Shown here: positions 1 to 64,000 of the stretch, piece by piece
Numbering within the stretch: position 1 is the first letter of the stretch
Layout of the letters: each line of letters begins with the position of its first letter
DNA from: an uncultured Alphaproteobacteria bacterium
GTDB taxonomy: Bacteria; Pseudomonadota; Alphaproteobacteria; Rhizobiales; JACESI01
NCBI GenBank assembly: GCA_938034375.1
Contig: CALHLB010000030.1
Span: forward strand, 1,220 to 65,219
Direction: 5' to 3'
Length of the DNA: 64,000 bases
Notes under the pieces: model-generated
Told to the model about the DNA's origin: nothing
The model's database searches: none
What the model saw: only the letters and a program-made list of their open reading frames with translations
Translations under genes and position numbers: made by a program

Positions 1-1525
1 TTATGGTTTTGGCCACATAAGGTATAATGCGACTACCGCCAGGGCTTCCTAAAGCAAGTACTGGTTTATCATCTTTCAAGACAATTGTTGGCGCCATTGA
101 AGAGCGTGGACGTTTGCCTGGTGCTGCGATATTAGCAACTGTTTTTCCTTTATCGTGGGTAACAAAGGAAAAGTCTGTCAATTGATTATTTAATAAAAAA
201 CCGCCTGCCATCAATGTAGAGCCAAAGGCACCTTCAATAGACGAGGTGTAAGAAACGATATTACCTTCCTCATCATGGATAACGAAATGTGTGGTGGAAG
301 GACGCTCATGGGAGAAGCCTTCAATATAGTTGAGTGCATGATCGAAAGGCGGGGTACCAGCTTTTACGGTTTGGAGCTTTTGACCTGTTTTTAAAAATTT
401 GGATCGGTTGTTTAAATATTCTTTTGTCAAAAGCCCTTTTGTTGGAACGGGCAGGAAATCTTCATCAGCGATATAAAGTCGGCGATCTGCAAAGGCCAGT
501 CTTGTTGCATCGCCAATGAGTTGCAGGCTTTCCGTTTTGTTAGGGCCGAGCTTTCGAAGATCAAATGGTTCCATTAGTCCTAAAATTTGGCCAACTGAAA
601 TCGCCCCTGATGAAGGTGGCCCCATGCCACATATCTTATGGTCACGGTATGTGCTGCAAACGGCTTTGCGTTCGATTACTTTGTAATTTGCCAGATCACT
701 TAGTGATAAAGTGCCGTGTTGGCGGCCTTTATTTTGAACTTCATGGACAATCTCTTGTGCAATCTCGCCTTTATAAATGGCGTCTGCGCCTTTATCTCTT
801 AAAGCCATTAATGTTTTTGCGTAAGCGGCATTCTTTCGAAGCTTACCGGTTTTTAGAGGGGTACTATTTTTATCTAAAAAATATTTTCTTGATTTTTCAA
901 ACCGAGACAAAATATCGTGGCGATTTTCAATCAGGCCGGCGAGGCGTTCAGAAACGCTAAAACCATTTTTTGCAAGGTTAATAGATTCTTCAAACAGGTT
1001 CTTCCATGGCATTTTGCCATAGCGTTTGTGGACATCATGTAAAAGGCGAGGGGTTCCTGGAACACCAACGGAAAGCCCACTAACCACAGCATCAAAAAAT
1101 TGCATTGGCCTTCCTGCATCATTTAAAAATGCTTTGGGTGAAATGCCAGAAGGGGCCGTCTCTCTTCCATCAAATGTGATGAGTTGTTTTTTCTTGTTAT
1201 CCCAATAAACGAGGAAACTGCCGCCACCAAGGCCAGATGATTGCGGCTCTGTTAGCCCTAGCATTGCCTGAACGCTTACCATTGCATCAATGGCATTACC
1301 GCCTTTGCGTAAAATGTTGGCACCAGCATCGGTTGCTTTTTGATTTGCAGTTGCTATGAGCCATTTTTCCCCTTTTGCAGTTTTTTGCAGATTTTCTTGC
1401 AAAGGCATGTGATCTTCAGGAGATACATGATCTGATGCCTGTTGGGCATTCGTTGCATATGGAAAAAGAAAAAGGCCTAATATTGAAAATGATAAGGTTG
1501 TTTTTTTGATGTTGGAAATCAGCAT
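1..1525 (-). CDS. ggt: gamma-glutamyltransferase, 3' end beyond window start
   Basis: Reverse translation from ATG at 1523-1525 gives a signal peptide, then LIATANQKATDAGANILRKGGNAIDA and GLGGGSF. The window edge reads GKRPRSSMAPTIV..LGSPGGSRIIPYV, a classic GGT motif. No stop in frame before position 1. Confidence 0.9.
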   Translation of the reverse strand, partial: MLISNIKKTTLSFSILGLFLFPYATNAQQASDHVSPEDHMPLQENLQKTAKGEKWLIATANQKATDAGANILRKGGNAIDAMVSVQAMLGLTEPQSSGLGGGSFLVYWDNKKKQLITFDGRETAPSGISPKAFLNDAGRPMQFFDAVVSGLSVGVPGTPRLLHDVHKRYGKMPWKNLFEESINLAKNGFSVSERLAGLIENRHDILSRFEKSRKYFLDKNSTPLKTGKLRKNAAYAKTLMALRDKGADAIYKGEIAQEIVHEVQNKGRQHGTLSLSDLANYKVIERKAVCSTYRDHKICGMGPPSSGAISVGQILGLMEPFDLRKLGPNKTESLQLIGDATRLAFADRRLYIADEDFLPVPTKGLLTKEYLNNRSKFLKTGQKLQTVKAGTPPFDHALNYIEGFSHERPSTTHFVIHDEEGNIVSYTSSIEGAFGSTLMAGGFLLNNQLTDFSFVTHDKGKTVANIAAPGKRPRSSMAPTIVLKDDKPVLALGSPGGSRIIPYVAKTI

Positions 1526-1680
1526 GATGATAAAATTTTACCTACTTGCACGTTTTATAAGATGACAGGAGCAGTATTTATCTTAGTCTTTCTTACTACA
1601 TGATATAAAATTTAGGAAGGGAGTAAAGCTAAAGGGTCCTAAAACTGATCGTGACAGTAAGATATTATGAGATATCCTGA

Positions 1681-2490
1681 TTATGAACCATTCTCCCCCT
1701 GAAATTGGTTAAAAGCGGCCTTATTTGATAAGGCGCGCTCTTTCCTTAAGGCCTTTTTTATAACGCTGGTAAGATCACGTGCTAAACAGTCATGTCCAAG
1801 AGAACTCATGTGGAACTTGTCTTTAGCAAGCAGGGCCTGCATCATTTTTTCATTTGAAAAGGCCTTTTTCATACGCTCAAAGCGTTTGACCAGGGGGAGG
1901 TTTTGCGTTGACGCCATGGCGGAAAGGAGATTTACAGTATTTGTGTAAAGCTGGTTTTTATAAATTTTCGGAAAAAACTGTGGGTCGATTAAGATAACTG
2001 GTAAATTATTATCTTCTATAATGGTTAGGCCTGTTTCAATTGTCTTTCTCAGGTCTTCCATTGGAATTTTACCAAGCGCATCATTGGTGCCTACTTGCCA
2101 TATTAACAGATCTGGTTTTGTTTCCATAATTGCTTCTTCCAGACGTTGAACCGCGCCTGCAGCTCGTTCCCCGCCAATGCCACGGGCCGTTAAACGCACC
2201 ATTGGCCATGGATTATTATGAGAACTTTTCTGATTTAAATAAAAAGAAGTTTTTTGGATATAAGCGTTTTCTTTACCGCCGGCACCGGTGCCAGCCGTTG
2301 AAGAAGAGCCAATGGCCAGTATATGTAAATGCGTATTTTTCTTCTTGGGTAGGTTATGCAAAAGGTTGGGAACATCATAATCAATATGCCCGCATTTCAA
2401 ATTGCTTATAAGTTCCTCTTTTGCATAGCTTGAAGGGGCTAAAAAAAGAAGCAGGCTGGACAGTAAAAGGGTGATTTTTCTTGAAGTCAT
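1681..2490 (-). CDS. secreted SGNH/GDSL-family hydrolase
   Basis: 269-aa ORF with an N-terminal signal peptide. SGNH blocks visible: ILAIGSSSTAG, GIGGERA, WQVGTNDA, DKFH. Confidence 0.7.
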   Translation of the reverse strand: MTSRKITLLLSSLLLFLAPSSYAKEELISNLKCGHIDYDVPNLLHNLPKKKNTHLHILAIGSSSTAGTGAGGKENAYIQKTSFYLNQKSSHNNPWPMVRLTARGIGGERAAGAVQRLEEAIMETKPDLLIWQVGTNDALGKIPMEDLRKTIETGLTIIEDNNLPVILIDPQFFPKIYKNQLYTNTVNLLSAMASTQNLPLVKRFERMKKAFSNEKMMQALLAKDKFHMSSLGHDCLARDLTSVIKKALRKERALSNKAAFNQFQGENGS

Positions 2491-2495
2491 TTGTA

Positions 2496-3116
2496 TCAGG
2501 CTTTTCTAAAAATAACGCTTAAATTGTTTGATGGCATGTCAATTAGGTCTGGTTCTTTAAAGCCCGCCTTTAAAGCGCAGGCCGTCATTTCTTCTATATG
2601 GCGAATGCCTTTTTGCGGATGTTCTTCACGTAATGATTGATCGAAAGAAATATTGCCGGTTCCTGCTTCTCTTTCTTTGGAAAAAAATGGGCCATAAAAA
2701 TAAAGGGGCGCTCCTTTTTCAAGTAAATTCCCTGCTTTTTCAATAAGTGCAACGGTTGCAGGCCAGGGGGCTATATGGGCAACATTTATGGAAAAGATAC
2801 CCGTTAAATCAAGTGGAGGCCAAGAGCTTTCTAATAAGTCAATTTTGACGGGTTTCTTAATATTTCTTAGTTTTGAAAGATTAATCCAATTTTCAATATT
2901 ACCGAAAAAAACCGTTTCCCGTTCGCTTGGTTGGAATGTGAGATGGGGCATATGGCCTGCAAAATAAATACTGTGCGCTCCTGAACCAGAACCAATCTCC
3001 AAAACGGTACCGCTTTCAGGCAGGATGTTTTTCAAAATGTTTAAAACAGGCTCCCTATTTCTTGCTGCTGCCTGTGGTACGCGCAATAAGTCATAATAGG
3101 GCGTTTGAGTATTCAT
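2496..3116 (-). CDS. class I SAM-dependent methyltransferase (DUF938-like)
   Basis: SAM motif VLEIGSGSGAH. Start moved to the internal MNTQTPYYDLL; the upstream extension of the ORF looks spurious. Confidence 0.65.
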   Translation of the reverse strand: MNTQTPYYDLLRVPQAAARNREPVLNILKNILPESGTVLEIGSGSGAHSIYFAGHMPHLTFQPSERETVFFGNIENWINLSKLRNIKKPVKIDLLESSWPPLDLTGIFSINVAHIAPWPATVALIEKAGNLLEKGAPLYFYGPFFSKEREAGTGNISFDQSLREEHPQKGIRHIEEMTACALKAGFKEPDLIDMPSNNLSVIFRKA

Positions 3117-3274
3117 AAAAATTTCTCCTGCTTTTGTGTTCTGGCAGAAACAAAAGAAAAAAGGCAAGGTCTTTCTTGTCTATGGTACATCACAAATCAG
3201 AGAGGCTTTTAATCTCTCTAACCATAAATTGTTACTTAATAGATTCAGATCCGGTTAAACATAAAGCTAAAACG

Positions 3275-4066
3275 TTATTCATAGCTTAATGTTAACTCAT
3301 AGATGTGCCAGCTTATATGGCCCAGAACGGGTAATGTAATAATTAGACCTAAAAAAGCAGGCAAGAGCGAGATTAAAACAAGGCCTCCTATTATGCCTGC
3401 CCATAAAAGCATGATTATAAAGTTTTCACGAACAGATTGAATACTAATCAACATAGCGCTAACAAAATCAATTTCCCGGTCAAGAAGAAGTGGCATGGTG
3501 ACAACCGTTATGGAAAAAAGAATAGTTGCCATGGCTGCCCCGACAATTGTGCCAACAATCAGAAAAAGAGCGCCTTCCTGTGTGGTTGTCAAAATTGTGA
3601 TAAAGGCCTCAAGAGATGAGAAAGATTGCCATTGGAGGAAAAGCGCTAGCAGTAATCGCGCTTGATAAATCCAGATCCAGAAAACAAACAGAACAACAAA
3701 GGCCATCCAGCCGAATTCCCGCCTTTGCTGTTTGAAAATGACAGTAAAAATATCCTTGGTTGTGAAACCTTCCTGGCGTTTATATTTGCGTGACATTTCA
3801 TAAAGACCGGCGGCAATAAAAGGCGCAATCAATGGAAAGCCAACGCCTGCGGGAATGACCAGCCAAATTTGAACGAAGACAAGCAGCCCTGCAAAAAAGA
3901 CAAGGCCAAAAGCAGCGTAAACAATTCCGAAAAAAAGACTTAGGAAAGGCTTCTTGAAGAAATCAGCTATACCACTTTTTATGGCTCGCTTTAGATCCTT
4001 AAACGTAATGGTATTAATTTTATACTTAACAGGCTGATGATTTTCAGCATTGTCTGTATATGTCAT
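3275..4066 (-). CDS. polytopic membrane protein (DUF2189-like, from memory)
   Basis: Several hydrophobic helices. Start set at ATG 4064-4066 (MTYTDNAENH), which is preceded by GGGAGGAAG. The 315-aa ORF-track version has an implausible N-terminal extension. Confidence 0.55.
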   Translation of the reverse strand: MTYTDNAENHQPVKYKINTITFKDLKRAIKSGIADFFKKPFLSLFFGIVYAAFGLVFFAGLLVFVQIWLVIPAGVGFPLIAPFIAAGLYEMSRKYKRQEGFTTKDIFTVIFKQQRREFGWMAFVVLFVFWIWIYQARLLLALFLQWQSFSSLEAFITILTTTQEGALFLIVGTIVGAAMATILFSITVVTMPLLLDREIDFVSAMLISIQSVRENFIIMLLWAGIIGGLVLISLLPAFLGLIITLPVLGHISWHIYELTLSYE

Positions 4067-4575
4067 GAAACTTCCTCCCAATATCCATTTCATAAGCAGA
4101 ATATGCGAGGAATAGTGAAACCTGTTATCGGGATAATGACAAGGGTTTCTATATTTTAAAGTAGAAAAAACACAATAGATGGAGTTTTTAACGTTTAACA
4201 GGAAAGCGTTGAGCGATTTCAAAAGGAAGTCCTGTACGCACCAAATCTGTTGAACTGGGTTTACGATTTGTAAAAATGTCGCCAGAAGCGTTGCAGGCGG
4301 TTAAAGAACGGTTAAATTGACGAAACATTTTCAATAATCTCTGTTAATTGTGCAGTGCGATGTAGACTATTTATTATTTGCAGATTTATTTGTGAAGGTT
4401 TAAAATTGCATAGCTTCTATGTTCTGGTGGAATGTCTTGCTTAATATTCATTAACCATGATTTGGTGCGATTCCGTTTAATCGCCTTAAATTAATAAGTT
4501 TATAGCCTAGACGCTTGGGTTTAAGTTTGGTTATAAGCGTTGAAAATGGTAATTTTGAAGATATGAAGAGGCAAG

Positions 4576-5322
4576 ATGGCAGGCCATAGTAAATTCAAGA
4601 ACATTATGTACCGCAAAGGGTCGCAAGATGCAAAGCGCTCTAAGATGTTCTCTAAGCTTTCGAAGGAAATAACGGTTGCGGCTAAAATGGGCGGAACTGA
4701 TATTGACGGTAACCCACGCTTGCGCTTGGCTGTTCAAAATGCGCGCGCGCAATCCATGCCGAAAGATAATATTGAGCGGGCAATTAAAAAAGCCGATGGT
4801 GGGGATGCAGATACTTATGAAGAAATTCGTTATGAAGGCTATGGACCCGGCGGTGTTGCCGTTATCGTTGAATGTTTGACAGATAATAAAAACCGCTCGG
4901 CTTCTTCTGTCCGGTCGACCTTTACCAAAAATGGTGGCTCTTTAGGGGAAACGGGTTCTGTTGGTTTTATGTTTGAGCGTGTGGGTGAAATTACTTACAA
5001 GGTTGAGGCTGGTGATGCCGATAGTATTATGGAAGCTGCGATTGAAGCGGGCGCTGATGATGTTGAAAGCGATGAGGATGGCCATCTTATAACTTGCGCG
5101 TTTGAAGATTTGGGTGATGTTTCCAAGGCTTTAGGCGATGTTTTGGGGGAGGCTGATAGCGTTAAACCTATCTGGAAACCACAAAATAATGTACCGATTG
5201 ATGCTGATAAGGGCGCCACATTGATGAAGCTTATTTCAACATTGGAAGATGATGATGATGTGCAGAATGTTTATGCCAATTTTGAAATGGACGATGATGT
5301 TCTGGCTTCTTTGCAGGAATAG
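4576..5322 (+). CDS. yebC: YebC/PmpR family DNA-binding transcriptional regulator
   Basis: [40 protein letters not shown] are hallmark YebC N-terminal motifs. Sits upstream of ruvC as is usual. Confidence 0.92.
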
Positions 5323-5417
5323 ATTAATTTAAAATATTTAAATCCTCGTTTCATCGGGGCTTTTCTTTTAAAGTTAAAATGATACTCATTGTAAATTGTT
5401 TGGGTTATTGTGCTTTC

Positions 5418-5933
5418 ATGAGTGAAACGATTCGAATAATTGGCATTGACCCGGGCCTGCGCCACACAGGGTGGGGCGTTATTGATATTACGCAGAATTC
5501 TTTGCGATTCATTGCCAGTGGAACAGTGAAGGCAGCTCCTAAAGCGGATTTGGCAAATAGGCTGCTTGAAATCTATAATGGCCTCAATAGCATTTTGGGG
5601 GAATGGCGCCCAGATGAGGCCGCGATTGAGGAAACGTTTGTTAATAAGGATGCACGTGCAACCTTAAAATTAGGGCAGGCGCGGGGCGTGGCACTCTTAA
5701 CGCCGGCAAAAGCGGGACTTTCCGTTTTTGAATATGCACCAAATCAAGTTAAAAAATCAGTTATTGGTGTTGGTCATGCTGACAAAAAGCAAGTACAAAT
5801 GATGGTGAAGGTACTTTTGCCCAAAGCCACATATGATAGTGCTGATGCAGCGGATGCTCTTGCTATTGCGCTTTGTCACGCGCATAACCGTCAAACATTG
5901 GTGCAACAAATGAGAATGGCAAGTGTGACATGA
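5418..5933 (+). CDS. ruvC: crossover junction endodeoxyribonuclease RuvC
   Basis: [51 protein letters not shown]. Start at MSETIRI. Confidence 0.92.
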
Positions 5934-6547
5934 TTGGCAAATTAAAAGGTCTGATTGATTCATATAGCGATGATTATCTGATCCTTGATGTGCAAGGGGT
6001 GGGATATCAAGTTCACTGCTCATCAAAAACCCTTTCTTCTTTGCCGCAGACGGGAGAGGCTGTTTCCCTTGCGATTGAAACGCATGTGAGAGAAACCGAA
6101 ATCAAGCTTTTTGGTTTTGCCAATGAACTGGAACGCGAATGGTTCCGTCTTTTGCAAAATGTGCAAGGTGTTGGCGCAAAAGTGGCTCTGGCTATATTGG
6201 GGACCTTATCGGCGAGCGAATTGGCGTCTGCTATTGCTTTGCAAGATAAGGCGATGGTTGCCCGTTCCCCGGGGGTTGGCCCGAAAGTTGCCCAGCGGAT
6301 TGTTCTGGAACTGAAGAATAAAGCGCCTGCCTTTTCCGGCGGTGAAGATGGGGCACTTGGCCTGCAACAGGAATTGGGGGAAGGGGTTGCTTCTTCCAAT
6401 GTGGCTGATGCGGTTTCTGCCCTGACAAATCTTGGATATAGCACGCCGCAGGCATCTGCTGCTATTGCAACGATTTTGAAGGATAAGGGAGAGGATACGG
6501 ATACGCAAGCCCTCATCCGGTTAGGATTGAAGGAGATATCCGGTTGA
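5930..6547 (+). CDS. ruvA: Holliday junction branch migration complex subunit RuvA
   Basis: [50 protein letters not shown] overlap with ruvC. Confidence 0.92.
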
Positions 6548-7041
6548 TTTCCGGCGTTGATTATAAGGCTCATACCCGAGCAAGGTTTTTTATTTATGCT
6601 GTTTGTTTGGGGCCACTCTCGGGTTCTGTATTTATGTTGCTTATTATAGCTGTGTGTGAACGCAAACTTGAGGCTCTTTTTCCTCCTCTTGATGTGTTTG
6701 CTGTCCTGATTTCTTTTTCTTATTTCCTGGGTATATTGCCCGCATTTGCAACGGCGTGGTTTATTGGTTATTGCTTTGAGCGCTATAACGGTGTTACATT
6801 CAAGCATGTTGTTTTATCAATTATTTTTGGTTTTTTAATTGGCAATTTGTTGGTGCGTTATTTGATTCTTCACTACCGGCAATCTTTTAACATTGAGGAC
6901 ATCCTGCTTTTTGAATGGAGGCTTTTGGAGTTGGGTCTCTTGTCTACATTGCTTCTTTGGTATTTGAGACCGCGTCAATGGATCGGCCCATTAACGCGCG
7001 AAGAGCTTGTTTTCTGGCGTGACAAGCAGGAGGCAAACTGA
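6544..7041 (+). CDS. hypothetical small membrane protein between ruvA and ruvB
   Basis: 165-aa ORF with about 4 hydrophobic segments. TTG start overlaps the ruvA stop, and the ORF ends 5 nt before the ruvB ATG. No recognisable family. Confidence 0.45.
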
Positions 7042-7045
7042 CCTT

Positions 7046-8077
7046 ATGAGTGATTCTGACCGTCTTGTTACTGCTAATCCTCGTATTGAAGATGATACGT
7101 CTATTCGCCCGTTATCGATTGATGATTTTACAGGGCAAAAGGAAGCGCGGGAAAATTTAAAAGTTTTTATTGGTGCTGCAAAAGCACGCAATGAGGCGCT
7201 GGATCATGTGCTTTTCGTTGGACCGCCAGGGCTTGGAAAAACCACTTTAGCGCAAATTGTTGCGCGTGAATTAGGGGTTAATTTTCGTTCAACCTCTGGT
7301 CCTGTTATTGCAAAAGCGGGGGATTTGGCGGCTCTTTTAACGAATATGGAAGAGAATGACGTCCTTTTTATTGATGAGATTCATCGTTTAAACCCGGCTG
7401 TTGAAGAAATTTTATATCCTGCCATGGAGGATTTTCAGCTCGATCTGATTATTGGAGAGGGACCGGCCGCGCGGTCTGTCAAGATTGATTTAGCCAAGTT
7501 TACCCTTGTGGCAGCGACAACCCGTTTGGGGCTTTTAACCACACCTTTGCGGGACAGGTTTGGCATTCCTATTCGGTTGAATTTTTATACCATTGAAGAA
7601 CTCACGAGTATTGTTACCCGTGGTGCCCGCATTTTAGAGATCGGTATGACACAAGATGGCGCCCGTGAAGTGGCAAGGCGTGCGCGTGGTACACCGCGTA
7701 TTGCCGGACGGCTTTTGCGGCGTGTTAGAGATTTTGCGATTTTTGAGAATATGCCCGAAATTAACCGCGAAATTGCTGATAGGGCGCTTGGTCGCCTTGA
7801 TGTGGATGACCGCGGCCTTGACGCTTTGGATCGGCGCTACCTTAATCAGATTGCTCTGCATTTTGGAGGAGGACCGGTTGGTATAGAAACCATCGCTGCC
7901 GCTCTTTCAGAGCCGCGCGATGCAATTGAGGAAATTGTAGAGCCTTATCTAATCCAGCAAGGTTTTGTGCAAAGAACGCCGCGTGGCAGACTTCTAACCC
8001 CTCTTGCCTTTAGTCACCTTGGCTTAGCTGTTCCTGATGGAGGTGGGGCGCAAATGGGTCTGTTTCACGAAGAGTGA
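7046..8077 (+). CDS. ruvB: Holliday junction branch migration DNA helicase RuvB
   Basis: Walker [12 protein letters not shown], Walker [28 protein letters not shown]. Start at MSDSDRLV. Confidence 0.96.
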
Positions 8078-8165
8078 ATCTTCTTCTCTTTTAACAAAAA
8101 TAACAGTTGTTTTTTTGATGATAACAATTAATAATTGTATTTATTGAGAGGGAGGCGTTTTAAAA

Positions 8166-8426
8166 GTGAAATCAGAAATCATAATTAAGAATTATCCTTC
8201 AATTAAATTAATTATTTCAATAATAATGTTCTATTTAATATTGATAATAGGTACGGGAGGGGTCTTTATATTCATTTTTCTTTTTACATGGCTCATCTCT
8301 TATATTCTTTTAAATAAAGAAATCCATAATTTGAAAAATAATTCTCAAGACTTTAAAAGGAATTATCCATTTTCTAATTATGCAAGTGTCTTTGGTAATT
8401 TTGAATCCTTTTTCTTCTTCAAATAA
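8166..8426 (+). CDS. hypothetical small membrane protein (AT-rich cassette gene 1)
   Basis: GTG start 9 nt after GGGAGG. 86 aa with two strongly hydrophobic segments and AT-rich codon usage unlike its neighbours. Confidence 0.45.
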   Translation: MKSEIIIKNYPSIKLIISIIMFYLILIIGTGGVFIFIFLFTWLISYILLNKEIHNLKNNSQDFKRNYPFSNYASVFGNFESFFFFK

Positions 8427-8429
8427 AAT

Positions 8430-9026
8430 TTGAAGGATGAAATTATAAAAGAAATTGATCGTAAGATTTTAAGAAATTTTAGATTTGGAAAATTATTACC
8501 CACTAATCTTATCGATAAGGATAAGAATTTAAAAGTTTATGAATCCAGGCTTTTTTACATAAGTCAAATAACCCATACGAATAGAGCAACGAATGTAACA
8601 ATAGCGCTGAAAGTTGATGTGAATAACGGAATTCACGTGATCAGGTGGTGGTTATTGTTAGGTGGTTTTGTGGATGTAAATAAAAAACTTTCTTTTCTTG
8701 CGTTTTCTCCACTTACTCTTTGGTTTTGGATTCTGCCTTATCTGCGTGGGGACTATGACTTGTTGGATAAAATTCGTTCGATTTATCCTTCTGCCTTTAA
8801 TGACATGGACGCAGAAACTTTAACGAAATTAGGGCATAAGGCAGTTTTTGATGCAATCGTATTGGTTCTTGATAACAATGGTATTGATACGAGTGATCTA
8901 CTTCATCAGAGAAATAATGTGATGAATATTAACGTTTCTGGGGGCAAATTCCAAGTTGGTAATATCGTTCAAGGTTCTATGAATAAAGTTTCAGCAAAAC
9001 TTGGCAGAACTAAAAATGTGGTATGA
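8430..9026 (+). CDS. hypothetical protein with central hydrophobic hairpin and C-terminal GNIVQG motif (cassette gene 2)
   Basis: 198-aa ORF with a TTG start 3 nt after the gene 1 stop. Hydrophobic stretch IRWWLLLGGF..LTLWFWILPYL. C-terminal KFQVGNIVQGSMNKV. Confidence 0.45.
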   Translation: MKDEIIKEIDRKILRNFRFGKLLPTNLIDKDKNLKVYESRLFYISQITHTNRATNVTIALKVDVNNGIHVIRWWLLLGGFVDVNKKLSFLAFSPLTLWFWILPYLRGDYDLLDKIRSIYPSAFNDMDAETLTKLGHKAVFDAIVLVLDNNGIDTSDLLHQRNNVMNINVSGGKFQVGNIVQGSMNKVSAKLGRTKNVV

Positions 9027-9387
9027 ACAAGATAAAAAATCTCGTTTCAAAATGAGTTTGGATTTTAAATCTGGTAATCAAATAGGCAATATTGTCCAAG
9101 GTAATGGTAATAAGGTAAAGTCACAAATTTATGGAATTAATGATAAAAATGAAATAATTATTGAAGAAATACATAAAATAAAAGCAGAAATAGAATGTCT
9201 TGCTGAAGCAAAAGATGTGTCTTTTTCTGATTTTAAAAAGCTTATGCATGAAGTTGAAGAAATGGAAAATTTAACGAGTTCTGATGGCTCTATTGATAAA
9301 ATATTATCGACAGCAAAGACACTCTATGAGAATTATGGTTGGGCTAAAAACCTTTTTAGTGATTTAATTAATCTTATTAACTCTTGA
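9016..9387 (+). CDS. hypothetical protein with N-terminal GNIVQG motif and helical C-terminus (cassette gene 3)
   Basis: Frame open from 9001. ATG at 9016 overlaps the gene 2 stop; an alternative ATG lies at 9052. Contains GNQIGNIVQGNGNKV followed by a charged helical region. Confidence 0.45.
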   Translation: MWYEQDKKSRFKMSLDFKSGNQIGNIVQGNGNKVKSQIYGINDKNEIIIEEIHKIKAEIECLAEAKDVSFSDFKKLMHEVEEMENLTSSDGSIDKILSTAKTLYENYGWAKNLFSDLINLINS

Positions 9388-9516
9388 ATAAAACGAAATT
9401 ATTTATATAAATATTTCTTTCTAATTGTGAAGCTCTTTAAAAGTTTCATTTTTACGTCTCAATTCGACCATTATACTTTGACAGGCTTTGAACGATAAAA
9501 CGTTTGGAGACTTGTG

Positions 9517-9909
9517 ATGATTAAAAAAAGTTCGAAATATGGTTTAATTTTCTCCTCAGCTCTGTTTTTTGCAGCTTTCCCGAATAGTTCTTCTGCCAAC
9601 TCTGTTCTTATTGAGTGCTTTACAGATGAGTGCATCTTAGCATTTGACGTGAATGCCGGGTGGGAGCAGAAGGCTGTTATAACTGGTCCTAACGGGTATC
9701 ATATCACCTTAACGGGACAAGGCGAAGGGGTGCGGGTTTTTGAAGATTACGTTGAATGCGGCGTTTATGAAGTAACTCTTTTTCATAATAGTGGTGAAGG
9801 ATGGTATTTATCCGATATTGAAGCTGATGAAAGTGCCGTATTCGGAGATGACCGTGGTGGCAGACGACAGGACTTCAATGATGCTGTTGTAACTTTGAAA
9901 CAGCTCTAA
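9517..9909 (+). CDS. secreted small protein with PA-IIL/DUF4114-like C-terminal DFNDAVV motif (cassette gene 4)
   Basis: GGAGA lies 6 nt upstream of ATG 9517. Signal peptide ends SSSANS. C-terminus reads GDDRGGRRQDFNDAVVTLKQL. Confidence 0.55.
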   Translation: MIKKSSKYGLIFSSALFFAAFPNSSSANSVLIECFTDECILAFDVNAGWEQKAVITGPNGYHITLTGQGEGVRVFEDYVECGVYEVTLFHNSGEGWYLSDIEADESAVFGDDRGGRRQDFNDAVVTLKQL

Positions 9910-9960
9910 TTGTCTTTGGCTACACTTGACAAAGATGATTTAATTAAGCATTTTCTTAAA

Positions 9961-10055
9961 CATCGAGGAGAGTCCCGAGAAGGGTTCTGAGAGGCGGTTA
10001 TTTTCCACTGCGATCCTTAAAACCTGATCCAGATGATGCTGGCGAAGGGACGATG
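9961..10055 (+). promoter_or_regulatory. TPP (THI-box) riboswitch aptamer
   Basis: P1 CATCG (9961-9965) pairs with CGATG (10051-10055). Conserved CTGAGA and AACCTGATCCAGATGATGCTGGCGAAGGGA elements. Sits directly upstream of thiO. Confidence 0.85.
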
Positions 10056-10124
10056 GTTTAAACCTTTTTATAAGCCTGCAGTCTCTCATGCATCACTGTT
10101 GATCGTGTGATGCATGAGAAAGAT

Positions 10125-11159
10125 ATGTCTGGTCAAACGGTTAAAATTATCGGGGCGGGTGTGGCAGGTCTAACTGCTGCATCAGAGCTTTTGGAGGCGG
10201 GCTTTAATGTGACCCTTTATGATAAGGGCGCGCATATTGGCAATCATGCCTGTTCCTGGTTTGCGGGGGGGATGTTAGCGCCTTGGTGCGAATTTGAAAG
10301 CGCGGATGAGCCTGTATTGAGGTTGGGGCGTGAGGCGCTTGAATGGTGGAAAAAACGCGTGTCAGGCCTTGAGTATAAAGGTAGTCTTGTTGTTGTCAAA
10401 CCCCGTGATATGGCAGATTTAAAACGTTTTTCCAATATGACGGAAAATTTCAAATGGATTGAAGAAGATGAAGTTTCTTGCTTGGAACCGGATTTATCGG
10501 GCCGATTTAGAAAAGCGCTTTTTTTTGGAGATGAGGCGCATTTAAACCCGCGCGATGCTTTGTTGGATTTAACAAATTATATTAAAAATCTTGGCGGTAA
10601 AATTATTTTTGAAGAAGATGGGTATAATGCACCTGAGGCTGATTTTACTGTCGATGCAACGGGTATGGCTGCGTGCAAGGTTTTGACCGAATTGCGCGGT
10701 GTTAAAGGGGAAATGCTTATCATCAAAACTAACGAGGTGGTTTTATCTCGTCCGGTACGGCTTATTCATCCGCGCATTCCGCTTTATATTGTACCGCGGT
10801 TTGATGGGCATTTTATGGTGGGGGCAACCATGATTGAAAGCGGTGAGCGTGGACGGATTACAGCGCGTTCAATGATTGAGCTCTTATCAGCAGCCTATGC
10901 GCTTCATCCGGCTTTTGGAGAGGCGGAAGTTATTGAAATTGGCACCGACGTTCGTCCAGCCTTTCCAGATAATTTGCCACGTCTTACAAAAAAAGCTGGT
11001 ATTTATTATTTAAACGGGCTTTACCGTCATGGTTATTTGTTGGCGCCTGCATTGGCAGGCATGTTGAAAAATGTGCTACTTGGCGCTGATGAAGCGGAGT
11101 TTTATGTTAAGGAAGAGGGGCAAGTCGATGACATTAACCATCAATGGAAAAGTGCTTGA
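10125..11159 (+). CDS. thiO: glycine oxidase ThiO (FAD-dependent)
   Basis: VKIIGAGVAGLTAA dinucleotide-binding motif. First gene of thiOSG(E). The frame is open from GTG 10107 or ATG 10110; ATG 10125 was chosen because GAGAAAG precedes it. Confidence 0.85.
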   Translation: MSGQTVKIIGAGVAGLTAASELLEAGFNVTLYDKGAHIGNHACSWFAGGMLAPWCEFESADEPVLRLGREALEWWKKRVSGLEYKGSLVVVKPRDMADLKRFSNMTENFKWIEEDEVSCLEPDLSGRFRKALFFGDEAHLNPRDALLDLTNYIKNLGGKIIFEEDGYNAPEADFTVDATGMAACKVLTELRGVKGEMLIIKTNEVVLSRPVRLIHPRIPLYIVPRFDGHFMVGATMIESGERGRITARSMIELLSAAYALHPAFGEAEVIEIGTDVRPAFPDNLPRLTKKAGIYYLNGLYRHGYLLAPALAGMLKNVLLGADEAEFYVKEEGQVDDINHQWKSA

Positions 11160-11325
11160 AACACTGGCGCTTAATCTTGAAATGCTTCTTGAAGAATTAG
11201 GCTATGAAGATGCACTTGTTGCAACAGCCTTGAACGGGGATTTTATCTCGCATGAATTACGCGATATGACATCTCTTCAACCTGGCGATAAAGTTGAAAT
11301 TTTAGCGCCGATGAAGGGAGGGTGA
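11128..11325 (+). CDS. thiS: sulfur carrier protein ThiS
   Basis: 65 aa, MTLTINGK...ILAPMKGG, with the C-terminal GG typical of ThiS. Overlaps the thiO 3' end. Confidence 0.85.
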
Positions 11326-11329
11326 GGGG

Positions 11330-12100
11330 ATGGTTGAGTTTTATGGCCAAGCTTGCACCTCTCGTTTTATGTTGGGAACGTCGCTTTATCCTTCCCCAGC
11401 AATTATGAAACAGGCGATTGAGGCGAGCAGGGCAGATATTTTAACGGTTTCTTTACGACGTGAATCAGGGCAGGAACGGGCAGGGCAGGATTTTTGGCAT
11501 ATTATTCGCTCTATGGGGAAAAAAATTCTTCCTAATACAGCGGGGTGCCATTCCGCTAAGGAAGCGATTACAACGGCACATATGGCGCGGGAAGTCTTTG
11601 GCACCAAATGGATTAAGCTGGAAGTTATTGGCGAGGCCGACACATTGCAACCAGATGTTTTTGGTTTGGTTGAAGCTGCCCGTGAATTGAATAAAGAAGG
11701 GTTTGAGGTTTTTCCCTATACAACGGATGATTTGGTAGTGGCGGAACGCTTGCTGGAGGCTGGTTGTGAAGTTTTAATGCCATGGGGCGCTCCTATCGGT
11801 TCAGGAAAGGGGCTGAATAATCAATTTGCCCTTAAAGCGCTACGTGCGCATTTTCCAGATATTCCGCTGGTTGTTGATGCTGGTATTGGTAAGCCTTCAC
11901 ATGCTATGGAAGCGATGGAGCTTGGCTATGATGCCATTTTGTTAAATACGGCTGTTGCGAAAGCTGGCAATCCGGTTTTGATGGCAAAAGCCTTTGGTAT
12001 TGCAATTGAAGCTGGTCGGCTAGCCTATGAGGCAACCCCTATGGAAGGGCGTGATATGGCGGCGCCTTCAACACCCGTTTTAGGTATGGCTTTTTCTTAA
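11330..12100 (+). CDS. thiG: thiazole synthase ThiG
   Basis: [49 protein letters not shown]. Confidence 0.95.
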
Positions 12101-12101
12101 G

Positions 12102-12734
12102 ATGAAAAAAATGAAATTTGATCCATTTTATCCAATCGTTGATAAATCAGACTGGCTGCCAAGGTTTTTGCCCCTTGGCATTAAATTGGTGCAGCTGCGT
12201 ATGAAAGACAGATTTGGCGCTGTGCCTGATGAAAAAACAAGGCGGCAGGAAATTATAAAATCCCGTGATGTGTGTGCAAAATACCAATGTCAACTTATCA
12301 TCAATGATTTTTGGCAAATGGCTCTTGAAGAAAAGTGCGATTTTATTCATTTGGGGCAGGAAGATTTAGATCAGGCTGATTTATCAGCCATTCGAAAGGC
12401 TGGTATAAAGCTTGGCGTTTCAACTCATAATGAAGAAGAGTTGGAACGTGCTTTGTCTGTTAATCCAGATTATATTGCCCTTGGGCCTATTTATCCAACC
12501 ATTTTGAAAGAAATGAAGTGGGAGCCGCAAGGCCTTGAAAAAATAACCCGCTGGAAGAAGTTGGTTGGCGATAAGCCGCTATGTGCTATTGGTGGTTTAA
12601 GTGTTGACCGGGTTGAGGGTGTTATGAATGCGGGCGCGGATATGGCTTGTGTTGTGACAGACATTATTATGAATGATAATCCTGAAAAACGCTGTGAAAC
12701 CTGGCTTGAAATGACGCGTCGTTATGTTGAATAA
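12102..12734 (+). CDS. thiE: thiamine-phosphate synthase ThiE
   Basis: LVQLRMKD, IINDFWQMA, HLGQEDL, AIGGL. Last gene of the thi operon. Confidence 0.88.
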   Translation: MKKMKFDPFYPIVDKSDWLPRFLPLGIKLVQLRMKDRFGAVPDEKTRRQEIIKSRDVCAKYQCQLIINDFWQMALEEKCDFIHLGQEDLDQADLSAIRKAGIKLGVSTHNEEELERALSVNPDYIALGPIYPTILKEMKWEPQGLEKITRWKKLVGDKPLCAIGGLSVDRVEGVMNAGADMACVVTDIIMNDNPEKRCETWLEMTRRYVE

Positions 12735-12906
12735 TTAGTGGGTGGGGCCTTGGGGTTCGATATTTTCTAATTTGACAACCTAATCCTTTTAAGTGGTTGA
12801 GCTATATATAAAATGACATACTGTTTTATATCTCTATTTACGCTCAGCTTTTCTTTTAAACTGATTATCACTTTAAAAGGCTTATGCTTTATATTTTGAG
12901 GGCTTT

Positions 12907-13344
12907 ATGATGATGACGGTGGTTTCCGGAATTTTAACCGAGTACGGGCATGAATTGCCTGTTCGGGTTTATTTTGAAGATACGGACTTTACTGGTATTG
13001 TTTATCACGCCCGATATGTTCAGTTTTTTGAGCGGGGACGTTCAGATTTTCTGCGCTTAAAGGGGTTTAATCACATTGCTCTGGAAGAGGGGCAATTGGG
13101 TGAGCCGCTGTTTTTTGTTGTTAAAAATCTTGCACTTGATTTTCATGGCTCAGCAAAAATTGATGATCTGCTAACAATTCAAACCAAAATTGAAGAAATG
13201 CGCGGGGCGCGTCTTATTATGGCGCAAAAAGCTTTGCTTGCGGGGGAAAAATTGGTTTCAGGTCGCGTTACGGTGGTGCTTGTTGATGGGCGCGGAAAGC
13301 CAAAAAGATTGCCGCAGAAGCTTCTTCACAGTTTTCTTACTTAA
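12907..13344 (+). CDS. ybgC: tol-pal-associated acyl-CoA thioesterase YbgC (4HBT fold)
   Basis: VRVYFEDTDFTGIVYHARYVQFFERGR. Sits immediately upstream of tolQ. Confidence 0.82.
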   Translation: MMMTVVSGILTEYGHELPVRVYFEDTDFTGIVYHARYVQFFERGRSDFLRLKGFNHIALEEGQLGEPLFFVVKNLALDFHGSAKIDDLLTIQTKIEEMRGARLIMAQKALLAGEKLVSGRVTVVLVDGRGKPKRLPQKLLHSFLT

Positions 13345-13544
13345 TTTGGCTTTATGCTTGTTCATTCCATAACCATTTATTAACTATAAAATGGGCTTTT
13401 AGGGTTGAATACCTGTGATTTTACAAGTTTTTGCTCTTGCCGTTGTTCTGCCAAATTTTACATAGAAGAACACAAGAATAACAAAATGGGTAATCTTACC
13501 CTGGAAAATCAGGGTTTACCGATTGATTTAAGGAACAGTTAAGA

Positions 13545-14261
13545 ATGGCAAGTGCTGCTGAAATTACCGAAATTGCGCTACACTCCCCAGGTGATATTTC
13601 TTTAACGAGCCTTTTTTGGCAGGCCCACATTGTTGTGAAACTTGTTATGTTGGGTTTGCTTTTTGCCTCTATCTGGAGTTGGGCAATTATTGTTGATAAG
13701 GTTATTCTCTATAACCGCATGAAAAAACAGCTTGATCGATTTGAAAGTGTTTTCTGGTCGGGTCAATCCTTGGAAGAGCTTTATCAATCTCTTTCAACGC
13801 GCACGACCCATGGCATGGCCGCGCTTTTTGTTGCGGCTATGAAAGAATGGAAAAAGTCTCATGAAACGGGTTCTAATTCTTTTCTTGGTCTGCAAACACG
13901 TCTGGATAAAATTTTGGACGTGACCATTGCCCGTGAAGCAGAAAGACTGGAAAGTCGCCTGTTATTTCTAGCAAGTGTTGGTTCTGCTGGGCCGTTTGTC
14001 GGTCTTTTTGGTACTGTTTGGGGTATTATGCAATCTTTCCAGGCGATTGCAGCTTCCAAAAATACGAGTTTGGCTGTTGTTGCACCAGGCATTGCCGAGG
14101 CGCTTTTGGCTACAGCTATTGGGTTGGCTGCCGCTATTCCTGCTGTTATTGCCTATAATAAGCTTTCTTCATCTGCTGGTAAATTAACTGGACGTATGGA
14201 AGGCTTTGCAGATGAGTTTTCTGCCATTTTATCCCGCCAGATTGATGAACGGCGTTCTTAA
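13545..14261 (+). CDS. tolQ: Tol-Pal system protein TolQ
   Basis: MotA/TolQ/ExbB signature: SVGSAGPFVGLFGTVWGIMQSF, APGIAEALLATAIGL. Confidence 0.92.
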   Translation: MASAAEITEIALHSPGDISLTSLFWQAHIVVKLVMLGLLFASIWSWAIIVDKVILYNRMKKQLDRFESVFWSGQSLEELYQSLSTRTTHGMAALFVAAMKEWKKSHETGSNSFLGLQTRLDKILDVTIAREAERLESRLLFLASVGSAGPFVGLFGTVWGIMQSFQAIAASKNTSLAVVAPGIAEALLATAIGLAAAIPAVIAYNKLSSSAGKLTGRMEGFADEFSAILSRQIDERRS

Positions 14262-14292
14262 ACAGAATTCGACTTAAAAGGATTTTATTCAT

Positions 14293-14751
14293 ATGGGTAT
14301 GTCTGTTGGAACATCCAGAGGAGGCGGAAGGCGAGGTAGACGTGGCAGGCGTCACGATCAGCCGATTAGTGAAATTAATGTTACGCCTTTTGTTGATGTA
14401 ATGTTGGTTCTTCTGATTGTCTTTATGGTTGCAGCGCCTTTGCTAACTTCAGGCGTGCCTGTTGATTTACCAAAAAGTTCTGCTGCTCCTTTAAACCTTG
14501 ATACAAAGCCGATAACGGTTTCTATTGATAGTGAAGGAAAGCTTTTTTTGCAGGAAGACGAGATTTCAGAAGAGGAATTAATTGCAAAGCTTGCGACAAT
14601 TGCTGATGGTGGTGCTGGCCTTGAGGAACGTATTTTAGTGCGTGGTGATAAAACATCCAATTATGGTGTTGTTTTGCGTATTATGGGAAAAATCAGTGCT
14701 GCAGGGTATAAAAAAATTGGTCTTGTTTCTCTAAAGGAGGCTGGTAGCTAA
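14293..14751 (+). CDS. tolR: Tol-Pal system protein TolR (ExbD family)
   Basis: INVTPFVDVMLVLLIVFM, then a periplasmic domain. Confidence 0.9.
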   Translation: MGMSVGTSRGGGRRGRRGRRHDQPISEINVTPFVDVMLVLLIVFMVAAPLLTSGVPVDLPKSSAAPLNLDTKPITVSIDSEGKLFLQEDEISEEELIAKLATIADGGAGLEERILVRGDKTSNYGVVLRIMGKISAAGYKKIGLVSLKEAGS

Positions 14752-14754
14752 ACC

Positions 14755-15834
14755 ATGCGCGGCATTGGTCCTCTTGTTTCTGTTGGTGGTCATGCTGCCT
14801 TTTTGCTTTGGGGTCTGGTTTCCTTTGCGCCTGAACCGTTGGAAGCTGATTTTTCAGAAGCTTTGCCCGTGGAATTTGTTACAATTTCTGAGGTTAGGGA
14901 TTTAACTAAAGGGGTGCGGGATGAAAAGGAAATTATTAAAAGCGAGGAGACGGTAAAATCGCCCGATAATGCACGTGGTGAAATTTCGAAAACACCTGGA
15001 CCGGCTGAAAAACCCGTTGAGGAGGCTAGGCCGGTTCCCGTTGACAATCAGGAAGAGAGGGCTGTTGAAAAAACACCAGAACCTGCTTTGCCAGAACCAA
15101 CACCTAATATTACAGAACCAAAGGAAGTCGTGGAAGCGCCCCTAGCGCCAAAACCACCTTTGGCACCACCTGAACGCCAGCAAAAAGTTCCTGAAACTGC
15201 AAAGCCAGAACCAGAAGTCGTTAAGCCGGATCCTGTTGAGGAGTCGGAACCTGTGGAAGAAAAAGATCCATTGGCTGATTTAATTAATGAGGTTGAAGAA
15301 GAGAATACGCCAGAGGAAGTTGAAAAACAGATTGAAACGACCCAACAGACTGAAAATCAACAAGAAACGGTTCAACCAGCGCCCCCTTCAGCTCCTGCAC
15401 CGCGCTTAAACCCGCGCCCGAAAACAAAAACAGCGGCGGTGCGTCCTGATTTGTTGGATAAGAAGAAGGCGGCAACCAATGCCGGTGGTAGGCCTCCTAA
15501 AAAAGCATCTCTTGGCACCAAAACGGGTAGGCAAGGAGCAAAATTAACGCAGACTGAACTTGATGGGTTGCGTGATGCTATTCAAAGATGCTGGGCACTG
15601 CCGCCTGGCTATTCTGCCGGACAGGATTTTAGCGCCAAGGTTAAAACCAGACTTACAAGGGATGGGCGCGTGGATGGTCGTGTTCAAATTATTAGCGTAA
15701 ATGGATTTCAGGGAGGGCCATCCCTCCTTGTTAAAAATGCTGTCAAAGTTGCGATTGAAAAATGTCAACCTTATAAACTGCCGGCCGGCAAATATGCAGA
15801 ATGGCAAAACCTTGAAGTCACATTTTATCCATAA
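14755..15834 (+). CDS. tolA: cell envelope integrity protein TolA
   Basis: N-terminal TM segment, long P/E/K-rich linker and a small C-terminal domain. Position between tolR and tolB. Confidence 0.75.
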   Translation: MRGIGPLVSVGGHAAFLLWGLVSFAPEPLEADFSEALPVEFVTISEVRDLTKGVRDEKEIIKSEETVKSPDNARGEISKTPGPAEKPVEEARPVPVDNQEERAVEKTPEPALPEPTPNITEPKEVVEAPLAPKPPLAPPERQQKVPETAKPEPEVVKPDPVEESEPVEEKDPLADLINEVEEENTPEEVEKQIETTQQTENQQETVQPAPPSAPAPRLNPRPKTKTAAVRPDLLDKKKAATNAGGRPPKKASLGTKTGRQGAKLTQTELDGLRDAIQRCWALPPGYSAGQDFSAKVKTRLTRDGRVDGRVQIISVNGFQGGPSLLVKNAVKVAIEKCQPYKLPAGKYAEWQNLEVTFYP

Positions 15835-15886
15835 AGTCGTATAGGGTGCATGTGAGTTGGTTATTTAAGAAAACTGGAGGCGCAAA

Positions 15887-17224
15887 ATGGGAATGTTTAA
15901 TATGTATGAACGGTTTATTGCTTTGAAAAATTTGATGGGCCTTATATTTTTAATTTTGTGCTTGTCCGCCTTTTCGGCTCAATCACAAGTTTCGATTGAA
16001 GTACGTGGGGCTAATGTTGAACCCTTGCCAATTGCTATTCCCCATTTGATCGCTGAAGGGGGGAATGATTATGCAGCCCGAATATCGGATGTTATTGCTG
16101 CAGACCTTGAGCGGTCAGGTTTCTTTAAATCGTTGGATAGGGCAACATTTTTAGAAAAAATTCAAAACCTCAATGTTGCGCCGCGATTTGATGACTGGAA
16201 AGCCATTGACGCCAAAGCCCTTGTAACTGGTTCTGTTGCTTCAAACGGTGGTCAAATTACAGCGCAGTTCAGGTTATGGGATATTTTTGGCTCTGCTCAG
16301 ATTGAAGGCCAACAATTTTCTACATCAGAGAAAAACTGGCGCCGGGTTGCTCATATTATTGCTGATGCGATTTATGAGAAATTAACTGGCGAAAAAGGAT
16401 ATTTTGATACGCGCATTGTTTTTATTGATGAATCTGGATCAAAACAGAACCGTACAAAACGTCTTGCTATTATGGATCAAGATGGTGCAAATGTTCGATA
16501 TTTAACAGATGGTCGTGATTTGGTGTTAACGCCGCGCTTTAGCCCTACAAGTCAGGAAGTCACTTATATGTCGTTTGTACCAGGTGGGCAGCCGAAAGTT
16601 TATCTTTTAAATATTGAAACAGGACAACGTGAAATTGTTGGCAATTTTCCTGGCATGACATTTTCTCCACGTTTTTCTCCAGATGGGGAACGCATTGTAA
16701 TGAGCCTGCAACAGGATGGTAATGCCAATATTTATTCTATGGATTTGCGTTCAGGGGCGACATCACGCATGACCAGCGCGGCTTCTATCGATACATCGCC
16801 CTCTTATTCACCGGATGGTCGCTTTGTCGTTTTTGAATCCGACCGCGGCGGAAAGCAACAACTTTATAAAATGAGTGCTGATGGATCTGGGCAACAACGG
16901 ATTTCTTTTGGAGCCGGGTCCTATTCTACCCCTGTATGGTCTCCGGTCGGTGACTGGATTGCTTTTACAAAACGTGAAGGTGGAAAATTTCTGATTGGTG
17001 TTATGAAGCCGGATGGTTCTGGTGAACGCATATTAACGGAAGGCTTTCATAATGAGGGCCCAACATGGGCGCCTAATGGAAGGGTTTTGATGTTTTTCCG
17101 CGAAAGTGGTGGCTCTAGTGGTGGCCCGAAATTATGGACAGTTGATGTGACCGGTTATAATGAACAGCCTATTCCAACACCTGGTTTTGGATCGGATCCA
17201 GCTTGGTCGCCCCGTATCAATTAG
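15887..17224 (+). CDS. tolB: Tol-Pal system beta-propeller protein TolB
   Basis: Repeated SP.FSPDG / SPSYSPDG / TPVWSP / GPTWAPNG propeller motifs. The exact start is uncertain. Confidence 0.95.
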
Positions 17225-17551
17225 GATCAGGGCCTATTAATTAGTTGATGACCCTAAAAGTACTGGTCTAAAATCTTTATGATGAAATTTCTTGGCCCTT
17301 TTGTTTGTTTTCTGAGTTGAAATCTTACAAAAGGGGTTTTCCTTGATTTTTGGCCACCTTTTTGTCACATTTGAGGCGAATGAACAGTGTTGATGCGGTG
17401 GGGGCCTAATAGGCTTTTATGAAAATCATAAAAATTTTATGATTTATTAACCAGTTTTTTGAACCTCGCCTTAACTAGATTTGTCTTATTTCTCTTAACT
17501 ATAAGGTTGGGCTTTAATAAGTTTTTTGGGGTTAGTGGAGAATTACCCGTT

Positions 17552-18055
17552 ATGATAAGTAAATTTCGTCAATCACGCACACTTTCTGTTGTGTTTTTAT
17601 TAACTGCTGCGGTTGCTCTTGGTGCTTGTGCAAAAAAACCAAAGCCGGAAGCGGTTGGCCTTGGGGCCAATTCCAGTGTTGCGACACCTGGTTCGCCTCA
17701 GGATTTTGTCGTTAATGTTGGGGACCGTGTTTTGTTTACAACAGATTCGAGTAACATTTCATCTGATGGGCAACGCGTTTTGGATCGCCAGGCACAATGG
17801 CTTTCTCAATATGGTAGCTATACATTTACAATTGAAGGTCACGCTGATGAACGCGGTACTCGTGAATATAACTTGGCACTTGGTGCGCGCCGGGCAACTG
17901 CTGCCAAGCGTTATCTTGTTTCAAAAGGAATTTCTGCGAGCCGTATCAAGACACTTTCTTTTGGTAAGGAACGCCCTGTTGCTGTTTGTAACGATATTTC
18001 ATGTTGGTCACAAAACCGACGCGCTGTAACAGTTCTTTCAGGTGCGAGCTCATAA
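17552..18055 (+). CDS. pal: peptidoglycan-associated lipoprotein Pal
   Basis: Lipobox LGAC, then OmpA-like IEGHADERGTREYNLALGARRA. Start at MISKFRQ. Confidence 0.9.
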   Translation: MISKFRQSRTLSVVFLLTAAVALGACAKKPKPEAVGLGANSSVATPGSPQDFVVNVGDRVLFTTDSSNISSDGQRVLDRQAQWLSQYGSYTFTIEGHADERGTREYNLALGARRATAAKRYLVSKGISASRIKTLSFGKERPVAVCNDISCWSQNRRAVTVLSGASS

Positions 18056-18083
18056 ACCTTTAGCTGTTAATAAATTTTAAAAA

Positions 18084-18110
18084 AGCGCCGCTTTCATGCG
18101 GCGCTTTTTT
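18084..18110 (+). terminator. Rho-independent terminator after pal
   Basis: AGCGCCGC-tttcat-GCGGCGCT stem-loop followed by TTTTTT. Confidence 0.75.
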
Positions 18111-18212
18111 GGGTTATCTTGTGTTTTGAAATAAACTGTCGAATTATAGTCTAATTCGTCTGCCTTATTGGCTGTTATTGAAAATTAAACACATTCTGGA
18201 TCTTTTGAGGAT

Positions 18213-19283
18213 ATGATGAAACGTTCTATTTTTCTTGTGTTTGGCATATTCTTTGTCACTTCATTGCCTTTAACGGTATATGCGGCTTCATCGTTTGAAG
18301 GGGGTACGCAGCTCTTTCAAACCTCAAATACTTTTCTAATTGGCGATAATACGGGAACGCATTTTGGCAAAATTCCCCTGCCCAAAGAAAGTTTACTGGA
18401 TGGAGGTATTGATTCTTATGAGCAAGGACGGATTGTTGTTGCTCAATCAAGGCGGGAATTGGGGCAGGGTGTTGCAGATAATACTTTGCGTATTGAACAA
18501 TTACAAGAACAATTGCGCCAGCTAACAGGCAAGCTGGAACAATTGCTTTTTGAAAATCAGCGTTTGCAAGAACAAATAGGCCTTATGCAAGAAGACACAG
18601 ATACGCGCCTTCAGGAATTAGAAGGAACGGGAAAAAGGACTGATATTCAGCCGCAAGATGAGAAAAATGTTGCGCGACTTGATGAAGGGGCAGTTGGTGG
18701 CTCGCAAGATGATATTGCTGCAACTATTCATGAAAATACGGGTAATCAGGCGACAAATCATACAACAGGCCCTCTTGATTTATCAAAAGCATTGGGTTCA
18801 CGCCATAGCGCAGATGCTAATTTGCCCGTGAGTGGAGACCCTTTATTGCGGCCTAATGGTATTGCTTCTCTTGGCACGTTAAACCTAGCACCAGATACGA
18901 GTGCAGATGCGCTTTATGATCTTGGTTATAACCAATTACTTAATGGTGATTATGAATTGGCAGAAGGAAATTTACGTCAGTTTTTGCAACGTTATCCAGC
19001 TCATGCTTTAAGTCCGAATGCTCGTTATTGGTTGGGGGAGACTTATTTTGCACGCGGTCAATTTACTGAAGCTGTTAAAGAGTTTTCAAGCAATTACAAA
19101 ACATATCCAGATAGCCATAAAGCGCCCGATAGTCTTCTAAAAATGGGTATTTCTCTGGCCCGTTTACAAGAAAAAGATGCTGCTTGTGCTACTTTGGCTG
19201 AAATGTTGAACCGTTTTCCAAATGCACCCCGCTCAATTCAATCAGAAGCACGAGAAGAACAGGCGCGTTCAAATTGTTCTTAA
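18213..19283 (+). CDS. cpoB: Tol-Pal system protein YbgF/CpoB
   Basis: Signal peptide, coiled coil (LRIEQLQEQLRQLTGKLEQLLFENQRLQEQ), C-terminal TPR (YWLGETYFARGQFTEAVKEF). Confidence 0.82.
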   Translation: MMKRSIFLVFGIFFVTSLPLTVYAASSFEGGTQLFQTSNTFLIGDNTGTHFGKIPLPKESLLDGGIDSYEQGRIVVAQSRRELGQGVADNTLRIEQLQEQLRQLTGKLEQLLFENQRLQEQIGLMQEDTDTRLQELEGTGKRTDIQPQDEKNVARLDEGAVGGSQDDIAATIHENTGNQATNHTTGPLDLSKALGSRHSADANLPVSGDPLLRPNGIASLGTLNLAPDTSADALYDLGYNQLLNGDYELAEGNLRQFLQRYPAHALSPNARYWLGETYFARGQFTEAVKEFSSNYKTYPDSHKAPDSLLKMGISLARLQEKDAACATLAEMLNRFPNAPRSIQSEAREEQARSNCS

Positions 19284-19290
19284 AAATGGC

Positions 19291-20619
19291 TTGAAGCACG
19301 ATTTTTTTCATAACCTCTTATCTTATAATCATTTGGCAATTGCTGTTTCAGGTGGTAGCGATTCTTTAGCGCTTTTGTTGTTACTCAAAAACTGGGTAGA
19401 TGAACATCATAAAGAATTGACTGTTCTAACGGTTAACCATGGCCTGCGAAAAGAATCAGCCCAAGAAGCGCAGTATGTTTCTGATTTATGCAAAACTTTA
19501 AATTTAAAACATCGCGTTTTAAAGTGGCAATCTGAAAAACCCGTGAGCGCTCTTCAACAACAGGCACGAGAGGCGCGCTATGATTTATTGGCGCGTTTTT
19601 GTGTTGAAAAAAAAATACCTGCTTTAGTTTTAGGGCACACGAAAGGTGATCAGGCAGAAACTGTTTTAATGCGGTTGCGGCGGGCAAGACATCATAACCG
19701 TGGATTAGCTGGAATGGCAGAAAAAACGCTTTATCAATTGAATGATAAGCAAAGTGTTTTTCTTATGCGGCCTTTACTAAAGCTTTCAAGAGCCGCGTTG
19801 CGGGATTATTTGCTTCAGCGTGGTATTGTATGGGTTGATGACCCAAGTAATGATGATGTTTGTTTTGAACGTGTTCGACTACGAAGTATTTTGAAAAATG
19901 AGGCAGGCTTGAATGAAAATATTTGTGACTTTGCAGCCCTTACAGGTCGGTATCGAGCGGTTTTAAATAAGGATGCCTCGCATTTTTTAAGTCATTCTTG
20001 CCATTTTTTAAATTCTGGTGTCATTAAATTGGAAAAACCAACCTTTTTAAGGTTTCCCCAACCAGTTAAGATTCTGGTTTTACAGGTTCTTATTTGCATT
20101 CTTGGTGGGCAGAAGTATTTCCAACCTTCCTCAAAAATTTTAAATAGAATTAATAATCAGGAAAACACGACACTTGGAGGCGTTTTTCTTTTCTTTTCAA
20201 GAGAAGCTATTATTCTTGTAAGAGAAATGCGAAATTTACCTTTACCAAAGCTGATACAAAAGCAATCAATTATTTGGGATGGTCGATACCTAATTGATTT
20301 TGATGACTTTTCTTTGAAATTAGATATTTTTTCCGGTTTGGATGTGATGAAACAGTTTCCAGAAGACAGTGAACAGTTTTTTAAGAATAACTGTCGAAAA
20401 TTGAGGGGATATGAAAAACAGGGATTTTCAACGATGCCATGGGGACGGATTTATGATACTGATAGTATTGCAAAAGCGTTTTATCCCTTGCCATATATGC
20501 ACTATGATGCTTTGAAAGTAAGGTGTAGTCTTGGTCCGTTTGAGCGTTATTGCGCCAGCTTTGATGAGATGCTTTGCATGGAAGTACAACGTTTATTTAG
20601 CTTCTCTAAGCTTAAATAG
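19291..20619 (+). CDS. tilS: tRNA(Ile)-lysidine synthase TilS
   Basis: PP-loop AVSGGSDSLALL, TVNHGLR. The frame is open from ATG 19222 inside cpoB; the in-frame TTG at 19291, just after the cpoB stop, was preferred. Start uncertain. Confidence 0.82.
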   Translation: MKHDFFHNLLSYNHLAIAVSGGSDSLALLLLLKNWVDEHHKELTVLTVNHGLRKESAQEAQYVSDLCKTLNLKHRVLKWQSEKPVSALQQQAREARYDLLARFCVEKKIPALVLGHTKGDQAETVLMRLRRARHHNRGLAGMAEKTLYQLNDKQSVFLMRPLLKLSRAALRDYLLQRGIVWVDDPSNDDVCFERVRLRSILKNEAGLNENICDFAALTGRYRAVLNKDASHFLSHSCHFLNSGVIKLEKPTFLRFPQPVKILVLQVLICILGGQKYFQPSSKILNRINNQENTTLGGVFLFFSREAIILVREMRNLPLPKLIQKQSIIWDGRYLIDFDDFSLKLDIFSGLDVMKQFPEDSEQFFKNNCRKLRGYEKQGFSTMPWGRIYDTDSIAKAFYPLPYMHYDALKVRCSLGPFERYCASFDEMLCMEVQRLFSFSKLK

Positions 20620-20728
20620 ACTTAAAATGATTTTAAGGAAACATTAGGCTTTAATTTGTAGCGGTGTATTCCTATTTAGTTAAAAAGCACCAATTATCAG
20701 GTGTGATGATAATAATGAAGGGTTGTCA

Positions 20729-22657
20729 ATGAACTCCAATTTCAAAAATTTTGCGTTATGGGTTGTAATTTTGCTGATGCTCGTTGCCTTGTTTCAGCTA
20801 TTCCAAAATCCAAATCAAACGACAAACACAACGAATATTCCTTATTCGGAGTTTGTTGCTGAAGTTGATTCTGGCCGTGTGTCAAAGGTTACTATCGCGC
20901 AAGACCAGATTATTGGCAATTTTGAGAGCGGCGGTAAGTTTAAGACTTATTTTCCAGCGAATGATTCAAATTTGATTAGCCGGCTTGAAGAGAGAGGCGT
21001 TCAAATTAATGTTGAGCCTGAACCAAAAGGGTCGCCTATTTTAAGCGCTCTTCTTTCATGGTTCCCAATGTTGTTGCTTATTGGCGTATGGATTTTCTTC
21101 ATGCGACAAATGCAAGGTGGTGGCGGTAAAGCCATGGGCTTTGGAAAATCCAAAGCAAAGCTTTTAACTGAAACGTCGGGTCGTGTAACTTTTGAAGATG
21201 TTGCAGGTGTTGATGAGGCCAAGGAAGATTTGGAAGAAATTGTTGAATTTCTGAGTGATCCGCAAAAATTCCAACGTCTTGGTGGGCGTATTCCACGCGG
21301 TGTCTTGCTTGTTGGCCCGCCTGGAACAGGTAAAACGCTTATTGCACGCGCCGTGGCCGGTGAAGCCAATGTTCCTTTTTTCACTATTTCTGGTTCAGAT
21401 TTTGTGGAAATGTTTGTTGGTGTTGGTGCCTCGCGGGTTCGTGATATGTTTGAGCAGGCAAAGAAAAATTCACCCTGCATTATTTTTATTGATGAGATTG
21501 ATGCGGTTGGCCGCCACCGTGGCGCGGGTCTTGGCGGGGGGAATGATGAGCGTGAGCAAACATTGAACCAGCTTCTAGTCGAAATGGACGGTTTTGAAGC
21601 CAATGAAGGTGTAATTATTATTGCGGCAACAAACAGACCAGATGTTCTGGATCCCGCCTTGTTGCGACCAGGCCGTTTCGATCGTCAAATCACTGTACCA
21701 AATCCAGACATTACAGGGCGTGAGAAAATTTTGAAGGTTCATGTTCGTAAAGTGCCTCTTGCACCTGATGTTGATATTAAAACATTGGCGCGCGGTACTC
21801 CGGGTTTTTCTGGTGCGGATCTTATGAACCTTGTTAATGAAGCAGCACTACTTGCCGCGCGGCGTTCTAAACGGCTTGTTACCATGGCTGAATTTGAAGA
21901 TGCTAAAGACAAGGTGATGATGGGTGCTGAGCGGCGTACACTTGTTATGAGTGAGGAAGAGAAGAAATTAACGGCTTACCATGAAGCTGGTCATGCATTG
22001 GTTGCTCTTCACATGCCTGCATCCGATCCTATCCATAAAGCAACGATTATACCGCGCGGTCGTGCTTTAGGTATGGTTATGCGATTGCCGGAAAAAGATC
22101 AGGTCTCTTTAACGCGTGCCAAATGTTATGCTGATTTAGCGGTTGCGATGGGTGGACGTGTGGCTGAGGAACTTATTTTTGGCTATGATAAAGTTACTTC
22201 TGGCGCTTCTGCTGATATTAAAATGGCAACCAATTTATCGCGTGCAATGGCAACGCAATTTGGTATGTCTGATAAATTGGGTCCTTTGCTCTATAGTGAT
22301 AACCAGGATGAGGTTTTTCTTGGCCATTCGGTAGGCCGTCAACAAAATGTTTCTGATGAAACACAAAAACTGGTTGATGAAGAAGTTGCGCGTTTTGTAA
22401 CAGATGGTTATGATAAAGCTAATCAGATTTGTAACGATCATATTGACCAGTTGCACACCATTGCTAAAGGTCTTTTAGAATATGAAACATTGAGCGGCCA
22501 GGAGATTAAAGATCTTCTTGAAGGTAAGACACCTAACCGTGATGATGATACAGATACGCCGCCTTCACGTGGTTCTGCGATACCTAAAACGGGTGCTAAT
22601 AAAGCTTCAGATGGGGATGCTGATACGGGCGGTATGGAGCCACAACCACAAGGCTAA
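20729..22657 (+). CDS. ftsH: ATP-dependent zinc metalloprotease FtsH
   Basis: [11 protein letters not shown], Walker [21 protein letters not shown] region, HEAGHAL zinc motif. Confidence 0.97.
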
Positions 22658-22683
22658 AATAGTTAACCTTTTGACTGTAAAAG

Positions 22684-22710
22684 CCCTCAATCTTTGATTG
22701 GGGGTTTTTT
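22684..22710 (+). terminator. Rho-independent terminator after ftsH
   Basis: CCCTCAATC-ttt-GATTGGGGG (one G-U pair) followed by TTTTTT. Confidence 0.65.
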
Positions 22711-22819
22711 ATTCACAAAAGATAACGACAATGAAGCGTAAATTGTCTTTGAAAATATTGTGCAAATGTTTATGAAAGCTAGTTATAGGCTTTGTAAGCA
22801 AAACAGGGGATGGGCTTTT

Positions 22820-24166
22820 ATGGCACGTAAATATTTCGGAACAGATGGCATTCGCGGTAAAGCTAATGCGTGGCCCATAACCCCTGAAATTGCCATGAAG
22901 GTGGGTATGGCTGCAGGTTTGATGTTTCGAAATGGTGACCATCGTCACCGCGTTATGATTGGTAAAGATACGCGCCTTTCAGGGTATATGATTGAAAATG
23001 CGCTTGTTGCTGGTTTTACGTCTGTTGGTGTTGATGTGCTTTTGTCAGGGCCAATACCAACGCCAGGCGTTGCTATACTTACCCGCTCTATGCGTTGTGA
23101 TATTGGGGTGATGATTTCCGCCTCTCACAATGCTTATGCGGATAATGGAATTAAGCTATTTGGTCCTGATGGATATAAATTATCCGATGATGTTGAGCAA
23201 AAAATTGAAGATCTTCTTGATGAGGATTTAAGTTCCCGCCTTGCAACAAGTGCAGAGCTTGGCCGCGCGCGCCGTGTTGAGGGAACATTGCAACGTTATG
23301 TGGAATATGCAAAACGCACTTTGCCGCGTGGTTTGAATTTTGAGGGATTACGTGTTGCGGTAGATTGCTCTAATGGTGCTGCTTATAAAGTTGCTCCTGA
23401 GGCTCTTTGGGAGCTGGGCGCGGAAGTTATCTCTTTGGGTGTGGAGCCTAATGGCACAAATATTAATAAAGATTGCGGTTCAACCAATACGAATGCGCTA
23501 CGCCGCAAGGTGCGTGAGGTTCGTGCGGATATTGGCATTGCTCTGGATGGTGATGCCGACCGTGTTATTATTGTTGATGAAAAGAGCAACATTATTGATG
23601 GTGATCAATTGATGGCGGTTGTTGCCCAATCATGGAAAAAGCATGGGCGTCTGGAAAAAGACGGCATTGTTGCAACGGTTATGTCTAATTTGGGGCTTGA
23701 ACGTTTTTTGAAGGATGAAAATTTAACCCTTGAGCGCACACAAGTGGGCGACCGTTATGTTGTTGAACATATGCGCGCCCATGGCTTTAATGTGGGGGGC
23801 GAGCAATCAGGTCATCTGGTTTTATCAGATTATTCAACAACGGGTGATGGCCTTGTCGCTGCTTTACAGATTTTGGCCGTTGTTGCTGAAAAAGGAAAAC
23901 CTGTTAGTGAGGTTTGCCATTGTTTTGAGCCTGTACCCCAACTTTTGAAAAATGTTCGTTTTTCTGGTGGTGAACCGCTTGAAAATGAAACTGTTAAAGA
24001 AGCTATTAATGAAGGCAAGGCGCTACTTGGTAATAATGGACGCTTGGTTATTCGTAAATCGGGTACAGAACCTTTAATTCGTGTCATGGCTGAGGGTGAT
24101 GATGCTAGTATCATTGAAGGTGTTGTTGATGATGTTATTGGTGCCGTTAGTACAGTTTCTGTATAA
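22820..24166 (+). CDS. glmM: phosphoglucosamine mutase GlmM
   Basis: [13 protein letters not shown], active-site [27 protein letters not shown]. Confidence 0.95.
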
Positions 24167-24354
24167 ATTCAGTTATTTGCAATAATTTATTTTTAATAAT
24201 TGATTAATTAATATTAACTTAGCATATATATTTATTAATATTGGTTAATTTTTAAGTTTAATTTTATTGGTTAATCCTGTTTTAAGTATTTTGGTTAATA
24301 GTATTCATTAATCCCGCTGGGTATTGAGTAATTAGTAATGAAGAGGATTTTTCT

Positions 24355-25164
24355 ATGAGCCGTTTTTTGAAAGTCGGCCTGGCACTTATGGTATCGACAG
24401 CCTTTTATGCTGCTCCTACGAGCGCGGCTGATTTAGATCTGCCGTCTCCACCCGTTATTGAGCATACGCCTGTTGTTGCAAGTGCTGGTGGATTTTATCT
24501 TCGTGGTGATATTGGATATTCTATTTGGCAGGATCCTGATTTTTCAGATACTGTTGGTAATCCGGATGGTGATCCTTGGGTTAATGTTACCAGTGATAAT
24601 ACGCTTATCGCTGGTGTTGGTGTTGGTTATAAATTCAGAAAATACCTAAGAGCAGACATCACCTTTGATATTGGCAAAGGAAAAGATATTGATGGTCTTG
24701 CTCCCTGTGGTGCCTGTATTGCACCAGGAAATCCTGGATTCACAAGAGAGAATGTGAATCTATCTTCCTATACGACACTTGCCAATGCTTATTTTGATAT
24801 TGGTGAATTTAGACGTTTCACACCCTATGTTGGTGCCGGTATTGGTTTCAGTTTCCTCGATTTTGGTCGTTTGATATCATCGGATAATCCCCCAACCCAA
24901 GATCCTGTATCGACATTCCGAACAGATGATCGCATAGCACTAGCGTGGGCATTACATGCAGGTGCTAGTTATGCGGTAAATGATAATTTGTCTCTTGATG
25001 CCAGCTATCGTTTTTTGAATGTTGATGGTGGCCAACTATTTGATGTCGGTTTTGGGACTGTTGATTATGAGGACTTACGCGGACATGAGGTACGCCTTGG
25101 TTTTCGTTATACGTTCGGTGGTTCAGAACCTACTTATGAAGCACCACAGCCTATCTTTAAATAA
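24355..25164 (+). CDS. outer-membrane beta-barrel protein (Omp25/Omp31-type porin family)
   Basis: Signal peptide ending TSAADL, alternating beta-strand pattern, terminal barrel strand LGFRYTF followed by a short tail. Confidence 0.72.
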   Translation: MSRFLKVGLALMVSTAFYAAPTSAADLDLPSPPVIEHTPVVASAGGFYLRGDIGYSIWQDPDFSDTVGNPDGDPWVNVTSDNTLIAGVGVGYKFRKYLRADITFDIGKGKDIDGLAPCGACIAPGNPGFTRENVNLSSYTTLANAYFDIGEFRRFTPYVGAGIGFSFLDFGRLISSDNPPTQDPVSTFRTDDRIALAWALHAGASYAVNDNLSLDASYRFLNVDGGQLFDVGFGTVDYEDLRGHEVRLGFRYTFGGSEPTYEAPQPIFK

Positions 25165-25186
25165 ATACTTTTTAAAAATGATTCAA

Positions 25187-25215
25187 AACGGCGGGTTTAC
25201 CCGCCGTTTTCTTTT
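25187..25215 (+). terminator. Rho-independent terminator after OMP gene
   Basis: AACGGCGGG-ttta-CCCGCCGTT followed by a T-rich run. Confidence 0.75.
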
Positions 25216-25332
25216 GGATGCTTAATTTGGGATCCGAATATAAAATCAATTGACATTCTCCTGATACCAGTATACCTAAATAAGTGGGACACCCTTCCCC
25301 AACGAAGGGCAACTATCTGTGAGGGTAGAGAT

Positions 25333-26493
25333 ATGACAGATATTTTGAAACCGGCTACGCGGCCGGAAAATCCGCGTTTTTCTTCTGGTCCTTGTGCGAA
25401 GAGGCCAAATTGGTCGCCTGATAGTTTAAAGGATGCCGCTTTAGGGCGTTCCCATAGAGCAAAAATCGGTAAATCAAAACTAAAAAAAGCGATTGATTAC
25501 ACACATGAGATATTGGGTGTGCCTGATGATTATGTCATCGGCATTGTACCAGGCTCCGACACAGGCGCTTTTGAAATGGCCATGTGGACCATGCTGGGTG
25601 CGCGCGGTGTTACCATGCTTTCCTGGGAAAGTTTTGGTGCTGGTTGGGTTAGTGATGTTACCAAACAACTGAAACTTGAAGGTGTATCAATAATTGATGC
25701 GGATTATGGGGACTTGCCAGACCTCTCAAATATAAATTTTGATGATGACGTGTGCTTTACTTGGAATGGCACAACATCTGGTGTGCGTGTTCCAAATGCT
25801 GACTGGATAAAATCTGATCGCTCGGGATTGACATTTTGTGATGCGACATCAGCCGCTTTTGCCCAGGACCTTGAATGGGATAAGCTCGATGTAACAACTT
25901 ATTCATGGCAGAAGGTACTTGGTGGCGAGGGGGGGCATGGCATGTTAATTTTGTCGCCTCGTGCTATTGAACGTTTGGAAACTTATACACCGGCATGGCC
26001 TTTACCTAAAATTTTCCGTCTTACAAAAGGTGGCAAGTTGATTTCAGGCATTTTTGAAGGGGCAACGATTAACACGCCAAGTATGCTTTGTGTTGAAGAT
26101 TATCTGGATGCGTTAGCTTGGAGCCGTGACGTTGGTGGCCTTAATGGCTTGATGAAACGGGTTGATGATAATTTCGCTGTCTTAAATGACTGGGTTGAGA
26201 AAACAGCATGGATTGAGTTTTTGGCAAAAGCGCCTGAAACGCGCTCTAATACCTCTGTTTGCCTGGTAATTTCCGATCCGGAGGTTGTTGCCTTAAATGA
26301 GGATGCACAAATCGCTTTTGCTAAGAAAATAGTTTCTCTGCTTGATAAGGAAGAGGTTGCTTTTGACATTGGTGCTTATCGTGATGCGCCTGCAGGGCTT
26401 CGTATTTGGGCAGGTGCAACGGTTGAAACATCTGATTTAAAAGCGTTGACTGAATGGCTCGATTGGGCCTTTGATCAAGTGAAAATAGCTTAA
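25333..26493 (+). CDS. serC: phosphoserine aminotransferase
   Basis: 386-aa class V aminotransferase of the alphaproteobacterial SerC type ([29 protein letters not shown]). Upstream of serA. Confidence 0.88.
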
Positions 26494-26578
26494 CTTTCTT
26501 TCAAAAAATCCAAACATTCACCCGTTAATGGGCAAGAGGCAAAACACGTTTTGCCTTCTAACGACAAGGAAAAATCTT

Positions 26579-28165
26579 ATGGCTCCTCGTGTATTAATTT
26601 CTGATAAACTATCTCCAACCGCTGTTCAAATTTTTAAAGATAAAGGGGTTGATGTTGATTTCCAGCCGGATCTTGGCAAAGACAAGGAAAAGCTTTTGGA
26701 GGTTATTGGTCAATATGATGGTTTGGCTATTCGTTCAGCTACTAAAGTCACTGAAAAAATTATTGAAGCTGCTGATAATCTTAAAGTTATTGGGCGCGCT
26801 GGTATTGGCGTAGATAATGTGGACATTCCTAAAGCTTCTGGCAAAGGCATTATTGTGATGAATACGCCTTTTGGTAATTCCATCACCACGGCAGAACATG
26901 CCATTGCCATGATGTTTGCCGTTGCGCGGCAAATTCCGGCAGCAGATGTTTCCACCCAGCAAGGCAAGTGGGAGAAATCCAAATTTATGGGAGTTGAGTT
27001 AACTTCTAAAGTACTTGGTATTATTGGTGCTGGTAATATTGGCTCAATCGTTGCGGAACGAGCTTTAGGCCTTAAGATGAAGGTTGTTGCTTTTGATCCA
27101 TTCCTTTCACCTGAACGAGCCATAGAATTGGGTATTGAAAAGGTTGATCTGGACGGGCTTTTTGCTCGTGCTGATTTTATTACTCTGCACACACCACTTA
27201 CTGAAAAGACAAAAAGCATTATTAATGCAGATGCATTTTCAAAAATGAAAGATGGTGTAAGAATTATCAATTGCGCTCGAGGCGGCTTGATTGTTGAACA
27301 GGATTTGGCTGAAGCCTTAAAGTCAGGTAAGGTTGCAGGTGCCGCCATTGATGTTTTTGAAGAAGAGCCGGCACGAGAAAATGTGCTTTTTGATTTGCCT
27401 AATGTTGTTTGTACGCCGCATCTTGGTGCTGCAACAACAGAAGCGCAAGAAAATGTTGCTTTGCAAATAGCAGAACAAATGGCTGATTATTTAATGAAAG
27501 GTGCTGTATCGAATGCTTTGAATATGCCTTCGATCACGGCTGAAGAGGCACCAAGGTTAACACCTTTCATCAAACTGGCTGAAAACCTTGGCCAATTTGC
27601 AGGGCAAGTAACGGAAACTGGTATTAAATCTGTTCGTATTGAATATGAGGGTAATGTTTCAGAAATGAACATAAAAGCCCTAACCGCAGCGGCCATTTCT
27701 GGTTTGATGCAACCTTTATTGCAAACAGTGAATATGGTTTCTGCACCGGTTGTTGCCCGTGACCGTGGCATTAAAATTGAGGAGGTTCGTCGTTCTCAAG
27801 AAGGAGCCTATGAAAATTATATTCGTCTAACAGTTACAACAGAAAAACAGGAACGTTCTGTTGCGGGGACTGTTTTTGCAGATGGCAAGCCACGCTTTAT
27901 TCAGATTAAGGGAACAAATATGGAGGCCGAATTTGGCTCTCATATGATTTATATTACCAATCAGGATAAACCGGGTTTTATTGGCCGTTTGGGGACAGCG
28001 CTTGGTGAACATAGTGTGAATATTGCGACCTTTTCTTTGGGAAGAAAAGAACAAGGCAGCGATGCGATTGCTCTTTTGGAAGTTGATGGCGAGGTTGCTG
28101 ATAGAGTTATTGAAGATATTCAGGGCCTTGAAGGGGTTATTCAAGTAAAAGCCCTGAGGTTTTAG
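26579..28165 (+). CDS. serA: D-3-phosphoglycerate dehydrogenase
   Basis: GIIGAGNIGSIVA NAD motif, TLHTPLT, ARGGLI, C-terminal ACT domain. Start at MAPRVLISD. Confidence 0.95.
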   Translation: MAPRVLISDKLSPTAVQIFKDKGVDVDFQPDLGKDKEKLLEVIGQYDGLAIRSATKVTEKIIEAADNLKVIGRAGIGVDNVDIPKASGKGIIVMNTPFGNSITTAEHAIAMMFAVARQIPAADVSTQQGKWEKSKFMGVELTSKVLGIIGAGNIGSIVAERALGLKMKVVAFDPFLSPERAIELGIEKVDLDGLFARADFITLHTPLTEKTKSIINADAFSKMKDGVRIINCARGGLIVEQDLAEALKSGKVAGAAIDVFEEEPARENVLFDLPNVVCTPHLGAATTEAQENVALQIAEQMADYLMKGAVSNALNMPSITAEEAPRLTPFIKLAENLGQFAGQVTETGIKSVRIEYEGNVSEMNIKALTAAAISGLMQPLLQTVNMVSAPVVARDRGIKIEEVRRSQEGAYENYIRLTVTTEKQERSVAGTVFADGKPRFIQIKGTNMEAEFGSHMIYITNQDKPGFIGRLGTALGEHSVNIATFSLGRKEQGSDAIALLEVDGEVADRVIEDIQGLEGVIQVKALRF

Positions 28166-28224
28166 ACCTTAATGGGACCCAATGTAAAATGTAATTTGAG
28201 GGCTTCTAACTCAAAAAAATTTTA

Positions 28225-28256
28225 AACCAGCCTTTTTAAAGGGCTGGTTTTTCTTT
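28225..28256 (+). terminator. Rho-independent terminator after serA
   Basis: AACCAGCC-loop-GGCTGGTT followed by TTTTCTTTT. Confidence 0.7.
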
Positions 28257-28422
28257 TAATTTATTTTTCATTCCTTATATTGAGGAAAGCGGCATTTTGT
28301 CTGGTGTTGATGTTAATTGATGCAAGGCAATTTTTGGCATTGACTATGCGTTTTTTTAAGCTTTGATTAGAGGTGTTTTGAAGGCGCATGAAAAGGCATG
28401 TTCTAGTTTAAGGATATTAAAA

Positions 28423-29331
28423 ATGGCTAACGGCAATCTTCCAAGCATTCCTTCACCAGATGATGGTCTTTCACGGTATCTTTCTGAAATACGCAAATAC
28501 CCAATGCTTGAACCTCAAGAAGAATTTATGTTGGCAAAAGCCTATCATGAGCATGATGACAGGCAAGCTGTGCAGAAAATGGTAACCAGTCATTTGCGCT
28601 TGGTTGCAAAGGTTGCCATGGGATATCGTGGCTATGGGTTACCTGTAAATGAAGTTATTTCTGAGGGAAATGTTGGCCTAATGCAGGCGGTCAAAAAATT
28701 TGACCCTGATAAGGGGTTTCGTCTTGCCACTTATGCGCTTTGGTGGATTAAGGCTTCTATTCAGGAATATATTTTGCGTTCTTGGTCTTTGGTTAAAATT
28801 GGTACAACGGCCAGCCAAAAGCGTCTTTTTTTCAATCTTCGTAAAGTTAAAGGTCAAATTCAGGCTGTTGAAGACGGTGATTTATTGCCTGATCAGGTTA
28901 CCAAGATTGCAACAAAGCTTGGTGTTTCTGAAAGCGATGTTGTGTCTATGAACCAGCGCATGTCTGGTGATAAGTCGCTTAATGCTCCTATCCGGTCTGA
29001 AGAAGGCGCGGGTGAATTCCAGGATTGGCTTGTTGATAATAATGATACCCCTGATGAGATTTATGAACAGCAGGAAGAGCTTGACCATCGGCGTCATTTG
29101 CTGAAAGAAGCAATGAAGGTGCTTGATGAGAGGGAAGTTCGTATTTTTCAAGCGCGTCGCATGGAAGAACCGGTTAAGACCTTAGAACAGCTTTCAGAAG
29201 AATTTAACGTGAGCCGTGAGCGGGTGCGCCAAATTGAAGTGAGGGCTTTTGAGAAAATTCAAAAAGCCGTTCGCCGCCTTTCCCGTGAAGAAATGCAGGA
29301 AAGACAGCAATTACTTGGTCGTTCTAGCTAG
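28423..29331 (+). CDS. rpoH: RNA polymerase sigma-32 factor RpoH
   Basis: LSRYLSEIRKYPML, HLRLVAKVAMGYRGYGLP, RpoB ox-like... see note: RpoH box-like QKRLFFNLRK, region 4 VSRERVRQIE. Confidence 0.9.
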   Translation: MANGNLPSIPSPDDGLSRYLSEIRKYPMLEPQEEFMLAKAYHEHDDRQAVQKMVTSHLRLVAKVAMGYRGYGLPVNEVISEGNVGLMQAVKKFDPDKGFRLATYALWWIKASIQEYILRSWSLVKIGTTASQKRLFFNLRKVKGQIQAVEDGDLLPDQVTKIATKLGVSESDVVSMNQRMSGDKSLNAPIRSEEGAGEFQDWLVDNNDTPDEIYEQQEELDHRRHLLKEAMKVLDEREVRIFQARRMEEPVKTLEQLSEEFNVSRERVRQIEVRAFEKIQKAVRRLSREEMQERQQLLGRSS

Positions 29332-29367
29332 TTTGAATCTCGTTAATAGCTTATTTATGAGAATTTT

Positions 29368-30381
29368 ATGGCAAGGGTAAGTTATTTTCAAAGATTTTCT
29401 CAAAAAGAAAATCATATAACCAATAATACACTGTTGGTTATGCGCTATTTTTATCAATCCTCGCCTCTTAAATTTGGTGCTATTTTATCAACTCTTATTG
29501 AGGAAAATTTTGAAGTCGGTTTGATTTTCCAACAACAAGTCAAGCAGTCGGCCAGTGTTCCAGATGCATTGATTGCCCAGAAACCGCTTGCTCTTTATTT
29601 TGAGACAAAACGGGGAGGTGATTTAGATATTAGCCAGATTGAACGCCATATCGAATCGATTGCTAATATTAAAGCTCACGAGACGACCAATATATTATTC
29701 GGTTTAACGAGTTCCCCCATTTCAGTGGATATTACAATGGACTTACAACAAAAAGCAAAATCAAAAGGTATTATTTTTGCGCCTATTACTTATGCAGATA
29801 TTGTTTCGGCTTTGAGGGAAGAGTGCCTCCAACATGAAGAGACATTAAAAGACATTTTAAATGATTATGAGGATTATCTGGTTAGTGAAAACCTTCTTCA
29901 ATTGGGCGATGTTATGACCGTTTTTCCCTGCGGCATTTCGCTTGAAGAGAATATTCGTTTCCAATTGTATTTTGAACCAGCGGAGAGACCAGCAAGGCAT
30001 AGATCAAAGTTTATTGGCCTTTACAAGCATAAATGCGTTCGTTATCTCGCTGCTATTCATACAATTATAACTGGGCAGACAACCAGTGACGGGGGGTTTA
30101 AAATAAACAAGATCGAAAAAGGTCAACGTTCAGATGAGGATATAAATCGCATTGAGGGCGCTATAAAAGCGTGTGACTATTTTCCTGATTTTGCGATGGC
30201 AGAACATCGTTTCTATTTGTTTGATGCGCTTTGTGAAACGGAAATTAATAAAACTTCCAGAGGTGGCATATGGGGTGCGCGTGTATTCAATCTTACTGAT
30301 TGGTTAGAATATGAAGACCCCGCATACTCTTATTCATGTAAAGAGGCTGCACTCCTTTTGAAAAAGAAGACCTTTACTTAA
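29368..30381 (+). CDS. hypothetical protein with N-terminal PD-(D/E)xK nuclease-like motif
   Basis: 337-aa ORF. VPDALIAQKPLALYFETK gives P-D ... E-x-K spacing typical of the restriction-endonuclease fold. The C-terminal 200 aa has no motif I recognise. Confidence 0.5.
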   Translation: MARVSYFQRFSQKENHITNNTLLVMRYFYQSSPLKFGAILSTLIEENFEVGLIFQQQVKQSASVPDALIAQKPLALYFETKRGGDLDISQIERHIESIANIKAHETTNILFGLTSSPISVDITMDLQQKAKSKGIIFAPITYADIVSALREECLQHEETLKDILNDYEDYLVSENLLQLGDVMTVFPCGISLEENIRFQLYFEPAERPARHRSKFIGLYKHKCVRYLAAIHTIITGQTTSDGGFKINKIEKGQRSDEDINRIEGAIKACDYFPDFAMAEHRFYLFDALCETEINKTSRGGIWGARVFNLTDWLEYEDPAYSYSCKEAALLLKKKTFT

Positions 30382-30405
30382 TGTCGTTTTTAAAAGCAGA
30401 CGCAA

Positions 30406-32337
30406 TTATTGCGACTGTGTTTCCCATGTTTTGAAGGCCGAATCTGTTGCCTTTTGTCCTGCAATTCCTTTTTCAAGTGTTAGGATAGCGCGTTTGCCGC
30501 TGGCAAAAACAACAGGAATATCGTACCATTTCAGCCCTTTAAGGGCATCTGTGTTGCTGGCTTGGTCTGCTGCTTGTGATGACATGGCTACCCAGAAGAT
30601 ATTTTCTGATACTTTAACGATAGCACCGGCAATTTGTTTGCCATTTTCCTGCTCGCGTTCTTTCATAAGGACGCCTGCAATATTGTTTATGTTATCATCG
30701 GCAAAAAGCGGGCCGGCCTGAAATTCTATTTCTATCAGATGACTTGCGGGTAGGGAGGCATCAAGATTTCTCATAATTTCAAATCGTACACGCAAGTCTC
30801 GATTTTGAATGCGAGCATTGCCGCGCACTGAAGGAAGATCACTTGAGCCTATGGCGGCGCTTCCTGTCGGATCAAGTTCCCATGTTACATTGCCTGTTGA
30901 AACATCAGGGCGGCCCGTGTCTTGTCTTTCTTCATATAAGATGGCGCTTGCTGTAAAAATATTGATGGTAGGTGTTTGTGTTGCTGCTGGCTCTTCATTT
31001 GATTGCACTGTCGATGCGCTATCAGTAGTCTGCGGTTGTTGGCTGGGTGCTGTTTGTTGAGAAGCTGGCTCAGGTGCTGGTGTTGTCTCTTCTGTTATTT
31101 TTTCTTCAGAATTTTCTCTGTTTTCCGAAAGGTTAATTTGAGTCCTTTCATTAATATCATTCAGAGAGACATTTTTATCAAATGCAGTGTCCGGCTCTTC
31201 TTCTAGAGGCGTATTTAAGAGACGATCTTGATCTTTATTGTCGATTTCACTTTGATTGTCATTTTCCGGCAAAGCTTCAGATGATGGCACATTATCTTGT
31301 GGTATTACGGAATTGTATAAGGAGAGAAACGGGTCTTTTAAAGCTTCCCCCTGTGTGTAAAGGAATGTTCCTGCACCAATTAGAATTAGAAGTAAAACGA
31401 TCCAGACAAGGCTTTTATTGCCAGATTTTTTACCAGCCTTTTCAATTAGCCTGGCATCGTCAAGAGTAATTTCTGGCTGTTGCTTAATTTCAGGGATTTC
31501 CTGATTCGGTTCATTAGGGGATGAAATAGCAATTTCAGGGGCCTTGCGTTCTTCAATGCTTTCATCTTCAAGAGTTTGTTTGAGATCCTCAAGCGGGGAT
31601 GAAGACGCTTTTTCTGCACGAAAAGCATCAACGCGTGCGAGGCTTGCATCGGCTTCATCAAGGAGTTTGCGACTTTTTTCAGAAATATTTGGATGAGATG
31701 CTGGGGTACTTTCTGTTTCTGGTTCAAGAACCTGTTCTTCAACTGGAGAAATTATTGTTTCCTCTGATGAAGGGCCGGGAGAAGAGGGAGAAATAACAGG
31801 TGTTTCTATCGCTTCGGGCGTGCTCTGTTTTTTTTCTGCTTGTTCTTGTGGTTCTTCTTTAGTGTGTGGCGGCTCGTTTTGTGGTTGCACGGCATTATCA
31901 TGATGCTGAACATTTTGAGAAGGCGATACAACAATTTCAGGGGTTGGTTTTGTTTCTACAGTGTTATTTGTGATAGTCTCATCAGATACTGAAATGTGTT
32001 CTTGAACTGTTATTGGGGCCGCACTTTCAGGTTTTAATGGTTCTGCTTCTTCAGTTGCGTTTGTATCAACTTCAAAACCATCAGCCTCCTCTTCTGATGT
32101 TTCTTGATATGCTTCAGGCGATGGCGGAGGAGCAAACTGATTTTCAGTATCGCGTATGGCTTCTTCCAGTTGCAAGCGCTGTTTTGAAATTTCCGCAGGC
32201 GAAAGGGCAGGTTCCAAAGAAGATAATTGCCGCATAAGTGCATTGCGGGCTTTATCGTAAATGGTACGGCGGTTTTCTTCACTGTTTTGTTCCAGGCCGC
32301 CAATGGCGCGGTTTAAAATGGAATGATAATCTGCCAT
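30406..32337 (-). CDS. large acidic, P/E/S/T-rich single-pass membrane protein (conserved alphaproteobacterial N- and C-terminal domains)
   Basis: 643 aa. Structured N-terminus (YHSILNRAIGGL..RTIYDKARNAL), long low-complexity acidic regions either side of a TM segment (LVWIVLLLILIGAGTFLY), globular C-terminal about 180 aa. Confidence 0.6.
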   Translation of the reverse strand: MADYHSILNRAIGGLEQNSEENRRTIYDKARNALMRQLSSLEPALSPAEISKQRLQLEEAIRDTENQFAPPPSPEAYQETSEEEADGFEVDTNATEEAEPLKPESAAPITVQEHISVSDETITNNTVETKPTPEIVVSPSQNVQHHDNAVQPQNEPPHTKEEPQEQAEKKQSTPEAIETPVISPSSPGPSSEETIISPVEEQVLEPETESTPASHPNISEKSRKLLDEADASLARVDAFRAEKASSSPLEDLKQTLEDESIEERKAPEIAISSPNEPNQEIPEIKQQPEITLDDARLIEKAGKKSGNKSLVWIVLLLILIGAGTFLYTQGEALKDPFLSLYNSVIPQDNVPSSEALPENDNQSEIDNKDQDRLLNTPLEEEPDTAFDKNVSLNDINERTQINLSENRENSEEKITEETTPAPEPASQQTAPSQQPQTTDSASTVQSNEEPAATQTPTINIFTASAILYEERQDTGRPDVSTGNVTWELDPTGSAAIGSSDLPSVRGNARIQNRDLRVRFEIMRNLDASLPASHLIEIEFQAGPLFADDNINNIAGVLMKEREQENGKQIAGAIVKVSENIFWVAMSSQAADQASNTDALKGLKWYDIPVVFASGKRAILTLEKGIAGQKATDSAFKTWETQSQ

Positions 32338-32368
32338 TCGCTTTTCCGTTTTATGTTATGGTGTAAGC

Positions 32369-33667
<1,299 letters not shown>

Positions 33668-33918
33668 TTACTCTTCTCTTTATTATAAGGCTTATTGATT
33701 AGCCTTGGGTTTCTTCTATCTGGTTCAAGTGTGCTGCCTGTCTTAGTTTTAAAAACGTCAAGCGATTTACACTATAGAGGAGGGGATGGTTAATAGCGAG
33801 CTTGTTGCTATATCAAACCGTTCCCTTCCATCTCTTTTAGTGCTTTTTATGCAGTTATTCCCTTCAAAACAAGGTTTAAATCACTATAACCATCTAAAAT
33901 AGTCAAATTAACGAATTA

Positions 33919-34827
33919 ATGGCAAATGGTGAAATTATGATGAAACCCTTGGTCGCCAATGGTTTTTTTGTGCTTATGGTTGCAACTTTCTTTTGGGGCG
34001 GAAACGCGATTGCGGGTAAGCTTGCAGTGGGACATGTCTCGCCGATGATTTTAACGGCTTTGCGTTGGGTTCTTGCTGCTATCTTTTTATTTCCTTTTGC
34101 TTTTTCTTATCTTAAACAAGATAGGACCATTATTGTTAAACTGCCTTTATATTTTGTTTTAATGGGATTTGTTGGCTTTTCCTTCTTTAATATTCTTCTT
34201 TATTCCGCGCTTACCCATACCAGCGCTTTAAATGTTACAATTGAACAGGCTGCCATGCCACTGTTTATCTTTTTGATAAATTTTATTGTTTTTAAACAAA
34301 AGCCAATAAAAGCACAGATTATTGGCTATATTATTACTTTGCTTGGGGTTTTAATTACGATTAGTGGTGGAAAATTTGAGCAGATCTTACTGCTTGATTT
34401 TAATCAAGGTGATCTCATAATGATGCTGGCTGCTCTGGCTTATGCTTCTTATAGCGTTGGCCTTGCCATTAAGCCGGCTATTCATTGGTTGAGTTTCTTG
34501 TGGATGTTGGTTTTTATTGCGGCCTTAGCTTCCCTTCCTTTTGCATTTTATGAAATGACAACGTCTGCTTTTTTATGGCCCAATTCATTTCTAGGCTGGG
34601 AGATTGTTTGTTATACTGCGCTTCTTCCCTCGTTGCTTAGTCAGGCTTGTTTTATTCGTGGGGTGGACCTTTTAGGGGCTAATATGGCAGGGCTTTTTTT
34701 GAATGCTGTGCCTATTTTTGGCGCCTTACTTTCTGTTATGATTTTGGGAGAGGCCTTCCATCTTTATCATGCTCTAGCGCTATTCCTTGTTATTTTCGGT
34801 ATTTTATATGCTCAGAAAAAGTTTTAA
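33919..34827 (+). CDS. EamA/DMT family transporter
   Basis: About 10 TM segments in two EamA-like halves. The exact start (33919 versus the MMKPL methionines) is uncertain. Confidence 0.78.
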   Translation: MANGEIMMKPLVANGFFVLMVATFFWGGNAIAGKLAVGHVSPMILTALRWVLAAIFLFPFAFSYLKQDRTIIVKLPLYFVLMGFVGFSFFNILLYSALTHTSALNVTIEQAAMPLFIFLINFIVFKQKPIKAQIIGYIITLLGVLITISGGKFEQILLLDFNQGDLIMMLAALAYASYSVGLAIKPAIHWLSFLWMLVFIAALASLPFAFYEMTTSAFLWPNSFLGWEIVCYTALLPSLLSQACFIRGVDLLGANMAGLFLNAVPIFGALLSVMILGEAFHLYHALALFLVIFGILYAQKKF

Positions 34828-34837
34828 AATGGTGTTC

Positions 34838-35938
34838 TTATTCTATTCTCCTTAAGGCGTTAATGAGATCCAGCATGTCTTTTGGCAAAGCACTTTCAAA
34901 ATGAAGTGTTTCACATGTTCTGGGGTGTTCAATTTCTAAGAGGGCGGCATGTAGGGCTTGTCTGTTGAGTTTTGCTATTAGACCTGCAATCTCGTTTCCA
35001 AGGCGAGCTGATTTGGTGGCATAGCCTGTTCCGTAAACCGGGTCACCGATGAGCGGGCATCCTATATGAGTCATATGAACACGAATTTGGTGGGTGCGAC
35101 CTGTTTCAAGATGGCAGTTGACAAGACTTGCCAAGGCTTCGCCTTTATTATTGCCGCGTCCATAAGCTTCTACTATATCATAATGGGTAATGGCTTCGCG
35201 GCCATCCTTTTCAACTACAGCCATTTTGAGGCGGTTATTGTTTGAGCGGCCTAAAAGGGTTTGAATGGTGCCTTTTGCGCGGGCAGGAGTATTCCAGACA
35301 AGAGCTTTATAGGCGCGGCGCAAGGGGCCGTTTCTGCCATGATCGGCAAATTGTGCGGCCAGTCCTTTGTGACAAGTGTCATTTTTAGCGATAACAAGCA
35401 GACCAGAGGTGTCTTTATCCAGGCGATGCACAATGCCCGGTCTTTTAACACCTCCAATACCTGAAAGACTATCACCACAATGATGGATAAGCGCATTGAC
35501 AAGTGTACCTGTCCAATTACCGGCTGCTGGATGGACAACCATACCGGCAGGTTTATCAACGATGATGAGGTCTTTGTCTTCATAAATAATTATGAGTGGG
35601 ATTTTTTCGCCTTGAGGCATTGGATCTTCAGGCGGAGGGATTTTAATTGTTATTGTATCAGTTATTTTGATTTTCTGCTTTGGGCTTGTAGCTATGGTGC
35701 TGTTGAGACCAACGTGGCCTTTTTTTATAAGGTCTTGTATGCGATTGCGCGAAAAATCTGCCAGTTTTTGAGCGAGAAAGGCATCTAACCGCTTTCCAGA
35801 ACTTTCTTCTTCTATTTGAAAAAAATAATTTTGATAAGGGGTGTCATTCAAAGGTAAATCGTTTAGGAAGTCACTATTGGAAGAAAGATCACTTATTGTT
35901 TCTTCCGGCATTGTGTTAGTGGCGGGAATTTTAGCCAT
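34838..35938 (-). CDS. rluD: RluA-family 23S rRNA pseudouridine synthase (RluD-like) with S4 domain
   Basis: HRLDKDTSGLLVIAK catalytic motif, GRTHQIRVH, N-terminal S4-like RLDAFLA. Confidence 0.85.
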   Translation of the reverse strand: MAKIPATNTMPEETISDLSSNSDFLNDLPLNDTPYQNYFFQIEEESSGKRLDAFLAQKLADFSRNRIQDLIKKGHVGLNSTIATSPKQKIKITDTITIKIPPPEDPMPQGEKIPLIIIYEDKDLIIVDKPAGMVVHPAAGNWTGTLVNALIHHCGDSLSGIGGVKRPGIVHRLDKDTSGLLVIAKNDTCHKGLAAQFADHGRNGPLRRAYKALVWNTPARAKGTIQTLLGRSNNNRLKMAVVEKDGREAITHYDIVEAYGRGNNKGEALASLVNCHLETGRTHQIRVHMTHIGCPLIGDPVYGTGYATKSARLGNEIAGLIAKLNRQALHAALLEIEHPRTCETLHFESALPKDMLDLINALRRIE

Positions 35939-35976
35939 TTTACTCTTCCAATTGTCGTTTTAAAATAGGTTTTACC

Positions 35977-36360
35977 GTGTCTGACCCAATTCAAGATGAA
36001 ATACAAGAAGAACCTCTGGATCCTGCCGTTGAGCGTGTGCAAGCAAAATTGAGAAAATTGCTTCTTGGTTCCAGTTTAATCATGGGGTTAGGGCTTATCG
36101 CAGTTTTTGCTGCAATAATTTATAAATTAAATGAAGTGGAAGACGGAGCTGTTGCCTATCAAATTCCTGATATTGTGACACAGGCAGACTTGCGTAAAGC
36201 ATCTTATCCCTTGCCAGCTCGTACCAAAATTTTATCAACTTCTATCAATGGTGATAACCTGGTGGTGACCTATCAGGCCGAAGGCGGTGAAGGGGGGGTT
36301 TTGCTGATTGATATTCCAAGTTGGCAGGTTTACAGCGTGCTGACTTTATCAGGAAATTGA
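35977..36360 (+). CDS. hypothetical membrane-anchored protein
   Basis: 127-aa ORF with a GTG start and one TM segment (LLGSSLIMGLGLIAVFAAIIY). Confidence 0.4.
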   Translation: MSDPIQDEIQEEPLDPAVERVQAKLRKLLLGSSLIMGLGLIAVFAAIIYKLNEVEDGAVAYQIPDIVTQADLRKASYPLPARTKILSTSINGDNLVVTYQAEGGEGGVLLIDIPSWQVYSVLTLSGN

Positions 36361-36473
36361 GAGTATTTCTTGATTGGACTTTGCTTATGAGAATTACCAT
36401 TTTTTGAGTGCGTTTATTTATTATGAAATTTTTTAAAAGAAAAAATAAGTAAATAGCGTATAACTTTTTGTAT

Positions 36474-37442
36474 TTATTGTTTCTTTGTGGCGGCTTCACC
36501 AATTGCGCGCTTAATAATATTCTTTTCTTTTGATAATGGCTTTTTCTTAACCGGCGTTATTTTCAGTGTTGGTTTTGTCTTATATGTCAAATCAGGTATT
36601 GAGACTGCTGGTAATCTGGTTTCATTTTTGATTTCTGTTTTTTTGGTCTGTTCTTCTTTTTTTTCCAATAAGCCTTTAATGCGTGCCGCAAGAGAGGTTT
36701 CATTTTTGCTGCCATCATTTGCGAGAATTTTTTTAATCTCTGAATCTTCTCCCTCCATTTTTGCAGCCAAACTTGTTAATTGAGCTGTGAAGGACATGAG
36801 TTTCTCTTCCAGCATATGTGTTTCATGGTTTTCTAAGATTGGATTATATTGCTGTGTGGAAGAAGAAAGGCTGGGGGGTAAATGAGTTTTGGGTAGAGTG
36901 CGATTGTCGCTAGAAGTAGCAAGAGAGGCATCAGAAAGTGCAGGGCTTGTATTTTCGCTTTTGTGGGTATTGGATTTTTGGCTATGTTCTATGCGTTTTA
37001 TAGCAAGCCTTAAATCTCGGTTTTCCCGCAGAATTTGCCTTGATCTTTGTTCAAGTCCGGCAAATTGTGCATCGCGCTTTCTTAGGCGCTCGTTTAGGTC
37101 GAATTCCTTGGTTTTGATTTCTTCACGCGCGAGCTTGCTGGCTTTGCTGAGTTTATTGCTTGCATCCAGTTTTTTCTTTAAGTCTCCTAATTCAAGCCCT
37201 TGGCGTGAAGATTGCTCTTGATGCTTTTCTAATTCAATTTCCAGTTTTCTTAAGGATACGGCGTAATCGGCACGCAGTTGATCTGTTCTGGCTGCTACCT
37301 CTTCTGCTGTATAAGGCATTTTTTGCTGTATTTTTATAGCTGCTTTATGCGCTGCCCTTCCTGTAACAATAGGGAGTGCCAAAAGCACAATGAGGGTTGC
37401 GATAAGAAAGCCAGCGCCAGAAAAAAGAAGAATTTCAATCAA
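36474..37442 (-). CDS. hypothetical N-terminally anchored coiled-coil protein
   Basis: N-terminal TM segment (MIEILLFSGAGFLIATLIVLLALPIV), then a long charged heptad-like region. Confidence 0.5.
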   Translation of the reverse strand: MIEILLFSGAGFLIATLIVLLALPIVTGRAAHKAAIKIQQKMPYTAEEVAARTDQLRADYAVSLRKLEIELEKHQEQSSRQGLELGDLKKKLDASNKLSKASKLAREEIKTKEFDLNERLRKRDAQFAGLEQRSRQILRENRDLRLAIKRIEHSQKSNTHKSENTSPALSDASLATSSDNRTLPKTHLPPSLSSSTQQYNPILENHETHMLEEKLMSFTAQLTSLAAKMEGEDSEIKKILANDGSKNETSLAARIKGLLEKKEEQTKKTEIKNETRLPAVSIPDLTYKTKPTLKITPVKKKPLSKEKNIIKRAIGEAATKKQ

Positions 37443-37525
37443 ACCGTATACTCCACCAGGTCACCGCATATAAAAAGGTGCTTTGAACCCCAAGTGTTAT
37501 ACACGCAATTTCACTTTTTTTAAGA

Positions 37526-38194
37526 CTAGAAAGGATTAAAAGTTGGTTTGGTTGTAAATTTAAGGTAGCCAACATTGACACCTAAGCGTGCGCCTACACC
37601 GCTTCTAATGGGGACGATGACAATTGGTCCGCGTTTTCTAACGGACATTTCAATGCCACCAATGACAACTGCAGAACCGCTAACACCCGGGAAACGTTTA
37701 TATAGGGCATCAACATTTGGAAGTTGATAGACAAGCATCATGGTTCGTGTGCCGGCTCCTCCAAAATCCCAGCCAATTGTTGGTCCTTGCCAAAAAGTTT
37801 TATATTGTCCTGCATTTTTTGTATATAAAACTCCTTCACCATATTGCAGGCCACCAACAAATGCGCCGGCTGCTTGTTCCCCTAATATATAGCCATTTGG
37901 CAGGCCAAAACGGGAAAAGGCTCGTTCAACAACACTGGCAAGACCTCCTGATACGCTGCCAAAAAATTTATGTCCTGTATTTAACACTTCATCAAAAGTA
38001 AAAGTATCGTTTGGATTAATACCTTGTGCATTGTTTTGAGTGCTATGGGGAGGGTTTGCTGGCACATTGCCAACAGCAGGCTGCTGGGCAAATGATTGGG
38101 ATGCCCATAAAAATATCGTGAATGAAAGGATTAGAGACACCAGAAGAACGCGTTTTGGTAGTGTCATTAAGGTGGCATTTCCAGAAAAACTCAT
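37526..38194 (-). CDS. secreted DUF1134-like protein (family assignment from memory)
   Basis: Signal peptide. GYILGEQAAGAFVGGLQYGEGVLYTKNAG..FWQGPTIGWDFGG resembles the DUF1134 family as I recall it. Confidence 0.55.
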   Translation of the reverse strand: MSFSGNATLMTLPKRVLLVSLILSFTIFLWASQSFAQQPAVGNVPANPPHSTQNNAQGINPNDTFTFDEVLNTGHKFFGSVSGGLASVVERAFSRFGLPNGYILGEQAAGAFVGGLQYGEGVLYTKNAGQYKTFWQGPTIGWDFGGAGTRTMMLVYQLPNVDALYKRFPGVSGSAVVIGGIEMSVRKRGPIVIVPIRSGVGARLGVNVGYLKFTTKPTFNPF

Positions 38195-38307
38195 GAAGGT
38201 GTCCTTTTCATTTTAAAGCGCTTTACCTGATATTTTAACTATTTGTCCGTTAAGGACTGTTAAAATGTTGGCTTAAGAAAAGCGAATCATAGAGATATTA
38301 TAATAGA

Positions 38308-38769
38308 ATGAATTATTTTCTGAAATGTCTTCTTGTTTTATTTATGGCAGCTATCACACAAAATTCTGTTTATGCTTTTGACCGTTTTTTGAACGATTCT
38401 GTGACTGGGTATGCTTTGCATGGTTATGATCCTGTGGCTTATTTTGATAAGTTACAACCAATAATGGGGCGTTCAGCGTTTGAAGTTGAGTGGCAGAACT
38501 TTTTTTGGCGCTTTGAAAATCAAGCTAATAAAGAGCGTTTTTTAGAAGCGCCTCAAATTTATGTACCGGCTTTTAATGGATATGGTGCTTTTTCGATTGC
38601 CAATAATCGCCTTGCAGATGGTAACCCACTGATATGGGCGTTGTTTGAAAACAAGCTGTTTTTCTTCCATTCATTTGAAATGCGTCAGATTTGGGCGCAA
38701 AACCCACAAAAATTTTATGAAATGGGTAAACAGAATTGGCCAAAACTTTATAAAAGACTTGCCCGTTAG
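38308..38769 (+). CDS. secreted YHS-domain-like protein
   Basis: Signal peptide, then GYALHGYDPVAYF, typical of YHS-type proteins. Confidence 0.5.
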   Translation: MNYFLKCLLVLFMAAITQNSVYAFDRFLNDSVTGYALHGYDPVAYFDKLQPIMGRSAFEVEWQNFFWRFENQANKERFLEAPQIYVPAFNGYGAFSIANNRLADGNPLIWALFENKLFFFHSFEMRQIWAQNPQKFYEMGKQNWPKLYKRLAR

Positions 38770-38833
38770 CCTATACAAAGGTTACCGCTATAGTAAACCG
38801 TTTCATTGATTCGTAAACTATGAGGTAAGTATT

Positions 38834-39475
38834 ATGGCTAATGATTTGAAAGAACTGGATGCTGCTGACTTGGGCGCGCTTTTATGCAGTAAAGTTTGCC
38901 ATGATATTATTTCGCCTGTTGGGGCCATTACCAATGGCCTTGAATTAATGGAGGAAGATATTGACGGTTCCATGCGAGATATGGCGATGGATTTGGTTAA
39001 ACGCTCTGCAACGCAAGCTTCTGCGAAATTGAAATTTGCCCGCATTGCCTATGGTGCGGCAGGTTCTGCTGGGGCTTCTATTGATACTGGTGATGCTGAA
39101 GATGTTGCCAAAGGCTATGTTGCCAGTGAGAAGCCGGACCTTGAATGGAAGATTGCGCGGCAACTTTTGCCGAAAAATCAGGTTAAAATGATTTTGAACC
39201 TTATTTTACTCTCATTAAATTGTGTTCCTCAGGGCGGAAAAATAGTTGTTACCATGGAAGGTGATGCTGAAAAACCTGTATTTACTTTATTATGTTCTGG
39301 CAAAAATGCGCGCGTTGCAGAAGCCGTTAAAAATATGGTTCAGGGTATTATGGATGACGTAACGGTTGATGCTCATAATGTGCAGCCTTATTATGCGGGC
39401 TTGTTAGCGCGTTTATCAGGGCTTTCTGTAACCATGGAAATGAAAGAAGGTGACGCCCTTATTGCTGCGCAATAG
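38834..39475 (+). CDS. chpT: histidine phosphotransferase ChpT (CckA-ChpT-CtrA relay)
   Basis: LLCSKVCHDIISPVGAITNGLELM is the ChpT phospho-His helix. About 210 aa with a pseudo-ATPase C-terminal half. Confidence 0.8.
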   Translation: MANDLKELDAADLGALLCSKVCHDIISPVGAITNGLELMEEDIDGSMRDMAMDLVKRSATQASAKLKFARIAYGAAGSAGASIDTGDAEDVAKGYVASEKPDLEWKIARQLLPKNQVKMILNLILLSLNCVPQGGKIVVTMEGDAEKPVFTLLCSGKNARVAEAVKNMVQGIMDDVTVDAHNVQPYYAGLLARLSGLSVTMEMKEGDALIAAQ

Positions 39476-39678
39476 TGTATGCACTGTTCTTAAAATGTTT
39501 TGAAATCGGTTTATAAAAGGCTTTTTTGCCTAATTCTTGCCTAAAAAATGTTTCAAAGTGCAATAATATCACTTTTTATTGCCATCCTTTAGCCTATGTT
39601 AACGGTTTAAGTGAAAACTACACGTCATGAAGCTATGAGTTTAGTAATTAAACTCTTTAACTAGATAATGGCGTGATT

Positions 39679-42396
39679 ATGGACGACTTACTTCAAGAAT
39701 TCCTTACTGAGACTTCCGAGAGCCTGGATGTGATTGACGTGGAGCTTGTTCGCTTTGAACAAGAACCAAATAACGCAACCATTCTTGATAATATTTTCAG
39801 GCTTGTTCATACAATTAAGGGGACATGTGGCTTTTTAGGGCTGCCACGACTAGAAGGTCTAGCCCATGCTGCTGAAACTCTTATGGGTAAATATCGTGAC
39901 GGTAAACCTGTTACGGAAGATGGTGTTTCCTTTATTCTTCAGTCTATAGACAGATTGAAAGAAATCCTTGCTGATTTGGAAGAAGCTGATGGGGTGGAAC
40001 CAGAAGGTAGTGACAAGGATCTTATCGATTCTTTAAACGCTATAAGTATGGGTGATGAAGATGCCAAGGCAACACCGCCGCCTGCACCAGCGACTTCTGC
40101 TGAAGCAACAGACGAGAAAGAAGATGCTCCTATTGTTGTTCAAGAATTAGAACGCGAATTGCGCCCTGGTGAAGTATCTCTAGATGAACTTGAGCGCGCA
40201 TTTCAAGAAACTGAGATTGAAGATGACGCTATTGCTGAGCCTGAAGCTGAAGTTGTTGCTGCTGCCAAGCCAGACAAACCAGCTGCGCCTAAAAAGGCAG
40301 CTTCAGGTGGCGCTGATGAGGGGAATAAGAAATCAGTTAGCAATCAATCTTTGCGGGTTAATGTTGATACGCTTGAAAATTTGATGACTATGGTTTCTGA
40401 GCTAGTTTTGACACGAAACCAACTCCTTGAAATTGCCCGCCGTAATGAAGAATCTGAATTTAAGGTGCCATTGCAGCGTTTATCCAATGTAACAGGTGAG
40501 CTGCAAGAAGGTGTTATGCAAACACGCATGCAGCCTATTGGTAATGCCTGGCAAAAATTGCCACGTATTGTGCGTGATCTTGCTAATGAATTGAATAAAG
40601 ATATTGACCTGCAAATGATTGGGGCTGATACAGAGCTTGATCGCCAGGTTCTGGATATGATTAAAGATCCTCTCACGCACATGGTTCGAAACTCTGCAGA
40701 CCATGGTTTGGAAGGGCCAGATGATCGTCGTCGCGCCGGTAAACCTGAAAAGGGAACGGTTAAGCTTTCTGCTTATCATGAAGGTGGACACATAATCATT
40801 GAGATTGCTGATGATGGTCGTGGTCTTAATATCGAGCGCATTAAAGAGAAGATTGTTAAAAACAATCTTGCTACTGAATCTGAACTTGCCGTTATGTCGG
40901 AATCACAAATTCAGAAATTTATTTTTCATGCCGGATTCTCAACCGCTGAGAAAGTGACCAGCGTTTCTGGGCGTGGTGTTGGCATGGATGTTGTACGCAA
41001 TAATATTGAAATTATTGGCGGTACAGTTGATGTTAAATCTATCTCTGGTAAAGGCTCGACCTTTATGATCAAAATTCCGTTGACACTGGCTATTGTGTCG
41101 GCGCTAATTGTTGAATGTGCTGGTGATCGTTTCGCTATTCCTCAACTTTCTGTTGTTGAGCTTGTACAGGCTGAAAGTAATTCAGAGCACAAAATTGAAT
41201 ACATTAAAGAAACACCGGTGTTGAGATTACGCAACAAATTGTTGCCATTGGTAAATTTACGCCGCCTCCTTAATATCGAAAATATTATTGGCGATGATAA
41301 AGAGCGTTCTGAAGAGCAGGGCTTTATTGTTGTTATGCAAGTAGGACAACAATCTTTTGGTGTTGTTGTTGACAGCGTTTTCCATACAGAGGAAATCGTG
41401 GTGAAACCTATGTCTAGTGCACTTCGCAATGTAAATATGTTTTCTGGTAATACGATCCTTGGTGATGGTAGCGTGATTATGATCGTTGATCCAAATGGTG
41501 TTGCCAATGGTGTTAGTGATGGTGTTTCTGAGGAAATAGCAGCCATGAGTGATGATAGCGAACAAGGGGTTATTGCCCATGATGACCCAACAACATCGCT
41601 TCTACTCTTCCGCGCTGGTTCTGATGTGCCAAAGGCTGTCCCTCTTTCACTTGTTACCCGCTTGGAAGAAGTGGATGTTAAAGAGATTGAGCATTCCAAT
41701 GGTCGTGACCTTGTTCAATATCGCGGTACATTAATGCCGTTAGTTAATGCAACGCCAGGAATGGCAAGCAGAGAGGAAGGGGCTCAGCCTATGCTGGTCT
41801 TTTCTGATGCAGGCCGGACTATGGGACTTGTTGTGGATGAAATTGTTGATATTGTTGATGATAAGCTCGCGATTGAAGTTGAATCAGATAAGCCTGGTCT
41901 TCTTGGCTCTGCTGTTATTAAGGGCAAGGCAACGGAAATCATCGATATTGGCCATTATTTGCCTATGGCTTTTGATGACTGGTTTACTGGCGGTGAAGTT
42001 AAAGATGAGAAGAAGGGACGTAAGCTTCTTTTTGTTGATAATTCAGAGTTCTTCCAAAATATGCTAACGCCGATTATGCAAGCTGCCGGTTACCGCGTAA
42101 CAACGGCTTCCAGTGTGGAAGAAGCTCAGAATATATTGAATGAAAATCATCTGTTTGATGTTGTGGTGGCTGATGTTGAAATGCGTGGTGCAAACGGTTT
42201 TGATCTTGCGAAAATTATTCAAGGTAAACCAACTTATGGATGCCCTGCACTTCTGGCTATTTCATCCGTATGTACACCTTCTCTCGTTGAAAAATGTCGT
42301 GAAGTGAAATTTGATGATTTTGTCGCCAAATTTGACCGTCCCGGTTTAATTTCCGCACTTAAAGAACTTTCTAGTGAGCTGGAGCTTGCAGCATGA
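39679..42396 (+). CDS. cheA: chemotaxis histidine kinase CheA with C-terminal receiver domain
   Basis: Hpt FRLVHTIKGTCGFLG. Acidic/proline P2 linker. HATPase blocks HMVRNSADHG, DDGRGL, GRGVGMD, GKGSTF. CheW-like domain. C-terminal REC-like LLFVDNSE..VVVADVEMRG..AKFD. Confidence 0.95.
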   Translation: MDDLLQEFLTETSESLDVIDVELVRFEQEPNNATILDNIFRLVHTIKGTCGFLGLPRLEGLAHAAETLMGKYRDGKPVTEDGVSFILQSIDRLKEILADLEEADGVEPEGSDKDLIDSLNAISMGDEDAKATPPPAPATSAEATDEKEDAPIVVQELERELRPGEVSLDELERAFQETEIEDDAIAEPEAEVVAAAKPDKPAAPKKAASGGADEGNKKSVSNQSLRVNVDTLENLMTMVSELVLTRNQLLEIARRNEESEFKVPLQRLSNVTGELQEGVMQTRMQPIGNAWQKLPRIVRDLANELNKDIDLQMIGADTELDRQVLDMIKDPLTHMVRNSADHGLEGPDDRRRAGKPEKGTVKLSAYHEGGHIIIEIADDGRGLNIERIKEKIVKNNLATESELAVMSESQIQKFIFHAGFSTAEKVTSVSGRGVGMDVVRNNIEIIGGTVDVKSISGKGSTFMIKIPLTLAIVSALIVECAGDRFAIPQLSVVELVQAESNSEHKIEYIKETPVLRLRNKLLPLVNLRRLLNIENIIGDDKERSEEQGFIVVMQVGQQSFGVVVDSVFHTEEIVVKPMSSALRNVNMFSGNTILGDGSVIMIVDPNGVANGVSDGVSEEIAAMSDDSEQGVIAHDDPTTSLLLFRAGSDVPKAVPLSLVTRLEEVDVKEIEHSNGRDLVQYRGTLMPLVNATPGMASREEGAQPMLVFSDAGRTMGLVVDEIVDIVDDKLAIEVESDKPGLLGSAVIKGKATEIIDIGHYLPMAFDDWFTGGEVKDEKKGRKLLFVDNSEFFQNMLTPIMQAAGYRVTTASSVEEAQNILNENHLFDVVVADVEMRGANGFDLAKIIQGKPTYGCPALLAISSVCTPSLVEKCREVKFDDFVAKFDRPGLISALKELSSELELAA

Positions 42397-42857
42397 ACCA
42401 AGAAGAAATCCATACAGATATGACGCAATATGTAACAGTAATGATTGGTGGGCAGCTTTTTGGCATACCAATTAACAAAGTGCATGATGTTTTTATGCCT
42501 GATTCGATTACACGTGTTCCTATGTCGGTGTCTGAAATTCAGGGTGTTTTGAATTTGCGCGGACGGATCGTTACAGCCATTGATATGCGCGAGCTTTTAG
42601 GTTTGGATAAACGGGACCAAGATGCCCCAACTATGGCTGTGGGCATTGAGTATAAAGGTGAATCTTACGGTTTCATCATTGATAATGTTGGCGAGGTTTT
42701 AAACCTATCTGATGAAAGCCGGGAAACTAACCCTACAAATTTGAACAGAAACTGGACAAGTATTTCCGGTGGTGTTCACCGTTTGGAAGGGGAATTGATG
42801 GTAATTTTGGATGTGGAAAAAGTTTTGGGCGCAATGCTGTCTAAAATTGCAGCATAG
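42393..42857 (+). CDS. cheW: chemotaxis coupling protein CheW
   Basis: 154 aa. FGIPINKVHDV..GVLNLRGRIVTAIDMR. ATGA overlap with cheA. Confidence 0.9.
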   Translation: MNQEEIHTDMTQYVTVMIGGQLFGIPINKVHDVFMPDSITRVPMSVSEIQGVLNLRGRIVTAIDMRELLGLDKRDQDAPTMAVGIEYKGESYGFIIDNVGEVLNLSDESRETNPTNLNRNWTSISGGVHRLEGELMVILDVEKVLGAMLSKIAA

Positions 42858-42887
42858 TTCAAATTGTAAAACGAGTGGATAATTCTT

Positions 42888-43256
42888 ATGAAAAGCTGCC
42901 TTGTTGTTGATGATTCTAGTGTTATTAGAAAAGTAGCACGCCGTATTTTGGAAGATTTAAGTTTTTCAATCAGTGAAGCTGAAGACGGTAAGGCGGCTTT
43001 GGACTATTGCCAGGAAACCATGCCTGATGCCATTCTTCTAGATTGGAATATGCCTGTTATGGATGGGCTTGAATTCCTGTCTGAATTGCGTGAACTGCCT
43101 CAAGGGGAAAAGCCTCAGGTCGTATTTTGCACAACTGAAAATGATGTTGGTCATATTGCCCGCGCTATAAGAGCTGGGGCCAATGAATACATCATGAAAC
43201 CTTTTGATCGTGAAATTGTGCATGCAAAGTTTCAGGAAGTTGGTTTGATCGATTAA
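42888..43256 (+). CDS. cheY: chemotaxis response regulator CheY
   Basis: 122-aa stand-alone receiver: LVVDDS, LLDWNMPVMDG, IMKPF. Confidence 0.9.
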   Translation: MKSCLVVDDSSVIRKVARRILEDLSFSISEAEDGKAALDYCQETMPDAILLDWNMPVMDGLEFLSELRELPQGEKPQVVFCTTENDVGHIARAIRAGANEYIMKPFDREIVHAKFQEVGLID

Positions 43257-43305
43257 TAAATCGTCAAAACATAATCCTGATAAAAGAAACGGGAGGCAAA
43301 GTTAA

Positions 43306-44529
43306 ATGACTGGTTTATCTGCTATGCAAACGCCCTCTTCGGCTAGCTATAACAAAATCAAGGTTATGCTTGTTGATGATTCTGCCGTTGTCCGCGGATT
43401 AATGAGTCGTTGGCTGGGTGATGAAGATAATATCGAGATTGTTTCGCGTTGCCATAACGGATTGCAGGCTGTTCGTGAGACTGAAAGAATTAAACCTGCT
43501 CTCATTGTACTCGATATTGAAATGCCTGAAATGGATGGCTTAGAAGCTTTGCCGCTTCTTTTAAAGGCATCTCCCAAAACCAGAATTCTTATTGCTTCCA
43601 GTTTGTCCCATCAAAATGCAGAAATAAGCTTAACCGCATTGGCAAAAGGGGCGCATGATTATATTGCAAAACCTTCAACTAATAGCGACTTAACAACCTC
43701 AGCGCATTTTCGTGTTGATCTTATTACCAAGATTAATGCGCTTTGCGTTGGCATGGGTGGCAAAACTAATTATACAATTGAACGAGCAGCCCCTCTTCCA
43801 GGTGAAAAACTTGCGCGGGTTTCGGCAAAGCCAAGAGATATAAAGCCTTCAAAAGTAAACGCTTTACCTGAAGTGAAAATTGCTGCAAAATCATTGTCTG
43901 ATACGCAGATTGACCCGAATAATTTACGCTCCTTTAATCGTGTCCGGCCCGATATTTTATGTATAGGCAGTTCAACAGGCGGGCCAAGGGCTGTTCAAAG
44001 CGTCTTGACAGAAATTGTACCGCATATCGGCAATATTCCAGTTGTAATCACCCAACATATGCCTGGTACTTTTACCAATGTTTTTGCCGGGCATATGGAT
44101 AAAGCGCTTCCTGTTCCTGTTTGTGAAGCTGTTCATGGCGACACATTAAAACCTGGTCATGTTTATATTGCACCTGGTGGTAAGCATTTAATGTTTAAGC
44201 GTGGTTCTGGCGGTACGGAAGTTGTTTTGGATGATGGGCCTGAAGTTAATTTTTGTAAACCTGCTGTCGACAATATGTTTATGTCTGCCAAAGAGATTTA
44301 TGGCAATAAAATCCTAGCAATAATTTTAACAGGTATGGGGCAAGATGGCGCTTCTGGTGGTAAATTGATTGCTGATGCTGGTGGCAATGTTCTTGCTCAA
44401 GACGCAAAGTCAAGTATAGTTTGGGGCATGCCTGGTGCTGCTTATAAAGCAGGTATTTGCGCTGGCGTTTTTAGTCTTACTGATATTGGTAGCAAGGTTA
44501 TTAAGGTCATTAAGGATGGTGTTTTATGA
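43306..44529 (+). CDS. cheB: protein-glutamate methylesterase CheB (long linker)
   Basis: N-terminal REC (MLVDDSAVVR, VLDIEMPEMDG), about 85-aa linker, methylesterase domain IGSSTGGP..ITQHMP..TGMGQDGA. Confidence 0.9.
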   Translation: MTGLSAMQTPSSASYNKIKVMLVDDSAVVRGLMSRWLGDEDNIEIVSRCHNGLQAVRETERIKPALIVLDIEMPEMDGLEALPLLLKASPKTRILIASSLSHQNAEISLTALAKGAHDYIAKPSTNSDLTTSAHFRVDLITKINALCVGMGGKTNYTIERAAPLPGEKLARVSAKPRDIKPSKVNALPEVKIAAKSLSDTQIDPNNLRSFNRVRPDILCIGSSTGGPRAVQSVLTEIVPHIGNIPVVITQHMPGTFTNVFAGHMDKALPVPVCEAVHGDTLKPGHVYIAPGGKHLMFKRGSGGTEVVLDDGPEVNFCKPAVDNMFMSAKEIYGNKILAIILTGMGQDGASGGKLIADAGGNVLAQDAKSSIVWGMPGAAYKAGICAGVFSLTDIGSKVIKVIKDGVL

Positions 44530-45377
44530 CCCCGCAAACATTTGAATTTTTTAGTAAATTTTTATATGAAAAATCAGGACTTTCTCTCCAGAAAGAAAAG
44601 CAATATTTACTTGAAAACCGCCTTGGTGGTGTTTTGAAGCAACATAATATTGCTTCTTATGAACTTTTGGCATCGCAGGTTAAAAGCGCGCCGCAAGGGC
44701 CACTTGCCCTCGATGTTGTTGAAAGTATGAGTGTTACTGAAACATCATTTTTCCGCGACAGAACGCCATTTGACCTTTTTAAAGATAAAATGTTGCCAGA
44801 AATTCTGGCGAACAGACCGGCTGGCCAGCCTATTCGCATTTGGAGTGCAGCTGCTTCTTCTGGTCAAGAGGCTTATACCATTGCTATGCTTTGCAAAGAA
44901 AACGCTGCTTTATTACGTGGGCGCCGTGTGGAAATTATTGCGACTGATATTTCTAAAAATATTTTAGAAAAAGCTAAAGCCGGCCTTTACAGTCAATTTG
45001 AAGTGCAACGCGGTTTGCCAACCAATTTTTTGCTAAGCTACTTTGAACAAGCTGGCGAAATGTGGGGTATTGTACCAGAAATTAAATCAATGGTGAGTTT
45101 CCGTCATTTTAATTTGATGGATTCTTTTTCCAGTTTTCCAAAATTTGATATAATCTTCTGTCGTAACGTTTTGATTTATTTTGATGTTGATACGAAATCC
45201 AGTATCTTTAAGAAATTGCATGAAACAATGGCACGTGATGGTTTTCTTGTTTTAGGCGGAGCTGAAACCACAATCGGATTATCTGATGATTATATGTCTG
45301 ATGGCCGTCACAGAATACTTTTTAGAAGTAAAGCATTCAAAGCAGAAGAAAAGAAAACCGCTGTTATATCGGCTTAA
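44526..45377 (+). CDS. cheR: chemotaxis protein methyltransferase CheR
   Basis: TSFFRD, IWSAAASSGQEAYTIAM, IFCRNVLIYFD. Confidence 0.9.
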   Translation: MTPQTFEFFSKFLYEKSGLSLQKEKQYLLENRLGGVLKQHNIASYELLASQVKSAPQGPLALDVVESMSVTETSFFRDRTPFDLFKDKMLPEILANRPAGQPIRIWSAAASSGQEAYTIAMLCKENAALLRGRRVEIIATDISKNILEKAKAGLYSQFEVQRGLPTNFLLSYFEQAGEMWGIVPEIKSMVSFRHFNLMDSFSSFPKFDIIFCRNVLIYFDVDTKSSIFKKLHETMARDGFLVLGGAETTIGLSDDYMSDGRHRILFRSKAFKAEEKKTAVISA

Positions 45378-45638
45378 TATGAAAATATAGTCTTGTTTTA
45401 GATGCCAATTTTTTAAAATCCGCCTTTAGTTAAAGAGGATTTTTGTTAGGTGTTTTTTATGAATGCTCCATATAGTTGAAATATTTTATCCATTGAATGC
45501 AGATTCTAGCGCATGATGCATTTTCATGAATTCATCTGTTATGCGCTAAGCCTTTATTCTTACGCGAGTTTTTATCCCATAAGTGAATTCACTTATGGGA
45601 AACACGCTCTAATAAAAACATCTTGTATTCGTTTTAAT

Positions 45639-45665
45639 CAAAAAAAACCGCCTAAAAAGGCGGCT
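45639..45665 (-). terminator. Rho-independent terminator of ctrA
   Basis: On the minus strand, CCGCC-tttta-GGCGG followed by TTTTTTTT, about 25 nt after the ctrA stop. Confidence 0.65.
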
Positions 45666-45690
45666 TTGATCATATCATTAATATATAATT

Positions 45691-46392
45691 CTATGCGCTT
45701 TCAAGGAACTCTTCACCATTAGGTTCACGCAGAACATAGCCGCGCCCCCAAACAGTTTCAATGTAATTTGCACCATCGGTTGCTGTTGCAAGTTTTTTAC
45801 GTAATTTACAGATGAACACATCAATAATCTTAAGTTCAGGTTCATCCATGCCACCATAAAGATGGTTGAGGAACATTTCTTTTGTTAGAGTTGTCCCTTT
45901 ACGCAGGGATAAAAGCTCCAGCATCTGGTATTCTTTACCGGTTAAGTGAACACGTTGACCATTTACTTCCACAGTTTTAGTGTCAAGATTGACGCGCAAA
46001 TCACCTGTTGTAATTACAGATTGAGCATGTCCTTTCGAGCGGCGGACAATGGCGTGAATGCGAGCAACCAATTCATCTTTATGGAAAGGTTTGGTCATAT
46101 AATCATCAGCACCAAATCCAAGGCCTCTTACCTTATCTTCAATGCCGGCAAGACCGGAAAGAATGAGAATAGGTGTTTGCACTTTAGCAACGCGTAAAGT
46201 GCGTAATACTTCGTAACCGCTCATATCTGGCAGGTTAAGATCTAGAAGAATTATGTCATAATCATATAATTTGCCAAGATCAACGCCTTCTTCCCCCAGA
46301 TCGGTGGTGTATACATTGAAGGCCTCGGACTTGAGCATCAGCTCGATACTTTGCGCTGTAGCGCTGTCATCTTCAATCAGCAAAACCCGCAT
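45691..46392 (-). CDS. ctrA: cell-cycle response regulator CtrA
   Basis: [68 protein letters not shown]. Near-canonical CtrA sequence. Confidence 0.96.
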
Positions 46393-46691
46393 GCTAATCC
46401 CCTCGGTTAGATTTCCGCCTGTCTGACCCTGTTATATGGCTCAGACAGAACGTTAAATAATGTAAATCATCAATTAACAACGCTACTCATAAATGGTTAA
46501 CAAATTCTGATTCGCCACTGCAAGTAGGTTATTTCTTTTTTTTAACCTTTCCCACTATTGCTTTTACTAACATCAACCGTTGGGCGTTTATTTCATTGGT
46601 GTTACAATGATAACGATTCTAAAAACCTTAATGGTGTGTTGCAAAATGCAAAAAAACAGTAGGATTTCTTGACATAGTATTAACGTTAAAG

Positions 46692-48068
46692 ATGAACGAA
46701 TGGTTACCAGCAATTAATGAAATAGGCTATATCATGACTTTTTATCGATTAAACAGGTTAATTGATGATATAAATGACGTTACCCTTTTTGGGCGCGTTG
46801 CGGGCGTGCGTGGTCTTTTGGTTGAAATTTCTGGCCCTCTTTATGAAATGAATGTGGGAACACGCCTTTTGATTGAAAATTCAACGCGAAGTGGTGTTTC
46901 TACTGTTTTATGTGAGGTTGTGGGATTTGAAGGGGATAGGGCTGTTTGTCTGCCCTTTTCATCTCTTGATGGTGTTAGGCTTGGGTGCCCGGCCCGTCTT
47001 TTAGATCGTGAGGCGACCATAAAACCTGATGCAAGTTGGCTTGGTCGTGTTGTCAATGCTTTAGGTGAGCCGATTGATGGGAAGGGTGATTTACGAAATG
47101 GTGATAAAGGCTATCCTTTAAGGGAAAATCCACCACCTGCCCATCGGCGGGGTCGGGTGGGGGATCCACTGGATGTCGGTGTTCGGGCGCTCAATTGTTT
47201 TGTTACTTTATGTCTTGGTCAAAGAATGGGTATTTTTGCTGGCTCTGGTGTTGGTAAATCGGTTCTTTTATCAATGCTCACAAAAAATGCTAAAGTAGAT
47301 ATTATTATTGTTGGGCTTGTTGGTGAACGGGGGCGGGAAGTAAAAGAATTTATTGAAGATGATTTGGGGGAGGAAGGGCTTGCCCGTTCTATCGTTGTGG
47401 TTGCGACATCGGATGAATCTGCTTTGATGCGACGCCAGGCGGCTTTTATGACTTTAACGCTGGCTGAATTTTTTCGAGATCAAGGAAAAAATGTTTTATG
47501 TCTTATGGACAGTGTTACCCGTTTTGCACAGGCCCAAAGAGAAATTGGCCTTGCGGCTGGCGAACCTCCGACCTCTCGTGGTTATACTCCCACTGTTTTT
47601 ACAGAATTACCTAAATTGCTGGAACGGGCAGGCCCGGGAGAAGAAGGGCAGGGGTCAATAACGGCGCTTTTTACTGTTTTGGTTGAAGGTGATAACCATA
47701 ATGAACCCGTAGCTGATGCTGTGCGCGGTATTTTGGATGGGCATATTGTTATGGAGCGCGCTATTGCCGAACGTGGTCGCTATCCGGCCATTAATATTTT
47801 AAAATCGGTTTCCAGAACCATGCCTGATTGTGTTCCAGAAAATTATCGTCCAATTTTGAAGGAAGCTAAAAAACATTTGGCGACTTTTAATGATATGGAA
47901 GAGCTTATTCGGCTGGGTGCTTATAGAAAAGGTTCAACCCCTGATGTTGATAGGGCTATTGAACTCAATCCAGATTTGGAAAACTTTCTCTCACAAGGTA
48001 AAAATGAAACAACTTTGTTTACAGAAAGTTTCCAGTCTCTTGAGGGTATTTTAATGAATTCGGTGTAA
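46692..48068 (+). CDS. fliI: flagellum-specific ATP synthase FliI
   Basis: Walker [17 protein letters not shown], Walker [13 protein letters not shown]. The start may be the internal Met at 46734. Confidence 0.9.
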
Positions 48069-48100
48069 TTTGTTAAATATACCGCGGGGAGTATTGAGTA

Positions 48101-48508
48101 ATGAAATCGCGTGAGAGTTTAATTCGATTAAAAAAATTCCAGGTGGACGAGAAGCGCCGCCAGTTGACAGCTATAGAAATGATGGTGGCAGATTTCCATC
48201 GCATGGCTAATGAGCTTGATTTGCAAATCAAGGTAGAACAGGAAAAAAGTGGTATTACGGACATAAGCCATTTTGCCTATCCTACCTTTGCCAAAGCGGC
48301 AATGACACGCCGGGATAACCTTGTGCAATCTGCTGAAGAGCTTTCAGGGCAAGTGGAAGCAGCGCAAAATGCTTTGGCTGAAGCTGTGGAAGAGCTGAAA
48401 AAGGTGGAGCTTCTGGAAGAGCGGGACCAATCGCGCCAACGCCATGCATTAGATGAGGCCGAGCAGGAAGCGATGGATGAAGTCGCCCTTCGCATGGTGC
48501 GCCGATAA
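48101..48508 (+). CDS. fliJ: flagellar export chaperone-like protein FliJ
   Basis: 135-aa all-helical coiled coil (LIRLKKFQVDEKRRQL) immediately after fliI. Confidence 0.7.
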   Translation: MKSRESLIRLKKFQVDEKRRQLTAIEMMVADFHRMANELDLQIKVEQEKSGITDISHFAYPTFAKAAMTRRDNLVQSAEELSGQVEAAQNALAEAVEELKKVELLEERDQSRQRHALDEAEQEAMDEVALRMVRR

Positions 48509-48603
48509 GGTTTTATTGTTTTAAACATGTTTAGCCTGCAATGATTTCATTGCGGGCTTTGGGTGTTTTGCCTTTTTGACGGTAATAGGCCTATATAAGT
48601 TTT

Positions 48604-49059
48604 ATGCGTTTTTTCTTTTTTCTGATTGTGATTGTAGCTACCCTCAGTTTTTATCTGGGCATAACCTTACCACTGATGGTGTTTGAGAAGTTTTTCTTTT
48701 TTGAAAGTGAAAGTTCTCTCATTCAGATAATTTTGCAGCTTTGGCATGATAAATCATGGCCTTTGGCATTGGTTATTGGCTTATTTTCAGTTGTTTTGCC
48801 GGCTTTAAAGCTTGTTTATTTATTTCTTGCAGCCTTTTTGCCAATTTTTTTTACAAAACTTACGTGGTTGTCTTTTTTATCAACCTTATCAAAATGGTCT
48901 ATGATGGATGTCCTGGTTGTTGCTCTTATTATCGTTGCAACAAAAACAAGCGGTCTGGCAAAAGCGAGCGCTCAGGCTGGCCTTTGGTTCTTTTTAAGTG
49001 CTGTTATTTTAATGGCATTTGCAACATATCTTTTACAAAAGAAGCAAAAAATCACTTGA
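48604..49059 (+). CDS. PqiA (paraquat-inducible protein A)-like small membrane protein
   Basis: 4 TM segments. KWSMMDVLVVALII resembles the PqiA-family motif. Confidence 0.5.
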   Translation: MRFFFFLIVIVATLSFYLGITLPLMVFEKFFFFESESSLIQIILQLWHDKSWPLALVIGLFSVVLPALKLVYLFLAAFLPIFFTKLTWLSFLSTLSKWSMMDVLVVALIIVATKTSGLAKASAQAGLWFFLSAVILMAFATYLLQKKQKIT

Positions 49060-49654
49060 TAATTGGATGATGTGCGCCAAAATGAGCAGCAATATGACCG
49101 CTTAATCGCGGGTCGTCTGCAATTTCAATTGCGCGTTTATAGGGCTTAAAGCCTAATTTCATGTAAAAGGTGAGCGCTTGCGGGCTATCCATTGTGCAAG
49201 TATGCATGAAAAAGCGGTTTGCCTGATGGTGTTCAAAAGTGCGGTTGATTGCCTGTTGCATCAACCATGTTCCAATTCCTTTACCAATTGCTTGTTCAGT
49301 TAATCCAAAATAAGCAAGTTCGATATTTTTTTTATTGGTAATATCCAATTCCAAAAGGCCAAGATCTTTGTCATTTTGTTGAACTATGAAGATTTCAAAA
49401 TTCGGGTTTTGAATGAGCGTTTCAACATCGCTTTTACTGATAGAAAGCCTTGAAAACCAGAGCCAGTTTTCACCAACTGCCTTAAAAAGAGCGAGATAGC
49501 GTTCAATATCTGCTGTTTCCATATGGAAAAGGGTTAAATCATTGCGGATAATTTCATCTTGCTCCTGTTTTCTACTCATTTCCAGAAAAGTTGCAACATT
49601 AGCGACTTTTCCATTGGGAATATCAGTGTAGCCATTTAAATTCAGGGTAATCAT
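49052..49654 (-). CDS. GNAT family N-acetyltransferase
   Basis: Acetyl-CoA motif QAIGKGIGTWLMQQAI and an acetyltransferase beta-strand pattern. Confidence 0.72.
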   Translation of the reverse strand: MITLNLNGYTDIPNGKVANVATFLEMSRKQEQDEIIRNDLTLFHMETADIERYLALFKAVGENWLWFSRLSISKSDVETLIQNPNFEIFIVQQNDKDLGLLELDITNKKNIELAYFGLTEQAIGKGIGTWLMQQAINRTFEHHQANRFFMHTCTMDSPQALTFYMKLGFKPYKRAIEIADDPRLSGHIAAHFGAHHPIIK

Positions 49655-49746
49655 TTTATATTGAAGCTAAGCATTTTGTTTATGAGGTTGAATAAACTTA
49701 AAGGTGAATTCATATGGTAAGCAAGTATCTTTTTATGCGAGGAAGA

Positions 49747-51798
49747 ATGAAAATAAATAATCCGTTTTTGGGTGAATGGAAAACACCCTTTGAAATGCCA
49801 CCGTTCCATGAAATTAAAGTGCAGCATTTCAAGCCAGCTTTTGATGTGGCTTTAGAAAAAAATAAACAGGAAATTGAAGCAATTGCGGAAAATAAGGAAG
49901 CGCCAAGCTTTGATAATACACTTAAAGCGCTGGAGCTTGCAGGAGAAACCTTATCAAAAGTCACAGGTGTTTTTTATAACCTTTCAGGAGCACATACCAA
50001 TTCTGATTTGCAGGAAATAGAGCGGGAAATGGCGCCGAAAATGGCAGAACATTCCTCAAAAATCATGCTGAATGAAGACTTGTTCAAGCGAGTTGATAAG
50101 CTTTATGAAATGTGGGGGGAACTTGATTTATCAGGTGAGAATTTGCGCCTTTTAGAGCGCTATCATACGCGATTTATTCGAGCTGGAGCAAGGCTTCAAG
50201 GTGAGGCGCGCAAAAGAATGGGTGAGATTACCAAGCGCCTTGCGACACTTGGGACGTCTTTTTCACAAAATGTTTTGGCAGATGAAAGTGCCTATGAACT
50301 TTTATTGTCTAAGGGTGATGATTTGTCAGGCCTGCCCGATTTTCTTATTCAGGCCGCGCAATCTGCAGCAAAAGAGCGTGGGTATGACGATAAATATATC
50401 ATAACATTATCGCGTTCTTTAATTGAACCATTTCTACAGTTTTCTGAACGGCGTGATTTGCGTGAAAAGGCATTTAAGGCGTGGATTAGTCGCGGTGATA
50501 ATGATTGCGAGACGAACAATCATGCCATTATAAAAGAGATTTTGGTCTTGCGTGAAGAGAGGGCCAAATTACTTGGCTTTGAAACTTTTGCTCATTTTAA
50601 ACTTGATGATCAAATGGCCAAAAAACCTCAAGCGGTTCAAGATCTTTTAATGAAGGTTTGGAAGCCTGCGCGTAAAAAAGCAACGGAGGAGGCTGAAAAA
50701 CTGCTGTCTTTTGCTAAAGAAGAGGGTCTCAATTCTGCAATTAAACCATGGGATTGGCGATTTTATGCGGAAAAGGTGCGTAAGGCAAAATATGACCTGA
50801 ATGCTTCTGAAATAAAGCCTTACTTGCAGTTGGATGAAATAATTAAAGCCGCGTTTTATGTGGCAGGTCGTTTGTTCGGTCTCAATTTCACTGAATTGGA
50901 AGCCATGCCAACCTATCATGATGATGTGCGGATATTTGAGGTTACAGACAGTGAGGGCCAGCACGTAGCTCTTTTTATGGGGGATTACTTTGCCCGCCCG
51001 TCAAAAAGATCCGGCGCCTGGATGAGTGGTTTTCGTACCCAGCAAAAACTAAAAGGCGATATTCGGCCTATTATCGTTAATGTTATGAATTTTGCAAAAG
51101 CACCAGAAGGTATGCCATGCCTTTTAACATTTGATGATGCGCGAACACTTTTTCATGAATTTGGACATGCTCTTCATGGCATGTTGTCAAATGTTACTTA
51201 TCCTTCCCTTTCTGGTACAGCAGTTGCTCGCGATTTTGTTGAATTGCCTTCCCAGCTGTTTGAGCATTGGTTGATGGAAGAGGACGTTTTATCAAAATAT
51301 GCCTGCCATTATAAAACAGGCGAAAAGATGCCAAAGGCGTTAATGACGCGGATTAAAATGGCAGAAACCTTTAATCAGGGTTTTCAGACTGTGGAATATG
51401 TTTCTTGCGCGCTTATTGATTTGGCTCTTCATACAATGACGACAGAACAGATTGATGATTTGAATGCTTTAGAGAGAAACCTTTTAGATGAAATTTCCAT
51501 GCCTGATGAAATAGTGATGCGACATCGTATTCCGCACTTTTCCCATATTTTTTCAGGTGATGGTTATTCTTCAGGTTATTACTCTTATATGTGGTCGGAA
51601 GTAATGGATGCAGATGCCTTTCAGGCCTTTAAAGAAACGCAAGATATATTTGATGCTGAAACAGCTAAACGATTGATAAAATTTATATACTCGTCTGGTG
51701 GAAGTCGTGACCCTGAAGATCTTTATACAGCGTTTCGGGGTAAAATGCCAGAAATTCATGCCCTTCTTGAGGGGAGGGATTTAAAAGATGTTGCGTAA
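49747..51798 (+). CDS. dcp: M3-family peptidyl-dipeptidase Dcp
   Basis: HEFGHALH zinc motif, VELPSQ, about 680 aa. Start at MKINNPFLGEW. Confidence 0.9.
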   Translation: MKINNPFLGEWKTPFEMPPFHEIKVQHFKPAFDVALEKNKQEIEAIAENKEAPSFDNTLKALELAGETLSKVTGVFYNLSGAHTNSDLQEIEREMAPKMAEHSSKIMLNEDLFKRVDKLYEMWGELDLSGENLRLLERYHTRFIRAGARLQGEARKRMGEITKRLATLGTSFSQNVLADESAYELLLSKGDDLSGLPDFLIQAAQSAAKERGYDDKYIITLSRSLIEPFLQFSERRDLREKAFKAWISRGDNDCETNNHAIIKEILVLREERAKLLGFETFAHFKLDDQMAKKPQAVQDLLMKVWKPARKKATEEAEKLLSFAKEEGLNSAIKPWDWRFYAEKVRKAKYDLNASEIKPYLQLDEIIKAAFYVAGRLFGLNFTELEAMPTYHDDVRIFEVTDSEGQHVALFMGDYFARPSKRSGAWMSGFRTQQKLKGDIRPIIVNVMNFAKAPEGMPCLLTFDDARTLFHEFGHALHGMLSNVTYPSLSGTAVARDFVELPSQLFEHWLMEEDVLSKYACHYKTGEKMPKALMTRIKMAETFNQGFQTVEYVSCALIDLALHTMTTEQIDDLNALERNLLDEISMPDEIVMRHRIPHFSHIFSGDGYSSGYYSYMWSEVMDADAFQAFKETQDIFDAETAKRLIKFIYSSGGSRDPEDLYTAFRGKMPEIHALLEGRDLKDVA

Positions 51799-51914
51799 TA
51801 TCAGAAGAGTTCTTATATATCATAATGATGTAACGTATTTTTACTATTAAAATACTACAGAAATTATGTTTGAGTTTGATTTATTTGAATTCGCTGTAGT
51901 TTTTTAATACCTAA

Positions 51915-51993
51915 GACGGTCTATTCCCCCCTCTAGACCGTTCAAAAGCGAGGTAACCGTTGCCCCCCTTCGGTTACTTTGCTCTTTTTTTTT
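51915..51993 (+). ncRNA. candidate small RNA: two hairpins with C6 loops, second acting as terminator
   Basis: Hairpin 1 is ACGGTCTA/TAGACCGT (51916-51941) with loop TTCCCCCCTC. Hairpin 2 is GTAACCG/CGGTTAC (51953-51977) with loop TTGCCCCCCTT, followed by TTTGCTCTTTTTTTTT. Confidence 0.3.
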
Positions 51994-52053
51994 CAAGTTA
52001 ATTCCGTTAGGATGTTAAGCTGAAACAACCCTCTTTCCCAGTATTAAAACGAT

Positions 52054-52539
52054 ATGATAGACCAGAAAAATGATTTACTAAAACTCGTTGCTCTTGATAA
52101 CGAGGACCTTGAAGTTATATCCGCCTATTTGCAGGATGCTGTAATGTTGGTTGGGGATTTGAAATTTCTGCCAAAAGAAAAACGCTTTGTAGTGGTTGCC
52201 AACCGTTTTGTTTGGCATAAAGACGATCAAAAACATGGCAAAGATATTCATGAACGCCGGCGCACAGCGCTTCACTTTGAAAAAGTTGAAAAAGTTCAAA
52301 TGCTTAACATCAAGCAAAATGCTGCGGATGCTGTTTTGAATCTTTTGGCCATTCAGTTTTTACCTGATGATGCGCCTTCTGGCACTGTCGATCTCATTTT
52401 TTCCGGCAATGGTGTTTTGAGGCTTTATGTTGAAGCGATTGAAGTTCAGCTTTGTGATATGGGCGGAGCTTGGCAAACCCGTTTGATGCCGGACCATGGA
52501 CCAGATAACGAGGCTGATGATAAGCTTAAAGATAAATGA
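52054..52539 (+). CDS. DUF2948 family protein
   Basis: LKLVALDNEDLEVISAYLQDAV..RFVVVANRFVW matches my recollection of DUF2948. Upstream of hisD, as in other alphaproteobacteria. Confidence 0.68.
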   Translation: MIDQKNDLLKLVALDNEDLEVISAYLQDAVMLVGDLKFLPKEKRFVVVANRFVWHKDDQKHGKDIHERRRTALHFEKVEKVQMLNIKQNAADAVLNLLAIQFLPDDAPSGTVDLIFSGNGVLRLYVEAIEVQLCDMGGAWQTRLMPDHGPDNEADDKLKDK

Positions 52540-52617
52540 TAAAGCAGACTAGACAGCCTTTTAAAAAACTCTAAAACCATAGCATGAAACTCTCAATATC
52601 AATTTAAGGAAATTGCC

Positions 52618-53910
52618 GTGGTTCAATGGCTAAACTCAAGCGATGTAAATTTTAAACAGAATTTTCAAGTGCTTCTTGGTGCAAAGCGGGAAGTATCTGA
52701 AGATGTGGATGCTATCGTACGAGATATTATTGAAGATGTTCAAAAAAGAGGAGACGATGCCCTTATCGACTTGACTAGGAAATTCGACCGCCTTGATTTG
52801 CTTGAAAAAGGTGTTGCTGTTTCCAGGCAGGAAATTCAAAATGCGTTGCGTGAAGCAGATCGTCAAACTGTTGAGGCCTTGAAATTGGCGGCAGAACGTA
52901 TTCGCTCACATCATGAGCGTCAAAAACCAAAGGATGATATCTATCAAGATGCGCTTGGCGTGACATTAGGGACGCGCTGGACTGCACTGCAATCTGTTGG
53001 TCTTTATGTGCCTGGTGGTACAGCCAGTTATCCAAGTTCTGTGTTAATGAATGCTATTCCTGCAAAGGTTGCTGGTGTTGAACGTATTGTTATGGTTGTT
53101 CCAAGCCCTGATGGTATTTTAAATCCGTTGGTTTTAGTGGCTGCAGAACTTTCTGGGGTTGATGAAATTTATAGAATTGGTGGCGCACAGGCAATTGCAG
53201 CTCTGGCTTTTGGCACAAAAACTATTGCACCGGTTAACAAAATTGTAGGCCCTGGAAATGCTTTTGTTGCTGCGGCTAAAAGGCGGGTTTTTGGCACTGT
53301 TGGTATTGATATGATTGCAGGTCCTTCCGAGGTTCTTATCGTTGCTGATAAGGATAATAATCCAGACTGGATTGCTTTGGATCTGCTTGCCCAAGCAGAA
53401 CATGATATTGCTGCACAGTCCCTTTTAATTACGGATGATATTGATTTTGGTAAGGCGGTGGAAGAGGCTGTTGAGCATCAGTTAAAAACTTTGCCTAGGG
53501 CTGATATTGCACAAAAATGCTGGCAGGATTATGGGGCTATTATAGTGGTTGATAATTTACAAAATACATTGCCTCTCATTAATCGTATTGCGCCTGAACA
53601 TCTGGAATTAACGTTTGATGGTGCTGATGATTTTGCAATGAAAGTGCATAATGCAGGGGCTATTTTTATTGGTGCTTATACGCCTGAAGCTATTGGAGAT
53701 TATGTTGGTGGTTCTAACCATGTTTTACCAACAGCGCGCTCGGCTCGTTTTTCTTCGGGCCTTTCCATTCTTGATTTTGTTAAAAAGACATCGCTTTTGA
53801 AATGTGGTCCAGATCAATTACGCGCGATTGGGCCTGCCGCAATGGCGCTTGCAAAGTCGGAAGGGCTTGACGCGCATGAAAAGTCTGTCAGCATCCGTTT
53901 AAACATTTAA
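52618..53910 (+). CDS. hisD: histidinol dehydrogenase
   Basis: GTG start. [39 protein letters not shown]. Confidence 0.95.
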
Positions 53911-53925
53911 TTTGATTGATCTCCA

Positions 53926-54414
53926 ATGGCTGAAACTCGTTCAACTTCAAAAAAAAATCGTCTTGTTAATGTTATTCTTGATGAAGAATCGATTGGTCGT
54001 GCCACGCCTGATGTCGAACAGGAACGCTCAATCGCCATTTTTGATATTCTGGAAGAAAACGATTTTACTCCTCTTAATCATGAGGGGGGACCTTATACAT
54101 TGAAGCTTTCTAACCTTGATGGCCGTTTTGTGATGGAAATTGCTGAAGAAAATGGGAATGAAGTGATGACACATATTTTGTCTATGACCCCGTTTCGCAC
54201 AATTATTAAAGATTATTTCATGATTTGCGAAAGTTACTATGAAGCTATCCGTTCTGCTGCCCCTGGCCGTATTGAGGCAATTGATATGGCAAGACGGGGA
54301 ATTCATAATGAAGGGTCGGAAAAGCTGCAAGACCGCTTATCGGGTAAAGTCGATGTTGATTTTGATACGGCCAGAAGACTTTTTACTCTTTTATGTGCGC
54401 TTCAACAAAAATGA
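53926..54414 (+). CDS. UPF0262 family protein
   Basis: [56 protein letters not shown]. Confidence 0.8.
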
Positions 54415-54442
54415 TTTTTGATGGGATAACGAGTTAATAACG

Positions 54443-54907
54443 ATGAAAGAACTCAAGGTTGGCTTGAAAGCTTTGAAAGCAAGGAGTGATGCTCCGTCAT
54501 CCGTTCTGTTTATTTGCGGGATGAATGTTGTGCGCTCACCCATGGCATCAGCAATTACCAGAACACTTTTCCCACATGTCATCTATACCCGCTCGGCAGG
54601 GGTTCATAAGGGTGAAAATGATCCTTTTGTAAAAATTGCTATGGAAGAGCTTGGCGTTGATATTTCCACACATTATCCACACACTTATGCAGAGTTGGAT
54701 GATGAGAATTTTGATCTTACTATTGCTTTAACACGTGAAGCAAAAGACTATGCTGAAGAATTAACCGCTAGTACTGGATCCTCTTTGGATGTTTGGCTAA
54801 CGGAAGATCCGACACTTGAAAAAGGTAATAGGGAGCAGAGGCTGAATGCCTACAGGAAAGTACGTGACACTTTAATTGACAGAATTAAAGTGAACTTTTG
54901 CGGGTAA
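54443..54907 (+). CDS. low-molecular-weight phosphotyrosine phosphatase / ArsC-like phosphatase
   Basis: P-loop VLFICGMNVVRSPMA (C-X5-R-S). Confidence 0.75.
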   Translation: MKELKVGLKALKARSDAPSSVLFICGMNVVRSPMASAITRTLFPHVIYTRSAGVHKGENDPFVKIAMEELGVDISTHYPHTYAELDDENFDLTIALTREAKDYAEELTASTGSSLDVWLTEDPTLEKGNREQRLNAYRKVRDTLIDRIKVNFCG

Positions 54908-55092
54908 ATTTACCGCATTTTTTATAAATTTTGTATTTTATAAAGCAATTAGAACAAAAAAGGTTCACATTGTTACTTTTTTTATATAGTTTCGCCCGAA
55001 ATTCCAGAATCTAAGATAAATAGATGGCAGGTGAGGTGATGAACTTTTGCAAAATTTCTTTGACCCTGCTCTTTAATATATGAAGGACAAGA

Positions 55093-55311
55093 ATGGCTAA
55101 AGAAGAAATGCTTGAATTTCCTGGCGTTGTCAGTGAACTTCTGCCTAATGCGACTTTTCGTGTGAAGCTTGAAAATGACCATGAAATTATTGCCCATACA
55201 GCTGGTCGTATGCGTAAAAACCGCATCCGTGTTTTGGCGGGTGATAAAGTTTTGGTTGAAATGACCCCTTATGATCTAACCAAAGGGCGCATTACCTATC
55301 GCTTTAAATAA
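55093..55311 (+). CDS. infA: translation initiation factor IF-1
   Basis: [67 protein letters not shown]. Confidence 0.98.
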
Positions 55312-55325
55312 GTCGGGGTAAACTT

Positions 55326-55958
55326 ATGGCTGAACGTGGTTCAAAGCCGACATTAATTCTGGCATCCGCTTCACCACGGCGCTTGCAGCTTTTACAGCAA
55401 GTCAATATTCAGCCCGACCATTTGATGCCGGCTGATATTGATGAAACGCCACATCGGAAGGAATTGCCAAAAGATCTTGTGCGCCGCCTTGCGAGAACAA
55501 AGGCTGATGTGTGCGCTAGAATGGCAAAGCGTGAACAAAAAGATGACCATGCTTATATTTTAGCCGCTGATACTGTTGTTGCTCGTGGTCGGCTTAGCTT
55601 GCCAAAGGCAGAAACAATCAACCAAGCATCTGATTGCTTACGGCAACTTTCAGGGCGCTCTCACAGAGTTTACACAGCTGTTTGCCTTATAACGCCAGGT
55701 GGTAAAGTTGTTAACAAGCTGGTTGAAACCCGTATTCGGATGAAACGTTTGTCCTCTGTTGAAAATGAGGCTTATCTTGCTTCTGGTGAATGGCGTGGCA
55801 AAGCGGGAGGGTACGCTATTCAAGGTTTGGCAGGCGCTTTTGTCATCAAGTTGATTGGGTCTTATTCTTCTGTTGTTGGTCTTCCGCTTTATGAGACGGT
55901 TAACATGCTTTCAGGGGAGGGTTACCCTGTTCATTTTGGTTGGCTTGGTTATGATTAA
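55326..55958 (+). CDS. maf: Maf-like nucleoside triphosphate pyrophosphatase
   Basis: LILASASPRR..LL, ADTVV, GKAGGYAIQG. Confidence 0.9.
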   Translation: MAERGSKPTLILASASPRRLQLLQQVNIQPDHLMPADIDETPHRKELPKDLVRRLARTKADVCARMAKREQKDDHAYILAADTVVARGRLSLPKAETINQASDCLRQLSGRSHRVYTAVCLITPGGKVVNKLVETRIRMKRLSSVENEAYLASGEWRGKAGGYAIQGLAGAFVIKLIGSYSSVVGLPLYETVNMLSGEGYPVHFGWLGYD

Positions 55959-56130
55959 GAACTTTTCATCTTCTAGCTGCCCCATATGTGGTAAGATGGC
56001 TGAAAAAACTGAATATCCTTTTTGTTCAAGAAGGTGCCGAGCAATTGATTTAAATAAGTGGTTAGATGGTTCTTATGCTATTGAATCACATGATCAAACC
56101 CATTTTTCAAAGCCTGATAATGATAATTGA
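55951..56130 (+). CDS. yacG: DNA gyrase inhibitor YacG (zinc ribbon)
   Basis: CPICGK..PFCSRRCRAIDLNKWL. ATG at 55951 overlaps the maf stop. Confidence 0.8.
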   Translation: MIKNFSSSSCPICGKMAEKTEYPFCSRRCRAIDLNKWLDGSYAIESHDQTHFSKPDNDN

Positions 56131-56286
56131 AGGAGGGTGAAAGCCTCCAATTTTCATTTTCTCGATAAGTTTTTATAAAATCTTGAAAAAGAAGTCTGGA
56201 CAGAAGGAAATGAAGCCTCTATAACGCGCTTCACATTGGATATTTTCCATATATTGTAGTGATATGATTTCACTATCAATTAATTT

Positions 56287-56362
56287 GCCCAGGTAGCTCA
56301 GTTGGTAGAGCAAGGGATTGAAAATCCCTGTGTCGGTGGTTCGATTCCGCCCCTGGGCACCA
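56287..56362 (+). tRNA. tRNA-Phe (GAA)
   Basis: 76-nt cloverleaf read by hand. Acceptor GCCCAGG/CCTGGGC, D arm GCTC-AGTTGGTA-GAGC, anticodon arm AGGGA-TTGAAAA-TCCCT (anticodon GAA), T arm GGTGG-TTCGATT-CCGCC, encoded CCA. Confidence 0.95.
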
Positions 56363-57923
56363 TTTGACATTCCAGCATGTTATTTTCTCCTAAGACATTG
56401 AATGGTAAGGTGGTTTTTATAGTTCTATACCCTGTTTCACGGTGGTATGGCAGCGGGGCAGAAAACGCCAACCTTAGCACCAGTTTTTGCAAGTGAATGC
56501 CTCCATTTTCCCATATTTTATAAGGGTTTGAGAAGAATCGCATGGATAGTTCTAGCATTTCTGCTGCGGTGCTTTTTGGTTGAAAGCTTTTTTCAAGTTT
56601 TTCCGACAAAATAACCTTCTCATTTTCAAGCTGGTCTATCTTGCGATCAATAGCCTGAACAACGCGACTATTGGACGCATCAACTATCTTATCGAGATAC
56701 AAGTCAATCTGGCGATCCAGTTTCAAAAGGTCACGCCGCAACGCTTTGCGGATTTCATTGACCTGCTTTGTGCGCTGGTTCCAGATATCTTCAAGCATCT
56801 TTGTAATAAGCCGAAACAGGACTGTATTTGGACGCATATCTTTCAGGAGCGTTGCAAAATCTCCTTCAATGGTATCGCGTCGAATAGACTTGCCGTAGCT
56901 TGCACAGCCCTTTGTGTGGCATGTATAGTAAGCATAGCGTCTTCCTGTACAACTTTTCGACCAGCTGCCCCGCAACGGTTTCTCACAGTCGCCACAGGTC
57001 ACAAAACCACGAAGAGGGAAATCTTTTGCAATATCCTTACGAGCAGGAGCAAGAGCGCCCGCCTTACGCCGTTTTTGTATTTTCTCGAAAGTCGCAACAG
57101 AAATGATTTGAGGATGATTACCCTTGCGCTTTTTAACATCAAGCGTTTTGGAAAAGACAAAACCTTAATAAAGCGGATGGGTCATAATGTCTGTGACTTT
57201 TTGAAGCCGAATACCTCCATTGGGAAGTTGCTTGGGAAACTCGGGCTGACTTTCAAAGAAGCGTTTCACTTCTGTCTGCGTTGCAAAGCGACCCGCAGCA
57301 TACCCTTCCAAAGCCTCCTGAATGATAGAGGCAACAGGCTCATCACGAACGAGGACTTTACCCTCGTTCTTTGTCTTTTTGTATTTGTAGCCAACAGGCG
57401 CGGTATAAACCCAATACCCCGCCATAAGCCGCGCCCATGTACGATGGCGCGTTGTTTCAGCTACTTTCTCACGATAATGCTGTGCAGTAAGCGCCTGGAT
57501 GCCCTCAGACATGTTGCCATCAGCATCGCGCTTTACTTTGAAGCGCATGGACGGGCTATCTAGCAAAGCGCCCACTTCATCAAGCGCGTCCCGAAGGTCA
57601 AAGTAAACGCGGACATCGCGTGCAAGGCGGCTGATGTCGTCAATGAGAACAACGTATTGGACACCTGGCTTTTTCTTCTTGAGAAAAGCAAGCATATTTT
57701 GAACATCAGGACGATCTCTGAATTTTCCGGAAATACCTTCATCGGTGAATGTTTCAGCCACAGGAAAACCAACCTGTTTGGCGTATTCACGGCCTCGCGT
57801 TTCTTGAGACTGGATGCCGCTACCGTCTTTTATCTGTTTGGTATCCGACACACGCAGATAAAGGACAAACTCGTATTTTATGCTTGTATCGGTGTAATCA
57901 ATATATTGCTGTTCAAAATTCAT
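56298..57923 (-). pseudogene. large serine recombinase (integrase type) interrupted by one in-frame TAA
   Basis: N-terminal resolvase domain YLRVSDTKQ..LIDDISRLAR. Recombinase domain, then Cys-rich zinc ribbon TCGDCEKPL..YYTCHTKGC and a coiled coil. ORFs 57165-57923 and 56298-57002 are in the same frame, and the 54 codons between them are open. Single stop at 57165-57167. Confidence 0.85.
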
Positions 57924-58231
57924 ACATCAGTCCTTTCTTCAGGCCATGCCTCCTTTAGATTTTTGCTTGTATTGGTGTTTGCTACATCTGCAATCATTTT
58001 GACAACTTCGGGATGGAGCTTTTTATCTGTTCTATCTTCGGCGTTTTGTAGCGGATGAATGCCAAACCCCATATCCACAAATTGAACCATGATCGCCCAG
58101 AGGGTTTCAAGAAGTTCGACTTTCTTATCCTCTGGTATGTCATCGCTATCCAATAATGCTTGATACTTTTCGACATCAAATATCAGTGTTTTATAATGTT
58201 CATTTCCAATATTTTTTATTCCGTCATCCAC
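57920..58231 (-). CDS. hypothetical acidic protein translationally coupled to the large serine recombinase
   Basis: 103-aa ORF with a GTG start. Its stop overlaps the recombinase ATG (ATGA). No family recognised. Confidence 0.45.
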   Translation of the reverse strand: MDDGIKNIGNEHYKTLIFDVEKYQALLDSDDIPEDKKVELLETLWAIMVQFVDMGFGIHPLQNAEDRTDKKLHPEVVKMIADVANTNTSKNLKEAWPEERTDV

Positions 58232-58364
58232 GTTCCTTGTTCCTTTTAGACTTTAGGTTTTATTCATAGCTTGCTCCTTCCCTTCATAAGAACAAAAGAG
58301 AAACAAACTAGATCATCTTTTGCTCTTAGGCAAGAAAAAACGATTTTACGAAATGTCGGCTTAA

Positions 58365-58784
58365 TTAGAACTCTTGATCGTAACTTTGACTAAAGCCTTC
58401 TCCCTGCTCATACTCTATACTGGAAGACTGACTCTGCTCTTGAGAGTGCTCGGAAACATTTTCGAGGGTATTTGAAGGAGTGTTTTCAGAAGTGTTTTCG
58501 GGGGTATTCTCAGGAGCGCGTTCCTGATGATTGGATTTGGAATTTTCCTGATAAAGTTCGCGCGTTTTTGAACGGGCTTCACGGGCAAGCTCGGAAACAC
58601 GTAAAAGATCGCCGTTAGTGAATGCATTGGTATCGCGTAAATCACCCCTTTGATCGCGATATGTTTTGACGAATGTGGTCGTGTAATACGTCCCTTTATC
58701 GCTGTTATTTTCCCAGATTGTTGCTTTCAGATTACCATCACGTATAACGGACGTTGGTGGGGTAGAACCCCTAGTATTTCTCCT
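58365..58784 (-). pseudogene. 139-codon open frame without any canonical start codon (5'-damaged mobile-element gene?)
   Basis: Hand translation gives ..GSTPPTSVIRDGNLKATIWENNSDKGTYYTTTFVKTYRDQRGDLRDTNAFTNGDLLRVSELAREARSKTRELYQEN.. then an acidic S/E/N tail. AAGGAG sits at the 5' end, but there is no in-frame ATG/GTG/TTG. Confidence 0.35.
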
Positions 58785-59143
58785 TTATTTGGAATTTAGA
58801 CAATAGAAATCCCTTTCGTGAGAAATTTACTCTCTCACTATACTTTAAAAAATATATTTTATGGAATTTCTGTTAATAATTATACTTATGAAATATGACG
58901 AAAATATGCCTATTTCAACCAATGATAGCCAATTTTAGTCTTTTATATGTCAATTAATAAGGATAATATTCAGTTATACATTTAAAATATCTTAGATAAG
59001 GAAATTATAACTCTCGTACAGGTTTATAAAACTCAAATGCGAGTCTCTTGATTTCGTATAATAACAAATAAATTACTGCCTTTTCTCCTTCCGTAACCGC
59101 GCGATTTGTTCATTTTTGCGTTCTGTATAGAATTGAAAGAAGC

Positions 59144-59353
59144 TCATAAATTCAAGCTCATCATAAAATAGGATATGGGAACATCAAAATAATCCGCCAT
59201 AAGATAGAGCTTGGCCGCATTGATGCGGGTTTTTCCTTTCTCATATTTTTGTATCTGCTGAAAGGTAACTCCCAAAGCTTCCGCCAATTGCCGTAATGTT
59301 ACTTTTTTAAACACCCGTAATGCCCGTAATTTCTGAGCAAAATGCTTGTTCAC
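59144..59353 (-). CDS. XRE-family helix-turn-helix transcriptional regulator
   Basis: 69 aa. LRQLAEALGVTFQQIQKYEKGKTRI is a canonical Cro/C1-type HTH. Confidence 0.75.
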   Translation of the reverse strand: MNKHFAQKLRALRVFKKVTLRQLAEALGVTFQQIQKYEKGKTRINAAKLYLMADYFDVPISYFMMSLNL

Positions 59354-59410
59354 TCAAGCTCGTATTCATATCTTCTCCTTCACTATGGTTTAAAAAATTC
59401 ACCCAATCAT

Positions 59411-60040
59411 TCACCGCAAACCCTGCCGCTTTAAAGCCCGTTGCAGGGTAATGCGGGAAACACCGCAGGCCTTGGCAACCTGCTCATAGCTTTGCCCCTC
59501 ATCACGTATGGCGATATGAGCGCGGATAACATCATCGGGGGTGAGCAAAAACCTGCGACCGCCCACACGCCCGCGCTTTCTGGCCGCTTCAAGGCCGCTC
59601 ATGGTGTTTTCATGGATAAGATCGCGGGTAAACTGCGCCACGGCTGCAAAGATATGATAAACCATGCGTCCGCCCGGTGTGCTGGTGTCCAACCCTTCGG
59701 TCAGAGAACAGAAATAAATATTATCGCGTTCAAACTGTTCCAAAAGCTGCGCCAGATGCGAGACGGAACGCCCCAGCCGATCAAGCTTATAAACCACCAG
59801 CATATCACCGGCACGCAACATGGCCATAGCATCATCCAGCCCCTCACGCCCCGCTTTTGCACCGGAAATCTTGTCACAGAAAATAGCATCACATCCAACC
59901 TGCTTTAAAACATCAAGCTGTCTGTCAAGATTCTGGTCATTGGTGGAAACACGGGCATAGCCGATTTTACGCCCTGCATTACGCGCGGTATTTACAGAAA
60001 GGGTGAGAGGCGTGATTGCATTGCCGATCAGATGTGTCAT
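59411..60040 (-). CDS. small serine recombinase (resolvase/DNA invertase, Hin-Gin-Tn3 resolvase family)
   Basis: IGYARVSTNDQNLDRQ catalytic-Ser motif, VYKLDRLGRS, C-terminal HTH GVSRITLQRALKR. Visibly more GC-rich than its flanks. Confidence 0.9.
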   Translation of the reverse strand: MTHLIGNAITPLTLSVNTARNAGRKIGYARVSTNDQNLDRQLDVLKQVGCDAIFCDKISGAKAGREGLDDAMAMLRAGDMLVVYKLDRLGRSVSHLAQLLEQFERDNIYFCSLTEGLDTSTPGGRMVYHIFAAVAQFTRDLIHENTMSGLEAARKRGRVGGRRFLLTPDDVIRAHIAIRDEGQSYEQVAKACGVSRITLQRALKRQGLR

Positions 60041-60353
60041 GGCAAACCTTTCTTATGGTCACAAAGGAAGGTTTTTGATCGGCCTGCATGGTTCGCCTTA
60101 TTCTCCTTTAAAAAGACGCATTTTCCGTTAAAACGGGTTATTTTATAGTATATATTTAACATAATGTAATATATTTTGCAATATAAGCGCAAACCTTGGT
60201 TTATGAACAAGCATAAACACTTTAAAGATAACAATACAACTAAAATTTTACAGTCATTGTTATTTTATGTTACAAATCCATCAATAATAAAACAAAATAT
60301 ACTTTTAAATATGTTTGGGGTGTGTCTCATAACTTTTTAAGTTTGGAGGCACT

Positions 60354-60843
60354 ATGTCTTTAGAAAACGAAAAACTATCGAGACGTGACGTACTGAAAGG
60401 CCTTGGGGCTTTGGGGTTGGTGTCTGCTGCTGCGGGCGTTTTTGGCACGCAAGATGCGTCGGCACAAAAGAAGGCAAAAAAAAACCTATACGCCCTTACG
60501 AATCGATCAGCTTGGCCCCTCAGATGGCGGTCATAAAACTCCAAAAGAAGCAATTGCCGAATCGCATCAACAGCTTGTTTTACATTATGGTGAAAATATT
60601 CTCGATGCTGATATCACAGCAGAGTTATTAAGAGAAGAAGATATTCCTGCCACCGCCTATTCTGCCACCGCCTATTCTGGTGGCCCAAAGGGTAAAATAT
60701 ATGCCTTATTAAATGGAAGGCCAATTGCAAGATACGATCAAAAAGGACTCAATACAGTTGCAGCTTTTGGTTTAGGTGAAATATATAAGAGCAAAGTGGG
60801 TGGCGTTAACGTGGCTAAACTTGATCCTGGCGAACCTAGTTAA
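60354..60843 (+). pseudogene. Tat-signal secreted protein gene split by a frameshift in an A9 tract
   Basis: The frame from 60354 encodes MSLENEKLSRRDVLKGLGALGLVSAAAGVF..ASAQ (twin-arginine signal) and stops at 60536. The +1 frame continues open to 60843. The frames meet at A9 (60476-60484). Confidence 0.55.
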
Positions 60844-61331
60844 GGGCCAATTTTCGGCGTTACTGGATTTGGGGTATTGTTGAGCGCATTGAAATAATCC
60901 GGCTCTAATATTCTTTCAACAAAAGCATGATCAGCAGCTTCGTAAGCTAGCATGTCTTTATCATCTTGGCTTAAATCCTTGAATAAAGCCCATTCCGTTT
61001 TTAAACGCTCTTGCGGATTGGTGATGTTTTGCGCATCCACTATGCCCTGTATAAATTCTTCCAGTGATGCTTCTGAAGCTATAACGGCTTCTTCATGTAC
61101 ATTAAGATAGTTTGAATGGATATTGCCGTCATTTGATTGAACTGTTGAGATTCCCTGCACCTGTTCTTTATTCTGACGCGTTGATTCTTTACGTTCGGCT
61201 CTTTCAACATCAGTATCCAACGCACCAGATCGCAAGCGTTGCTGCATTTCATCCAAAGTTTTCTCTTTGGCCGTGATCTCCGCTTCTTTGCGGTTCGCCT
61301 GATCCTGCAATGTTTCGACTTTACCGTTCAT
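60840..61331 (-). CDS. hypothetical protein (island), coupled to upstream gene
   Basis: ATG at 61329-61331 (MNGKVETLQDQ...) overlaps the stop of the upstream ORF (ATGAACGGTAA). The longer 298-aa ORF-track version is an out-of-frame extension. Confidence 0.45.
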   Translation of the reverse strand: MNGKVETLQDQANRKEAEITAKEKTLDEMQQRLRSGALDTDVERAERKESTRQNKEQVQGISTVQSNDGNIHSNYLNVHEEAVIASEASLEEFIQGIVDAQNITNPQERLKTEWALFKDLSQDDKDMLAYEAADHAFVERILEPDYFNALNNTPNPVTPKIGP

Positions 61332-61959
61332 GCTTCCAAATATTGAATTTTCTGTTATTCTCCGCAGACACCAAATATAGGCCGTTATGGTCATTAATCT
61401 TATGCCACTCTTCCGGCGGAATGCCGGATTTGAGCAATAAGATATAATGCGCATGATTATCGGGATCAATTTCGCCGCCTGCCTGAATAATAAGGCGCAT
61501 CTCCTTGATGGCATCAAGCTCTTCTTCATATTTTCTGATGGTTTTTTGAAGGGCGTTAATCTCATCATTAAGGTCATTGACCTGTTCTTTAAGAATATCA
61601 TTGTCTTGTTGTAATTGCCTGATAAGTTCTTGGAAATGTCGGTCTTCTGCCGCTTTTTTATCACGTTCTTTGGCTTTTCGATTGGCGCGAATAACGTCTG
61701 CTGCACCCGTGATGGCAATGCGGCCACCAAGTGCATTTGCGGCTTCTGCGAATGAAAGCTCCTGCATCATCACTTGCGTGGATTTATTATGATCGTGGGG
61801 TGCTTCTGTTGTAAGGAATTGATCCAGTCGTTCGCCCATTTCCAAGGCGAGAGCCGCAAGGCTTTTTTCATCAATACCTATAGGTATTGCGGAGTTCAAA
61901 CGGTTTCCGTTTGAACTTGTTTTCATAAAACTATCCTTTAAGTCACCTGAAAGCGACAT
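61321..61959 (-). CDS. hypothetical coiled-coil protein (island)
   Basis: 212-aa ORF. Central heptad-rich region ELIRQLQQDNDILKEQVNDLNDEINALQKTIRKYEEELDAIKE. Confidence 0.5.
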   Translation of the reverse strand: MSLSGDLKDSFMKTSSNGNRLNSAIPIGIDEKSLAALALEMGERLDQFLTTEAPHDHNKSTQVMMQELSFAEAANALGGRIAITGAADVIRANRKAKERDKKAAEDRHFQELIRQLQQDNDILKEQVNDLNDEINALQKTIRKYEEELDAIKEMRLIIQAGGEIDPDNHAHYILLLKSGIPPEEWHKINDHNGLYLVSAENNRKFNIWKHER

Positions 61960-62127
61960 ACCATCTTCCCCGTCATCTATACCTGCCTCTTATCGGGCAG
62001 TCTTCCTTGTGTAATAGTATAGGCGATTAACGTTATGGTAACTTTAATTTTCAGTTGGATTTTATATGCATTTTATCGATTTATATTTGTCTGTTCTTCC
62101 CTGAAATATCTATGATATAATCTTTTT

Positions 62128-62385
62128 ATGAATGATGATGAAAATATACATGAATTAATGATGAAACATCTCAAGGCGCTTCGGAATGAAGTTGCGGATT
62201 TAAGACGCGAATCCATCCATGAATTGCACAGCCTTTCCGAACGTGTTGGGGCGCTTGAATCCCACATGACGGGATTATTTAAAACACTGACCAATGTTGG
62301 TGGAGATGTCGAAAAATTCAAATTTGATATGCGGCAGGTTAAATCACGGCTTAATCTAACTGATACGCAAGGCTCGCAGACCTGA
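62128..62385 (+). CDS. hypothetical small helical protein (island)
   Basis: 85-aa ORF, divergent from 61959, with predicted helices only. Confidence 0.4.
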   Translation: MNDDENIHELMMKHLKALRNEVADLRRESIHELHSLSERVGALESHMTGLFKTLTNVGGDVEKFKFDMRQVKSRLNLTDTQGSQT

Positions 62386-62416
62386 ACGCGTGAATTGCTA
62401 CATCATCTACTGAACG

Positions 62417-62929
62417 ATGAAACACAGCTACAAAGACTACATACCCCTGACAAGCCCTATGCATGAAGAATTAATGCTGCATAAGGCAAAAACAACCATG
62501 AGCGGCACGAGAATCTATAACTACATGAAGGAGAATGATCTTCTTCCGCCTGATACTGGCATTACAATCAAGAAAATCGAAAGCTGGTTTACACAAATTG
62601 CAAAATCCGTGAACAAGACCGACTTTGATGCTGTCCTTTCCGCCTATAGAACAATTACCGTCTCTGATGAAGTTTTGACGAAGGGGCAAGCCAGAGTGCG
62701 TTTAGACCCCAGTTTTTCAGAAAAAGTGGACAAGGTTCTGAAAGCACGTCCGAATCTAAGCACCCGCCTGTTATTAAGAGCACCTGATACGCCTGCGGGA
62801 TTAACAGAGAGGCAGGTTACGCTCATCCGGCGTGGCAGGCTCAAATCCATACATCAGGATCATAAACACTTTTTGGAAAAAGCACTGAACCTGAATGAGG
62901 CTGATGAAACCTCGGACAATATTGTTTGA
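62417..62929 (+). CDS. hypothetical protein (island)
   Basis: 170-aa ORF following 62128-62385 on the same strand. No motif recognised. Confidence 0.42.
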   Translation: MKHSYKDYIPLTSPMHEELMLHKAKTTMSGTRIYNYMKENDLLPPDTGITIKKIESWFTQIAKSVNKTDFDAVLSAYRTITVSDEVLTKGQARVRLDPSFSEKVDKVLKARPNLSTRLLLRAPDTPAGLTERQVTLIRRGRLKSIHQDHKHFLEKALNLNEADETSDNIV

Positions 62930-63232
62930 TGAACATTTTTCTCCTCTTCCCTAAAAAGAAGAAGGTATTACTGCCGAAAATGTTTAGGTGAATTTTCAAG
63001 CCGTAGTGAAATAGAAATCATTCACGAAAGACTGCTTATAGCCGGACAGTCAGTTGCCAAGCGCGGCTGGGAAAAAGGCGAGTAGATACTTGCGGGTTTT
63101 AGGCAAAAGCCAAGCGGAATGGCAAGCGTGATTGTCGTATAACCAGACATTCATTTATTTCGCAATATATGGCAGTTTAGAGCCCAAACTACCGCCATGT
63201 GATGTACTGCAAAGAGGCTTCAATTTAAAAAA

Positions 63233-63676
63233 CTAAGAAAGAGAAATGTATAATTTATTTAAAAAATCACGCTGCTCGTTTGAGAAAGACGGTTCATTCA
63301 TATATTCTTCAAAAGAGTAATCAAAAATATTTATCAATTTTATTTTTTGAATAATTTCTTTTCTTCCAAAAAGAATGTAATATTCATTATCTTCAGGCTT
63401 CCATATAAATAGATCACAATCAAAAAACTTGATTAATATATTTTTATGTGATTCTTCAAAAATTTCGCCCGATAAACTCTCAATGCTATTTGCATTAAAC
63501 AAAGTAGGTTTTTGATTAAATTCAAAAGAGCAGAATTCGATAAAATCGATATTTATTTGTTTTGATATTTCAAGTAAATCTTGTTTGGATGGAAATTCAG
63601 GAGCTAGAAAAAAAACAAAATTATCATTTTTTATTTTATTTACATCAATATCGTTATTTTTTAAATATTCTATCAT
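63233..63676 (-). CDS. putative immunity protein cognate to upstream toxin domain
   Basis: ATG at 63674-63676 lies 2 nt after the stop of the upstream toxin-like ORF. 147 aa, acidic, very AT-rich codons, no signal peptide or TM segment. Confidence 0.5.
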   Translation of the reverse strand: MIEYLKNNDIDVNKIKNDNFVFFLAPEFPSKQDLLEISKQINIDFIEFCSFEFNQKPTLFNANSIESLSGEIFEESHKNILIKFFDCDLFIWKPEDNEYYILFGRKEIIQKIKLINIFDYSFEEYMNEPSFSNEQRDFLNKLYISLS

Positions 63677-63678
63677 TC

Positions 63679-64000
63679 TCAAAACCCTAAGTTTACAGGA
63701 TTATACCTAATTTCAGTTTGTCTGCCATTTGGTTTACGAATTTGTAGAGTGGATCGCCCATCACTGCTACCAGGCCGGACAGTTATTTTATCACCATTTT
63801 CTAAGCTCCCTGTGCGCCCGGAACCATATTTTGTGTCAATGTCTTTAACATTATCAGGTTTTAGTGAATCAAAATCTTTATTGGCCTCATCAAATCCTCC
63901 ATCTTTTTCACCATGTCGAGTTTTCCCTTTTGTTTTCTGTTCGACACCAGCTTCTTCTTCCAGTTCTTCTTGTTTATTCTTCTGTTGTTCTTCTTTTGCC
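63679..64000 (-). CDS. C-terminal toxin-like domain of a larger protein (5' end beyond window)
   Basis: Hand translation gives ..AKEEQQKNKQEELEEEAGVEQKTKGKTRHGEKDGGFDEANKDFDSLKPDNVKDIDTKYGSGRTGSLENGDKITVRPGSSDGRSTLQIRKPNGRQTEIRYNPVNLGF*. The frame is open to the window edge. Confidence 0.55.
   Translation of the reverse strand, partial: AKEEQQKNKQEELEEEAGVEQKTKGKTRHGEKDGGFDEANKDFDSLKPDNVKDIDTKYGSGRTGSLENGDKITVRPGSSDGRSTLQIRKPNGRQTEIRYNPVNLGF

Follow-up and report, generated by a model that had tools for sequence, protein, structure and literature searches.

A conserved two-hairpin RNA with cytosine-run loops: a candidate riboregulator family from uncultured alphaproteobacteria

Between a peptidase gene and its downstream neighbour in the genome of an uncultured alphaproteobacterium lie two hairpins, and the question they raise is whether they do anything more than bring a transcript to its end. 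The DNA analysed – a stretch of 64 kb, hereafter the window – carries at 49714..51798 (+) a dcp-like gene of the peptidase M3 family (Pfam PF01432, E = 1e-124), followed by a spacer of 255 nt (51799-52053) and by a co-oriented DUF2948 gene (52054..52539, +; Pfam PF11164), the first gene of a conserved downstream block, DUF2948-hisD-UPF0262-LMWPc-infA-maf. The initial annotation saw in this spacer two consecutive stable hairpins, each displaying a run of six cytosines in its loop, and a U-rich tail. It held that two such stems are unlikely to be needed merely to terminate dcp, and proposed a trans-acting sRNA whose loops would resemble an anti-Shine-Dalgarno sequence and those of the cuckoo/CcsR RNAs.

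The sequence is as that description has it: two stable hairpins and a U9 tail are present at window positions 51915-51993 of the plus strand. The first (HP1; 51915..51942, +, 28 nt) consists of GACGGTCTA and TAGACCGTT around the loop TTCCCCCCTC; its minimum free energy (MFE) fold has a 9-bp stem, GACGGUCUA/UAGACCGUU, and a 10-nt loop, UUCCCCCCUC, in which the C6 run – a putative seed – occupies 51926..51931 (+). A short, A-rich, single-stranded linker, CAAA (51943..51946, +), leads to the second (HP2; 51947..51983, +, 37 nt), composed of AGCGAGGTAACCG and CGGTTACTTTGCT around the loop TTGCCCCCCTT and folding into a 13-bp stem with an 11-nt loop, UUGCCCCCCUU, whose C6 run, a putative second seed, lies at 51963..51968 (+). 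Directly thereafter comes the tail, C U9 (C then T9 in the DNA; 51984..51993, +), which would complete an intrinsic terminator and is the likely 3′ end of the RNA. Together with an unpaired-looking A at the base of HP2 the linker makes up a motif of the wider family described below, CAAAAGCG, and the motif (C/U)AAAAGCG is common to six of the 11 lineages (alignments A3 and A5). The stable GC-containing stem-loop, the U tract directly after it and its place on the transcribed strand mark HP2, as far as sequence features can, as an intrinsic terminator; a simple terminator scanner overlooked it because the loop limit of that scanner is 8 nt. The U tail and the A-rich linker are both features relevant to Hfq binding.

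The fold is exceptional for its composition. On the plus strand the MFE is -30.2 kcal/mol against a shuffle mean of -13.8 (z = -6.1), with 0/200 shuffles as stable, whereas the minus strand gives z = -2.9. HP2 of the window contains two G.U pairs, possible only in plus-strand RNA, and the stems of the family as a whole contain 19 G.U cells, which place the structure on the same strand. The structure of the element thus belongs to plus-strand RNA.

Equally distinctive is the location of the cytosine runs. C6 and G6 runs show no overall excess in the 64 kb window (15 found versus 17 expected), and 13 of the 15 C6 matches are in fact G6 on the plus strand. The remaining two – the sole plus-strand C6 runs of the window – are the loops of HP1 and HP2, 37 nt apart, and none of the other C6/G6 runs of the window falls within a hairpin loop.

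A single genome says little about selection, and comparison with relatives was therefore central. The DUF2948 protein of the window forms a singleton cluster; its nearest relatives are about 60-65% identical and come without exception from metagenome assemblies, at least two of the source samples being marine biofilm metagenomes. Relatives of the element were found in the DNA around DUF2948 homologues and then in that around homologues of a small ORF (see below), with DUF2948 as the syntenic anchor for orthologous elements (loci L003-L040). The element proved to be present in 10 further distinct and divergent lineages, making 11 lineages and 13 sequences in total, among which flanking proteins are 25-65% identical and GC content ranges from 41 to 57% (window 41%, relatives 46-57%). 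A covariance model (R1) built from the 13 sequences scores all 13 at 61-93 bits. Because all copies are orthologous at one locus they are not independent samples. A distant Rhizobiaceae MAG locus, L001, the one return of a DUF2948 contig scan (DUF2948 50% identical), has no two-hairpin element, which suggests that the element and the small ORF are specific to the clade of the window. At 2582-3010 of L001 a coding region ends about 45 nt upstream of the DUF2948 match; from its translated end, we take the gene directly upstream of DUF2948 to be murA.

All relatives share the shape of two adjacent hairpins, and the stems bear the mark of selection for pairing. In the model-based alignment 99.6% of stem cells are standard pairs, and compensatory double changes occur at 13 of the 20 pairs, as against 5.3 +/- 1.5 in column shuffles (0/500 attain as many); when the partners are offset by 1-3 columns, pairing falls to 26-42%. 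Compensatory changes affect seven of the eight pairs of helix 1 (HP1), and six of the 12 consensus pairs of helix 2 (HP2), all of them 100% paired. HP2 has a GC-containing stem of 12-13 bp and a U tract directly after it in every lineage (11/11), and its stem sequence, GCGAAGUGAYC, is unusually conserved, more than termination needs. The search for covariation that the initial annotation had called for thus returned a clear answer: the element is a conserved small structured RNA of a group of uncultured alphaproteobacteria.

With the loops it is the other way round: they are retained where the stems vary. Cytosine makes up 53% of the loops across the family, and 15 of the 22 loops contain a run of at least five C, whereas chance would produce 0.12 such loops if C made up 25% and 3.8 given the composition that the loops actually have; 20,000 simulation runs with the latter reached 13 at most. 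At least one loop with a run of five or more C is retained by each of the 11 lineages, and a run of at least four is found in the HP1 loop of 10/11 lineages and the HP2 loop of 9/11. The loop consensus, UGCCCCCCUY, has its C run preceded by a conserved G and followed by U/C. Loss of the run is confined to single loops (HP2 in L009 and in L035, HP1 in L016), and neither loop is therefore individually indispensable; the most perfect C6 loops of the family are the two in the window. Purifying selection on the loops maintains the cytosine run. Loops that go unconserved while stems drift – the outcome that the initial annotation had named as counting against it – is the reverse of what the family displays, which is loops kept and stems compensating. 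With C-rich loops preserved in 11 lineages over stems that drift by compensation, the contention that these hairpins are more than a terminator of dcp is upheld.

Where the element sits in its relatives bears on how it might be made. In every relative it starts 9-30 nt past the stop of a conserved small ORF of 61-71 aa (L003 2639-2833, L006 2635-2850, L009 2609-2806, L012 2643-2828, L014 765-959, L016 2650-2844, L018 2646-2840, L034 1680-1874, L035 3001-3195, L037 3001-3195). The predicted protein has two hydrophobic segments in a two-transmembrane layout (alignment A1; consensus MTKLQS..TIVF.LSILI.A..GQAK...LIL.VAMIASV.TVLY). Its family amounts to 13 clusters only among 5.8 billion proteins, with no match in Pfam and none to DUF1127 at any E up to 10. 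At a constant distance from the ATG of the small ORF, about 61-107 nt upstream, the relatives carry a sigma32-like motif, (C/A/G)TTG(A/C)AA-N13-15-CCCACAT.T (L003 2558-2590, L006 2555-2590, L009 2502-2535, L012 2582-2609, L014 688-720, L016 2573-2603, L034 1603-1635, L035 2919-2950, L037 2924-2954). The sigma32 consensus of E. coli is CTTGAAA-N13-15-CCCCATnT. In 8/10 leave-one-out tests the motif was the top position weight matrix (PWM) match of its locus, and its presence suggests that the small ORF and the C-loop RNA together constitute a unit of heat-shock type. Directly 5′ of HP1 the relatives have no conserved promoter. Regex scans for the sigma-EcfG motif GGAAC-N16-17-CGTT found none conserved upstream of the element and none upstream of it in the window, the only EcfG-like match being upstream of the small ORF in L018. 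Since its position in every relative makes the element the probable 3′ end of a small-ORF transcript, it would be a co-transcribed or 3′UTR-type RNA rather than a stand-alone gene. One lineage (L035 and L036) departs from the usual gene order in that DUF2948 is not followed by hisD; here an opposite-strand protein of 429 aa (L035 3875-5164, -; L036 2467-3756, -) has a precomputed match to PF01847, the von Hippel-Lindau (VHL) beta domain, unusual for a bacterium.

The window presents a different picture. The small ORF is absent from all 64 kb, and its place is taken by an AT-rich spacer of 116 nt from the dcp stop to HP1 (51799..51914, +), in which the ORF list shows no ORF and tblastn with the small ORFs gave nothing significant by way of a remnant. 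A sigma70 scanner found no promoter of the element's own in the window, neither 51799-51915 nor the region upstream of dcp contains a site that the sigma32-like PWM recognises, and a scan for terminator-like sites between the dcp stop and the element returned none. The dcp mRNA is thus the likely source of a transcript ending at HP2 in this genome. On both counts the initial annotation needs amending: a stand-alone sRNA gene is not what the absence of a promoter and the arrangement in relatives point to, and the link with dcp, far from general, is specific to the lineage of the window, relatives having the small ORF upstream instead. The association of element and dcp is a lineage-specific accident. 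As to dcp itself, the ORF is listed from the ATG at 49714; a second in-frame ATG at 49748, following a good Shine-Dalgarno sequence (AGGAAGA) and giving a product MKINNPF..., may be the true start. A weak sigma32-like sequence, GTTGAAT-N13-AATTCATAT, lies at 49688-49716, upstream of this possible alternative start, and failed to pass.

Does the element belong to a family already known? A scan of the whole window with Rfam 15 at gathering thresholds returned nothing on the element, the only matches being a TPP riboswitch (9956-10067; 67.6 bits), a serC leader (25282-25333; 68.2 bits) and a tRNA (56287-56359; 71 bits). A permissive scan of 51700-52150 (E up to 10) found no ar14 and no 6C, only a spurious match to mir-4703 (21.5 bits against a gathering score of 88), which falls on an AT-rich imperfect inverted repeat, AAAATACTACAG ... 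CTGTAGTTTTTT, at 51845-51911, immediately upstream of HP1; this repeat may be a further hairpin, the third, of the transcript or may be noise. Across 10 relatives (E up to 5) the sole match on the element was a sub-threshold one to Pseudomonas P31 (E = 1.1). These scans do not place the element in ar14/cuckoo, in 6C or in any other curated family, and neither Rfam 15 nor the literature searched describes it. Elsewhere, the cspA thermoregulator model matches L006 1-260 below threshold (51 bits, gathering score 78; E = 4.5e-10); the match, truncated at its 5′ end, falls on a cold-shock-domain gene at the edge of the locus.

In layout the closest counterpart is the CcsR/cuckoo group, which comprises Rfam ar14 and RSs0680 and includes CcsR1-4 of Rhodobacter sphaeroides and NfeR1 of Sinorhizobium meliloti. 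The initial annotation was right about these RNAs: they have two to four neighbouring hairpins of 24-50 nt whose loops, 9-27 nt long, carry the motif CCUCCUCCC (PMC4615179, PMC8034643), and their stems vary by compensatory change, conservation being confined to the loop motif (PMC4615179). In R. sphaeroides CcsR occupies the 3′ UTR of a small-ORF mRNA with an RpoHI/HII promoter and a terminator after it; RNase E frees the individual RNAs, which have two C/U-rich loops apiece, by cutting at sites resembling CUCUUC or ACUUC, and CcaF1, the small protein encoded upstream, binds CcsR (PMC8034643). The likeness is considerable. Our element is also alphaproteobacterial, it too consists of two adjacent hairpins, each with the same C-rich loop motif on compensating stems, and in the window both the hairpins (28 and 37 nt) and their loops (10 and 11 nt) are within the cuckoo size ranges. 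The order in relatives is similar as well – sigma32-like motif, small ORF, CYUUC-like flank, two C-loop hairpins – and the flanks just 5′ of HP1, which in most relatives are CCCUUC, AUCCUUC or ACCCUCU followed by G, resemble the RNase E sites of CcsR (PMC8034643), though this is a hint only.

The differences are nonetheless decisive as to membership. The loop motif is UGCCCCCCUY (UUCCCCCCUC and UUGCCCCCCUU in the window) and not the CCUCCUCCC that the comparison with cuckoo-type loops had implied, a motif approached only by the HP1 loop of L003, GCCCCCUCCUC; there is no match to Rfam ar14 in the window or its relatives. Our element comprises just one pair of hairpins, the second of which doubles as the putative terminator, whereas cuckoo RNAs are tandem paralogous copies, and its partner ORF encodes a two-transmembrane protein and not the DUF1127 protein of the CIN1 subgroup of CcsR, besides being missing in the window. 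Homology of the element to CcsR/cuckoo cannot be shown.

Two further systems resemble the element in the chemistry of the loop. GsrN of Caulobacter crescentus, another alphaproteobacterial RNA, recognises a G tract of the katG leader by pairing through six tandem C in an exposed hairpin loop, and its homologues are detectable by BLAST only in Caulobacteraceae (PMC5869019). The conserved C6 loops of our element recall it; compared by its described features, however, GsrN has a single C-rich loop, in its 5′ hairpin, and its own sigma-EcfG promoter, usually near phyR-nepR-ecfG. The element has no conserved EcfG motif, and none of these three genes is among its immediate neighbours in the window (pqiA, GNAT, dcp, DUF2948, hisD, UPF0262, LMWPc, infA, maf). 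The 6C sRNA (RF01066) similarly has hairpins that each display a conserved cytosine run; its two C-rich loops, partly redundant, pair with G-rich ribosome-binding sites such as the AGGGGGG of panD (PMC6486639). The element has no match to RF01066, so the resemblance is convergent at most; 6C is moreover actinobacterial, whereas the serC leader, the relatives of DUF2948 and synteny mark our host as an alphaproteobacterium. Ordinary rho-independent terminators share with the element the stem of HP2 and the U tract directly after it in every lineage; they do not share a conserved loop, a stem sequence conserved across genera, or a preceding hairpin with the same motif. A Bartonella Brt-type RNA, first suggested by GC content and gene names, was dropped, the host being a lone MAG lineage whose nearest DUF2948 proteins are at the distance given above.

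In layout, then, the element is most like CcsR/cuckoo, and in loop chemistry – a pure C run – most like GsrN and 6C. Since membership fails each time on a tested defining feature, it is best filed as a new family within a known kind, the sRNAs with C-rich seed loops, at which it possibly arrived by convergence. Of the interpretation offered by the initial annotation, a selected RNA element with functional-looking C loops stands; a gene with its own promoter, and a place among the cuckoo RNAs, do not.

How might such an RNA act? By analogy with CcsR/cuckoo, GsrN and 6C the element, a demonstrable member of none of them, may work as they do, a proposition for and against which we see about equal weight. 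Specifically, the most likely reading, on which we are nonetheless evenly divided, is that of a 3′-end-derived or co-transcribed sRNA whose C-rich seed loops pair with G-rich sites in mRNAs. It would be a plus-strand RNA of about 80 nt – HP1, the short A-rich linker, HP2 with its U tail – that forms the 3′ end of any transcript entering from upstream. The ancestral source would be the mRNA of the small two-transmembrane protein, read from the sigma32-like promoter; here it would most probably be the dcp mRNA. The putative riboregulator might either be released by endonucleolytic cleavage just 5′ of HP1 or act within the mRNA. One or both exposed loops (5′-UGCCCCCCUY-3′) would serve as seeds, pairing with single-stranded G-rich tracts of the type 5′-RAGGGGGGCA-3′, for example in G-rich ribosome-binding regions or leaders of target mRNAs.

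The label of anti-Shine-Dalgarno sequence does not fit such pairing well: the C6 run is complementary to runs of G and is not an exact match to the canonical GGAGG. Prediction of targets with the C-rich loops as seed, which the initial annotation had also suggested, yielded no duplex in the 64 kb window better than those of shuffled-loop controls. G runs near start codons in the window are few, or belong to spurious ORFs. The best predicted duplex of both C loops is with a G-rich ribosome-binding region at 11295-11332 (GAAGGGAGGGUGAGGGGAUG), before an ORF that starts at 11330, and it does not outdo the controls; this ORF lies downstream of the TPP riboswitch operon. The ribosome-binding sites of the small ORF and of DUF2948, inspected by eye, offer no G runs with which the loops could pair in cis.

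The most serious alternative to an RNA acting in trans is a 3′-end module acting purely in cis, in which HP2 would terminate transcription and insulate DUF2948-hisD, HP1 would block 3′-to-5′ exonucleases, and the C-rich loops would matter only insofar as they aid folding or stabilise the upstream mRNA. That every lineage has in HP2 and its U tract the features of a textbook intrinsic terminator agrees with this account, as do the constant position of the element at the 3′ end of a co-oriented gene and the failure of scans of the window to find either a promoter of its own or targets. What the account leaves unexplained is the loops. Terminator loops are not normally conserved, yet the C runs persist even where 7/8 pairs of HP1 have changed. 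A scan of metagenome contigs with the HP2 stem pattern recovered no member of the family (the collection evidently does not include the JGI sample of L015), and the 15 unrelated terminators that it did return, which share the HP2 stem sequence, have no C-rich loops. Termination needs no second hairpin with the same loop motif, and in the window the element has been kept intact after the loss of its original gene. We regard a function wholly in cis as unlikely, and a role of the loops limited to folding or stability as no likelier.

Alternatively the loops might be read by a protein. A KH- or cold-shock-type protein, say, or the product of the small ORF itself, would recognise poly-C, and the element would serve as a sponge, or as a localisation or processing signal, in place of base pairing. 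Conservation of the loops could equally reflect recognition of this sort; two similar UGCCCCCCUY loops on stable stems, and the conserved stem sequence of HP2, are what a binding protein might require, and CcsR offers a precedent in being bound by the small protein encoded upstream of it (PMC8034643). The small ORF, however, encodes a two-transmembrane protein with neither RNA-binding features nor a Pfam match, and it is missing from the window, the very place where the loops are most perfect. No candidate protein was identified, and pairing is how GsrN and 6C, the known C-loop RNAs, work (PMC5869019, PMC6486639). Binding by a protein seems to us improbable, and so does each of the roles that would follow from it.

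A 5′ leader or attenuator of the DUF2948-hisD operon, with regulated termination at HP2 controlling read-through into histidine biosynthesis genes, is suggested by position: in 10/11 lineages DUF2948-hisD follows the element on the same strand at a distance of 60-170 nt. The eleventh argues against it. In L014/L015 an opposite-strand amidase gene has come between element and DUF2948; the element remains beside the small ORF, where cmsearch finds its single copy, and DUF2948 has no copy upstream. The element also starts directly behind a stop codon and not behind a promoter, and no conserved anti-terminator pairing competes with two helices that are 99-100% paired. We consider a leader highly improbable. 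Gene order in L014/L015, taken together with that in the window, indicates that the element has persisted as an intact unit through two independent rearrangements, and shows its independence from both DUF2948 and the small ORF.

Finally, that this is a chance pair of hairpins, or a REP/MITE-like mobile repeat devoid of function, is refuted – hairpins are common in AT-rich spacers, and the total of C6/G6 runs is at expectation, but the fold score, the strong covariation, and the finding of the element once per locus, orthologously placed, in 11 lineages leave such an origin with next to no probability; nor did cmsearch detect another copy in the 64 kb window (next-best match 15.9 bits, E about 0.1).

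The reading that we prefer, an sRNA carried at the 3′ end of an upstream transcript and pairing through its C loops, can be taken one step further, to a proposal that we advance tentatively and hold a little less probable than the pairing itself: that the element represents a new and independent "poly-C loop" riboregulator family, belonging to an uncultured marine-biofilm clade of Hyphomicrobiales, and a portable module now resident on the dcp mRNA. Without sharing an origin with cuckoo, GsrN or 6C it would have arrived at the same module – heat-shock-type promoter, small ORF, hairpins with C-rich seeds – and in this genome it would have become detached from its own promoter and small ORF to lie at the 3′ end of the dcp mRNA. 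Were this so, the move would have rewired the regulator, which would now be produced under other conditions.

What the analysis provides is a candidate riboregulator family that is new and well supported, from an uncultured clade, with a mechanism of known type. Its immediate reach is limited, the clade being uncultured and narrow; the covariance model could serve to annotate members of the family in metagenomes. The window itself offers a clean natural example of a putative 3′-end sRNA module moved to another mRNA, its hairpins intact after the loss of gene and promoter. If confirmed, the family would be a second alphaproteobacterial case in which a stress-type promoter, a small ORF and a 3′UTR sRNA form one module, and a further, apparently independent, bacterial use of exposed cytosine-run loops to read G-rich sites in mRNA.

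What the first reader, a model, noticed from the sequence alone, without database searches (positions are those of the whole stretch)
56287..64000. tRNA-Phe-associated genomic island built around serine rather than tyrosine recombinases
Conserved housekeeping genes (infA-maf-yacG-tRNA-Phe) end exactly at the tRNA 3' end. From there to the window edge every gene is accessory or mobile-type: a large serine recombinase, a small serine recombinase with an XRE regulator, two disrupted genes, hypothetical coiled-coil genes and a toxin/immunity pair. These are separated by unusually long AT-rich spacers (58785-59143 and 60041-60353). tRNA 3' ends are classic targets of tyrosine integrases, so a large serine recombinase sitting directly on a tRNA junction is atypical and could define an undescribed family of integrative elements. 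No tyrosine integrase is visible in the 7.6 kb seen.
Basis: partly seen in the sequence, partly recalled or inferred. Interest (0 to 1): 0.75.

Follow-up and report, generated by a model that had tools for sequence, protein, structure and literature searches.

The report
Decayed serine-integrase island at tRNA-Phe
A broken-down mobile DNA island sits directly after a tRNA-Phe gene, and its now inactivated integrase belongs to a large, essentially undescribed group of alphaproteobacterial serine integrases that almost always abut tRNA genes, a habit usually credited to tyrosine integrases only.

Summary
tRNA-Phe(GAA) is at 56287-56362. A canonical large serine recombinase (LSR: Resolvase + Recombinase + Zn-ribbon) lies antisense at 57923..56298, and its last 65 nt overlap the tRNA 3' end. 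This copy is dead, because an in-frame TAA (57165-57167) replaces a near-invariant Ala. At least one neighbouring gene is also broken and two more look frameshifted, so the window holds a fossil.

The LSR belongs to a deep alphaproteobacterial clade. In 75 of 83 genome loci and 57 of 70 decidable metagenome loci, the LSR ORF runs in the same frame into the antisense 3' end of a tRNA gene. Twenty anticodons and eight amino-acid identities are used, and LSR subclades track tRNA identity. A roughly 100-150 aa partner ORF overlaps the LSR start in about 90% of loci. About half the loci carry a type IV coupling protein, and one 20.6-kb view shows a relaxase, so these are mobilizable or conjugative islands. 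No tyrosine integrase lies on the LSR side in any locus.

The far end (attR) and the crossover point were never found, and activity is untested. The literature offers only 14 unverified cases (2020) and the small serine recombinase of phage phiRSM. It is a new variant of a known kind.

The parts
56287..56362 (+). tRNA-Phe(GAA), the integration target (attL side). It is intact with a well-paired cloverleaf.
   Evidence: ARAGORN. It is identical in a second assembly of the same population, L104, whose contig ends at window position 56359.
56298..57923 (-). Large serine recombinase pseudogene of 541 codons. An in-frame TAA at 57165-57167 replaces near-invariant Ala253. The last 21 codons are the antisense of the tRNA-Phe 3' 65 nt.
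   Evidence: Translation. Pfam gives Resolvase, Recombinase and Zn_ribbon_recom. Alignment A1 shows catalytic S26 invariant, A253 at 90% or more, and C-termini of the form C[KE]M[VA]PxxG[FLI]EPPT, which is tRNA antisense.
56363..56372 (.). Conserved junction motif directly 3' of the tRNA CCA. On the + strand it reads TTTGACATTC; on the LSR strand it reads GAATGTCAAA|TGG. It is either the outer part of the element's att arm or the tRNA 3' trailer supplied by the element.
   Evidence: Across 78 distinct junctions, position -9 is A in 77/78 and position -1 is A in 74/78, whatever amino acids are encoded. The terminal Cys codon is TGT 28: TGC 5, against 104: 381 elsewhere in the same genes.
57920..58231 (-). 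Partner ORF (cluster 'cl1', 103 aa here) whose stop overlaps the LSR start. It is a candidate accessory or directionality factor of unknown fold.
   Evidence: A homologous ORF lies immediately upstream of the LSR, overlapping it by about 1-4 nt, in 88 of 96 loci and 68 of 74 metagenome loci. It has no Pfam, NCBIfam, PADLOC or PHROG hit.
58365..58784 (-). Backbone gene 'cl8' (motif IRDGxLKATIWEN) with a lost start codon. The Shine-Dalgarno AGGAGA (58784-58779) is followed by AGG (58772-58770) where ATG is expected.
   Evidence: Six-frame translation and codon listing. It is 57-58% identical to ORFs in the same position in L005 and L002. The cluster occurs in 17 loci about 480 nt upstream of the LSR.
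58785..59143 (.). AT-rich spacer (GC 0.273).
59144..59353 (-). XRE-family HTH regulator (69 aa).
   Evidence: Pfam HTH_3 3.1e-14. Homologues sit next to small recombinases in other family loci.
59411..60040 (-). Small serine recombinase (Resolvase + HTH, 209 aa), a recurrent backbone gene ('cl6') of the element family.
   Evidence: Pfam Resolvase 4.5e-44 and HTH_23 1.5e-07. It is 51-55% identical to ORFs 4-9 kb upstream of the LSR in 19 loci.
60041..60353 (.). AT-rich spacer (GC 0.297). Homology to the family backbone ends here.
60354..60843 (+). Tat-signal ORF (60354-60536) continued in another frame (60403-60843). It is probably a frameshifted cargo gene.
   Evidence: ORF list. TAT_signal E 1.1e-4, and nothing else is recognised.
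60840..61959 (-). Two overlapping coiled-coil ORFs (298 aa and 212 aa) in different frames. This is probably one frameshifted orphan gene.
   Evidence: ORF list. Only low-complexity coiled-coil hits were found.
62128..62929 (+). Two orphan ORFs (85 aa coiled-coil and 170 aa).
   Evidence: Searches show no significant family.
63233..64000 (-). A very AT-rich 149-aa orphan ORF (GC 0.233), plus the C-terminal 106 codons of an ORF that runs off the window.
   Evidence: The only signal is a weak PHROG toxin hit, E 0.0025.

Best explanation
Window 56298-60040 at least, and possibly through 64000 and beyond, is the tRNA-proximal end of a decayed integrative mobilizable or conjugative element. The element belongs to an alphaproteobacterial family whose integrase is a large serine recombinase.

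In this family the LSR gene sits at the very end of the element and is transcribed towards the target tRNA. Its last codons, a conserved A-rich 10-nt motif and then the antisense of the tRNA 3' end, coincide with the element's att arm. Integration therefore leaves an intact tRNA immediately followed by element DNA. A small partner ORF overlaps the LSR start and so may be translationally coupled to it (inferred); it may help with directionality or targeting. Functional members also carry a type IV coupling protein, a small resolvase/invertase, ArdA, TA and defence cargo, and in one locus a relaxase.

The copy in this window can no longer move. It has a nonsense codon in the LSR, a lost start codon in a backbone gene, and no coupling protein.

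Shown: the anatomy, the family-wide tRNA abutment, and the gene content. Inferred: that the LSR catalyses the tRNA integration, and where it cuts.
For: - The LSR has all three LSR domains and the catalytic Ser.
- Its ORF overlaps the antisense tRNA 3' end in 75 of 83 genome-derived loci and in 57 of 70 decidable metagenome loci.
- The reading frame relative to CCA is always the same: 27 of 27 aligned homologues end in tRNA-antisense peptide.
- Twenty anticodons and eight amino-acid identities are used, and LSR subclades track tRNA identity (Ser, Arg and Leu clades; the window groups with Phe and Leu-CAG users).
- The junction shows DNA-level constraint: an A-rich motif, and a TGT codon bias of 28:5 against 104:381 elsewhere.
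- The partner ORF is present in 88/96 and 68/74 loci.
- A T4SS coupling protein lies about 1.8 kb upstream in 46 loci and in 29 of 45 metagenome loci.
- A relaxase, ArdA, a TA pair, and SIR2 and RT genes appear in a 20.6-kb view.
- No tyrosine integrase lies on the LSR side within 10 kb in about 170 loci, within 16.6 kb in L117, or within 20.6 kb in L201.
- Tyrosine integrases found just beyond partial tRNA fragments belong to other elements stacked at the same tRNA. One is a prophage (portal E 8e-115), and none of these downstream elements shares backbone genes.
- The island is absent downstream of the tRNA-Phe in the seven syntenic relatives where a tRNA-Phe was found (L084-L090).
- Assemblies often break at this junction: 20 of 80 metagenome contigs, plus L104 and L110.
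- Precedent exists: the small serine recombinase of phiRSM integrates at a 13-nt tRNA-Ser 3'-end core in reverse orientation (PMC3816273).
Against: - No attR, meaning no displaced tRNA fragment or inverted copy of the junction arm, was found in the window or in any locus. Strand and shuffle controls showed no enrichment. Element ends, size and crossover position are therefore unknown.
- No circular or attP form was recovered.
- No close homologue exists in isolated phages or plasmids that could show an unintegrated site. All were below 25% identity over most of the protein, apart from one partial match of 38.7% over 46% of the query on a 1.19-Mb Tritonibacter mobilis replicon (H17).
- The junction motif could equally be a tRNA 3'-trailer requirement.
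- The relatives used for the 'empty site' comparison are distant (about 70% nt identity).
- The window copy is a pseudogene, so nothing about activity can be learned from it.
- The distal 4 kb has no homology to the family backbone.
Confidence: 0.65

Rival explanations
1. The islands are inserted into the tRNA by a tyrosine integrase at the unseen far end. The attP would be flanked by the tyrosine integrase on one side and the LSR on the other. The LSR would then have a different job, such as resolution, inversion or secondary-site integration.
For: In 9 loci a P4-type tyrosine integrase with arm-type direct repeats starts 110-180 nt beyond a partial tRNA 3' fragment that follows the LSR. In L017, the LSR end, the 16-nt tRNA end and the following sequence form a 14-bp inverted repeat around a 7-bp spacer (13 of 14 positions complementary), which is the geometry of a tyrosine-recombinase core. 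Far ends were never seen.
Against: The elements that start with those tyrosine integrases are unrelated to the LSR elements. Only one of 22 shares any backbone family (one cl6 resolvase in L082, which has no adjacent tyrosine integrase); none of the nine that start with a tyrosine integrase does. L093 is a prophage with portal and primase genes. Fragment lengths (13-16, 23-25 and 46-50 nt) follow the known tyrosine-integrase sublocations, as expected for later arrivals stacked at the tRNA. No tyrosine integrase lies within 10-20.6 kb on the LSR side in any locus. A passenger gene would not be expected to keep an in-frame overlap with the att region across 41-64% protein divergence and 20 target anticodons.
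Confidence: 0.13
2. Only the LSR module (LSR + partner ORF + one to three genes, about 3-4.5 kb) is the mobile unit. The rest of the 7.6 kb, at least 60041-64000, would belong to one or more older, unrelated islands pushed outward at a tRNA hot spot.
For: Homology of the window to the family backbone stops at 60040. Base composition is patchy, from 0.23 to 0.53. Tandem stacking at these tRNAs is common. Two weak candidate tRNA-like fragments lie 2.3-2.8 kb upstream of the LSR, in L106 and L149.
Against: Those candidate fragments are no better than the strand control. In many loci the coupling-protein operon runs contiguously on the same strand into the partner ORF and the LSR. The small resolvase at 60040..59411 is a recurrent family gene.
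Confidence: 0.15
3. This is not a mobile element at all. It would be an ordinary variable chromosomal region that happens to follow a tRNA gene and contains degenerate recombinase genes.
For: Overall GC equals that of the host. No flanking repeat was found. Several genes are pseudogenes.
Against: The same LSR-tRNA arrangement recurs in hundreds of unrelated genomes at different tRNAs, alongside conjugation and defence cargo. Synteny with relatives ends exactly at the tRNA.
Confidence: 0.02

Closest known systems
phiRSM-type integrase (small serine recombinase of Ralstonia filamentous phages; Askora et al., reviewed in PMC3816273)
   Same: A serine recombinase integrates at the extreme 3' end of a tRNA gene. 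The att core (13 nt, TGGCGGAGAGGGT) is the tRNA-Ser 3' end in reverse orientation and lies next to the recombinase gene. The Ser-targeting LSR loci here begin with the same 13 nt.
   Different: The phiRSM enzyme is a resolvase/invertase-size protein without Recombinase, zinc-ribbon or coiled-coil domains. It is carried on a 9-kb inovirus in Betaproteobacteria. There is no partner ORF and there are no conjugation genes.
Phage large serine integrases (TP901-1, phiC31, Bxb1, A118)
   Same: They share the domain architecture Resolvase-Recombinase-Zn ribbon with a coiled-coil insert. TP901-1 Int is the best solved-structure and phage match.
   Different: Identity is only about 23-24%. From general knowledge, their known targets are protein-coding or intergenic sites, not tRNA genes, and their attP does not lie inside their own coding 3' end.
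tRNA-targeting tyrosine-integrase islands and ICEs (P4-type integrases; for example, from general knowledge, ICEMlSymR7A at tRNA-Phe)
   Same: The target is the 3' part of a tRNA gene. The integrase gene sits at the element end next to the intact tRNA. The tRNA is preserved, target identity switches within a family, and elements stack in tandem at the same tRNA.
   Different: The recombinase family and chemistry are unrelated. Tyrosine-integrase islands leave a 16-50-nt displaced tRNA fragment at the other end, and none was found here.
S-Int integrative elements at t(m)RNA genes flagged by TIGER (Mageeney et al. 2020, PMC7192596)
   Same: That study computationally mapped 14 of 297 serine-integrase elements to t(m)RNA genes. 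Its supplementary tree lists small (6-39 kb) elements labelled with single tRNA letters. These are probably members of the same phenomenon.
   Different: The authors treated them as too few to trust ('experimental proof will be required'). They did not describe a clade, the in-frame overlap, the partner ORF or the conjugative content. I could not verify that those cases belong to this clade.
Conjugative or mobilizable elements of Firmicutes that use large serine recombinases (Tn5397 TndX, Tn4451 TnpX, SCCmec Ccr; general knowledge; TnpX and Ccr appear as weak matches)
   Same: An LSR acts as the integrase of an element that transfers by conjugation or mobilization.
   Different: The hosts and targets differ (not tRNA), and sequence relatedness is very low.

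Membership tests
Large serine recombinase (serine integrase) | N-terminal resolvase catalytic domain with the nucleophilic serine | tested here: met
   PF00239 scores 2.3e-22. S26, R24 and other core residues are invariant in the 28-sequence alignment.
Large serine recombinase (serine integrase) | Recombinase domain (PF07508) followed by the zinc beta-ribbon domain (PF13408) | tested here: met
   With the stop bridged, PF07508 scores 28.2 bits (cut-off 21.1) and PF13408 scores 33.9 bits (cut-off 25.3). PF07508 is weak in the clade and absent in P0008.
Large serine recombinase (serine integrase) | Coiled-coil motif embedded in the zinc-ribbon domain | tested here: inconclusive
   Residues of about 370-460 give only generic coiled-coil hits. 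No structure was predicted.
Large serine recombinase (serine integrase) | Intact ORF and attP x attB recombination activity | tested here: not met
   An in-frame TAA at 57165-57167 replaces Ala253. Activity cannot be tested with these tools.
tRNA-integrated genomic island (Islander signature) | Intact tRNA gene at one end with the integrase gene adjacent | tested here: met
tRNA-integrated genomic island (Islander signature) | Displaced tRNA 3' fragment as a direct repeat at the other end | tested here: inconclusive
   None is present in 56400-64000, and the contig ends about 1.4 kb past the window. None was found in family loci within 10-20 kb either.
tRNA-integrated genomic island (Islander signature) | Sporadic distribution: the same tRNA is unoccupied in related genomes | tested here: met
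   In seven of the nine syntenic relatives (L084-L090) a tRNA-Phe was found, followed directly by unrelated genes. They are distant (about 70% nt identity), so this is weak evidence.
Integrative conjugative or mobilizable element | Relaxase and/or type IV coupling protein inside the element | tested here: not met
   The window shows no homology to the family's coupling protein or to any conjugation gene. The family itself has a T4CP in 46 loci plus 29 of 45 metagenome loci, and a relaxase in L201. The window copy is therefore a remnant.
tRNA-abutting alphaproteobacterial LSR clade (defined in this work) | Full-length similarity to clade members | tested here: met
   It is 45-64% identical over 95-100% of its length to the listed homologues.
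tRNA-abutting alphaproteobacterial LSR clade (defined in this work) | ORF 3' end reads in frame into the antisense 3' end of a tRNA gene, preceded by the A-rich junction motif | tested here: met
   The window reads ...GAATGTCAAA|TGGTGCCCAGGGG..., with the same register as 78 other junctions.
tRNA-abutting alphaproteobacterial LSR clade (defined in this work) | Partner ORF overlapping the LSR start | tested here: met
   57920-58231 belongs to cluster cl1, which occurs in 88 loci.

The most novel reading that the evidence does not exclude
This clade is a genuine, large family of tRNA-gene-specific large serine integrases. Each enzyme would recognise the 3' part of one tRNA gene. The family has re-targeted itself across at least 20 anticodons, and it carries its attP arm inside its own coding 3' end. 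A dedicated small partner protein overlaps the integrase start and so may be translationally coupled to it. If so, the rule that only tyrosine integrases target tRNA genes would be overturned, and a set of naturally re-targeted, host-factor-independent integrases with universally conserved landing sites would become available.
Probability: 0.55. Interest if true: 0.78.

Novelty: new variant of a known kind. Interest (0 to 1): 0.62.

Why it matters
Textbook and database practice assumes that tRNA genes are targets of tyrosine integrases. Islander states that serine integrases are not known to use them.

A deep, abundant LSR clade that sits on tRNA 3' ends would provide the natural comparison needed for an old question: why are tRNA genes favoured? 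The candidate reasons are sequence conservation, dyad symmetry, and something specific to tyrosine-recombinase chemistry (see the discussion in PMC7192596).

There is also a practical side. LSRs are the preferred enzymes for large-cargo genome insertion. A family whose members have switched between many conserved tRNA targets could show how LSR specificity is re-programmed, and it would offer attB sites present in almost any bacterium.

These elements also appear to move defence genes (SIR2, reverse transcriptase-protease, Shedu, OLD-family, AIPR) and anti-restriction genes among marine and soil Alphaproteobacteria.

The specific copy in this window is only a fossil. Its value is as the pointer to the family.

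Tried and rejected
1. Extending the window. Two island proteins are not on record. The source contig is 65,446 nt. A second assembly stops at the tRNA. An exact-pattern scan of metagenome contigs found nothing.

2. Finding attR.
- blastn-short of the tRNA plus junction against the window and against the island-side flank of about 120 loci.
- 3'-anchored mismatch-tolerant searches with reversed-query and opposite-strand controls.
- A search for an inverted copy of the junction arm.
- Walking 16.6 kb (L117) and 20.6 kb (L201) into two elements.
All were negative or no better than the controls.

3. Circular or attP forms. None of 29 fully held contigs has terminal overlaps. There are no close homologues in phage or plasmid collections.

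4. Hybrid-tRNA signature. Stem mismatches in LSR-adjacent tRNAs are not elevated, and T-arm comparison of tRNA-Phe genes was uninformative.

5. Partial tRNA fragments after some LSRs. I first read these as attP sites. I rejected that reading because they border tyrosine-integrase elements of other kinds.

6. The L091 'tRNA-Phe/tRNA-Leu' junction, considered as an insertion event. It looks like a metagenome chimera.

7. A conserved region about 5 kb upstream in 33 loci, considered as a possible RNA. It has no Rfam family.

8. A second LSR fragment in L166, considered as a tandem junction. It is an internal remnant with no junction.

9. Function of the cargo ORFs. Pfam, NCBIfam, PADLOC and PHROGs gave nothing reliable.

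10. Supplementary data of PMC7192596. Taxon labels suggest serine-recombinase elements at tRNAs, but the stored tree is truncated, so clade identity could not be checked.

Full report
**1. What is in the window**

ARAGORN finds a single tRNA, tRNA-Phe(GAA), at 56287-56362 on the + strand. Upstream lie hisD, UPF0262, an LMW phosphatase, infA, maf and yacG.

Nine contigs from other organisms encode an identical InfA. They are about 70% identical at the nucleotide level. They keep that gene block (yacG is not called in every locus), and in seven of them (L084-L090) it is followed by a tRNA-Phe. After the tRNA they carry unrelated genes and no recombinase. The end of synteny at the tRNA 3' end is therefore real, although the relatives are too distant to serve as a true empty site.

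**2. The large serine recombinase (LSR)**

A 541-codon frame runs on the minus strand from 57923 to 56298.

- Domains: with the stop bridged it has Resolvase (2.3e-22), Recombinase (28.2 bits, cut-off 21.1) and Zn_ribbon_recom (33.9 bits, cut-off 25.3). It also has the invariant catalytic serine.
- Correction 1: codon 253 is TAA (57165-57167). That position is Ala in at least 90% of 27 homologues (Y252-A253-G254). This copy is a pseudogene unless the assembly is wrong.
- Correction 2: the ORF overlaps the tRNA rather than lying beside it. Its last 21 codons are the antisense of the tRNA-Phe 3' 65 nt.

**3. The rest of the 7.6 kb**

- A 103-aa ORF (57920-58231) overlaps the LSR start.
- A conserved gene at 58784..58365 has a good Shine-Dalgarno sequence followed by AGG where ATG is expected.
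- An XRE gene and a small serine recombinase follow.
- These are flanked by two AT-rich spacers with GC 0.27 and 0.30.
- Beyond 60040 there is a Tat-signal ORF split over two frames, two overlapping coiled-coil ORFs, two orphan ORFs, a 149-aa ORF with GC 0.23, and a truncated ORF at the window edge.
- None of these distal ORFs has a reliable family assignment. The 'toxin/immunity pair' rests on one weak PHROG hit.
- Island GC equals host GC overall (0.412 vs 0.415) but is very patchy.
- The tRNA-Phe 3' part is not repeated anywhere in the window.
- The source contig is only 65,446 nt long, so the far end is not available.
- A contig from another run of the same population ends 3 nt before the tRNA 3' end.

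**4. The family**

The LSR has more than 1,600 detectable homologues. The best is 64% identical, and the named sources are alphaproteobacterial: Rhizobiaceae, Hoeflea, Ahrensia, Shimia, Phaeobacter and many Rhodobacterales.

*C-terminal signature.* The alignment showed that essentially all 27 chosen homologues end in ...C[K/E]M[V/A]PxxG[F/L/I]EPPT. This is what one obtains by translating the antisense of a tRNA acceptor and T arm, with the A of the ATG codon placed just outside CCA.

*Genomic context.*
- Three of three first look-ups showed a tRNA overlapping the LSR 3' end.
- 75 of 83 loci did so after a scan of GTDB species representatives.
- 57 of 70 decidable loci did so in an independent scan of metagenome contigs.
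- IMG/VR adds tRNA-Ala and tRNA-Ser cases at 41-46% identity.

*Targets.* Arg (ACG, CCG, TCG, CCT, TCT), Ser (TGA, CGA, GCT, GGA), Leu (CAG, GAG, TAG, TAA, CAA), Phe, Val, Thr (TGT, GGT), Lys and Ala.

*Phylogeny.* A neighbour-joining tree shows Ser, Arg and Leu clades, with the window LSR among Phe and Leu-CAG users. The LSR therefore co-diversifies with its target, as integrase subfamilies do.

*tRNA integrity.* The adjacent tRNAs are well formed.

*Assembly breaks.* Twenty of 80 metagenome contigs stop within 120 nt of the LSR end, as do L104 and L110. This is what strain-level insertion polymorphism produces in assemblies.

**5. The junction is constrained at the DNA level**

Across 78 distinct junctions, the 10 nt before the antisense CCA are A-rich whatever they encode. 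Position -9 is A in 77/78 and position -1 is A in 74/78.

Where a Cys codon occupies -7..-5, it is TGT 28 times and TGC 5 times. Elsewhere in the same genes the ratio is 104:381.

Two readings fit. The motif may be the outer part of the element's att arm, or it may be the U-rich 3' trailer that the element must supply to the tRNA. Either way, the sequence directly 3' of CCA is element DNA under selection.

**6. Element content**

I clustered ORFs on the island side of 96 loci.

- A 100-150-aa ORF overlaps the LSR start in 88 loci (cl1; the window's 57920-58231). It is also present in 68 of 74 metagenome loci. It has no known domain.
- A VirD4/TraG-type coupling protein (T4SS-DNA_transf 3.8e-35) lies about 1.8 kb upstream in 46 loci and in 29 of 45 metagenome loci. 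It is often in one co-directional gene string that ends in cl1-LSR.
- A small resolvase (cl6, the window's 60040..59411) recurs 4-9 kb away in 19 loci. It is paired with a small ORF (cl10), and the pair occurs in either orientation.
- ArdA, ParDE, OLD-family, Shedu, AIPR, SIR2 and RT-protease genes appear as cargo.
- A 20.6-kb view (L201) runs LSR-cl1-T4CP ... resolvase ... SIR2, RT, ArdA, TA and relaxase, and is still not at the end.

These are integrative mobilizable or conjugative elements. The window shares cl1, cl8, XRE and the resolvase with them. It has no coupling protein, and homology stops at 60040. It is a stripped remnant, and the distal 4 kb may belong to something else.

**7. Who does the integrating?**

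The main rival is a tyrosine integrase at the unseen far end.

*What prompted the rival.* Some LSRs are followed by only a partial tRNA 3' fragment of 13-16, 23-25 or 46-50 nt. In nine such loci a P4-type tyrosine integrase (Arm-DNA-bind_3 + Phage_integrase) starts 110-180 nt further on, preceded by arm-type direct repeats. In L017 the junction even forms a 14-bp inverted repeat around a 7-bp spacer (13 of 14 positions complementary), which is the geometry of a tyrosine-recombinase core.

*Why I read these as stacked, unrelated elements.*
- The downstream elements share essentially no gene families with the LSR-element backbone: only one of 22 does (a single cl6 resolvase in L082), and none of the nine that begin with a tyrosine integrase.
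- L093 is a prophage with portal (8e-115) and primase genes.
- Others carry phage or P4-like replication genes.
- The fragment lengths match the known tyrosine-integrase sublocations within tRNA genes.
- No tyrosine integrase occurs on the LSR side in about 170 loci (10 kb each), nor in 16.6 kb of L117, nor in 20.6 kb of L201.

These junctions therefore look like later tyrosine-integrase elements inserted into the tRNA that the LSR element had left intact, pushing the LSR element outward. They say nothing about where the LSR cuts.

**8. What I could not establish**

I found no attR in any locus, by direct-repeat, anchored-mismatch or inverted-arm searches, each with controls. I also found no circular form. 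The crossover point, the element sizes and the amount of tRNA carried by the element remain unknown. The LSR's catalytic role is inferred from four observations:
- its position at the element end;
- the conserved in-frame overlap with the tRNA;
- its co-diversification with the target;
- the absence of any alternative integrase.

**9. Literature**

- The TIGER paper found 14 of 297 S-Int elements at t(m)RNA genes, called this unreported, and asked for experimental proof. It also noted a putatively 'promiscuous' S-Int clade in Alpha- and Betaproteobacteria (PMC7192596). Its supplementary tree lists serine-recombinase elements labelled with tRNA letters, but the stored tree is truncated.
- The one proven precedent is the small serine recombinase of phiRSM. 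Its 13-nt att core is the tRNA-Ser 3' end in reverse orientation (PMC3816273).
- Searches for a description of this clade, or of LSR-bearing ICEs at tRNAs in Alphaproteobacteria, found nothing.
- Known phage LSRs are at most about 24% identical.

**10. Verdict**

The copy in this window is a fossil. I rate it a new variant of a known kind: serine-integrase elements, and tRNA-targeted islands. Interest is moderate to high because of the size and regularity of the family and its bearing on integrase target choice. That interest is tempered by the lack of mapped ends and of any functional test.

Noticed in passing
L017:11500-11560; also L094 and L100 (junction after the LSR): In L017, the LSR end plus 16 nt of the tRNA-Thr 3' end and the following sequence form TGTGAAATGGTGCC-CCCACAC-GGCACCATATCACA. 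This is a 14-bp inverted repeat around a 7-bp spacer, with 13 of 14 positions complementary. L094 and L100 have 6-bp arms with the same 7-bp spacing. It looks like a tyrosine-recombinase core at the T-stem/acceptor boundary, but the outer arm includes the conserved LSR-end motif.
   Followed up: partly
L008, L014, L015, L038 versus L001, L016, L049, L057 (cl6-cl10 gene pair, 4-9 kb upstream of the LSR): The small resolvase and its divergently transcribed neighbour occur as a unit in both orientations relative to the LSR. This suggests an invertible segment controlled by the small recombinase.
   Followed up: no
L093:1922-11922; L040, L057, L095, L096, L176, L180, L196: P4-type tyrosine integrases lie next to a displaced tRNA fragment, with their N-terminus facing it and two direct 8-11-nt repeats (arm-type sites) in between. 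In L093 the element is a prophage (portal, primase). In these cases the integrase lies at the fragment end, not at the intact-tRNA end.
   Followed up: partly
L010:8171-8242: The tRNA-Arg(CCG) next to this LSR lacks 5 nt of the 3' acceptor strand (…CGGG-CCA). It is either a damaged target gene or an assembly error at the junction.
   Followed up: no
L091:11204-11372 versus L084: A contig from the same species as L084 diverges inside the tRNA-Phe T arm and continues into a tRNA-Leu(TAG). It is probably a metagenome chimera formed through the conserved GGTTCGA segment.
   Followed up: partly
L121, L122, L125, L127, L128, L130, L147, L171, L188 and others; also L104 and L110: Twenty of 80 metagenome contigs end within 120 nt of the LSR stop, which is inside the tRNA. 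Independent assemblies of the window population and of the TARA element do the same. This is consistent with occupied and empty alleles coexisting in the population.
   Followed up: partly
L201:12944-17895; L003:1-537; L001:1-1074; L106:2405-4168: Cargo of family members is rich in defence genes: SIR2_2 next to a reverse transcriptase with a trypsin domain, Shedu SduA, an OLD-family ATPase-nuclease, and AIPR. There are also ArdA anti-restriction genes and ParDE or HigBA-like toxin-antitoxin pairs.
   Followed up: no
L149:60-110 and L149:446-796: In a 4.5-kb contig, a 13/16 match to the tRNA-Phe 3' end is followed by a T-arm-like hairpin, 2.8 kb upstream of the LSR, with an H-NS-like gene in between. 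It could mark a 4.4-kb mini-element, but it is statistically no better than the strand control.
   Followed up: partly
window:63233-63682: This 149-aa ORF has GC 0.233, far below the host (0.415) and everything around it. It has no homologue in any library searched.
   Followed up: partly
L166:3772-4089: An internal remnant of a second family LSR (residues of about 400-500) lies 6 kb upstream of the intact LSR at tRNA-Phe. This suggests decay of an earlier occupant of the same site.
   Followed up: partly
P0008 and other clade members (Pfam results): The Recombinase domain PF07508 scores only 26-28 bits in the clade and is missed altogether in P0008. Surveys that require both PF00239 and PF07508 to call a serine integrase will under-count this family.
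   Followed up: partly
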